A stretch of DNA of 64,000 nt from assembly GCA_950097015.1 (NCBI GenBank), contig CATNEN010000034.1, forward strand, positions 1,302,001-1,366,000, given 5' to 3'. This stretch comes from Macrostomum hystrix (Eukaryota > Animalia > Platyhelminthes). How positions within the stretch are numbered: position 1 is the first letter of the stretch; every line of letters starts with the position of its first letter. Under the pieces are notes generated by a model. It was not told the DNA's origin and did not search any database. It saw only the letters and a list, made by a program, of their open reading frames with translations. Made by a program: the position numbers and the translations under genes. This document shows, in pieces, positions 1-64,000 of this stretch.

Positions 1-1168
1 TTGGGGCAGGTGTAATCAATTATTATTATCAATTATTATTGTACTGAAAATTGATAATTAATTTTTATGCTACAGATTACAAATAGTGAGATGAAACACA
101 TTTATCCCCTATTCCGATCATTCTGTGTACGCTGGGGCTTCGAACCCGGTACTGTGGCGTAAAAAAGTTATCGTGAAAGTTTTTTTTGCAAAATATGGCA
201 AAAACGGTTCATATGCACCAGTTACTACTTTTGCTTTGTTGTAACGGGTTGTTCATTCAGCTGAACATATAAACTTATAGCACATATTTGACCCTTCGGT
301 CCAGCAGGTGGCAAATGCCAAACTTCCAAGCACGCTTCTCTACTCTTAGATATGCGATTTCAATAGGCTCACATTTTGTAAAACTTGGCATCAAGCTCCA
401 TAGGTGAAACTTTCTCTACCCACTTCCAAGCTAAGAGATCAGCAAAAAAACAGATGAGACGATATGTAGCGTAAATCGGACTGGCGACCCGATCTATGTC
501 CTAACAAATCGCTTTAAGCACCTTTGTTCACTAATTAATAATTTGCTAGCTTTTGCAGCTGAAGGTACTATGGTACATATACGAGCAATGTGTAATAACT
601 GCCCGGGGGAATTATACTGGACCAGTTTTAGGCCAAGTGTACAGTCTCAGCCGATGGTGGATGGTTGTCCAACGAGAATTCGTTGTTTCCTGGAAATTGA
701 AACCTTTTTTTCTGGATCGGGATTCGAACCCGGGACGCAATTGACGTTGACGCTACTAAACTTTGCCGCTCTGTGCCAGCTAGATATTGACTTAGGTAAA
801 AAAGTAGCTTTTCGTTGCGGCAACGTTGCAACGTGTGCGTGCGAGAGCACTATCTTTAGTCGTCATTAGAGGGGCCTATTTCATTATTGCACCTTTCTCG
901 GGGACACGGCTCAGCACAGGGTCAAATTCTTCGAGCTGGCTGCGGCACAGCTGATAAGATTAGCGAACTCCGCCAGTACCTCTATCCGTAGCTTCAGTTA
1001 AGAGCAGCAGAAAAGCAGCAAGCGCAAGTTGATTCAGATAGCGGGAGCAGCTCGAACAGGCTGTTTTATTTCTGTCATGAAACAATCTAGCTTTAATAAA
1101 TAGAATTTGATCTGCAATAAAGCAACTAGCTGGACATTGTGGACAATCGATCGCTTCAATAATTGTCC

Positions 1169-12372
<11,204 letters not shown>

Positions 12373-13384
12373 TTGATTCAGGGTGTGTTTGCTGATGTTT
12401 TACTTAGCTAATACTTGTACTTGAACGTTTAAGAACTCAGCACTTGGCAAAGCTAAATGTACACTGGTATTTATGGGCATTAAGGAAACAAACCGATTCG
12501 TATTTCCAAAAGTCAGTCACGCGGCGTGAGGTTAGACAGCGAATTTGAGGGAATCCCCAAAAGCCTTCTAAAATTAGCAATTAGCAGCCAATCAAACTTT
12601 TAAGGAATGGTTCCTTAGTAACTATGGTAAATTAAAATTATCATGTCTCCTAACTGTTGGTGAGAGCGTTTGACACAATGGCTATGCCGCCCTGAACTCG
12701 TGCATACAAGTACACAAGTATTCGATTGTTTAACTAGCTCGTAGTTGAGGTAATTATATTTAATAATGTAACTAAAAAACTTAAAAATGCATGTTAATAA
12801 TTTTACGAGCCGTATTTCGTTCTGCTTATTGAATTTATATGACAATTGACGATAGTTTTGGTGTCATGTGCGTCTTTGGAACTGAATAATTAAAATTTGC
12901 CTTCACAAATATATGCCAATCACTTTGTTAAAAAAACTATCACCTATTTAAAGCCACCTTTTCTAATAGAGCTTTTGTCAATCTTCAAGACTTGAGTCTG
13001 ACAAAAAAACAATATCTGGAGCAAAACAAAAGACGAGCTCGGTGTTTGAAATGTTGACGCGTTGTTTCAATAAACCAGTTTCATTTGTTAAAACGCGATG
13101 AACCCTTCTGTTTATTTAATTGCTAACTTAACTTATTCCCAGAAGTTATATAGTTAAAAATTGAATGCCTCGCTTTTGTCAAACATTAAAAACTAACTTA
13201 GCTTATTACCGGGAGAACAAGGTTAAACAATACAGTAACACAATGCACGCAACACTAAAAAGTACGTCAAAGGGATTGTAGATTTGTTAGGAGAGAATAA
13301 AAAACATTAAAATACAAAATGACAGAATTGATATTTTGGATCAGAGAAGCGCATTAACTTTAGTAATCCCTACTCAATGTCCCC

Positions 13385-13568
13385 TAACTGCAGTTATCCC
13401 ATAGAAATCAGCAATCCCTACTCAGTTGCCGCAGACTGCAGTTATCCCATGAGAATCAGCCATCCCTACTCAGTTGCCACAGACTGCAGTTATCCCATGA
13501 GAATCAGCCATCCCTACTCAGTTGCCACAGACTGCAGTTATCCCATGAGAATCAGCCATCCCTACTCA
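13385..13568. repeat. 48-bp tandem repeat (about 3.5 copies) downstream of the left SUMO; an inverted counterpart lies at about 23160-23272
   Basis: Unit CAGTTATCCCATGAGAATCAGCCATCCCTACTCAGTTGCCACAGACTG. The reverse complement occurs with fewer copies after the right SUMO. Confidence 0.88.
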
Positions 13569-13708
13569 CTTATCCCAGCACTAATCACGCATGCTTTGCA
13601 GGCTAAATCCCAAGCCATGCAACCCCAGCAACAGCAAATGCAAGCCAGTGTGGCGCCGCCCCACACCTCGCAGGCCCAGACCCCGCAATTGAGTTCAGCG
13701 ACTGCGGC

Positions 13709-13975
13709 TCAGTTGCAGCCGCCCACTTGAGACTGGAACACCTCGATGGTGTCGTTCTCCTCCATGTCCAGCGTGGCCGGCGTGTCCGACTCCTCCACAT
13801 TGTTGCCATCAAAGATGAAGCGAACAGTCTGTGGTCGAAGGCCAAGCCGGTCACAGTAGGTGGTCATCAGCTTCCGCAGTGGAGTGTTCTTCTTGATCTT
13901 GAAGTGAATTACCGCTCCATCCTGACCCTGCACCTTCAGGTTGATGTGCTCGCTGGAGGCATTAGTTCCTGACAT
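13709..13975 (-). CDS. SUMO: Small ubiquitin-like modifier (SUMO), left copy, intronless, 88 aa
   Basis: [45 protein letters not shown]...RFIFDG...[25 protein letters not shown] shows SUMO motifs and a di-glycine followed by a 2-aa propeptide. The first ATG is at 13975 (the ORF track starts at an upstream TTG). Confidence 0.92.
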
Positions 13976-16058
13976 GCTGACTTGTATAGCTGGGGCCAAT
14001 TGCTGCAGTGCAATGTTAGATGCAGAGTTGTGTTGAGCAAAGTAACTGAATTGGTACTGTCACATTTTTGCCACTGTTTTTTAAGGCTTATATATATCAA
14101 AGTATTCCTTAGCTATTATACAAAAGGCCCAGTTTAGACCTAGCTACTAATGCACATGCACATTTTAAATTTTACCTATTAGTTTTTCTGATGTATTTTT
14201 ATGTACATTTTTGCTAATTTTTCTGGCAGAATTTAAGCAACAGAGCCAGGCATAGTGTAATTATTTGTCTTTATTCACTAAGACTTGATCCTTTATGCTT
14301 GGTCAGTTTATAGCTATTTCAATCAAATACCAAAATAAAACCAAATCTGATGCTGCAGATAGAAAAATATCATTAAAAAATACTCATACAAAAACTTGAC
14401 ACTATCCCACCTGTAAAAAATGCCATGTTAAATTATTTTACACACTTTTATACACATTCTCGCTATGTGAGTCATGACAGAATTCTCCAGAATATTAGCT
14501 CAGCCTATTAGCTGAAATTAGTCAACCTGGCTAGACAAGTCAGGTTTTGTCTAAAATGTGTATGCAAGCTAATATTTTAAGCCTAAAGTCTAGGTGCAAA
14601 TTAAAATATCTAGTTGCAGATTGCATCCACATCAAAAATAAATTATAACTCATAAAATACATAAGTCTATTAGAATTAAGAAAATGGAACACTTTTGTTT
14701 CATTGGTGTTTTTTAAGTAAATATATATTTCTCACTTTTTATTTTGAAGATAAAGAAGAAAATAAATGAATATATATTGCTTTAATTTGTCAAGGAGGAC
14801 AATAGCTTAACAATGAGACTTTCTTATCTTTCTTTTTTTGTAAAATTTGGCCATTTCAAAATGGATATAGGCAATGTACTGGGCAGATATGGATATGGTA
14901 ATGCTAATGTAATGGTTAATTACATGCATTATTTTTGATTTGTTAAAACAAAAAAAAGCAATTGCAGTGCTAAGAGTAAAAATCAACTGAGGGTTAGGAC
15001 TTTGAAATGTAGCCATTCTTGTCCTGTCCTAAATATATTTGATACAGTTTATTTTTAGGGCTAATTCCAATAATTGAGTTTTTTTGTTTATTTTCCTTTT
15101 AAGTTGGCAATTCATAAAATTTTGGAAACCTTCTTTTGTAACCTTCAGCAACTGTTAGCTGGAGAATGCCAACTTGCACAGTTGCAGTGGCACCTTGCCT
15201 TAGAAAAAATCTGATAAAAGATTTGCAATATTCTAATTTTTACAACTTTTCTATCCCTTTCTTACCCAATTGCATGCATATAAATCCCATTCCTATTGTA
15301 CTCCTACTCTGCCAGCTGCCAGTCTTATCCCCCTTCTCCACACCTATCAGCACATGCACACTCATGAAGAATATTATGTAGAATAGGCCTAGTATGGGAA
15401 TAGGAAATTTCTAGTTTAAATCTTAGAGGGGCACCAACTAGTCTAGTGCTATGTAGTTAAAATATAATATTCACTATTGGTCATCCTTGACCAATACCTA
15501 ACATGTGGTATAGTATGCCGAATATAGTGCGCTGTGAAAGTTTAACACATAGGCAATTGCTTAATGATTGATGTTCAGTGGTCCCACTGAGGCGCGAATG
15601 CGCGAATTTTATAGCAATGGCGCGAATTTTTTGCCACTGATTAGTACAAAATTTTCGAAAGTTCATGCTTCTAGCTTTTTTTGGCAATGTGGGATCAATT
15701 GTGTTCATGTGTCAAACTAAAAATACACTTGCAGATGTCTTTAGATTAAGCTTTGTTTACTTTTTCTGTTACAAGTACTCATGATCTTTCGTGCCTTATT
15801 TTTGTTCTGTTGTATTACAAGCCTATTTTACATAGTCAAATAGCATTAGGATAAGAATTTTTTTAACTTAGCAATTTGACTGACATGCAGTTTCCGTTAT
15901 GCATGCTGTAAGTACTCATAGTGAAAGTTGAGATACCAGTTTTAATATTACAGAGCTCAAAGCTGCATGTTAGAAAAGTCACTGAAATGTTCAAGTGTAG
16001 CATATGCTTTACTTTTTAACTGCTTTTTCAGCTATCAAGAAGCCCATCAATTATAACT

Positions 16059-18416
16059 ATGAAAAAAGCCAAAAATGTTACATGGAGTGAGGATTGACTG
16101 AACGAGACGGACAAAAATGGGGACAAAATCTCCCTATGGGCAATTTTATGTCAAAGTGATGCAAATGCGAAACAAAAAAAGGCCCACTGCAAACGGTGCA
16201 AGAAGGATTTTTCTTACAACAGTGGCCTAACGACTCTGAAAAGCCACTCTGAAGCTGCCAAACATAAGCGAATTTCTATAGCTCAGATGAATTGCATGCC
16301 CCTTCCTGTGCAGGTTCTGCCACGTGACTCTGAAGAACCTTTAGGAGCTGGAGCTGTTCCTGAAAGTGCAGCCAGATGTGCGGAGATTCTCTATGTTGCC
16401 AGAATTGTGCTAAAGTCGCACAGTTTTCTCTCTGAGGACGACTTCGTGGATGATTTGCGTGTGATGTGCCCTGACTCGAAAATTCCGAGTCAAATGCAAC
16501 TTGGTGCCACTAAAATTACCTACTTTTTGATGGACGCGCTATTTCCCTACGTCAGAGAAATTGTGCTCGCTGAGATTTGTGAAGCCAGTTTTTTTCACTG
16601 CAAGTTGATGAGGCGAACAAAGGAAAAAAGTTTCTTGGCATTGTTGCTCGGTATCTTCCCAAGAATTCATTCAACGTTAAGGTTGTTTGCCTTGACCTAC
16701 TGCAGCTGCAATCAACTACAGCGGAGCAGATTACCACGACAATTTCAGAGGCAGTTAATTCCGCAGACCTGGTGAAGGCAAACTGTCTGTCTGTCATGAG
16801 CAATAACTGCAATGCAATGCGCGGATCGAAGAGCGGTGTTGTAGTGCGGCTTAAGACAGATGCAGGTTTCTCCAACGTTGTCGACCTTGGCGGTTGTTCC
16901 CTTCATCACATTGCTAATGTTTCGAAGCATGCTTGTGCTGCTTCTGAGCTTGGTGTTGAGACTGAAAACCTAGTTAGACAAATTTACTGTTTCTTCAAGT
17001 TTTCGCACGTGGATCGGGGCAATTTTGAAACTCTCATCTCTGACTTTGAGGGCATCAAGACGCTTGCTTTTCTTCGGCCTGTTGGCACTCGTTGGCTTCA
17101 AATTTTGGCAGTGGTAGAGCGCGTTATTCACTTGTTCGAACCGTTGGTGAAATTTTTTTACACCAAACCCTGGAATTGTTCAAACTCTGCCAAATTCAAA
17201 GAAGCACTGCATGATCCAAATACGAAGTTTTTTTCTCTATTTTCTGGCTGAAGTCCTAAAACCGCTTCAAGAGTTCGAACTTCTATTTCAACGTGAAAGC
17301 ACGCAGATTCACTTGCTGCACGGCCAGATGCTAAATCTCCTGAAGCATTGGCTGCTACGGTTCATGAAACCACACAAACTTCCTGAGAAGTTCTGGTCCA
17401 TAGAGCTGACAGACCTGACGAGCTCTTCTATATGGTGCAAGCCATACAAAATTGGAATGGGTGAGCCAGCCAGGCGACTGTTTGTCGAAATTTCTGCAGA
17501 CCACCAACAGAAGTCCTTTGAGTCCATAAAGGCATTTTTTCTGAAAGGCACAGAAAAGCTACTGGCCTACCTTCCTTTTGACAGCAAGTTTCTAATCGCG
17601 TGCCAAATTCTTGGTCCGGAAAATCAGCAGCATGCTAAATATGTGAAGTGGGTTCGCTACTTGGTGTGTAATCTTCCAAGTGTTTTCAAGGACACAGAAA
17701 TCGGTTCATTGGAAGTTGAGGCCCGTTTACATCAAACCGAACTGAAGTCTGATTCTGCAGGCATTGCCAATTCAGATGTGGTAGCTTTTTGGACAAACTT
17801 TCGAACAGACTGGGTGAGAAGCGTCCTTTGCCGATCCGACTTGTCCGAGCAATTTTGATCCTTCCTCATGGAAATGCGGAGGTCGAGCGCATATTTAGCA
17901 CATTGAATGACAGTCACGTAGAAACACTCAGTTCTGAAACCCGAAACAATCAGGGCATTGATCGTAACACGTTCCTGCCTTCAACTCAAGCAATGGACTG
18001 CTACTACTATACCAGTCACAACTGTTCTGCTAAACTTGTGCAACAGCGCCTACAGCGACAAGGCAGCTGCTGAGGAGGCACAGTGTTCAAAGGAGCTAGC
18101 CAAATCGCTCACTCTCGAAGTTCAAGCCGAGAAGCAGGCCAGCAAGGTCATTTCAAGTTTGCAGGAGAAAATTGTCGAAAAAGAAAAGGAGTTAGAGGCC
18201 AAGCTTAAGGAGGAAGTCACCCACCAATTGCTATTAAATGTTCAGAGAGCCGAAGAGAAGTGGCAGCACGAAATTGAGATGGTAAGAAAGGAGCTCCACA
18301 AAATTCAGCAGCTCAAATTGAAAGAAGCGGAGCGTGTGACCAAAAACGTGATCAAGCGAAAGGCATCTGAACTAGCACTGGCCAGCTCGGAAGCTGCAGG
18401 CACAGTGCCGGTTTGA
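16059..18416 (+). pseudogene. hAT transposase pseudogene with N-terminal Cys/His zinc finger, RNase H-like core, dimerisation motif and coiled-coil tail
   Basis: ATG at 16059 with in-frame TGA at 16095-16097 (WSED*L). Zinc finger HCKRCKKDF...KSHSEAAKH. A frameshift in a T-run near 16589-16595 precedes FSLQVDEA (first catalytic D). The second D position reads N (MSNNCNAM). CxxH motif GCSLHH and C-terminal LPHGNAEVERIFS (catalytic E) are present. Further frameshifts occur near 17230, 17790 and about 17950. Confidence 0.85.
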
Positions 18417-19223
18417 TCGCTGCATAAAATCCCGAGGCATCAGTAATTAGCCTTCAATGACAGTGAATCACCGACATGTACATTTAACCCATTTTGCTAC
18501 ATTTATAATGAATCTATTATCACGCAGAGCTGTTCTTAAATGATGCCAACTGTCTGCAGCATGACTTAAATCCCATTGCTCTGTTCAAACCTAGATCTCA
18601 TATTCTGAGGATGGGCTACAGTCTATAAATTCAACAGGAGCAGAAAGGTACTGATGATGTGCTATCAGCTACGACTGAAAGTTATATGTACTGTTAGTTT
18701 ATAGATGAAAACAGTTTCTTGAATCCATTTTTCTTAAATATTCAGCAAAGGTAGTACTCGTTTGCTAAGTAGCCTCTGCCCAGATCTAGACCAAATGCGA
18801 TCTAAGGTTTAAATTACTAAATTCTATTTGTTACTTACTTTACTTACTTAAAATGAAATGCAAATAATATACTCGTATTATGACTTATGTACTTCATGTT
18901 TTTCCAACTTCAAATGTTACATTATTTAGTCTTGTGCTGTGTAAGCTATTAAAGTTGAATTTTCGTATGTGCAAAAGTATCACGTACTGGCTGGCCATTA
19001 ATTCTGTTTTATTGCTAAGTTAGCTGTAGGTCTTGTCTAACTTCCTGCAGTTTTTTGTAATCCATTAAATTTTTTTGTAATTTGTAAACTGGAATAAAAT
19101 ATGAAAACTAAAATGCTACAAATATTTTGTTTGTAATCCTTGGTTGCTGGAATCATTAATTTCTGAAAACAATGTAAGCGGAAGACTAAAATTGACTATC
19201 AGGTAGTTGTAGTTGCATCAAAC

Positions 19224-19778
19224 CCATAGTCCGGATCATGTCGTTTACGCCGGAGATCTCCGGCGTAAATCTGGTTTGGGATCGGAGGCTGGCATAAGTG
19301 CTTGGCGTAAGTATAGGCCAAAATGTGCCTTGGCGTAAGTGTTTGGCATAAGTACATGGCATAAATCAAGTGGCGTAAATGTTAGCACAAATGAGATCAT
19401 TCACGATCAAATATATCACTATAGAACATAACACATTTGCGTTAATTATGATGTTAAGGAGCAGCATTAAAACAAAGTTCATTAAAATATTGCAGTTCGT
19501 ATTAATGAGATAGCAGAATATCTATTGTAGGATAGCAAAATTTTTTTAGCTTTAAGATGCTTACTTTGATACTTGATTCAGAATTTGCAACTTGTGAGAT
19601 TTTTAAACAGTTGCAACTTCTGAATTTAATTAATCACTGATTAACAAGAATTGTGAAGGACCGTTTTTGGGTGGCGTAAGTCAAAGGGACCTTTTTTTGG
19701 TTGGCGTAAGTCTGGCGTAAGTGCCAAAAAATGTTGGATTTTTCCTCCGGCGTAAGTCCAGCATGATCTGGACTATGG
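19224..19778. mobile_element. Non-autonomous MITE (555 bp) nested inside the hAT element
   Basis: 17-bp TIR CCATAGTCCGGATCATG / CATGATCTGGACTATGG (1 mismatch); perfect 8-bp TSD CATCAAAC at 19216-19223 and 19779-19786; many subterminal GGCGTAA motifs at both ends. Confidence 0.88.
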
Positions 19779-20597
19779 CATCAAACATCAACACAGTTTG
19801 TATTTTCGCATACATTTTTGCTCAGTGTACCGCAGGCCTAAAAAATACAGTGCACCCTTTACAACGTTGTGGGCGCCATATGATTTTGAGCTAGGTGCGA
19901 AAAAAAAGAATGGCGCGAAAAATCAGTGACCTACTCCCTGGGACCACTGTTGATGTTGATTTTGCTAATGCACACACAATGGTGCTTCCTTTTGAACTGC
20001 TGGTACTCAGTAGATAAGTAAAAGTCAAGATAGGGCATTAAGATATGATACAATTATTTATGGTAAGCAGAGGCAGTGCTTTCTGCTAAATAGGGCCTAA
20101 CCATATAAACCAACTAAAATGCAAAATTCAATTATGGAAATATAAATAGCCTTACAAATAGTAAAGTGAAGCGAAAAAAACAAATGCTTTACCTATGCTA
20201 TAGTTGCAACTAATCGACTACATATTAATTTTCTTAAGCTAAAGCCTATTTAGCAGAATGCTATTATGATTAGAAAAATCGAAGTCCGATCGTCAGGCAC
20301 GGCAACGGGACATGGCACGCTGGCACGGCCTGGCCTTGAAACGAATCGAATTATGCAATTTTGAAAACTACTAAATTTTACGAAACAAGTCTAGACAAAC
20401 TTATACATTTTAAACCAAATTTTAAATGACAAATACTAATAAAAGCAATTAAAACTGTTCTCTACGGCTCAAATTTTGATCTTGCAACTTATCTATATAT
20501 GTATATCATAAAAATACTATACCTTCTAAGAAAAAATAATTAGCCCTGTTCTTCATAAATTTTGGTAAAACGTATTAATTGTAAACTAGAAATAACT

Positions 20598-20899
20598 AAT
20601 GTATGAGTTCCCCGACAGACATTTTCCGACCGATATTTTTCACTTTAAGCAAAAATTTAAACAAAAACACGAACTCTCGAACCAAAAGACGCATCTGAAA
20701 AAGCCGTCAGAGCACACTTTAAAAGTTTCTTCAGTAGCAAATCATTGACGAAACTATTCGTCCCGCACATTTTTTAAAGCATAGCTCGGCGTCAGAGACG
20801 GACATACACTTTAGGTTCGAGAGTTCGTGTTTTTGTTTTAATTTTCGCTTAAAGTGAAAAATGTCTGTCGGAAAATGTCTGTCGGGGAACACATACATT
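20598..20899. mobile_element. Fold-back MITE (about 300 bp) with about 85-bp inverted repeats
   Basis: Left arm AATGTATGAGTTCCCCGACAGACATTTTCCGAC...CACGAACTCTCGAACC is mirrored by GGTTCGAGAGTTCGTG...GTCGGAAAATGTCTGTCGGGGAACACATACATT. The TSD is ambiguous (TA is possible). Confidence 0.8.
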
Positions 20900-21317
20900 T
20901 TAATAAGTAACTTAATATATTTTCCTATTCTAATTCTAATCTAGTATTTTCTGTATATTCACGCTCTTTGTTATGGTTGCCTTGACCAAAAATTCTAATT
21001 TTGTTTGTTACATAGTGTTACATTACTGTTACATCAGGGCCTTTACTTTTTAAACAGTACACGCAATAAATTCTGTTCAACTTCACTTCATTATAATGTT
21101 TGGATTGTTAGCATATTACCATGCTGTAAAGTTAATAAATTATTTTTTGTGGTGGAATGTTACTTAATTTTATGAATAAATAATAAAATGGTTAGTTGGC
21201 TGTGGTCAAAATATGCTCTGGAGATATTGCAGATCTTAGGTTAGCTATTTGATATATTCTCTACAAAATATATAGTAAAATAGTTAATAAAAGAGGAGAA
21301 GATTTGGTATTCTTTTG

Positions 21318-21721
21318 GGTACCTGGACACTTCGTCATCTTACAACTTTGTCATCCAGATGACAATCTGTCCAATATCTTAGAGGGTGGATGACGAAGAG
21401 ACTTAGACTTGTGGACACTTCGTCATCTATAAAACAAAAGTTTTCAAAGTTAGAACAGAACCACCCCTCCTCATATCGTGTTGGCACCTATCTTTCAACA
21501 CTTATAATGAAATCAGTTTTGACACCTCTTTTTGATAATTTAGAGTGTGAAGTGTGTTCACACCTGCCCCACCACCCCACGTCCCCACCCTCACTTTATT
21601 GATGACGAACTTGATTGCTTGTTATTAGAAGATGACAAACTGACCAAACTTTAAAGCATGCCAATTGGCTGGATGACGAAGTGTCCTACCTTCGAAGTGG
21701 ATGACGAAGTGTCTAGGATCC
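21318..21721. mobile_element. MITE (404 bp) with GG...CC termini and 8-bp TSD, Merlin-like
   Basis: Imperfect 22-bp TIR GGTACCTGGACACTTCGTCATC / GATGACGAAGTGTCTAGGATCC; perfect TSD TTCTTTTG at 21310-21317 and 21722-21729; internal repeats of GACACTTCGTCATC. The superfamily call rests on terminal GG plus 8-bp TSD only. Confidence 0.82.
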
Positions 21722-22752
21722 TTCTTTTGTAGGTCTATTCCTATTGTGTCAATTCTAATCTAAGTTAAGACCTATGTGGATTTGGAGTCAGTTTGTTTCT
21801 TACTTTGTGTTTTGGAAATTTGGTTTAGGTTTAGAGTTTAGTTGGATTCACAGGATCAGTTGCAAGTACAGAGAAGAAGTGCAAGGTCTGACGTGGGTTA
21901 GACTGTTTTCTCTCAGTGCAAGGACTTACATATTACATTGACCAAAAGTTCTGGACAAATCCTAAAAGTCCTTGCAAGTGTATTTTTTTATTTAATGTGT
22001 CTGTATATGTAGAGAGACGAAAGGTAAGCCACTGGCAAAGGATCACCTTGATGTGCTATTTTTACTCAATGAAACCTGTACTATATTCCTAATCCATTAC
22101 ATTTATATCACCATTTTAATGGACAGTTGTAGCTATTTTATAGCTAGCTTAACTAAACATTGTTCTGTTAAGGCTTTTTCATATTATTTAAACATAACTA
22201 GCTCTGTTCTAAATTTGTGCTAGCCTATACTAACTATGAAAGCTAGTGAAGCCTTTAGTAAACCATTGTCATTTTGTTTAAATGAGCCCATTTTTTGAGA
22301 CATGAAGCATATAGGGAAACATTAGGCTATGAGCTATCCCTTATTCTCCTATCCTCTGGAATGCAAGAGTCATTCATTCCCCACCTCAATCTTAGCCAAT
22401 TAGACAGGGGGTAATGTGGCAACCACCTCTCATCCATGGAGCCAGTCAGAGCTGTGGAGGTCTTGGTCATGCGCACTTAGATCATACTTTGAAAATTAGG
22501 TCTAATATCCAATGGTTAGCCACTTTTTTTCCTGAAAATTTAATAGTTATATTTATCTAGTGTTTATCTTTGTTAAGAGACTAATGATCTTAGTAAAATT
22601 AATCTCAGGTTTTATGACTTTTTCTGGTATATCTGTAAAATATTAGGGAAACAGTGGCAAAGATGTGACAGTACCAATTCAGTTACTTTGCTCAACACAA
22701 CTCTGCATCTAACATTGCACTGCAGCAATTGGCCCCAGCTATACAAGTCAGC

Positions 22753-23019
22753 ATGTCAGGAACTAATGCCTCCAGCGAGCACATCAACCTGAAGGTGCAG
22801 GGTCAGGATGGAGCGGTAATTCACTTCAAGATCAAGAAGAACACTCCACTGCGGAAGCTGATGACCACCTACTGTGACCGGCTTGGCCTTCGACCACAGA
22901 CTGTTCGCTTCATCTTTGATGGCAACAATGTGGAGGAGTCGGACACGCCGGCCACGCTGGACATGGAGGAGAACGACACCATCGAGGTGTTCCAGTCTCA
23001 AGTGGGCGGCTGCAACTGA
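22753..23019 (+). CDS. SUMO: Small ubiquitin-like modifier (SUMO), right copy, intronless, 88 aa
   Basis: By eye, the CDS is nucleotide-identical to the reverse complement of 13709-13975. ATG at 22753, TGA at 23017-23019. Confidence 0.92.
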
Positions 23020-24156
23020 GCCGCAGTCGCTGAACTCAATTGCGGGGTCTGGGCCTGCGAGGTGTGGGGCGGCGCCACACTGGCTTGCATTTGCTGTTGC
23101 TGGGGTTGCAAGGCTTGGGATTTAGCCTGCAAAGCTTGCGTGATTAGTGCTGGGATAAGTGAGTAGGGATGGCTGATTCTCATGGGATAACTGCAGTCTG
23201 TGGTAACCGAGTAGGGATTGCTGATTTTTATGGGATAACTGCAGTCTGTGGCAACTGGGTAGGGATAGCTGATTGGTTCTCATAGCTCTCATTGTCCAAT
23301 CCACACTGTCTGTCTGCCTCATCTTTGAGCTCGCGGCCCTAAGTACCTTAGCACTAAACCCAGTCCCTGCACCAAATAACTCCGCCCGTATCAAAGTTAT
23401 ATTTATGGGTTTTGTATGTCTGTACATACTCAAGCTTGTCTGCACCTTTTATGTTGTTAATAAAATCCTTTCTTAAATTTGGTATCCAGTAGCTGTTTCT
23501 GATACGTCAGCATTGTCGAATTGAAATCGGCTTTTAATTGCCTTCTGGATAGTTTTAAGCCCGCTTCAAAAGGACAATCTTGGCATTGTTCTTTTCCACT
23601 TGGGGCTCGCGTTTCGAGATTCTACTCAGTTTCTACGGTATTTTCAAGTCCGGTTTTATGCGTATCGTTACATTTTAAACTCGCTTTTTTATTCGGCTGT
23701 TACGCTCGAATACTTGGCTTGTATGTTCTTCGCAATTTTAATAAGTTTGGATTTTAAGAAAGTATAAATATTTGCCCTTCTTATAAATGGATTCTAAGAC
23801 TAATTATAACGAGTAGTCACTTTGGTATTATTACAATATCATTTAATAATAAATAATTAGTTAAAATTTTCAGCACGAAACTGCTACTAATTCTACTTGT
23901 CATTGTGCTTCGTTGTCTTAGTATGTGCCGTGTCGATTGGAATTCTATAGTTAGTTTTCATTTTTTACAATAACCAGCGAATCACATAAATAATGACATT
24001 TAGTGCGATGTAAAAGTCATCGTGTCATTGCTGTCACACAGACGCTCAGGAAGCTAGTATAGTAATCACACACACACATTGATCTAGCTCATTAAACGAG
24101 TAGACATCAATTGGTGTCCGATGGATATTAGATCCTTGTATTAGCAAGACAATAAA

Positions 24157-24669
24157 TCAGCGTGCCAGAGTTCGGTCTGTCCTTGATCGCGTCATGTACT
24201 TCTTGCACTCGCACAGCAGGTATGGCGGCAGGCTGACCTGTCGACAGCGGACTAAGCTGCCATCTTCGTCTCTCGCCGTTGCGCAGGCTGACTCGCCGGC
24301 GCAGGCGAGACGGCGACAATTGCACGCCGAAGACCAAGACGAATTGGTTGAGCCGCCATCGGCTAGGCCGCAGTTGGCCAGCATCCACGCGCCGAGGTTG
24401 CGCAGCGGCTGACTCCGGTGCTCCAGAAGCCGCGCCTCTGTCGACACCGCCGGATCTTCGGCCACCGATCGTCTCTCCTTGACGCCGAATTTGCGCTGCA
24501 GTCGGCGCCGAGCGTCCACAGAGGCGGCCAGTCGCTCCGCTTCTTCGTCCTCTTCAACGCCAAATAAGTCCTCGTCTGCGCAACGGTGCGGGAGGACTGG
24601 TACGAGCATTCTGAACTTCTCAACATTCCGATTGAAATTACGATTAGAAGAAACGGACGCTGGACTCAT
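24157..24669 (-). CDS. Hypothetical protein with acidic N-terminal patch and Cys-rich C-terminus (start uncertain: ATG 24669 or 24609, or an upstream exon)
   Basis: GC-rich island with GC3-biased codons inside AT-rich DNA. C-terminal CNC-x4-C-x5-C-x12-C-x10-CEC. No family recognised. Confidence 0.5.
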   Translation of the reverse strand: MSPASVSSNRNFNRNVEKFRMLVPVLPHRCADEDLFGVEEDEEAERLAASVDARRRLQRKFGVKERRSVAEDPAVSTEARLLEHRSQPLRNLGAWMLANCGLADGGSTNSSWSSACNCRRLACAGESACATARDEDGSLVRCRQVSLPPYLLCECKKYMTRSRTDRTLAR

Positions 24670-25769
24670 GATTTCTGGGGAAAATCTTTCAAGGCCAACT
24701 TTCAAAACCCTAGCCTTAACAGTAGGAAGACCACGCTACTTTTCCCCTACTTCGATCACGACAGCTCCCAAACCGAATGACCGATTTTCGTCAAATTACA
24801 CCATCTGCCTAAAATTTTCCACCCGTTAGGATGAACTAATTTTTATAGCCGTCCGAGTCAGCATCGTCGAGATTATGGCGAACCCACATTAGTTAAAAAA
24901 ATAGTCAACACTGATAGCCGACATGGTTACACATGAAATTGTTTGAGCAAAATCATATGCCTATATTGGTGGTTTTTGCCACCAGACACCCCGGCGAGAA
25001 TCGTTGAATATCTCGACGATGCCGATGTTTTGTGATTCTGGAAGTTGTTTCATCCGATAGAGCGGAGAATTTCAGCCCGCATGCGCCGCATTGTCATGGC
25101 GACTGGTAGCCATTTTAGGAGATACAGAAAAAAGAAAATGTGGGTATTTGAAATACCCCGAGATCTTTCTACTGTTAATAGAATATTTATATACTCGAAA
25201 CAAGCTTAGCCTTATTACAATAAGTATAAATCATTATTGCACTCACAGATATTGATGAAGCCGACAGCACCGAGAAACAACAACAAGCTTCCGATTGTCT
25301 TCATTGACCTGCTCACATTTCCTTACAAATTTCTTACTTTTTACTGATCTCACCAGTTCTATTCTCTGATGTGCGAGTTTTATAAGCCAAACGCTCCTTG
25401 GACCAATCGGAAGCGAGACAGACGGGATACGTTAGGAAATTGGATTCGAGCAGAGATTCCTAAATCACGTGCCTTACTCAACGTCTAATGAATCGCTGCA
25501 ACAATTTTTCACTTCCGATTTCTTGATTTCCTACCAAAAAATCTGCACCTAACCGTGAAAATCAAAAGCTGAACTATAATTGCAAAGAGCTCATGAATTC
25601 TATTGAGGCCTAAAATGCTCAAGGTACGAGTATACGAGTACTTGGACTGAAAGTTCTGACATTCGTTAAATTTTTTTTTTCAATCATCACTTTGATTTAA
25701 AGAGATTTGAAGAAATGTAGCAATAATTTATCCTGCAGAAATGGAGGATATGTACATCGTAGCAATAGG

Positions 25770-28700
25770 TTACCTGAGGGAATTGAGGATATTTTGCAAT
25801 GGGTTACCTGAGGGAATTGAGGATATTTTGCAATGGTTTACCTGGTGACAATTGAGGATATTTTGCAATGGTTTACCTGAGGGAATTGAGGATATTTTGC
25901 AATGGTTTACCTGAGGGAATTGATGATATGTAGCAACGGTTTACCTGAGGGAATTGAGGATATTTTGCAATGGGTAACCTGAGGGAATTGATGATATGTA
26001 GCAACGGTTTACCTGAGGGAATTGAGGATATTTTGCAATGGGTTACCTGAGGGAATTGAGGATATTTTGCAATGGGTTACCTGAGGGAATTGAGGATATT
26101 TTGCAATGGGTTACCTGAGGGAATTGAGGATATTTTGCAATGGTTTACCTGGTGACAATTGAGGATATTTTGCAATGGGTTACCTGAGGGAATTGAGAAT
26201 ATGTAGCAACGGTTTACCTGAGGGAATTGAGGATATGTAGCAACGGTTTGCCTGAGGGAATTGAGGATATTTTGCAATGGGTTACCTGAGGGAATTGATG
26301 ATATTTTGCAATGGGTTACCTGAGGGAATTGATGATATTTAGTAACGGTTTACCTGAGGGAATTGATGATATTTAGTAACGGTTTACCTGAGGGAATTGA
26401 GGATATTTTGCAATGGGTTACCTGAGGGAATTGAGGATATTTTGCAATGGGTTACCTGAGGGAATTGAGGATATTTTGCAATGGTTTACCTGGTGACAAT
26501 TGAGGATATTTTCCAATGGTTTACCTGAGGGAATTGAGGATATTTTGCAATGGGTTACCTGAGGGAATTGATGATATGTAGCAACGGTTTACCTGAGGGA
26601 ATTGAGGATATTTTGCAATGGGTTACCTGAGGGAATTGAGGATATGTAGCAACGGGTTACCTGAGGGAATTGATGATATGTAGCAACGTTTTACCTGAGG
26701 GAATTGAGGATATGTAGCAACGGGTTACCTGAGGGAATTGATGATATGTAGCAACGGTTTACCTGAGGGAATTGATGATATGTAGCAACGTTTTACCTGA
26801 GGGAATTGAGGATATTTTGCAATGGGTAACCTGAGGGAATTGATGATATTTAGTAACGGTTTACCTGAGGGAATTGATGATATTTTGCAATGGGTTACCT
26901 GAGGGAATTGAGGATATGTAGCAACGGGTTACCTGAGGGAATTGATGATATGTAGCAACGTTTTACCTGAGGGAATTGAGGATATGTAGCAACGGTTTAC
27001 CTGAGGGAATTGAGGATATGTAGCAACGGGTTACCTGAGGGAATTGATGATATGTAGCAACGTTTTACCTGAGGGAATTGATGATATGTAGCAACGTTTT
27101 ACCTGAGGGAATTGATGATATGTAGCAACGGTTTACCTGAGGGAATTGATGATATGTAGCAACGTTTTACCTGAGGGAATTGATGATATGTAGCAACGGT
27201 TTACCTGAGGGAATTGATGATATGTAGCAACGGTTTACCTGAGGGAATTGATGATATGTAGCAACGGTTTACCTGAGGGAATTGATGATATGTAGCAACG
27301 GTTTACCTGAGGGAATTGATGATATGTAGCAACGGTTTACCTGAGGGAATTGATGATATGTAGCAACGGTTTACCTGAGGGAATTGATGATATTTTGCAA
27401 TGGGTTACCTGAGGGAATTGATGATATTTTGCAATGGGTTACCTGAGGGAATTGATGATATTTAGTAACGGTTTACCTGAGGGAATTGATGATATTTAGT
27501 AACGGTTTACCTGAGGGAATTGAGGATATTTTGCAATGGGTTACCTGAGGGAATTGAGGATATTTTGCAATGGGTTACCTGAGGGAATTGAGGATATGTA
27601 GCAACGGTTTACCTGAGGGAATTGAGGATATTTTGCAATGGGTTACCTGAGGGAATTGAGGATATTTTGCAATGGGTTACCTGAGGGAATTAAGGATATG
27701 TAGCAACGGTTTACCTGAGGGAATTGAGGATATGTAGCAACGGTTTACCTGAGGGAATTGAGGATATTTTGCAATGGGTTACCTGAGGGAATTGAGGATA
27801 TTTTGCAATGGGTTACCTGAGGGAATTGATGATATTTAGTAACGGTTTACCTGAGGGAATTGATGATATTTAGTAACGGTTTACCTGAGGGAATTGATGA
27901 TATTTTGCAATGGGTTACCTAAGGGAATTGAGGATATTTTGCAATGGGTTACCTGAGGGAATTGAGGATATTTTGCAATGGGTTACCTGAGGGAATTGAG
28001 GATATTTTGCAATGGGTAACCTGAGGGAATTGAGGATATTTTGCAATGGGTTACCTGAGGGAATTGATGATATTTTGCAATGGGTTACCTGAGGGAATTG
28101 ATGATATTTTGCAATGGGTTACCTGAGGGAATTGATGATATTTAGTAACGGTTTACCTGAGGGAATTGATGATATTTAGTAACGGTTTACCTGAGGGAAT
28201 TGAGGATATTTTGCAATGGGTTACCTGAGGGAATTGAGGATATTTTGCAATGGGTTACCTGAGGGAATTGAGGATATTTTGCAATGGGTTACCTGAGGGA
28301 ATTGAGGATATTTTGCAATGGGTAACCTGAGGGAATTGATGATATTTTGCAATGGGTTACCTGAGGGAATTGATGATATTTTGCAATGGGTTACCTGAGG
28401 GAATTGAGGATATTTTGCAATGGGTTACCTGAGGGAATTGAGGATATTTTGCAATGGGTTACCTGAGGGAATTGATGATATTTAGTAACGGTTTACCTGA
28501 GGGAATTGATGATATTTTGCAATGGGTTACCTGAGGGAATTGATGATATTTAGTAACGGTTTACCTGAGGGAATTGAGGATATTTTGCAATGGGTTACCT
28601 GAGGGAATTGATGATATTTAGCAACGGTTTACCTGAGGGAATTAATGATATTTGCAATGGGTTACCTGAGGGAATTGATGATATTTAGTAACGGTTTACC

Positions 28701-30368
28701 TGAGGGAATTGAGGATATTTTGCAATGGGTTACCTGAGGGAATTGATGATATTTTGCAATGGGTTACCTGAGGGAATTGATGATATTTAGTAACGGTTTA
28801 CCTGAGGGAATTGAGGATATTTTGCAATGGGTTACCTGAGGGAATTGAGGATATTTTGCAATGGGTTACCTGAGGGAATTGAGGATATTTTGCAATGGGT
28901 TACCTGAGGGAATTGAGGATATTTTGCAATGGGTAACCTGAGGGAATTGATGATATTTTGCAATGGGTTACCTGAGGGAATTGATGATATTTTGCAATGG
29001 GTTACCTGAGGGAATTGAGGATATTTTGCAATGGGTTACCTGAGGGAATTGAGGATATTTTGCAATGGGTTACCTGAGGGAATTGATGATATTTAGTAAC
29101 GGTTTACCTGAGGGAATTGATGATATTTTGCAATGGGTTACCTGAGGGAATTGATGATATTTAGTAACGGTTTACCTGAGGGAATTGAGGATATTTTGCA
29201 ATGGGTTACCTGAGGGAATTGATGATATTTAGCAACGGTTTACCTGAGGGAATTGATGATATTTTGCAATGGGTTACCTGAGGGAATTGATGATATTTAG
29301 TAACGGTTTACCTGAGGGAATTGAGGATATTTTGCAATGGGTTATTTGAGGGAATTGAGGATATTTTGCAATGGGTAACCTGAGGGAATTGATGATATTT
29401 TGCAATGGGTTACCTGAGGGAATTGATGATATTTTGCAATGGGTTACCTGAGGGAATTGAGGATATTTTGCAATGGGTTACCTGAGGGAATTGAGGATAT
29501 TTTACAATGGGTTACCTGAGGGAATTGATAATATTTAGTAACGGTTTACCTGAGGGAATTGATGATATTTTGCAATGGGTTACCTGAGGGAATTGATGAT
29601 ATTTAGTAACGGTTTACCTGAGGGAATTGAGGATATTTTGCAATGGGTTACCTGAGGGAATTGAGGATATTTTGCAATGGGTTACCTGAGGGAATTGATA
29701 ATATTTAGTAACGGTTTACCTGAGGGAATTGATGATATTTTGCAATGGGTTACCTGAGGGAATTGATGATATTTAGTAACGGTTTACCTGAGGGAATTGA
29801 GGATATTTTGCAATGGGTTACCTGAGGGAATTGAGGATATTTTGCAATGGGTTACCTGAGGGAATTGATGATATTTAGTAACGGTTTACCTGAGGGAATT
29901 GAGGATATTTTGCAATGGGTTACCTGAGGGAATTGAGGATATTTTGCAATGGGTTACCTGAGGGAATTGAGGATATTTTGCAATGGGTTACCTGAGGGAA
30001 TTGAGGATATTTTGCAATGGGTTACCTGAGGGAATTGAGGATATTTTGCAATGGGTTACCTGAGGGAATTGATGATATTTAGTAACGGTTTACCTGAGGG
30101 AATTGATGATATTTTGCAATGGGTTACCTGAGGGACTTGAGGATATTTTGCAATGGGTTACCTGAGGGAATTGAGGATATTTTGCAATGGGTTACCTGAG
30201 GGAATTGATGATATTTAGTAACGGTTTACCTGAGGGAATTGATGATATTTAGTAACGGTTTACCTGAGGGAATTGATGATATTTAGTAACGGTTTACCTG
30301 AGGGAATTGATGATATTTAGTAACGGTTTACCTGAGGGAATTGATGATATGTAGCAATGAGTTACCTA
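25770..30368. repeat. 33-34-bp tandem satellite (TTACCTGAGGGAATTGAGGATATTTTGCAATGGG), about 4.6 kb, about 135 copies
   Basis: Directly visible; variants GATATGTAGCAACGGT and GATATTTAGTAACGGT occur in blocks. Confidence 0.97.
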
Positions 30369-31344
30369 AAGTTTTTGTCGATAAGACAGTTCCTGCACCC
30401 GATGTGAGTTGAGCTTGCAAAGGAACGAAAAATAAAGGCACATGTTTACTTCCTATGCGAAGAATTGTAGAGAGTTGCAATTAGTAAAACTTTAGGATAC
30501 GCATTTCGAGTTTGAGCAGAGTGATAGAAACTAATTTCAACTGAATTAAAATGCCCCTGGCATTCCCTGCCAGTCTCTGATCAGCAACATGAATTCGGTT
30601 TCAGAGGATCACAAGAAATTTGTCCAGCAAATTAAAATGTTTCATGCAAGACAAATGGACTCAGCTAAGCTATATAGAGATCACGGAGATGATCGCTGAG
30701 GAACAAAAATTGAAGGGAAATTTTTGGGAGGGATCGATACGAAGCCAGAGAGAAGATGGGAGATTGAGGTCTGGGATAAAAAAGGCCCCCTATATTCTAC
30801 GCGCATATACTCCACGAGGCACATTTCGACATCTTGGCCAGTTGCATCATCATCTCATTGTCTCGTGCAGCAAGGCGCACTGACCCCTTGACCCCGCCAT
30901 CCCCCAGAGGGATTCGCGTGGGAATTGGCACTCTCTCAATTCTTATAATTGCCCTCCGATGGAGAGCACAGTAGACATGAACTGGTTGTCATACTGTTTG
31001 AAGCTGTTCAGAAGCGAGTATACTCTCTATAGCCTGAGTCATCAGCGCCAGTTTATTTTTACAGACTGACTAATAAACACAAATTCTCATGCTATTTTGC
31101 TAAAAACAGGTGCAAAAGCAGGCAGCTTATCTCCTTGACCGTTAGAGGCGCCGAACACAAAGAAACGCAGTCTGCCTTTGCTAGAAAATTACTGGCGCCA
31201 CTTTTGGTGCGGAGGTAAGAAGGCCCTCTTACCTCGTACAGCTATCCGAATGCAACTGCGTTTCGTGCTAGGAATCACCTATCACGGTCGTACTCAACAC
31301 AGTATACTTGGGATGCAAATGAAAGTGATTAAGGTACTGCAAAC

Positions 31345-31682
31345 CTGTAGTTTCTGCTTCGATGCTGGCAGTAGCTTCTGCTTCGATACTGGCAGTAGCT
31401 TCTGCTTCGATGCTGACAGTAGCTTCTGCTTCGATACTGGCAGTAGCTTCTGCTTCGGTACTGGCAGTAGCTTCTGCTTCGATACTGGCAGTAGCTTCTG
31501 CTTCGATACTGGCAGTAGCTTCTGCTTCGATACTGGCAGTAGTTTCTGCTTCGATACTGGCAGTAGTTTTTGCTTCGATACTGGCAGTAGTTTCTGCTTC
31601 GATACTAGTAGTAGTTTCTGCTTCGATACTGGCAGTAGCTTCTGCTTCGATACTGGCAGTAGCTTCTGCTTCGATACTGGCT
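31345..31682. repeat. 24-bp tandem repeat (TAGCTTCTGCTTCGATACTGGCAG)
   Basis: Directly visible; produces the spurious SSFCFDTG ORF. Confidence 0.92.
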
Positions 31683-31897
31683 GCGTTTACATCTTGTTAT
31701 CGTTATCCAACAAGTACGTTCAAATCGATCGTTTTATAAAAAACTCAAACGAAAAGATAGCTCATAATAGAAAATACCATTCTTTAGAATTAGAAATTTG
31801 CACATCGATTGCTTAGCAGCAGTAAAAGTACATTCGACGATGCACCTGGTACGCGAATCTATTTATACACAAGGGGCTTTAAAGTACACCGAGAAGA

Positions 31898-32894
31898 TCA
31901 ATTTTCGTCAGCGCCGTTCCCTGAACCGGCCTTCTGCTCGCGTGTGTCCAGGCAGATGGTCACTGGGCCTGAGTTAGTGAGGCTGACATCCATCATGGCG
32001 CCGAAAACACCGGCTTTGATCTTGTCCGACTGGTAGTCCCTGCGCATGGCCTCTAGCATGTCAGTATACATTCGCTCCGACTGCTCGGCCGGCATTGCCC
32101 GATGAAAGTCGAGCTTGTTGCCCTGCGATGAGGTTTGCTTGATAAAATGTTCAGATCACAAAACTGAGGGCCATTGGCGTCAGAGTATATCATTGACGTC
32201 ATTAACAATGAGATCAGTCAAAGTGACGTCATTAACAATCACATCAGTCAAAGTGACGTCATTAACAATCACATCAGTCAAAGTGAAGTCATAACAGTGA
32301 CGTCAGTGTAAGTTGACTTCAACGAGAAAGTAACGTTATTGAGAAAGTGAGCTGTTCATGGACTGAGGGGGACGCCACCCTCAATTACCCCAGGTAGTGC
32401 TACTCGTAAAGTTCCCATTTAACAGCTGGATAAACTGATGCAATCCAGAGTTAAGTGTCTTGCTAAATGACACAAATTGTTTTAGGGGGGTCGGGAATCG
32501 AACCCCCGATCTTTATGTCGTGAGACCGACGCTATAGCCACTAGGCTAGCTACCCCAATCTGTATGAATACAGCTCGACGTAGGTATATTTTTATGAAGC
32601 AATCAAAGCTTCAGCTGTGGTTACCTTGAGCACAGAGTGCAGAGTAAACTGGCTAATAACAAGGACCTCCAGTCCCAGATCGCGCACGCTACGCATCCAC
32701 CGCTTGCCACCGCCGTCGACCTCCTCGTCGAACAGTCGCAGGTTGAGCAGCTTGCGGCTCATCCAATCGGCGTCCTGCGCCGTGTCAGACTGACAGATGC
32801 CCAGCAGGACGCAGATGCCCCGCCCGATCTCGCTGACAGTGACACCGTCGACTACAACCGCCGCCCGGCTGACTCGCTGCACTATGGCTCGCAT
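31898..32894 (-). CDS. DTD1: D-aminoacyl-tRNA deacylase 1 (D-Tyr-tRNA deacylase), 2 exons, 164 aa
   Basis: Exon 1 32894-32625 (MRAIVQRVSRAAV...RKLLNLRLF...VISQFTLHSVLK; donor AAG|GTAACC). Exon 2 32122-31898 (CAG|GNKLDFHRAM...GVFGAMMDVSLTNSGPVT...). SQFTL and Gly-Pro (NSGPVT) signature motifs are intact. Confidence 0.95.
32350..32556 (-). mobile_element. tRNA-derived SINE with CORE-like domain, in the DTD1 intron
   Basis: Minus strand: A box TAGCCTAGTGG (32548-32538), B box GGTTCGATTCC (32504-32494), then TTTGTGTCATTTAGCAAGACACTTAACTCTGGATTGCATCAGT...CAGCTGTTAAATGGG, which resembles the MIR CORE consensus. A related copy lies at 7843-8030. Confidence 0.7.
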
Positions 32895-33482
32895 GCACTT
32901 TTACAAGATTTATACTGTAAGTAGTGCAATGAGGATGTTTGGATTGGCAGGTTTCTCGTAAGCAAACGTTTCGATAACCATGGTGTCATTCAGATGCTTG
33001 TGGCAGCTATAGCCACTTGAGTTTATTTAAATTTAGATTCAAGGGGTTAAATATCAGCATTTCTCTTACACTAGAAGAAGAGTGACAAGGCGTTAAAGCA
33101 AAAGTAAGATAATCAAATCAGTATGTATTTTCAAATCAATTACGCATTCTGCTCATCAAACGAGGCTAGAACGCACGACTCTACATTCTTTTAAGCATGA
33201 AACATTCGCTTCAATATCACAACAATGACACCAAAAGCGAACAAGCCTAGGCAATAGGACAAAAAATGTCTAAATCACAAATAAAAACAGTTACCAAAAT
33301 GTTTTAACGCCGCAATAAATATATCACTAACAGAGGATTCTCACACTAACTGACTACTAACAGTAGATAGACATTAAATAACTGGTAAAAGTTATAGACG
33401 CCGATTTTCTAGAAATTAAAATAATCAAACATACCTAATGTTTTCAGAATACTTAATCTGGGATAATTAGCAATCACATTTT

Positions 33483-36036
33483 AGGATCTGGGGGAATGGA
33501 TAATCCAGTCAGAAGATCTGGCGCGGCCCTGAATACTCAAGTCTGAGGATCTGGGAGAATGGACAATCCAGTCTGAGGATCAGGGAGAATGGACAATCCA
33601 GTCTGAGGATCAGGGAGAATGAACAATCCAGTCTGAGGATCAGGGAGAATGGACAATCCAGTCTGAGGATCTGGGAGAATGGACAATCCAGTCTGAGGAT
33701 CTGGGAGAATGGACAATCCAGTCTGAGGATCTGGGAGAATAGACAATCCAGTCTGAGGATCTGGAAGAATGGATAACCCAGTCTGAGGATCTGGGAGAAT
33801 GGACAATCCAGTCTGAGGATCTGGGAGAATGGACAATCCAGTCTGAGGATCTGGGAGAATAGACAATCCAGTCTGAGGATCTGGGAGAATGGATAATCCA
33901 GTCTGAGGATCTGGGAGAATGGACAATCCAGTCTGAGGATCTGGGAGAATAGACAATCCAGTCTGAGGATCTGGGAGAATGGATAATCCAGTCTGAGGAT
34001 CTGGGAGAATGGACAATCCAGTCTGAGGATCTGGGAGAATGGATAATCCAGTCTGAGGATCTGGGAGAATGGACAATCCAGTCTGAGGAACTGTGAGAAT
34101 GGACAATCCAGTCAGAAGATCTGGCGCGGCCCTGAATACTCAAGCCTGAGGATCAGGGAGAATGGATAATCCAGTCTGAGGATCAGGGAGAATAGACAAT
34201 CCAGTCTGAGGACCTGGGAGAATGGACAATCCAGTCTGAGGATCTGGGAGAATGGACAATCCAGTCTGAGGATCTGGGAGAATGGACAATCCAGTCTGAG
34301 GACCTGGGAGAATGGACAATCCAGTCTGAGGATCTGGGAGAATGGACAATCCAGTCTGAGGATCAGGGAGAATGGACAATCCAGTCTGAGGATCAGGGAG
34401 AATGAACAATCCAGTCTGAGGATCAGGGAGAATGGACAATCCAGTCTGAGGATCTGGGAGAATGGACAATCCAGTCTGAGGATCTGGGAGAATGGACAAT
34501 CCAGTCTGAGGATCTGGGAGAATAGACAATCCAGTCTGAGGATCTGGAAGAATGGATAACCCAGTCTGAGGATCTGGGAGAATGGACAATCCAGTCTGAG
34601 GATCTGGGAGAATGGACAATCCAGTCTGAGGATCTGGGAGAATAGACAATCCAGTCTGAGGATCTGGGAGAATGGATAATCCAGTCTGAGGATCTGGGAG
34701 AATGGACAATCCAGTCTGAGGATCTGGGAGAATAGACAATCCAGTCTGAGGATCTGGGAGAATGGATAATCCAGTCTGAGGATCTGGGAGAATGGACAAT
34801 CCAGTCTGAGGATCTGGGAGAATGGATAATCCAGTCTGAGGATCTGGGAGAATGGACAATCCAGTCTGAGGAACTGTGAGAATGGACAATCCAGTCAGAA
34901 GATCTGGCGCGGCCCTGAATACTCAAGCCTGAGGATCAGGGAGAATGGATAATCCAGTCTGAGGATCAGGGAGAATAGACAATCCAGTCTGAGGACCTGG
35001 GAGAATGGACAATCCAGTCTGAGGATCTGGGAGAATGGACAATCCAGTCTGAGGATCTGGGAGAATGGACAATCCAGTCTGAGGACCTGGGAGAATGGAC
35101 AATCCAGTCTGAGGATCTGGGAGAATGGACAATCCAGTCTGAGGACCTGGGAGAATGGACAATCCAGTCTGAGGATCAGGGAGAATGAACAATCCAGTCT
35201 GAGGATCAGGGAGAATGGACAATCCAGTCTGAGGATCTGGGAGAATGGACAATCCAGTCTGAGAATCTGGGAGAATGGACAATCCAGTCTGAGGATCTGG
35301 GAGAATAGACAATCTAGTCTGAGGATCTGGAAGAATGGATAACCCAGTCTGAGGATCTGGGAGAATGGACAATCCAGTCTGAGGACCTGGGAGAATGGAC
35401 AATCCAGTCTGAGGATCTGGGAGAATAGACAATCCAGTCTGAGGATCTAGGAGAATGGATAATCCAGTCTGAGGATCTGGGAGAATGGACAATCCAGTCT
35501 GAGGATCTGGGAGAATAGACAATCCAGTCTGAGGATCTGGGAGAATGGATAATCCAGTCTGAGGATCTGGGAGAATGGACAATCCAGTCTGAGGATCTGG
35601 GAGAATGGATAATCCAGTCTGAGGATCTGGGAGAATGGACAATCCAGTCTGAGGAACTGTGAGAATGGACAATCCAGTCAGAAGATCTGGCGCGGCCCTG
35701 AATACTCAAGTCTGAGGATCAGGGAGAATGGATAATCCAGTCTGAGGATCAGGGAGAATAGACAATCCAGTCTGAGGACCTGGGAGAATGGACAATCCAG
35801 TCTGAGGATCTGGGAGAATGGACAATCCAGTCTGAGGATCTGGGAGAATGGACAATCCAGTCTGAGGACCTGGGAGAATGGACAATCCAGTCTGAGGATC
35901 TGGGAGAATGGACAATCCAGTCTGAGGACCTGGGAGAATGGACAATCCAGTCTGAGGATCTGGGAGAATGGACAATCCAGTCTGAGGATCTGGGAGAGTG
36001 GACAATCCAGTCTGAGGATCTGGGAGAATGGACAAT
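33483..36036. repeat. 30-bp minisatellite (GTCTGAGGATCTGGGAGAATGGACAATCCA) with higher-order units of 603, 783 and 783 bp
   Basis: The junction AGAAGATCTGGCGCGGCCCTGAATACTCAAG recurs at 33511, 34114, 34897 and 35680. Confidence 0.96.
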
Positions 36037-36263
36037 TTTGTAAAATGCTAACTCAGTAAGCAGAATATTTGACAATCGCAGTAAATTAACTATTATAGTA
36101 ACTTTGAACGCACAAAAGATTATACAATAAAACAAACTTAGTTAACGTAAGAAAGACTGTCCCATAAAACAGGGAAAAGTATGAGAAGAAGGAATAACAA
36201 TACTTAAATTCTTCTTAAACTACAAGTAAAAAGGTAGTTTAAGTAGTCCTTGGATTTGTCAAA

Positions 36264-39200
36264 TCAGGTGGTCTTGCTCTCCTCTGGATCCGGCAACTTT
36301 TGCAGATGGCTGATTACTTCGTTGACCTGAATGAAGTTAGAAAACAATTATTAGCGTCTAAAGAATATAAGAATACCAATACTCAATAACTGGGAGGGGC
36401 GGCACTAAGGGACTGAAAGGAGTGGCCCTAAAGTGGTCCTGAAGGATAAAGAATGGCCCTGAAGAAACAGGAGTGGTCCTGATGGATAAAAGTGGCCCTG
36501 AAGGAACAAGAGTGGCCCTGAAGGATAAAGAATGGCCCTGAAGAAACAGGAGTGGTCCTGATGGATAAAAAGTGGCCCTGAAGAAACAGGAGTGGTCCTG
36601 ATGGATAAAAAGTGGCCCTGAAGGAACAGGAGTGGCGGCCCTGAAGGAACAGGAGTGGTCCTGGTGGATAAAAAGTGGCCCTGAAGGAACAGGAGTGGCC
36701 CTGAAGGAACAGGAGTGGCCCTGAAGGAACAGGAGAGGCCCTGAAGGAACAGGAGAGGCCCTGAAGGAACAGGGGGTTCCCTGCGGGAGTAAACTCCAGA
36801 AAGCGGATTATCTTAAATCTATCTTCAGGATGAATGGAGTGGGTGAGGCGTTTTGGGATTGAACTACCACTCACAGTTTTAAAGGCCTTGCCGCCGGCAG
36901 TGTACCTGTGACTGCGGACCCGACTAGCCGGCGACAGAACGTGCAAGTGCAGGTGAAAAATCGAATTGTAGGGTGGCCAGTGAAAGCCGCATCTGCAGAA
37001 TCCCCGGGTCGGGATTGCAAAGAGAGTGGAGAGGGTGGGAGAATATTTAGCGAATTGGTCAAACTTACGGACACAAACCACGGCGATTTTGAGCCGTATT
37101 TGAGTCCAGCTGAGCAGCCCATGGTGGAGACTGGACTCAGGAAATGCAGGTGAAGATGGTTCACTGACGTGAATGGCGGCCAATGGAACCCGATCCTGCA
37201 AGCAGGCGCGGCCTAATTCAGCACCACTTAAAATGCCTCACACCAGTCACTAGCCCATCAATGCCTCACACCAGTCACTAGCCCATCAATGCCTCACACC
37301 AGTCACTAGCCCATCAATGCCTCACACCAGTCACTAGCCCATCAATGCCTCACACCAGTCACTAGCCCATCAATGCCTCACACCAGTCACTAGCTCATCA
37401 ATGCCTCACATCAGTCACTACCCCATCAATGCCTCACATCAGTCACTAGCTCACCAATCCCTTCACATTAGTCAGTGGCCATAACGTCTAGATAAATAGC
37501 AAAGCTACTGATTGATTGTCATTAGCAAGATGGTTAACTTTGGCAAAAGGCCAATATTTTTTTGATGATCTTCAAAGGAGAATTGCTTATGAACAATTGG
37601 TGACACTTGCCTAGAATCCTGTATATCTGCACCAAGTAAAGATAAAGCTTCCAATCCAGACTTTTCTAGCTGCTTTACAAGAGCAATATCAGTCTTAGTA
37701 AGGTGCTTGCAATCCTTTATATGAACCACTGGGCATGAGAGCAGGTGATAGGTAGCAGCTGGGCTGATGTCATGGAAAACAATTGCTTGGTCATTCTAAA
37801 AGAAAAATATATAATAAATGCATTAAGTGCTAAAATATATATATTACATTGTAATTTTGCTTAGTCATAAACAAAGATAAGTTTCTATAAGTTTTGAAAC
37901 TATGTCTTGCTTTCTGTTTTGGACTTTTAGAAAAAGAACAGAAGCTGCTACATTCAATTAAAGACTTATTCATAGTTGTGTGTTGTTTTAAAAAGTAATA
38001 ATTATGTTAGTATTCTATTTAGAATATTATTCCAAATAATATATTTTTTGTAGCGCTTCTTCTAATTTGATATTTAATACATTTGATATTTGTGCACTCT
38101 CCTAATAATTAAACTCCTCCTCTTAATAATTCATAATGTAAATGTCTAATCTAACTTCTTTACTTATTACTTCCAGACACCTACTATGACCTATATAATC
38201 AATATTCTGTACCCCTTTTTGGGTGGGCTGGTACAAACTACTGAAATAGTTTGGGTAGTGTGGCTTTAACACAATAGCTTTGGCCTAATGCCAGTAGTAT
38301 TCTAGATCTTAGATCTAGGCAGTTCTGGAGATGCTACTCTGTACTCGGGCTTTCCTCGGATTGGATTGTTTGCAGTTTCCACTTACTTCAGAAATAAGTA
38401 AAGCTTTGAGAGTGCTCACATGGAGATATGAACTGTTTCTATAATAGGCTTTTATAGAGTATTCCTAGTGAAATCAGTCTATATATTTATACTAAACTTC
38501 TTGCTACTATTCTAGGTATATACTCAGTATATTTGCATAATTTGAACAAAATGAATATTATTATTGTAGGGTAAATGTATCATCAACTGAACAGTGTATC
38601 TTCAAAACCGAACAATCTGAATTTTGACTCCTTCCTTGGTCTTGTGCAAGACAGAAACAAGCTATTGTATTTCACAGAACAACTATTTTGAATGTCAATG
38701 AAATTATTTACAAACTAAGGCATGACATGCAATGAAGCATTAAAAGGAAAGAAAGATATGGATGTTTCAGTAGAAATTCTTATCACAAAAGAATACTTTT
38801 TGACAGAATTTTTTCAGCATGTACTTTAGACTAAGATTGTATGTGGGTGCTTTCCAATTAAATTACCATAAATGTAGTTATTCATAGAGCATGAAAAATG
38901 CTTTCAAATGACATAATTCAGGATAGATCACTCCTTAAAATAAGATTAAACCACTCACTCAAATTTTAAAACCCAACATCAAATTCTCTGTTTGGCTTGA
39001 AGATACATGAAAATCATCATTTGTTTTTAGATGAAAAACATGAATAACTTTTTTCTATTTGACAAAATTGCAAAAGCAGATACTATTTAGAAAGACAAAA
39101 CAGTTTTCTATAACTTGGCTTTTGATTTAATCATGATATCTTAAATAGAAAATCTGTAGCTTAGGTTTGAAGTTAAAAAAATGCATATTCTTATTCGGTT

Positions 39201-39485
39201 GATGATACATTACCCTATGCACAGCATATTTCTAGCATGGATTTAAAATTGACTATTGACGCCTATTGAATATTCATAATTATATACTGATTATAATTAT
39301 TTAAAAAGTTAAAAGTGAACATAAATATTTTGAGTATTTCAATTTTAAAAAAATAGGCTAAAATTTTCATATATGAGTACACTTACTTGTAAAACGATAT
39401 CCCTATGCTGTCTTTTTTTATCAATAATGTCACAAAAAACACAATGCTTTTGCTTCATAACCCTGAGCTCTTTGGATTTCGGCAT
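36264..39485 (-). CDS. HINT3: HINT3-like histidine triad nucleotide-binding protein with two alternative catalytic exons (157 or 154 aa)
   Basis: Exon 1 39485-39387 (MPKSKELRVMKQKHCVFCDIIDKKRQHRDIVLQ). Exon 2 37795-37611 (NDQAIVFHDISPAATYHLLSCPVVHIKDCKHL...; GC donor AG|GCAAGT). Exon 3A 37195-37069 or exon 3B 36992-36875. Exon 4 36326-36264 (VNEVISHLQKLPDPEESKTT*). The CxFC, DIxPAAxxH and GFHWPP...HLHLH motifs match the HINT3 subfamily. Confidence 0.9.
36415..36775. repeat. About 20-bp tandem repeat (GGCCCTGAAGGAACAGGAGT) in HINT3 intron 3
   Basis: Directly visible. Confidence 0.88.
36875..36992 (-). CDS. HINT3: HINT3 alternative exon 3B: (R)CGFHWPPYNSIFHLHLHVLSPASRVRSHRYTAGGKAFKT
   Basis: Acceptor TTCTGCAG, donor GTGAGT, 118 nt, phase 2 to phase 0, intact HxHxH. 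Confidence 0.85.
37069..37195 (-). CDS. HINT3: HINT3 alternative exon 3A: (R)IGFHWPPFTSVNHLHLHFLSPVSTMGCSAGLKYGSKSPWFVS
   Basis: Acceptor CTTGCAG, donor GTAAGT, 127 nt, phase 2 to phase 0, intact HxHxH. Confidence 0.88.
37234..37455. repeat. 28-bp tandem repeat (ATGCCTCACACCAGTCACTAGCCCATCA) in HINT3 intron 2
   Basis: Directly visible, about 8 copies. Confidence 0.92.
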
Positions 39486-40564
39486 AATCCTATGCTGTAT
39501 TTTATTTAAATAAAGAATATAGAGATAGGCTAAACTCTCAATAAGTTGTAATTCTAAATTATAAAACTAATTGTGAATACCTTCAAATTTCAAACTGATT
39601 CAAGGCTAGGCCAAATAGGTTTGTTAAAAAAGTAATCAAGAACTAGCTATTCGTTGGAAATTGGAATTCGGGGCCTTCAATATTTCTAACGCGAGTTCAT
39701 GCATACTATGAAGATGGACACCACCGATAACAAGTTAGACACAGTGGAAGATAACTGAATTGCTTGTATAGTAACTGAAGGCTTATATTGCCTTCACACT
39801 TCTTCTTCAGTTATTTCACAAGTAAATGAAATATATGCTGTCATAAAATTAATGATGCATCTTTTAACTACTTGGATATAATCATTTATATTCTGTGTAA
39901 CTTCAACAAAATTATATTCGCTGCGTATTTTTTCTTTTTAATAAAAATACAAAAGTACAAAAAGTAACCGGACAAACGAAGTAGAAATTTTAAATCGTAT
40001 ATTTGTTTGAGTGCTTCAACGTAAAAAGTTGATAAGAATAAACTCGTTCAGCTTTGACTCTCTTTTCCTTCCATGTATGACGTTCATGCCTTATTCCTAA
40101 ATTACTTGCTTTCTGATCTATCTACTCTTCCAATGGTTTTGTGCATGTACACTTGCATTTAAAATTAAAAGAACTTCAGCTTTAGAAAAAATCGATCCAA
40201 AACTTTCTTATGTCTTCAACAAATTTACGATTCAAATTTAAATTCTAACTGCTCACTTATCATATTTCCTCTTTGTATATATTTCATGTAAAACAACACA
40301 GCAGCACAGAAGAAAAAGCCCTTAAATTTTTTTTCAGACAGAAGATTTTTAGTAGTTCAGGAGTTACACTTAATTAGTTTATTAGACTTACAGTTATCTC
40401 AATCGCATTTTCTATCAAACTTTTAATCGCTAATTAAATATAATAACAATTTAAGGACTAAGAATTTAACAAATGGGTACTTGCAACAACTTTAGGGAAT
40501 AAAAAATGTTCAGCAGTTTTGGGATTTACCTAACTATAATGAAATTTTAGGGTTGCTTTAAGAC

Positions 40565-42394
40565 TCATTTAAATACCTCGGAAATAAAGTTGGTGTTCAA
40601 CATGTAATGCTCATAGCAGCATGGTCTCATCTGTCCACTGTCCGACTTTTGCATCGATGAATACGGATTTTTGTGCCACTTCCACGTCCTGAAGCCTAGA
40701 TCGAACAAGCCAAACAGAATCTGGATCAAGCGGCGATAATTAGATTTCCTTTGTAAAAACGCATCCGTGTGAGTCTCGAACATCAGCTGCTTCACTCTTT
40801 TCAGACAGCCGTCCTTAAACGCCCGCTCAAGCGCTGACCATTCCGAGTACTCAACATCGATTTTTAATATGTCAATAGTTCGATTGCCGGGCTCAATCTC
40901 CTGGAATAGATCACACAAAGAGCGCATTTTCCATCCAGCTTTTGTCGTCTGTTTGCTTGATGAGAGGCCAATCAGGTAGAACCATGACGTTCGTTTTCTC
41001 TTGTGGTCTTTGAGCTTTGTCATGCTGGGGTCGAACATGTGCACTCTGCAGCGATACTTATCCGCCAGAACATCGTCATACTTCCAGACGTAGTTGATTC
41101 CGAACGAAAAAGCAACGCAACCACCCTTGGATGAACGGATGTCGAACGGCGCACTAAAACAGACATCCCAGCCGCCGTCGTCTGCGTCGCCGACTCGCCG
41201 ACTGTAAGGACAGAAGAGGTGCTGTTGTTCCACCAGCTGGAAGTACATGTTATCAAGCTCTGCTGGCGACATAGCGGAGAGGTTCGTTCGACGCATTGCT
41301 CTCAATTGGTCGAATCCTGGGCTTCTAGAGATTCGGAGGTCCTTTTTCGGGAGTTCAATTGGATCACGCCTTGCATTTCTAATCACTGTACTCCTATGGA
41401 TAAAGTTTATATTAACATAGCTAAGGCTGGCGCTAGAAAGCTCCCCTGTGACGTTGTACAAACTCCACAACCGAAAGCCGGCACTGTGCAAGCCTATCAG
41501 AGCCAGGACGTTGCTTCTAAGCTGGTCCGCAGTTGGCCACAATGCCCTCGGTGAAGTGCGAATATTCAACACCAACTGCTTCGTCATGTTTAGCGACCCA
41601 TCGCTCGCTATCACCTGCAGAAAGGACCAGTCACCTGGCCAGATATTAATCTTCAGCACCTCAATCACAGTTCTGTCGGCCTTGAATCGTTTAAGATAGC
41701 CCAAATATGTGTCCATTCTGACCTTGCCTCCAGCAGGCGTGCCGATAAGACCCTCCGTCAGTAGTAGCACTTGTTCGCTGTGCATGTGGCCGACCTGATG
41801 CGCAGACGAGTCAAACACTAGTACAGAACAGCCCTGGCTAGTGGCTAGGTCATCTTCAAACTCCAAGCCCTGGGTCTTGTTGGACCCGAACGAGAAGCCA
41901 TAGCAGGGCTGGCGAGGCCGGAAGGGGCCAGCCAGGCACAGTTTGTGACCTGACACGCCAGCGCGACCACTCAGCGAGCGGAAAAGCACTCGACGCCCGA
42001 GTCTGCGGTGTGTCGAACAGTCCGCAGTTGGCAGTCCCAGCAGCTGCTCAAATATGTTCTCCAGGCTCTCCACCGGCATGCCGTATAGCTGGTGGTCTTG
42101 AAGCAGGTTCGGTAGGTCGGCCGTTGCAATCGACACGTAGCCGTCGAAGTAGCGGTAAATCACTCGCGCGCCATCAGAACTCAGTACAGACTCCGTCGCT
42201 GAGTCCTCATCAAAATTCATCCATGTTGCGATGGATTTTTTCTCTGCTGTGAACAACTGGCTTCTGCTCTGAATGGCGACAGTCAGGACGGCTGCAGCCA
42301 CGAAAAAGGCGAATCCTCGTAGAGCTAACCTCTTATGCGAATGGAATTTTGTCAGCCGCGCCAACTGCGGCTCAGCTAAGATTCGCTTTAGCAT
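40565..42394 (-). CDS. METTL24: METTL24-like (Methyltransf_22-type) protein, 609 aa, single exon, N-terminal signal-anchor and two tandem methyltransferase-like domains
   Basis: The C-terminal domain has RRVGDADDGGWDVC, AFSFGINYVWKYD, VHMFDPS, IDILKIDVEYSEW and VKQLMFETH. The N-terminal repeat has GHKLCL, YGFSFGSN..LEFEDDL, VLVFDSS, IEVLKINI..GDW and TKQLVLNI. A hydrophobic segment GFAFFVAAAVLTVAI lies near the N-terminus. Confidence 0.85.
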   Translation of the reverse strand: MLKRILAEPQLARLTKFHSHKRLALRGFAFFVAAAVLTVAIQSRSQLFTAEKKSIATWMNFDEDSATESVLSSDGARVIYRYFDGYVSIATADLPNLLQDHQLYGMPVESLENIFEQLLGLPTADCSTHRRLGRRVLFRSLSGRAGVSGHKLCLAGPFRPRQPCYGFSFGSNKTQGLEFEDDLATSQGCSVLVFDSSAHQVGHMHSEQVLLLTEGLIGTPAGGKVRMDTYLGYLKRFKADRTVIEVLKINIWPGDWSFLQVIASDGSLNMTKQLVLNIRTSPRALWPTADQLRSNVLALIGLHSAGFRLWSLYNVTGELSSASLSYVNINFIHRSTVIRNARRDPIELPKKDLRISRSPGFDQLRAMRRTNLSAMSPAELDNMYFQLVEQQHLFCPYSRRVGDADDGGWDVCFSAPFDIRSSKGGCVAFSFGINYVWKYDDVLADKYRCRVHMFDPSMTKLKDHKRKRTSWFYLIGLSSSKQTTKAGWKMRSLCDLFQEIEPGNRTIDILKIDVEYSEWSALERAFKDGCLKRVKQLMFETHTDAFLQRKSNYRRLIQILFGLFDLGFRTWKWHKNPYSSMQKSDSGQMRPCCYEHYMLNTNFISEVFK

Positions 42395-43374
42395 GACGAC
42401 TTAAGCGCTTCCAAGCAATGCCTGCACGCATTGACGAATTTAAACTTATTTTAGAAATGAAACTGTTTGTATGGTCCAATAGGTCCATCGGCCACAGGAA
42501 GTTTGATTGGGTTTGTATAATGTATACAAATCTGTTAAGTTGCCTATTTTTTCTATGTTAGATCATGCGTAGGAGACTAGCCCTAGGACCACTTGAAGAA
42601 AAAGGACGGGACGCTTCGTTTCCTAGAAAATTTATTAAAGGCAGATTTTCACGGAAAAAAGCACTATCGCAAGAGAAGAAACTTTTCATGTTTCATGTTC
42701 ATGTTGATAACTTTGATATAAGTTATTTTGATATGCAAAACATGTTGCTTCAACGAATTTTACAAAACTTTACTTATTAATAACTGACGTTCAAATTTTT
42801 TTCGTTTATTTATTATTAATCACAATAGCAACCAATCAGGCTATAGGTTGCAGGTTGGCCTATATTTGATTAGAAAGTGACTGTAAAATTGAGTTAGTCA
42901 TATAGATAGCTATCGACTGGCTATTGTGCTGCAGATGAGCGAGTTAGTGAGATGAGCCATCCATTCATCCATGGACCGAGCTCCAGACTTTACTGTCAAA
43001 TTTTATGAGCGAAAAAAACGGATTGTGAAGCCACTTCAGCACTAAACTGGATTATTTATTTATTTCTCTATTACAAAAGTGAATGAATTAATCCACTGAA
43101 AACAAATTATTGAATCTCTTGTATTCCGTTTAGCAATATACTAAAATATTTAGTAATATCACGGTTCCAAACAACAGCGTTTTCCTTATCCAGTCTAGCA
43201 ACAAAGCTAAAAATAGTGACGAAGCGCTATAAATACTACTAGCGCACACTTGCCGGCCTGTGTGTAGGAGTAAATTGAGGATTTGTTTATACTCGTATGA
43301 AACTGTGCGACTACCAAATCACGCGAATGTGATGAATCAGTCTAAAGAGTTTAAATATATCGCATGAGTATGAC

Positions 43375-43590
43375 TAGTACCACACACTACTATTAGTCCC
43401 GGTCTGATCAGTAGTACCACACACTACTATTAGTCCCGGTCTGATCAGTAGTACCACACACTACTATTAGTCCCGGTCTGATCAGTAGTACCACACACTA
43501 CTATTAGTCCCGGTCTGATCAGTAGTACCACACACTACTATTAGTCCCGGTCTGATCAGTAGTACCACACACTACTATTAGTCCCAGTCT
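43375..43590. repeat. 37-bp tandem repeat (TAGTACCACACACTACTATTAGTCCCGGTCTGATCAG)
   Basis: Directly visible, about 5.5 near-identical copies. Confidence 0.93.
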
Positions 43591-43629
43591 TAACTATGAT
43601 TTTCCCTAAGTTTTCCCATAAACCTCTCG

Positions 43630-43995
43630 AGTATCCAATAAACCCTACAGTATCCAATAAACCCTATAGCATCCAATAAACCCTACAGTATCCAATAAAC
43701 CCTAAAGTCTCCAATAAACCCTACAGTATCCAATAAACCCTACAGTCTCCAATAAACCCTACAGTATCCAATAAACCCTACAGTATCCAATAAACCCTAC
43801 AGTATCCAATAAACCCTACAGTATCCAATAAACCCTACAGTATCCAATAAACCCTACAGTCTCCAATAAACCCTACAGTATCCAATAAACCCTACAGTAT
43901 CCAATAAACCCTACAGTATCCAATAAACCCTACAGTATCCAATAAACCCTACAGTATCCAATAAACCCTATAGTATCCAATAAACCCTACAGTCT
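43630..43995. repeat. 19-bp tandem repeat (AGTATCCAATAAACCCTAC)
   Basis: Directly visible. Confidence 0.93.
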
Positions 43996-45630
43996 CACCA
44001 AAAAACCAACTGTCACCCCAACAACCCACAGTCTCACCAACAAACTCACAGTCTCCCCCACAAAACCACAGTGCCCCCCACAAACCCACAGTCTCCCCCA
44101 CAAACCCACAGTCTCCCCTACAAAACTACAGTCTCCAACACAAACCCACAGTCTCCCCCACAAACCCACAGTCTCCCCCACAAAACCACAGTCTCCCCCA
44201 CAAAACCACAGTCTCCCCCACAAACCCACAGTCTCCCCCACAAACCCACAGTCTCCCCCACAAAACCACAGTCTCCCCCACAAAACCACAGTCTCCCCTA
44301 CAAACCTACAGTCCCCAACACAAACCCACAGTCTCCCCCACAAAACCACAGTCTCCCCCACAAAACCACAGTCTCCCCCACAAAACCACAGTCTCCCCCA
44401 CAAAACCACAGTCTCCCCTACAAACCTACAGTCTCCAACACAAACCCACAGTCTCCCCCACAAACCCACAGTCTCCCCCACAAACCCACAGTCTCCCCCA
44501 CAAAACCACAGTCTCCCCCACAAAACCACAGTCTCCCCTACAAACCTACAGTCTCCAACACAAACCCAGAGTCTCCCCCACAAACCCACAGTCTCCCCCA
44601 CAAACCCACAGTCTCCCCCACAAAGCCACAGTCTCCCCTACAAACCCACAGTCTCCCCCACAAACCCACAGTCTCCCCCACAAACCCACAGTCTCCCCCA
44701 CAAAACCACAGTCTCCCCTACAAACCTACAGTCTCCAACACAAACCCACAGTCTCCCCCACAAACCCACAGTCTCCCCCACAAACCCACAGTCTCCCCCA
44801 CAAACCTACAGTCTCCCCCACAAAACCACAGTCTCCCCTACAAACCTACAGTCTCCCCCACAAACCTACAGTCTCCCCCACAAACCCACAGTCTCCCCCA
44901 CAAACCCACAGTCTCCCCCACAAACCTACAGTCTCCCCCACAAAACCACAGTCTCCCCTACAAACCTACAGTCTCCCCCACAAACCTACAGTCTCCCCCA
45001 CAAAACCACAGTCTCCCCTACAAACCTACAGTCTCCAACACAAACCCACAGTCCCCCCCACAAACCTACAGTCTCCCCCACAAAACCACAGTCTCCCCTA
45101 CAAACCTACAGTCTCCAACACAAACCCACAGTCTCTCCCACAAACCCACAGTCTCCCCCACAAAACCACAGTCTCTCCTACAAACCTACAGTCTCCAACA
45201 CAAACCCACAGTCTCCCCCACAAAGCCACAGTCTCCCCTACAAACCCACAGTCTCCAACACAAACCCACAGTCTCCCCCACAAACCCACAGTCTCCCCCA
45301 CAAACCTACAGTCTCCCCCACAAAACCACAGTCTCCCCTACAAACCTACAGTCTCCCCCACAAACCTACAGTCTCCCCCACAAAACCACAGTCTCCCCTA
45401 CAAACCTACAGTCTCCAACACAAACCCACAGTCCCCCCCACAAACCTACAGTCTCCCCCACAAAACCACAGTCTCCCCTACAAACCTACAGTCTCCAACA
45501 CAAACCCACAGTCTCTCCCACAAACCCACAGTCTCCCCCACAAAACCACAGTCTCTCCTACAAACCTACAGTCTCCAACACAAACCCACAGTCTCCCCCA
45601 CAAACCCACAGTCTCCCCCACAAACCTACA
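43996..45630. repeat. 20-bp tandem repeat (CAAACCCACAGTCTCCCCCA), about 80 copies
   Basis: Directly visible; produces the spurious PQSPPQTHSL ORF. Confidence 0.95.
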
Positions 45631-46157
45631 GTGTTCAATTTAGCAAATTAAACATAATTTACCAACACTCTGCCAGTCTGTTGAAGAATTTATGTAGCCA
45701 TTTTAGTACAACCGCATAGCAACAGGACAGTACAATGGAATAACTGAACAATGATGCGAATTGTGGAAGTTCGCTATTGAATTCCGTTGCAGAGTCGATT
45801 AGCAACTATCTTGGACTTTCTGAACTAAAGCTGTCTCACTCATAGCTTGTATTGACTTGACCTACCTGAGGTAGTTAGGAGGTCAACAATAGAACTATTT
45901 ATTATTATAAACAATCTGAGCTTTGCGGGAGAATTGGCGCAATGAGAGCTGGTTATGCAATCAGTTGAATTTCTCTATTGACTGCATACAATTGATCCAA
46001 ATACATTATTTTGCTTGACTTAATGCACAATGTAAATTACTTTATTACTTATGACAACTTTGTGAAATATGAAAGCATTGAGGCGCACGGACTGCACAAC
46101 AAAATCTGAGTTCAGTTGAGTCTTCTCAAAACCCTATATTAATAAATCGAAAACTTT

Positions 46158-46538
46158 TCAATCCCGAATCTTCCCAATCCCGAATCTTCCAAATCCCGAA
46201 TCTTCCCAATCCCGAATCTTCCCAATCCCGAATCTTCCCAATCCCGAATATTCCCAATCCCGAATCTTCCCAATCCTGAATCTCCCCAATCCCGAATCTT
46301 CCCAATCCCGAATCTTCCCAATCCCGAATCTTCCCAATCCTGAATCTTCCCAATCCCGAATCTTCCCAATCCCGAATCTTCCCAATCCCGAATCTTCCTA
46401 ATCCTGAATCTTCAAGATCCTGAATCGTCACAATGCCCTAATCTTCCCAATCCCGAATCTTCCCAATCCCGAATATTCCTAATCCCGAATCTTCAAGATC
46501 CTGAATCGTCACAATGCCCCAATCTTCCCAATCCCGAA
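46158..46538. repeat. 16-bp tandem repeat (TCTTCCCAATCCCGAA)
   Basis: Directly visible. Confidence 0.9.
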
Positions 46539-47399
46539 TACCGAAGTCCAAGTTAGAATTCGAATACCGTATACACAAATTGCCGAAATTCAAAATCCTC
46601 CTTCTATCCTGAAGATGTGTGATAAAAGAATTCCCAATCGAATATTGGAGTGTTCTCAAACTCTCTGTTCTCTTCCATCCCCAGCTGAGAAAATGGTTAA
46701 AAAACTGATCAAGCGGAAACAAGCTAACTTGGCCAAAATGTTCGCTTATTCTAAAGCTACTTTTCTTACCTGGTGTTAATCGCGTTTACTGAAGCGTCGA
46801 ACAATGCCGAATATTATAGCCTCTTGCCGCACTGATTTTTAACAATGGTCATTTTAAAAAGCAATGACCTCATCTAGAGTCAGTGCCTGTGTACGCCAAC
46901 GGGCGGTCCCCAGCTCGCTAACCCTCCAATTTGAGCCGGATTGAGAAGTGCTCATGTCGTCAATGAGGCTGCAAGTTAAAGCACTCGAGAACATATTTGC
47001 TGTGAGACAATTTTAATGGTCATCTTAAGTATACAGTGGGGGATGCGTGGCATTTCCCAAATATATTTGATTTTTCGCAAAATCGAAAAAAAGAAATCGA
47101 AAAAAATTATTTTTTTTAAATGAGGCTTTTTGTTGACAATAAGTCACGTGCCCGCTCTGTATAGCCTACGATAGTATCAACATTGATCTAGAATTATACT
47201 GCTATCGCTTCATACTTGATTGTTCCGTTGAGTTGAGCTTTTAAGTACAGGTAAGCCTAGCTAAATGATTCAATATGAGCTCATACATCCATAAAACATA
47301 TGCATTTGAACATCTCAAAATTATTTGTTTGTACAGATTCTTTCTCATTCTTTGTAAACATATACTTCACTGTCTAAGGGGTTCTACGTCTTATTCTAC

Positions 47400-47772
47400 G
47401 AGAGGTCAACTGACCCCCCTAAGCTTTATTCTTAAAAGGGAGGTCAACTGACCCACTATACTCCTATGTTCAGAGGGAGGTCAACTGACCCACTATACTC
47501 CTATCTTCAGAGGGAGGTCAACTGACCCACTATACTCCTATCTTCAGAGGGAGGTCAACTGACCCACTATACTCCTATCTTCAGAGGGAGGTCAACTGAC
47601 CCCTTGGCTTTTATCTTATAAGAGAGGTCAACTGACCCCTTGGCTTTTATCTTATAAGAGAGGTTTGCTCATATCTTCTTGGAGATATGATGGCCCACTA
47701 TGCTCTAATCTTCAGAGGGAGGTCAACTGACCCCTTGGCTTTTATCTTATAAGAGAGGTCAACTGACCCCCT
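47400..47772. repeat. About 37-bp tandem repeat built on GAGGTCAACTGACCC
   Basis: Directly visible, with two spacer variants (ACTATACTCCTATCTTCAGAGG and CTTGGCTTTTATCTTATAAGA). Confidence 0.85.
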
Positions 47773-49134
47773 AAGTCTAGTATCTTCCAAGAGAGATTTG
47801 CTCATAGATTTTGCTCCTCAGCCCAATCAGGCCCTCATGTAGTTTACCTCAGCATCCATCGCTAATAGTTTTATGAGCAATAAAAATCCAAGATACGAGC
47901 TCGTATTTTGTTAATTTTCCAAATCCATTCGAAGCGAAATGTCAAGAAAAGTCGTAAATTAATTTATTTCAGAGATTTGTTCGACTGAAACTAGTTATAA
48001 AACACGGCTATAGCAGAAGCAGTCCTGAGAGGGTGGAGTCGACAGGAGTGACAGGGTTGGTGGCAGGTCTGGTCGCATCTTCGGCTACGCATCCAGCTCG
48101 CTCATCTGATAAACAATAAAACTGACCCTGAAGATCTGTCACCTGCTGCTGTCTTGTGGCATCAACTGCTACCCATTCTATAATATTGAAATGGACGATG
48201 AATTGCGCCCAGAGGTGTGAAGGGATAATAAATTGATGTTTCAATTTTTGCTGGCCCATTTCGATATTAGAACTAATGTTTGTCTTTGGTTTTACTGGCA
48301 AACGCCTCTGCTGCAGTGCCTTTGTATATTTACGATCTAATATACAACAGAGATGGTGCAATTAACTCAGTTTAATATTCTTCGAATTGAAAATCTGCTT
48401 CTCATTGACTTTCTAAAAACTTGTTTGGTATGCTTAGGCGATGAAAAAAACAATTAAAACAGTTGCTATGCCATCCCTCTGGCCTTGAAGAGTGCTAATT
48501 TAAATTTTAGTCTGGGATAATTTAAGTGAGCAAGCAGAGCTGACCTCACTCAATTGAGCTTCAGTTTGATCAGGGCGGTTCTGGCCCATAGACAAGTTTA
48601 ATTTCATTGCCCGCAACTCGAACAACTCCGCCTATTTTTAATTATCATCAACTGAGACAGCGAAGATACTTTGAGCATGGGAGACTAGAAATCTAATACT
48701 GCAGCTCGAGGGAGACCGTTGTCTCTGCCTCGGATACAACACTATGGAATTGTTGCAGCTAAAGAACCGCTTTAAATATTAATTTTCATTTCTATAGATA
48801 GACGCGACCTTTCACTCCGTGTTTGAAAGCATTGCATAAGGGCAGCTATCCTCCCCTCTGAGAATTTGATCATCAACGATTCCTATATGAGGCTGAACGG
48901 AGTTTTGACAAGTTCCCGCCCTCTGAGCGATACGCACAATAAATCATAATAGACTCCGCTATGTAATTTCATTACCAGCTTTGCCGCTTTCATCAGCAAC
49001 TTGTGTGTAATTACTAACCTAGTCTGTAAGAATATATTAATACATTATAACTACCAGTTAAACATAGGCGTTTGTAAATTTGAGGAGTTCACGTTCTGCA
49101 TTACTCCCGGCTTTGTCGGACAGTACGGGATAAA

Positions 49135-50187
49135 TATCCCATCTGTGCAACAATTTCACTCAGATTAAGAATATCCCCTCAGTTCAGAAAAATCCCCTCA
49201 GTTTAGAAATATGCCCTCTGATTGTGATTATCCCCTCAGATAGAAAGTATCCCCTCAGTTTAGAGGTATCCCCTCAGTTTAGAAATATCCCCTCAGTTTA
49301 GAAGTATCCCCTCAGTTTAGAAATATCCCCTCAGTTTAGAAATATCCCCTCAGTTTAGAAGTATCCCCTCAGTATAGAAATATCTCCTCAGTTTTGAAGT
49401 ATCCCCTCAGTTTAGAAATATCTCCTCAGTTTAGAAATATCCCCTCAGTTTAGAAGTATCCCCTCAGTTTAGAAATATCCCCTCAGTTTAGAAATATCCC
49501 CTCAGTTTAGAAATATCCCCTCAGTTTAGAAATATCCCCTCAGTTTTGAAGTATCCCCTCAGTTTTGAAGTATCCCCTCAGTTTAGAAGTATCCCCTCAG
49601 TTTAGAAATATCCCCTCAGTTTTGAAAAGTGCCCTCAGATTAGAAATATCCCCTCGGTTAAGAAGTACCCCCTCAGTTTAGAAATATCCCCTCAGTTTTG
49701 AAGCATCCCCTCAGTTTAGAAGCATGCCCTCAGATTGAGAATATCCCTCAGATTGGGAATATCCCTCAGATTGGTAATATCCCTCAGATTGGGAATATCC
49801 CTCAGATTGGGAATATCCCTCAGATTGGGAATATCCCTCAGATTGGGAATATCCCTCAGATTGGGAATATCCCTCAGATTGGGAATATCCCTCAGATTGG
49901 GAATATCCCTCAGATTGGGAATATCCCTCAGATTGGGAATATCCCTCAGATTGAGAATATCCCTCAGATTGGGAATATCCCTCAGATTGGGAATATCCCT
50001 CAGATTGAGAATATCCCTCAGATTGGGAATATCCCTCAGATTGGGAATATCCCTCAGATTGGGAATATCCCTCAGATTGGGAATATCCCTCAGATTGGGA
50101 ATATCCCTCAGATTGGGAATATCCCTCAGATTGGGAATATCCCTCAGATTGGGAATATCCCTCAGATTGGGAATATCCCTCAGATTT
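49135..50187. repeat. Compound minisatellite: 19-bp AATATCCCCTCAGTTTAGA (to about 49735), then 18-bp ATATCCCTCAGATTGGGA
   Basis: Directly visible; produces the spurious IPQIGN ORF. Confidence 0.94.
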
Positions 50188-50495
50188 TCAGAATCACCTC
50201 AGCATATCAATATGCTGATATGCTGTAAAAATATCCAGTGTAAAAAAACAAGAACGATTTTAATTTTAAGAGAAAATTTCTTTCTTTTATTAGTATTATC
50301 GATAATATTATAATATTTTACAATTCATCTTTAGCAGCCGATTATTCACAGATTATTTTTAAGAAATACGACAAGCAAGCAAAAAGAATATAAAAAATCA
50401 GTGAAGGTGCGAAAGACAGTAAAACAAATATTTACAGAGAAGCAGGAAATTTCCGACTCGTGCCTCTTTTTTCCCAAGAAAATAAACTCGGCCGA

Positions 50496-51801
50496 TCAGC
50501 AGGCCGGCTGCCGGTGCCCACCGAATCTCAGCGGACTGGTGGCGGCCGCAGCCAGCAGTTGCAGCTTGCTGGCTGCAGACAGGGGTGACCAGAGGCGGCG
50601 CAGGCTGCGCTCCGGTGTCGGCCGCTGCTTGCCGACGATTCCAGACTGCCTCAGGGCGCGCAGGCTGTCCCGAGGCGACCGACGTGTCCGACGGTGCCGG
50701 CACAGAAGAGACGACGAAGAAGACGGCGGCGGCGCCGGCAGCTGAGGCGGTGGAGTCGGTGGAGCGGCCGGCGGGACGACCGACGGCCGCGGCGGGGTGG
50801 CGACTCGCGAAGGCAGCGGAGTCGCCGACCTGGCGAAACGGAGCGACTTCAGCGACTTCAACGTCGGGTGGCCCGCTTGCGGCAGCGGCTTCTTGCGGCT
50901 TCCAATCAGTGGCGTCCGAGCTGGATCGAAGCGGGCGAAACTCTCGGTGGAGTCGACTGGATCCGGAGCTGCTGGAGCTGCCGATGTGGCCGAAGTTCCC
51001 AGCGGGCTGCGGCTGCGCGACCTGCTGGCCAGTCGGGAGACGGCTCGACCGAAGGCGGCGCGCAGGGCGCTGCCCAGCGAGGCGGCCCGCTGCATGCTGC
51101 GCTGCTTCTGCTGCTGCTGCTGCTGCTGCTCTTCCGCTTCCTCTACTGCTTCAATCTGGACTTTGGCGACCTCTTCACCGGAGTCGCCTTCGCTGCAGCC
51201 GGTGTCAACAACTTCGGCGACGCCGACACAGTCGGCAAACTCAACCAGCAGGGCTGTCAGGCGAGCTGCCTGCGCCGCCTCGACGGGCGTAGCGGCTCCT
51301 CCGGTGAGGCTGGGGCCGAGGCAAACGGCCAAGTTTGCGGGGCCCATCCTGTTGACTTCGGCTGCCGCCGCCACCTTGGCCAAGAAGCAGCTCAGCAGGC
51401 GCAGGGCGTGCAGCTGCCGCAGCGGCAGCAGGAGGCTGGCCAGCCGCAAAGCTCTCACCTGGCGCTGGAGGCTGCCACCGTTGGCGGGCTCCAGCAGGAC
51501 TGTGCGTCCAAGCCAAGCGGGCACCAGCGGCTCCGGGAGCTCCCGCAGCCAGGCCTTCAGCGCGGCGCTGACATCGTGCGCGGGCGCGCCTTCGCGAATG
51601 CCGCAGCCGCGGTCAAGCCGCAGCCGGAGGTCGCGCTGGCGCAGTCGGCTGCCTTCGAGGCGGAACAGGCCCTCGCTGCGGTGCCGGTCTTCGGCTGTCA
51701 GGTAGCGACAGCAGGCAGCCAGCACGGCCGGAACCTGGCCGATGCCCTCAGCCATTGACGACGGCTGGTCTTCAAGAGCGCGACCGAAGCACCGCCCGAT
51801 C

Positions 51802-51839
<38 letters not shown>

Positions 51840-52004
51840 ATCTCTACAGCTTGTTCGCCAGTCAAATCTCAGACCAAATTGTCGTCTTAACTCGCGCTCT
51901 GCCGCGGCTGTGGCTCGCCGCCTTGACTCTGGGGAAAGCAGGCCGATGTACACTCCAGGGACAGCAGCTGCCTCTGGTCTGGGCTCTGCGATGTGTTCTT
52001 GCAT
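50496..52004 (-). CDS. RhoGAP domain protein (ARHGAP11-like), single coding exon, about 502 aa, with poly-Gln tracts and a Pro/Ser/Arg-rich tail
   Basis: FGRAL...VPAVLAACCRYL...EGLFRLEG (arginine finger intact), DVSAALKAWLRELPEPL, FLAKVA...NRMGPANLAVCLGPSL. The first ATG is at 52004 (the track starts at TTG 52037); an upstream exon cannot be excluded. Confidence 0.88.
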
Positions 52005-52429
52005 TCTGGGATCAGGCGCTGGTATCAGAGTACACAATTCGGGAGATTAGAGTGAAAGTAAGAAGTCCCGGATCCACTATTTATATATATATCACGGCAT
52101 TCCATTGCTAGGTTGTGTTGCGTCGTGGGGGGAAGTACTAGAGCCGATTCTCATTGGCTGGCGAGTGCGGGCCAATAGCAGTTGACCTGAATGGGGGGTA
52201 ATTTTATCAATGCCGAGTCTGTCATTTCCTCTGTCCAAATTAGCGAATTAGCACCTCCACTCCAATGACGCATCGCGAGCACTGACCTCTCTGATGCTTT
52301 CAATTTAAGAATTGCTTTACAAAATCTGCATGCGACAGTCGTCCTCCTCTCATATATCGAAACATTTTCAAGAATCCTTTCATATGAGCAATTCTATTCA
52401 TACCCATCTCCTGTCTCTCTTATTGCCAC

Positions 52430-55400
52430 TTCTCCACTTCAATCTCTCCCTTTCTCCACCTCAATCTCTCCCTTTCTCCACCACAATCTCTCTCCCTTTC
52501 TCCACCACAATCTCTCTCCCTTTCTCCACCACAATCTCTCTCCCTTTCTCCACCACAATCTCTCTCCCTTTCTCCACCACAATGTCTCCCTTTATCCACC
52601 ACAATCTCTCTCCCTTTCTCCACCACAATCTCTCCCTTTCTCCACCACAATCTCTCTCCCTTTCTCCACCACAATGTCTCCCTTTCTCCACCACAATCTC
52701 TCTCCCTTTCTCCACCACAATGTCTCCCTTTATCCACCACAATCTCTCTCCCTTTCTCCACCACAATCTCTCCCTTTCTCCACCACAATCTCTCTCCCTT
52801 TCTCCACCACAATGTCTCCCTTTCTCCACCACAATGTCTCCCTTTATCCACCACAATCTCTCTCCCTTTCTCCACCACAATCTCTCCCTTTCTCCACCAC
52901 AATCTCTCTCCCTTTCTCCACCACAATCTCTCTCCCTTTCTCCACCACAATCTCTCTCCCTTTCTCCACCACAATGTCTCCCTTTATCCACCACAATCTC
53001 TCTCCCTTTCTCCACCACAATCTCTCCCTTTCTCCACCACAATCTCTCTCCCTTTCTCCACCACAATGTCTCCCTTTCTCCACCACAATGTCTCCCTTTA
53101 TCCACCACAATCTCTCTCCCTTTCTCCACCACAATCTCTCCCTTTCTCCACCACAATCTCTCTCCCTTTCTCCACCACAATGTCTCCCTTTATCCACCAC
53201 AATCTCTCTCCCTTTCTCCACCACAATCTCTCCCTTTCTCCACCACAATGTCTCCCTTTCTCCACCACAATGTCTCCCTTTATCCACCACAATGTCTCCC
53301 TTTCTCCACCACAATCTCTCTCCCTTTCTCCACCACAATCTCTCTCCCTTTCTCCACCACAATCTCTCTCCCTTTCTCCACCACAATGTCTCTCCCTTTC
53401 TCCACCACAATCTCTCCCTTTCTCCACCACAATGTCTCCCTTTCTCCACCACAATCTCTCTCCCTTTCTCCACCACAATCTCTCTCCCTTTCTCCACCAC
53501 AATCTCTCCCTTTCTCCACCACAATGTCTCCCTTTCTCCACCACAATCTCTCTCCCTTTCTCCACCACAATCTCTCTCCCTTTCTCCACCACAATCTCTC
53601 TCCCTTTCTCCACCACAATCTCTCTCCCTTTCTCCACCACAATCTCTCTCCCTTTATCCACCACAATCTCTCCCTTTCTCCACCACAATCTCTCCCTTTC
53701 TCCACCACAATCTCTCTCCCTTTCTCCACCACAATCTCTCTCCCTTTATCCACCACAATCTCTCCCTTTCTCCACCACAATCTCTCCCTTTCTCCACCAC
53801 AATCTCTCTCCCTTTCTCCACCACAATCTCTCCCTTTCTCCACCACAATCTCTCCCTTTCTCCACCACAATCTCTCTCCCTTTCTCCACCACAATCTCTC
53901 CCTTTCTCCACCACAATCTCTCCCTTTCTCCACCACAATCTCTCCCTTTCTCCACCACAATCTCTCCCTTTCTATACGACAATCTCTCTCCCTTTCTCCA
54001 CCACAATCTCTCTCCCTTTCTCCACCACAATGTCTCCCCCTTTCTCCACCACAATAAATAAATGTCTCCCTTTCTCCACCACAATCTCTCTCCCTTTCTC
54101 CACCACAATGTCTCCCTTTCTCCACCACAATCTCTCCCTTTCTCCACCACAATCTCTCCCTTTCTATACGACAATCTCTCTCCCTTTATCCACCACAATC
54201 TCTCCCTTTCTCCACCACAATCTCTCTCCCTTTCTCCACCACAATCTCTCCCTTTCTCCACCACAATCTCTCCCTTTCTCCACCACAATCTCTCCCTTTC
54301 TCCACCACAATCTCTCCCTTTCTATACGACAATCTCTCTCCCTTTCTCCACCACAATCTCTCTCCCTTTCTCCACCACAATCTCTCTCCCTTTCTCCACC
54401 ACAATCTCTCCCTTTCTCCACCACAATCTCTCCCTTTCTCCACCACAATCTCTCTCCCTTTCTCCACCACAATCTCTCCCTTTCTCCACCACAATCTCTC
54501 CCTTTCTCCACCACAATCTCTCCCTTTCTCCACCACAATCTCTCCCTTTCTATACGACAATCTCTCTCCCTTTCTCCACCACAATCTCTCTCCCTTTCTC
54601 CACCACAATGTCTCCCCCTTTCTCCACCACAATAAATAAATGTCTCCCTTTCTCCACCACAATCTCTCTCCCTTTCTCCACCACAATGTCTCCCTTTCTC
54701 CACCACAATCTCTCCCTTTCTCCACCACAATCTCTCCCTTTCTATACGACAATCTCTCTCCCTTTATCCACCACAATCTCTCCCTTTCTCCACCACAATC
54801 TCTCTCCCTTTCTCCACCACAATCTCTCCCTTTCTCCACCACAATCTCTCCCTTTCTCCACCACAATCTCTCCCTTTCTCCACCACAATCTCTCCCTTTC
54901 TATACGACAATCTCTCTCCCTTTCTCCACCACAATCTCTCTCCCTTTCTCCACCACAATGTCTCCCTTTATCCACCACAATCTCTCTCCCTTTCTCCACC
55001 ACAATCTCTCTCCCTTTCTCCACCACAATCTCTCCCCCTTTCTCCACCACAATAAATAAATGTCTCCCTTTCTCCACCACAATCTCTCTCCCTTTCTCCA
55101 CCACAATAAATAAATGTCTCCCTTTCTCCACCACAATGTCTCCCTTTATCCACCACAATCTCTCTCCCTTTCTCCACCACAATCTCTCTCCCTTTCTCCA
55201 CCACAATCTCTCTCCCTTTCTCCACCACAATCTCTCTCCCTTTCTCCACCACAATGTCTCCCTTTATCCACCACAATCTCTCTCCCTTTCTCCACCACAA
55301 TCTCTCCCTTTCTCCACCACAATCTCTCTCCCTTTCTCCACCACAATGTCTCCCTTTCTCCACCACAATCTCTCTCCCTTTCTCCACCACAATGTCTCCC

Positions 55401-58400
55401 TTTATCCACCACAATCTCTCTCCCTTTCTCCACCACAATCTCTCCCTTTCTCCACCACAATCTCTCTCCCTTTCTCCACCACAATGTCTCCCTTTCTCCA
55501 CCACAATGTCTCCCTTTATCCACCACAATCTCTCTCCCTTTCTCCACCACAATCTCTCCCTTTCTCCACCACAATCTCTCTCCCTTTCTCCACCACAATC
55601 TCTCTCCCTTTCTCCACCACAATCTCTCTCCCTTTCTCCACCACAATGTCTCCCTTTATCCACCACAATCTCTCTCCCTTTCTCCACCACAATCTCTCCC
55701 TTTCTCCACCACAATCTCTCTCCCTTTCTCCACCACAATGTCTCCCTTTCTCCACCACAATGTCTCCCTTTATCCACCACAATCTCTCTCCCTTTCTCCA
55801 CCACAATCTCTCCCTTTCTCCACCACAATCTCTCTCCCTTTCTCCACCACAATGTCTCCCTTTATCCACCACAATCTCTCTCCCTTTCTCCACCACAATC
55901 TCTCCCTTTCTCCACCACAATGTCTCCCTTTCTCCACCACAATGTCTCCCTTTATCCACCACAATGTCTCCCTTTCTCCACCACAATCTCTCTCCCTTTC
56001 TCCACCACAATCTCTCTCCCTTTCTCCACCACAATCTCTCTCCCTTTCTCCACCACAATGTCTCTCCCTTTCTCCACCACAATCTCTCCCTTTCTCCACC
56101 ACAATGTCTCCCTTTCTCCACCACAATCTCTCTCCCTTTCTCCACCACAATCTCTCTCCCTTTCTCCACCACAATCTCTCCCTTTCTCCACCACAATGTC
56201 TCCCTTTCTCCACCACAATCTCTCTCCCTTTCTCCACCACAATCTCTCTCCCTTTCTCCACCACAATCTCTCTCCCTTTCTCCACCACAATCTCTCTCCC
56301 TTTCTCCACCACAATCTCTCTCCCTTTATCCACCACAATCTCTCCCTTTCTCCACCACAATCTCTCCCTTTCTCCACCACAATCTCTCTCCCTTTCTCCA
56401 CCACAATCTCTCTCCCTTTATCCACCACAATCTCTCCCTTTCTCCACCACAATCTCTCCCTTTCTCCACCACAATCTCTCTCCCTTTCTCCACCACAATC
56501 TCTCCCTTTCTCCACCACAATCTCTCCCTTTCTCCACCACAATCTCTCTCCCTTTCTCCACCACAATCTCTCCCTTTCTCCACCACAATCTCTCCCTTTC
56601 TCCACCACAATCTCTCCCTTTCTCCACCACAATCTCTCCCTTTCTATACGACAATCTCTCTCCCTTTCTCCACCACAATCTCTCTCCCTTTCTCCACCAC
56701 AATGTCTCCCCCTTTCTCCACCACAATAAATAAATGTCTCCCTTTCTCCACCACAATCTCTCTCCCTTTCTCCACCACAATGTCTCCCTTTCTCCACCAC
56801 AATCTCTCCCTTTCTCCACCACAATCTCTCCCTTTCTATACGACAATCTCTCTCCCTTTATCCACCACAATCTCTCCCTTTCTCCACCACAATCTCTCTC
56901 CCTTTCTCCACCACAATCTCTCCCTTTCTCCACCACAATCTCTCCCTTTCTCCACCACAATCTCTCCCTTTCTCCACCACAATCTCTCCCTTTCTATACG
57001 ACAATCTCTCTCCCTTTCTCCACCACAATCTCTCTCCCTTTCTCCACCACAATCTCTCTCCCTTTCTCCACCACAATCTCTCCCTTTCTCCACCACAATC
57101 TCTCCCTTTCTCCACCACAATCTCTCTCCCTTTCTCCACCACAATCTCTCCCTTTCTCCACCACAATCTCTCCCTTTCTCCACCACAATCTCTCCCTTTC
57201 TCCACCACAATCTCTCCCTTTCTATACGACAATCTCTCTCCCTTTCTCCACCACAATCTCTCTCCCTTTCTCCACCACAATGTCTCCCCCTTTCTCCACC
57301 ACAATAAATAAATGTCTCCCTTTCTCCACCACAATCTCTCTCCCTTTCTCCACCACAATGTCTCCCTTTCTCCACCACAATCTCTCCCTTTCTCCACCAC
57401 AATCTCTCCCTTTCTATACGACAATCTCTCTCCCTTTATCCACCACAATCTCTCCCTTTCTCCACCACAATCTCTCTCCCTTTCTCCACCACAATCTCTC
57501 CCTTTCTCCACCACAATCTCTCCCTTTCTCCACCACAATCTCTCCCTTTCTCCACCACAATCTCTCCCTTTCTATACGACAATCTCTCTCCCTTTCTCCA
57601 CCACAATCTCTCTCCCTTTCTCCACCACAATGTCTCCCTTTATCCACCACAATCTCTCTCCCTTTCTCCACCACAATCTCTCTCCCTTTCTCCACCACAA
57701 TCTCTCCCCCTTTCTCCACCACAATAAATAAATGTCTCCCTTTCTCCACCACAATCTCTCTCCCTTTCTCCACCACAATAAATAAATGTCTCCCTTTCTC
57801 CACCACAATGTCTCCCTTTATCCACCACAATCTCTCTCCCTTTCTCCACCACAATCTCTCTCCCTTTCTCCACCACAATCTCTCCCTTTCTCCACCACAA
57901 TCTCTCTCCCTTTCTCCACCACAATAAATAAATGTCTCCCTTTCTCCACCACAATCTCTCTCCCTTTCTCCACCACAATGTCTCCCTTTCTCCACCACAA
58001 TCTCTCTCCCTTTCTCCACCACAATGTCTCCCTTTCTCCACCACAATCTCTCTCCCTTTCTCCACCACAATGTCTCCCTTTCTCCACCACAATCTCTCTC
58101 CCTTTCTCCACCACAATCTCTCTCCCTTTCTCCACCACAATGTCTCCCTTTCTCCACCACAATCTCTCTCCCTTTCTCCACCACAATCTCTCTCCCTTTC
58201 TCCACCACAATCTCTCCCTTTCTCCACCACAATCTCTCCCTTTCTCCACCACAATCTCTCTCCCTTTCTCCACCACAATCTCTCTCCCTTTCTCCACCAC
58301 AATCTCTCCCTTTCTCCACCACAATCTCTCCCTTTCTCCACCACAATCTCTCCCTTTCTCCACCACAATCTCTCCCTTTCTATACGACAATCTCTCTCCC

Positions 58401-59528
58401 TTTCTCCACCACAATCTCTCTCCCTTTCTCCACCACAATGTCTCCCTTTATCCACCACAATCTCTCTCCCTTTCTCCACCACAATCTCTCTCCCTTTCTC
58501 CACCACAATCTCTCCCCCTTTCTCCACCACAATAAATAAATGTCTCCCTTTCTCCACCACAATCTCTCTCCCTTTCTCCACCACAATAAATAAATGTCTC
58601 CCTTTCTCCACCACAATGTCTCCCTTTATCCACCACAATCTCTCTCCCTTTCTCCACCACAATCTCTCTCCCTTTCTCCACCACAATCTCTCCCTTTCTC
58701 CACCACAATCTCTCTCCCTTTCTCCACCACAATAAATAAATGTCTCCCTTTCTCCACCACAATCTCTCTCCCTTTCTCCACCACAATGTCTCCCTTTCTC
58801 CACCACAATCTCTCTCCCTTTCTCCACCACAATGTCTCCCTTTCTCCACCACAATCTCTCTCCCTTTCTCCACCACAATGTCTCCCTTTCTCCACCACAA
58901 TCTCTCTCCCTTTCTCCACCACAATCTCTCTCCCTTTCTCCACCACAATGTCTCCCTTTCTCCACCACAATCTCTCTCCCTTTCTCCACCACAATCTCTC
59001 TCCCTTTCTCCACCACAATCTCTCCCTTTCTCCACCACAATCTCTCCCTTTCTCCACCACAATCTCTCTCCCTTTCTCCACCACAATCTCTCCCTTTCTC
59101 CACCACAATCTCTCCCTTTCTCCACCACAATCTCTCTCCCTTTCTCCACCACAATCTCTACCTTTCTCCACCTCTATCTCTCCCTTTCTCCACCTCTATC
59201 TCTCTATCTCTCCCTTTCTCCACCACAATCTCTCCCTTTCTCCACCACAATCTCTCCCTTTCTCCACCACAATCTCTCTCCCTTTCTCCACCTCTATCTC
59301 TCTATCTCTCCCTTTCTCCACCTCTATCTCTCTATCTCTCCCTTTCTCCACCACAATCTCTCCCTTTCTCCACCACAATCTCTCTCCCTTTCTCCACCTC
59401 TATCTCTCTATCTCTCCCTTTCTCCACCTCTATCTCTCTATCTCTCCCTTTCTCCACCACAATCTCTCCCTTTCTCCACCACAATCTCTCCCTTTCTCCA
59501 CCACAATCTCTCTCCCTTTCTCCACCCC
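52430..59528. repeat. 22/24-bp purine/pyrimidine-asymmetric satellite (CAATCTCTCCCTTTCTCCACCA), about 7.1 kb, with higher-order duplications
   Basis: Directly visible. Identical ORF-track entries recur at offsets of 2672, 808 and 578 bp. Confidence 0.97.
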
Positions 59529-60414
59529 TACTATATGTCTGATTCTCTCCCTCTATCACAGATAGCTTCGTCACTATTCAATTCATTGGTGCTCTATAAA
59601 TAATTCCGATTTTGATAGTATCATTTTCTTTAACATCCTGTTTTAATTTTCGACTGAATCAATGACAAGTGGTCATAGTTACCATTTCTTACCACATAAA
59701 TACATAGAAACAAGCAGATTTACAACCCGGAGATTCATGTCTGTTTGGCCAAACAATTGACTCCAATTTTCCCTAACGAATGACAACTAGAGCATTCTCA
59801 TGCGGAATTGTTTTAAAAAATGAAATTTGAAATTTGCCTGTAAACTTTCCCTATTGTGGCAGATAGGAATCGGCATCGCTAGAATCAGAGTTGAATGAAA
59901 TTTTGTCCAGATTGGAATTGTGGAGCGCGGAATTTCAGTTGACATTTTCCGATCAGTGAAGCAGCTCGCGCAGATCTGCTATCTGGACACATTTCAATCG
60001 CAGGGGTCTAATTTTGTTAGAAATGAAATTATGACCAGTGGGCGGGGAGCTCGTGGGATCAAGATGGCATTGATTCCAATTCGATCACTTCTGGCGTAAT
60101 CGCTCCGATTCGAAGGACAGTTAAGGCGACGTTTGTCACTTCCGTCTGTATCGTCCGCTCATCATCAAAGCCACGTTCCAGACTCCCCGGGTTCATTGAA
60201 GCTTGACTTGGCTTCGGCCGTTGAATTGAACTTTGCGCATTGTTGGACAGCTATGCGACTAGTCGCGCAACATTTGGGTTGGGATTCTACAAGTAATTGC
60301 GCAGATTTATTACTGGCAAATGCCGAAAAAAATTGCTGGCGTTTTGGACCTTATTCAAGACATAGAAATAGGAAAACTGTGTTCTTTTGGTCAAAGATAT
60401 TTATGGATGGATTT

Positions 60415-60449
<35 letters not shown>

Positions 60450-60450
60450 C

Positions 60451-60508
<58 letters not shown>

Positions 60509-60545
60509 CGATAGATAGATCGATAGATCGATAGATGGATAGATT
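60415..60545. repeat. (AGAT)n microsatellite
   Basis: Directly visible. Confidence 0.95.
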
Positions 60546-61724
60546 GGTCGGTGCTAAAAGGAATACTGGAGGTGAAGCTCGTGTGGTGAAAATGGAGTTT
60601 TGCTTTGAATTCGGAGCTAAAAGGAAGCACAGAGGGAGCAGCAATTCACAGGCGCAGCGGGTTGTTGAACCGTATGCTCAATTTGCCCAATTTACCTTAG
60701 GCCTTTCAATTAGTGAAAGCAACAGAGAGGGCGGACCAATTTTCAGGTTTGAGAGTTCTTGCAGAGAGTCTGGCGCGTTTGTTTCTTTAAAATGAACAAA
60801 AAAAGAAATGGACAGCCAAGCTAGCCCTCAAGCAAGGTCTGTTGCTCTGAAAGAGTTAGCGGCCATTGTGGCTGCTATTAGCCTAGGGCGGTTCATTTTC
60901 TAGCGCCCGCCCCCTGGCGATTGAGAGCTGGTGGGTGCTCGGACCTCAGCAGCGCAAGCTAGCGCCAGCCTATTTCTCTGCTATTCGGCTGGAAAATCGA
61001 GTCCACCCTTTACTCAGCTAGTGCACTGTTGTGTTTTTTATTAAATCTAAACAAACAAACAATAGCTTCGCTTGAATGGTGCCTCTGATATGAAGTATAA
61101 CCAAACTAAGGCAGTATTGGCTTTCACTTCCTCTCTCCTAAGTTTATCAGATCCCCATCGAAGAGTTACAGAAATTGTTAAATAAAATGCATAATTTGTA
61201 TAGATAATCCTCAAACTCAAAGCACGAACAGTAACCCTTTATTAATAATTGGATTATCGCCAGTGAGAAGCCTAACACTAAATTATTTAATTAAATAAAA
61301 TGTGCAAACTTTATTTCAGAAAGCAACAGTGCGATAGCGGCTGCTGTTCTGGCCTTTGAAGTCATTAACTCTGTTTGCTTTTGTTGCTAACAAAGGGATT
61401 AAGGTTCGGTAAGGAAGAGGTATTTGTGGCTGTGAAAGCTAAGTCAAATCCGAAAATCATTTCATAATTGCATAATTTAGGCGCCAGTGGAGTTGTTAGG
61501 CTGCCGGAATACTTCAAAGCCTGACTTCAACTGGTGAATTAGGGCGCTGAGGTCTGCCGCGAGATGAAAGAGAGACTGGGCAAGAACTGGGCAGTGGGTT
61601 CATACCCACTGGAATTGGAAAGGTTTCAAGAGGAATTTTTTAAAATTTTCTAACTACCACAACTTTCTAACTAACTTTCTAAATGTTTTAGTACAAAGTA
61701 ATTCTTGTCAGGCAAGGAGAAGAA

Positions 61725-63150
61725 ATTAGAGAGATGACATGAAATTTGACACGAGAGATGAGAGACGATTGGTAAGAGATAAGACGAGAGATGAGGAGTG
61801 AGAGGTGAAATATGAGAGATAACACGAGAGATGAGGAGTAAGAGGTGGGAGATGAGAGATGAGAGATGAGGAGTGAGAGGTGAAATATGAGAGATAACAC
61901 GAGAGATGAGGAGTGAGAGGTGGGAGATGAGAGATGAGAGATGAGGAGTGAGAGGTGAGAGATGAGAGATAAGACGAGAGATGAGGAGTGAGAGGTGGGA
62001 GATGAGAGATAAGACGAGAGATGAGGAGTGAGAGGTGAGAGATGAGAGATAAGACGAGAGATGAGGAGTGAGAGGTGAGAGATGAGAGATAAGACGAGAG
62101 ATGAGGAGTAAGAGGTGAGAGATGAGAGATAAGACGAGAGATGAGGAGAGAGAGGTGGGAGATGAGAGATGAGAGATGAGGAGTGAGAGGTGAGAGATGA
62201 GAGATAAGACGAGAGATGAGGAGTGAGAGGTGAGAAATGAGAGATGAGAGATGAGGAGTGAGAGGTGAGAGATGAGAGATAAGACGAGAGATGAGGAGTG
62301 AGAGGTGAGAGATGAGAGATAAGACGAGAGATGAGGAGTGAGAGGTGAGAGATGAGAGATAACACGAGAGATGAGGAGTAAGAGGTGAGAGATGAGAGAT
62401 AAGACGAGAGATGAGGAGTGAGAGGTGAGAGATGAAAGACGAGAGATGAGGAGTGAGAGGTGAGAAATGAGAGATAAGACGAGAGATGAGGAGTGAGAGG
62501 TGAGAGATGAGAGATAAGACGAGAGATGAGGAGTGAGAGGTGGGAGATGAGAGATGAGAGATGAGGAGTAAGAGGTGAGAGATGAGAGATAAGACGAGAG
62601 ATGAGGAGTGAGAGGTGAGAGATAAGAGATAAGACGAGAGATGAGGAGTGAGAGGTGAGAGATGAGAGATAAAACGAGAGATGAGGAGTGAGAGGTGAGA
62701 GATGAAAGACGAGAGATGAGGACTGAGAGGTGAGAGATGAGAGATAAGACGAGAGATGAGGAGTGAGGGGTGAGAGATGAGAGATAACACGAGAGATGAG
62801 GAGTGAGAGGTGAGAGACAAGAGATAAGACGAGAGATGAGGAGTAAGAGGTGAGAGATGAAAGATGAGAGATGAGAGATGAGAGACGAGAGACGATTGGT
62901 AAGAGATAAGACGAGAGATAAAGGTTGAGAGGTGGGAGATAAATAGATGAGAGGTGAGAGATAAGAGGTGAGTGATGAGAGATGACAGGTGAGATTTTTG
63001 AGATTTTAAACTAAGAGATTAAATATTATAGATTAGAGATTAGAGAATAGAGATTAGGGATGTTTAATGAATAAAGATTAGAGTTTAGATAGATAGATTT
63101 AGATCAGAGGTGAGAGATAAGAGGTGAGGGTGAGAGGACAGGAATGAGAT
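61725..63150. repeat. GA-rich tandem repeat (about 40-bp GAGAGATGAGGAGTGAGAGGTGAGAGATGAGAGATAAGAC)
   Basis: Directly visible; produces the spurious SLISHLSPLT ORFs. Confidence 0.93.
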
Positions 63151-63639
63151 GAGAGAGTAGAAAACGAAGGAATAGCCGAATTAAAAAAATGGCAAGAGGT
63201 AGGCCTAGGCTCTATCTTTAGAAGCAATGTAGACTGAGGAAATAAATAGCTTCAGTTTAGAAATGGAGACAAAAGAAGTCGAAGAACGCCCGGCTGTTTT
63301 AGCACCAATCCACTGGAGACACTTGACCGCGCAGTCAAGACGTGTCAATTCAGAGCAAGCTGTGGGTAGGCATGCTATCTGAAAAAAGCTTTTAGCTGGT
63401 TGCCTGGCATACTTGAGCATTGACCCAAGCTTGTTGCACGGGTCCAAATTCGCACCGAGTGGCGTGTCAACACACTCAAACCTGGCCCAGTGATGGGCAC
63501 TTGACGAAATTTGCGTTAGGCTGACCTTTTTTCTACTTTGACAGGAAAAAATTCGCTAAAATTGCCAGGGGTTATTGTTCAGCTTTATAATGGCGATTCA
63601 TGCAGATCTGGCAGTTACTGGAAGTCTACTATTCTGTCT

Positions 63640-64000
63640 ATTCTGTCTAGTAGACAGAATTGTAGACAGACTGGTAGACAGACTGGTAGACAGAATAGTA
63701 GAGAGACTGGTAGACAGAATAGTAGACAGACTGGTAGACAGAATAGTAGAGAGACTGGTAGACAGAATAGTAGACAGACTGGTAGACAGAATGGTAGACA
63801 GACTGGTAGACAGAATAGTAGAGAGACTGGTAGACAGAATAGTAGAGAGACTGGTAGACAGAATAGAAGACAGACTGGTAGACAGAATAGTAGAGAGACT
63901 GGTAGACAGAATAGTAGACAGACTGGTAGACAGAATGGTAGACAGAATAGTAGACAGAATAGTAGACAGAATAGTAGACAGAATGGTAGACAGAATAGTA
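63640..64000. repeat. 12-bp tandem repeat (GTAGACAGAATA / GTAGACAGACTG), runs off the window end
   Basis: Directly visible. Confidence 0.92.

What the first reader, a model, noticed from the sequence alone, without database searches (positions are those of the whole stretch)
36875..37195. HINT3-like gene has two tandem, mutually exclusive exons each encoding the catalytic histidine triad
Seen: exon 3A (37195-37069, IGFHWPPFTSVNHLHLHFLSPVSTMGCSAGLKYGSKSPWFVS) and exon 3B (36992-36875, CGFHWPPYNSIFHLHLHVLSPASRVRSHRYTAGGKAFKT). Both have canonical AG/GT sites and identical phases (2 to 0), and each completes the upstream Arg codon and joins exon 4 in frame. Including both shifts the frame to a TAG inside 3B; skipping both gives an early TAA and no triad. 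The 76-nt intron between them has its only branch-point-like words (TTGAC at nt 7-11, CTAAA at nt 19-23) right beside the 3A donor, followed by a long pyrimidine tract. Established: this geometry sterically enforces mutually exclusive splicing (the alpha-tropomyosin exon 2/3 mechanism), and HxHxH plus the downstream C-terminal loop set HINT catalysis and substrate specificity. Inference: one gene makes two nucleotide hydrolases with the same N-terminal half but swapped active-site/C-terminal loops. Both triads survive despite strong divergence, implying selection on both. I know of no described case of this for HINT3.
Basis: partly seen in the sequence, partly recalled or inferred. Interest (0 to 1): 0.85.

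Follow-up and report, generated by a model that had tools for sequence, protein, structure and literature searches.

The report
Flatworm HINT3 with two alternative catalytic exons
A Macrostomum flatworm's HINT3 nucleotide-hydrolase gene has two tandem copies of the exon that encodes its catalytic histidine triad; RNA uses one or the other, never both in the data, and both copies are conserved in a second species, so one gene makes two enzymes that differ at the active site.

Summary
On the minus strand, exon 3A (37195-37069) and exon 3B (36992-36875) are homologous. Each encodes GFHWPP...HLHLH, and each is in the same phase with AG/GT borders.

RNA-derived contigs from three runs of one study carry all four predicted junctions: 2>3A, 2>3B, 3A>4 and 3B>4. 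They show no 3A>3B junction and no 2>4 junction. The 3B form has the higher contig depth.

The orthologous Macrostomum lignano locus has the same two exons, separated by 56 nt. Synonymous sites are near saturation (pS 0.47 and 0.79), while pN is only 0.088 (3A) and 0.061 (3B). Both exons are therefore under purifying selection.

Scallop and amphioxus HINT3 genes have a single exon with the same borders, so the duplication is lineage-specific. 3A is the ancestral type. 3B is derived: it is 3 residues shorter, has a basic tail and has lost the Trp of the WF motif.

Flatworms are reported to splice introns under 75 nt, and the M. lignano intron has a normally placed TTAAC. Both exons are 3n+1 long, so a frame/NMD safeguard is at least as likely.

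This is a new member of a known kind. The scan has noted two other mutually exclusive exon clusters in this genome, in different genes.

The parts
39387..39485 (-). Exon 1, coding part (ATG at 39485; 33 codons; phase 0 donor caa|gtaagt). The 5' UTR continues upstream.
   Evidence: Sequence. Joint 39387>37795 seen in three runs on 626-631-nt contigs. Homologous block at L001 4790-4864.
37611..37795 (-). Exon 2 (185 nt): N-terminal half of the HIT domain, ending in 'ag' of the split Arg codon. The donor is GC (ag|gcaagtgtca).
   Evidence: Pfam DcpS_C 3.1e-10. Joints to 36992 and to 37195. The GC donor is identical in M. lignano.
37196..37610 (-). Intron 2 (415 nt, GC-AG), mostly a 28-nt minisatellite (37232-37474).
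   Evidence: An unspliced contig covers 37365-37639.
37069..37195 (-). Exon 3A (127 nt, 3n+1): the ancestral-type triad exon, peptide as quoted in the finding.
   Evidence: Joints 2>3A and 3A>4 in X2-X4, and 3A>4 in X1. M. lignano orthologue 86% identical; pN 0.088, pS 0.47.
36993..37068 (-). 76-nt intron between the alternative exons: strong donor gtaagt, TTGAC at nt 7-11, CTAAA at nt 19-23, then a C/T-rich stretch up to ctgcag.
   Evidence: No contig joint removes this intron. No unusual RNA fold (z = -0.69). The M. lignano counterpart is 56 nt.
36875..36992 (-). Exon 3B (118 nt, 3n+1): the derived triad exon, peptide as quoted in the finding. It is 3 residues shorter than 3A and has a basic tail.
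   Evidence: Joints 2>3B and 3B>4 in X2-X4, with higher contig depth than 3A. M. lignano orthologue 90% identical; pN 0.061, pS 0.79.
36327..36874 (-). Intron between 3B and exon 4 (548 nt), mostly a 20-nt minisatellite (36432-36773) whose units end in ttccttcag|g. CTAAC lies just before the exon 4 acceptor.
36264..36326 (-). Exon 4, coding part (20 codons plus TGA at 36266-36264), shared by both isoforms. The 3' UTR continues to at least about 36108.
   Evidence: contigs cover 36108-36326.

Best explanation
This is the HINT3 orthologue of a Macrostomum flatworm (not M. lignano itself).

The exon that encodes the last two strands of the HIT fold, the HxHxH catalytic motif and the helix and strand after it was duplicated in tandem. 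The duplication happened before this species and M. lignano diverged.

The two copies are spliced in a mutually exclusive way between the shared exons 2 and 4. This gives a 157-aa isoform A with a canonical tail and a 154-aa isoform B with a shortened, basic tail. The isoforms share residues 1-95 and the last 20. Both keep every residue of this exon that is invariant in the family (G, H, P, the three His, and the Phe), so both are probably active hydrolases with different substrate or partner preference. That functional difference is inferred, not shown.

How exclusivity is kept is unresolved. Both exons are 3n+1 long, so including both or neither breaks the frame. Such RNAs would yield truncated products and could be removed by surveillance. 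The short intervening intron, with its branch-point-like word next to the 3A donor, may add a steric block. I rate frame/NMD plus splice-site competition as more likely than a purely steric block.
For: Shown:
- Gene model and frames.
- HIT/DcpS_C hits for exon 2, 3A and 3B.
- The best named relatives are all HINT3, at 40-50% identity.
- Exon-exon joints 1>2, 2>3A, 2>3B, 3A>4 and 3B>4 in three runs. Each alternative exon sits on one contig with about 30 nt of exon 2 and about 28 nt of exon 4. No 3A>3B or 2>4 joint was seen. Contig depths are 34/24.8/39.5 for 3B against 16.2/6.9/12.4 for 3A.
- The M. lignano locus L001 has both exons, the same borders, the same GC donor and a 56-nt intron between them.
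- Selection: 3A pN 0.088 against pS 0.47 (p = 6e-6); 3B pN 0.061 against pS 0.79 (p = 2e-13); for the 3B-specific tail alone, pN/pS is 0.04.
- Pecten and Branchiostoma HINT3 genes have one triad exon with the same borders.
- A family HMM built without Macrostomum scores isoform A at 175.9 bits and isoform B at 154.1 bits.
- All columns of this exon that are invariant in the family are kept in 3B.
- The model of M. lignano isoform A has pLDDT 94.7. The exon covers strand 57-61, the loop, the triad strand 73-77, helix 84-90 and strand 97-99. The closest solved fold is the aprataxin HIT domain.
Against: The RNA evidence is assembled contigs from three runs of one study, plus one contig from another organism label. 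Contigs drop rare forms, so absence of double inclusion or double skipping is not proven. Depth is only a rough measure of isoform ratio.

Only two species could be compared. No enzymatic or protein-level evidence exists for either isoform.

In the double-inclusion RNA the stop lies only 51 nt before the last junction. In the skipped RNA the stop lies in the last exon. An EJC-type NMD rule would therefore be borderline or inapplicable.
Confidence: 0.85

Rival explanations
1. Steric enforcement. The branch point used for exon 3B lies some 22-36 nt from the 3A donor, too close for U1 and U2 complexes to assemble on the same intron. The 76-nt (or 56-nt) intron can then never be removed and the exons cannot be joined.
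For: In the window, the only strict or near-consensus branch words of the intron are at nt 7-11 and 19-23, followed by a long C/T-rich stretch. The intron is short in both species, 76 and 56 nt. A pairwise alignment puts CTAAAT opposite CTATAAT of M. lignano at about the same distance from the donor. No 3A>3B joint was seen. The design is documented for OGDH, with distant branch points 25-41 nt from the donor under a threshold of about 50 nt in vertebrates (PMC7969005).
Against: The ~50-nt threshold is a vertebrate figure. Microintrons under 75 bp are reported in flatworm genomes including M. lignano, with peaks near 37 nt in flukes (PMC6530080), so much shorter donor-to-branch distances are tolerated in this phylum. 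The M. lignano intron has TTAAC 20 nt before its 3' splice site, an ordinary position. In C. elegans only introns under 40 nt are counted as too short (PMC4165533). Branch points here are predicted, not mapped.
Confidence: 0.25
2. Competing RNA base-pairing (docking site and selector, as in Dscam or 14-3-3xi) chooses one exon.
For: In the window, 25 nt just upstream of 3A (37241-37217) can pair 11/12 with 36854-36843, just after the 3B donor, and 12/13 with 36443-36431, near exon 4.
Against: Matches of this length are about what chance gives in 1.35 kb; my own estimate is roughly 2 expected. No corresponding or conserved pairing exists in the M. lignano introns. No conserved intronic blocks exist apart from the splice-site flanks. 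The inter-exon intron has no unusual fold (z = -0.69 and -0.42).
Confidence: 0.05
3. One of the two exons is a non-functional leftover or splicing noise, or 3B belongs to another paralogous transcript.
For: 3B departs from the family consensus: 22 bits lower, a 3-residue deletion and no Trp. The M. lignano annotation contains only the 3A form (P0001).
Against: 3B is the better-conserved exon (pN/pS 0.08; tail 0.04). It has the higher contig depth in all three runs. It is joined to the same 30 nt of exon 2 and the same ~28 nt of exon 4 as 3A. The window holds no other HINT3 copy. 3A is also conserved and expressed.
Confidence: 0.03

Closest known systems
Homologous mutually exclusive exon pairs that arose by tandem exon duplication (for example the 22 homologous clusters in C. 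elegans, PMC4165533, and the human MXE catalogue, PMC5740500)
   Same: Adjacent homologous exons of near-equal length and equal phase. Each is joined to the same flanking exons. The frame is kept only by single inclusion. The exon lengths are 3n+1.
   Different: The gene is different: no HINT3 case was found in the paper library. The swapped segment carries the catalytic motif itself rather than a regulatory or channel-lining segment.
OGDH exons 4a/4b and alpha-tropomyosin exons 2/3 (steric block by a branch point close to the upstream donor)
   Same: A short intervening intron. In the window, a branch-like word sits near the donor and is followed by a long pyrimidine-rich stretch. An enzyme is switched between two forms.
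   Different: Branch points are not mapped here. The organism belongs to a phylum with microintrons, so the vertebrate ~50-nt threshold need not apply. The M. lignano orthologous intron has an ordinarily placed branch word.
HINT3 (adenosine 5'-monophosphoramidase) of other animals, in the aprataxin/DcpS branch of the HIT superfamily
   Same: Single HIT domain of about 150 aa. GFHWPPF..S..HLHLHV motif. Intron positions around the triad exon shared with scallop and amphioxus. The closest solved fold is the aprataxin HIT domain, TM about 0.7.
   Different: Other animals examined have one triad exon. Branchiostoma has a whole-gene tandem duplicate instead. Several relatives with Trp-less tails are separate proteins rather than alternative exons.

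Membership tests
HINT3 (HIT superfamily, DcpS_C/aprataxin branch) | HIT-fold domain recognised by family profiles | tested here: met
   Exon 2, 3A and 3B each hit Pfam PF11969 DcpS_C above its cut-off. Whole isoforms score 176 and 154 bits against a HINT3-family HMM. The model matches aprataxin, DcpS and HINT1 folds.
HINT3 (HIT superfamily, DcpS_C/aprataxin branch) | Histidine triad HxHxHxx with hydrophobic x | tested here: met
   HLHLHFL in 3A and HLHLHVL in 3B. These His columns are invariant in 46 relatives.
HINT3 (HIT superfamily, DcpS_C/aprataxin branch) | Closest named relatives are HINT3, and there are no extra FHA, zinc-finger or DcpS N-terminal domains | tested here: met
   Named hits at E 1e-23 to 1e-26 are all 'HINT3' or 'HINT3-like'. 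The gene model gives 157 and 154 aa with nothing beyond the HIT domain.
HINT3 (HIT superfamily, DcpS_C/aprataxin branch) | Hydrolysis of AMP-amidates or acyl-adenylates | not testable with these tools
   Needs recombinant protein assays of both isoforms.
Mutually exclusive exons from tandem exon duplication | Adjacent homologous exons with the same phase and similar length | tested here: met
   127 and 118 nt, both phase 2 to 0; 16/24 identical, E 5e-12.
Mutually exclusive exons from tandem exon duplication | Each exon is joined in RNA to the same upstream and downstream exons | tested here: met
   Joints 37611>37195, 37611>36992, 37069>36326 and 36875>36326 in X2, X3 and X4.
Mutually exclusive exons from tandem exon duplication | No mature RNA contains both exons or neither | tested here: inconclusive
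   No 37069>36992 or 37611>36326 joint among the contigs. Contigs drop rare variants, and only one study was available.
Steric-hindrance MXE (alpha-tropomyosin / OGDH type) | The branch point of the downstream exon lies closer to the upstream donor than the spliceosome's minimum spacing in that organism | tested here: inconclusive
   Motif prediction only. The window has CTAAA at nt 19-23; M. lignano has TTAAC at nt 33-37 of 56. The minimum spacing in Macrostomum is unknown. Flatworm microintrons under 75 bp argue that it is small.
Docking-site/selector MXE (Dscam type) | Conserved complementary intronic elements | tested here: not met
   Only chance-level 12-13-nt complements in the window. 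None correspond in M. lignano. No conserved intronic blocks.
U2/U12 spliceosome-incompatibility MXE | One flanking intron has U12-type splice sites | tested here: not met
   Donors are gcaagt, gtaagt and gtgagt, and acceptors are cag, all U2-type; there is no [AG]TATCCTT donor.

The most novel reading that the evidence does not exclude
The duplicated exon lets one flatworm gene encode two catalytically competent HIT hydrolases with different substrate ranges. The derived, strongly basic isoform B, which is the more abundant one here, would have been retuned toward a polyanionic substrate such as adenylated nucleic acid, as in its structural neighbour aprataxin. Exclusivity would be hard-wired by a conserved donor-proximal branch point, even in a phylum that can splice microintrons.
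Probability: 0.15. Interest if true: 0.65.

Novelty: new member of a known kind. Interest (0 to 1): 0.5.

Why it matters
Mutually exclusive exons usually retune channels, motors or regulatory surfaces. Here the swapped cassette is the catalytic strand and C-terminal elements of a small nucleotide hydrolase whose physiological substrates are still poorly defined.

The two isoforms are natural, selection-tested chimeras: the N-terminal half is identical and the active-site half differs. That makes a ready-made experiment on what sets HINT3 specificity.

The case also adds a verified example to the emerging picture that Macrostomum genomes hold several mutually exclusive exon clusters. It offers a short, tractable intron for asking how exclusivity is enforced in an animal that tolerates microintrons.

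Tried and rejected
1. Typical short-intron length in this species. I scanned the window for 30-99-nt GT..AG intervals bridging open frames and checked flanking ORFs against Pfam. No usable confirmed short intron came out, so the minimum intron size rests on the literature.

2. Close relatives beyond M. lignano. Two word-indexed protein searches and one exhaustive representative search found no other Macrostomum or close flatworm protein. Proteins with two matched stretches turned out to be tandem genes or fused models, not double-exon cases.

3. Loci that gave no information. P0156 is an intronless copy on metagenome contigs. The P0174 look-up found nothing.

4. Base-pairing models gave chance-level results and nothing conserved.

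5. Structure prediction of isoform B. It was not done because the spliced protein has no reference and long sequences may not be typed. Only M. lignano isoform A (P0001) was modelled.

6. Reads tools.

Full report
**What is there**

Reading the minus strand gives a compact five-exon gene:
- Exon 1: 39485-39387, with the ATG at 39485.
- Exon 2: 37795-37611.
- Exon 3A: 37195-37069.
- Exon 3B: 36992-36875.
- Exon 4: from 36326, with the TGA at 36266-36264.

Both exons have cag| acceptors and strong GT donors (gtaagt, gtgagt). Both begin with the third base of an Arg codon started by exon 2 and end in phase 0.

The two exons are homologous (16/24 identical, E 5e-12). Exon 2, 3A and 3B each hit Pfam DcpS_C, the profile that covers HINT3, aprataxin and DcpS.

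Splicing in silico gives four outcomes:
- Isoform A, 157 aa.
- Isoform B, 154 aa.
- Both exons included: a TAG inside 3B, 51 nt before the last junction.
- Neither included: a TAA 11 nt into exon 4 and a 98-aa product without the triad.

There is no third copy of the exon in the window.

The run search found four runs of one study (organism B) that hold 36-47% of the sampled words, and one run of another label (organism A). Laid on window:36100-39560, the contigs of X2-X4 behave as cDNA.

Joints seen in the contigs:
- 39387>37795, with GT..AG ends.
- 37611>36992, with GC..AG ends.
- 37611>37195.
- 36875>36326.
- 37069>36326.

All five occur in each of the three runs. Each alternative exon lies on a single contig flanked by about 30 nt of exon 2 and about 28 nt of exon 4. 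This is the bubble expected of two alternative paths between shared exons. No contig joins 37069 to 36992, and none joins 37611 to 36326.

Contig depths are 34/24.8/39.5 for the 3B path and 16.2/6.9/12.4 for the 3A path. 3B therefore appears to be the major form in these samples, although depth of contigs is a rough measure. X1 carries only a 3A>4 contig, at about 97% identity.

There are two caveats. This is one study of assembled contigs, so rare double-inclusion or skipped forms cannot be excluded. An unspliced contig across the exon 2 donor (37365-37639) shows that some pre-mRNA or retained intron is present.

**Organism and conservation**

The exon 2 peptide finds one close protein, a partial M. 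lignano protein of the 3A type (P0001, 81% identity). The window is therefore from another Macrostomum species.

The M. lignano locus L001 contains the same layout:
- Exon 2 with the identical GC donor (ag|gcaagtgtca).
- Exon 3A at 8049-8175.
- A 56-nt intron.
- Exon 3B at 8232-8349, with intact AG/GT borders.
- Exon 4.
- A block homologous to exon 1.

Between the two species, 3A is 86% and 3B is 90% identical in protein. Nei-Gojobori counts:

| Segment | pS | pN | Fisher p |
|---|---|---|---|
| Exon 3A | 0.47 | 0.088 | 6e-6 |
| Exon 3B | 0.79 | 0.061 | 2e-13 |
| 3B tail (14 codons) | 0.83 | 0.031 | 3.3e-6 |

Both exons have been kept by purifying selection on the protein since the split. 3B is the most constrained part of the gene.

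**Origin**

In scallop (L004) and amphioxus (L005) HINT3 genes, the triad exon has the same borders (R|xGFHW ... WFVT|) and is single. Amphioxus instead has a whole-gene tandem duplicate.

A HINT3-family HMM built without Macrostomum scores isoform A at 175.9 bits and isoform B at 154.1 bits. B shows a 3-residue deletion just after the triad and loses the Trp of the WF motif, while the invariant Phe is kept.

3A is thus the ancestral exon and 3B a derived copy. The duplication is older than the divergence of the two Macrostomum species but is not shared with the mollusc or the chordate.

**What is swapped**

A confident model of M. lignano isoform A (pLDDT 94.7) shows that the exon encodes:
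- strand 57-61 (the GFH strand),
- the WPPF..S loop,
- the triad strand 73-77,
- helix 84-90,
- strand 97-99.

Exon 4 adds the last helix. The 3B deletion and its cluster of Arg, His and Lys residues fall in the helix after the triad. The segment has K+R of 5 against 2 in 3A, and a pI of 10.5-11 against 8.2-9.2.

The closest solved fold is the aprataxin HIT domain (TM 0.68-0.72), then DcpS, then HINT1 (sequence search). That the two isoforms differ in substrate or partner preference is an inference. That the C-terminal region sets specificity is established for HINT1 (from my own knowledge of that literature), not for HINT3.

**How exclusivity is kept**

Three known mechanisms could be tested on sequence.
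- U2/U12 incompatibility is not met: all sites are U2-type.
- Docking/selector pairing is not supported. The window has only chance-level 12-13-nt complements. None correspond in M. lignano. There are no conserved intronic blocks. The intervening intron has no unusual fold.
- The steric model remains possible but is weak.

For the steric model: the window's intron has its only good branch-like words within 23 nt of the donor, and the intron is short in both species.

Against it:
- The ~50-nt spacing limit is a vertebrate figure (PMC7969005).
- Microintrons under 75 bp are reported for flatworms including M. lignano (PMC6530080).
- In C. elegans only introns under 40 nt count as too short (PMC4165533).
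- The M. lignano intron has TTAAC 20 nt before its acceptor.

Both exons are 3n+1 long. In C. elegans, 14 of 19 such clusters rely at least partly on NMD. I therefore rate frame/NMD plus competition of the two acceptors for the weak GC donor as somewhat more likely than a purely steric block. This is unresolved. The stop positions (51 nt before the last junction, or in the last exon) make an EJC-type rule borderline.

**Comparison and novelty**

This is a textbook-type homologous mutually exclusive exon pair in a gene for which I found no such report. The library has no paper linking HINT3 to mutually exclusive splicing, and none on such splicing in Macrostomum. The annotated M. lignano protein holds only the 3A form.

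Earlier notes of this scan describe two other mutually exclusive clusters in the same genome, in different genes. I did not test those. I class the finding as a new member of a known kind. It is moderately interesting because the cassette carries the catalytic motif of an enzyme with poorly known substrates.

**Verdict**

The mutually exclusive use and the selection on both exons are supported. The proposed steric mechanism and the functional divergence are not demonstrated.

Noticed in passing
window 37232-37474, 36432-36773, 33540-36036; L001 6276-7943, 8399-9287: Minisatellites fill both introns that flank the exon pair, and the 3' flank. They are 28 nt x 8.6, 20 nt x 17 and 30 nt x 83 copies. 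The orthologous M. lignano introns also hold minisatellites, but their unit sequences are unrelated. Units of the 36432-36773 array each end in a 3'-splice-site-like ttccttcag|g.
   Followed up: partly
window 37605-37613; L001 6167-6178: The exon 2 donor is a GC-AG type (ag|gcaagtgtca). It is identical in both species and is used in RNA. A weak donor upstream of the alternative pair may matter for the choice between the exons.
   Followed up: partly
window 37365-37639: A 275-nt contig runs unspliced across the exon 2 donor into intron 2 in runs X2 and X3, with a shorter one in X4. Its depth is about a fifth of the spliced forms. It could be a retained intron or pre-mRNA.
   Followed up: no
window 38536-38767: Contigs of much higher depth (up to 203) with many mismatches and loose ends lie inside intron 1. 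This is probably a dispersed repeat transcribed elsewhere.
   Followed up: no
window 40565-42394 (-): The upstream neighbour is a 609-aa single-exon ORF with a Methyltransf_22 domain. It is syntenic with L001 2534-4192 in M. lignano.
   Followed up: partly
L005 11131-14417: Branchiostoma floridae has a second HINT3-like gene in tandem whose triad reads HLCLH, so the middle histidine is lost.
   Followed up: no
proteins P0058, P0085, P0093, P0098, P0105, P0108: A group of HINT3 relatives from unnamed sources has a Trp-less tail of the form APASQI..YKF.PG..RF, loosely reminiscent of the 3B tail. In those organisms the variant tail is on a separate protein.
   Followed up: no
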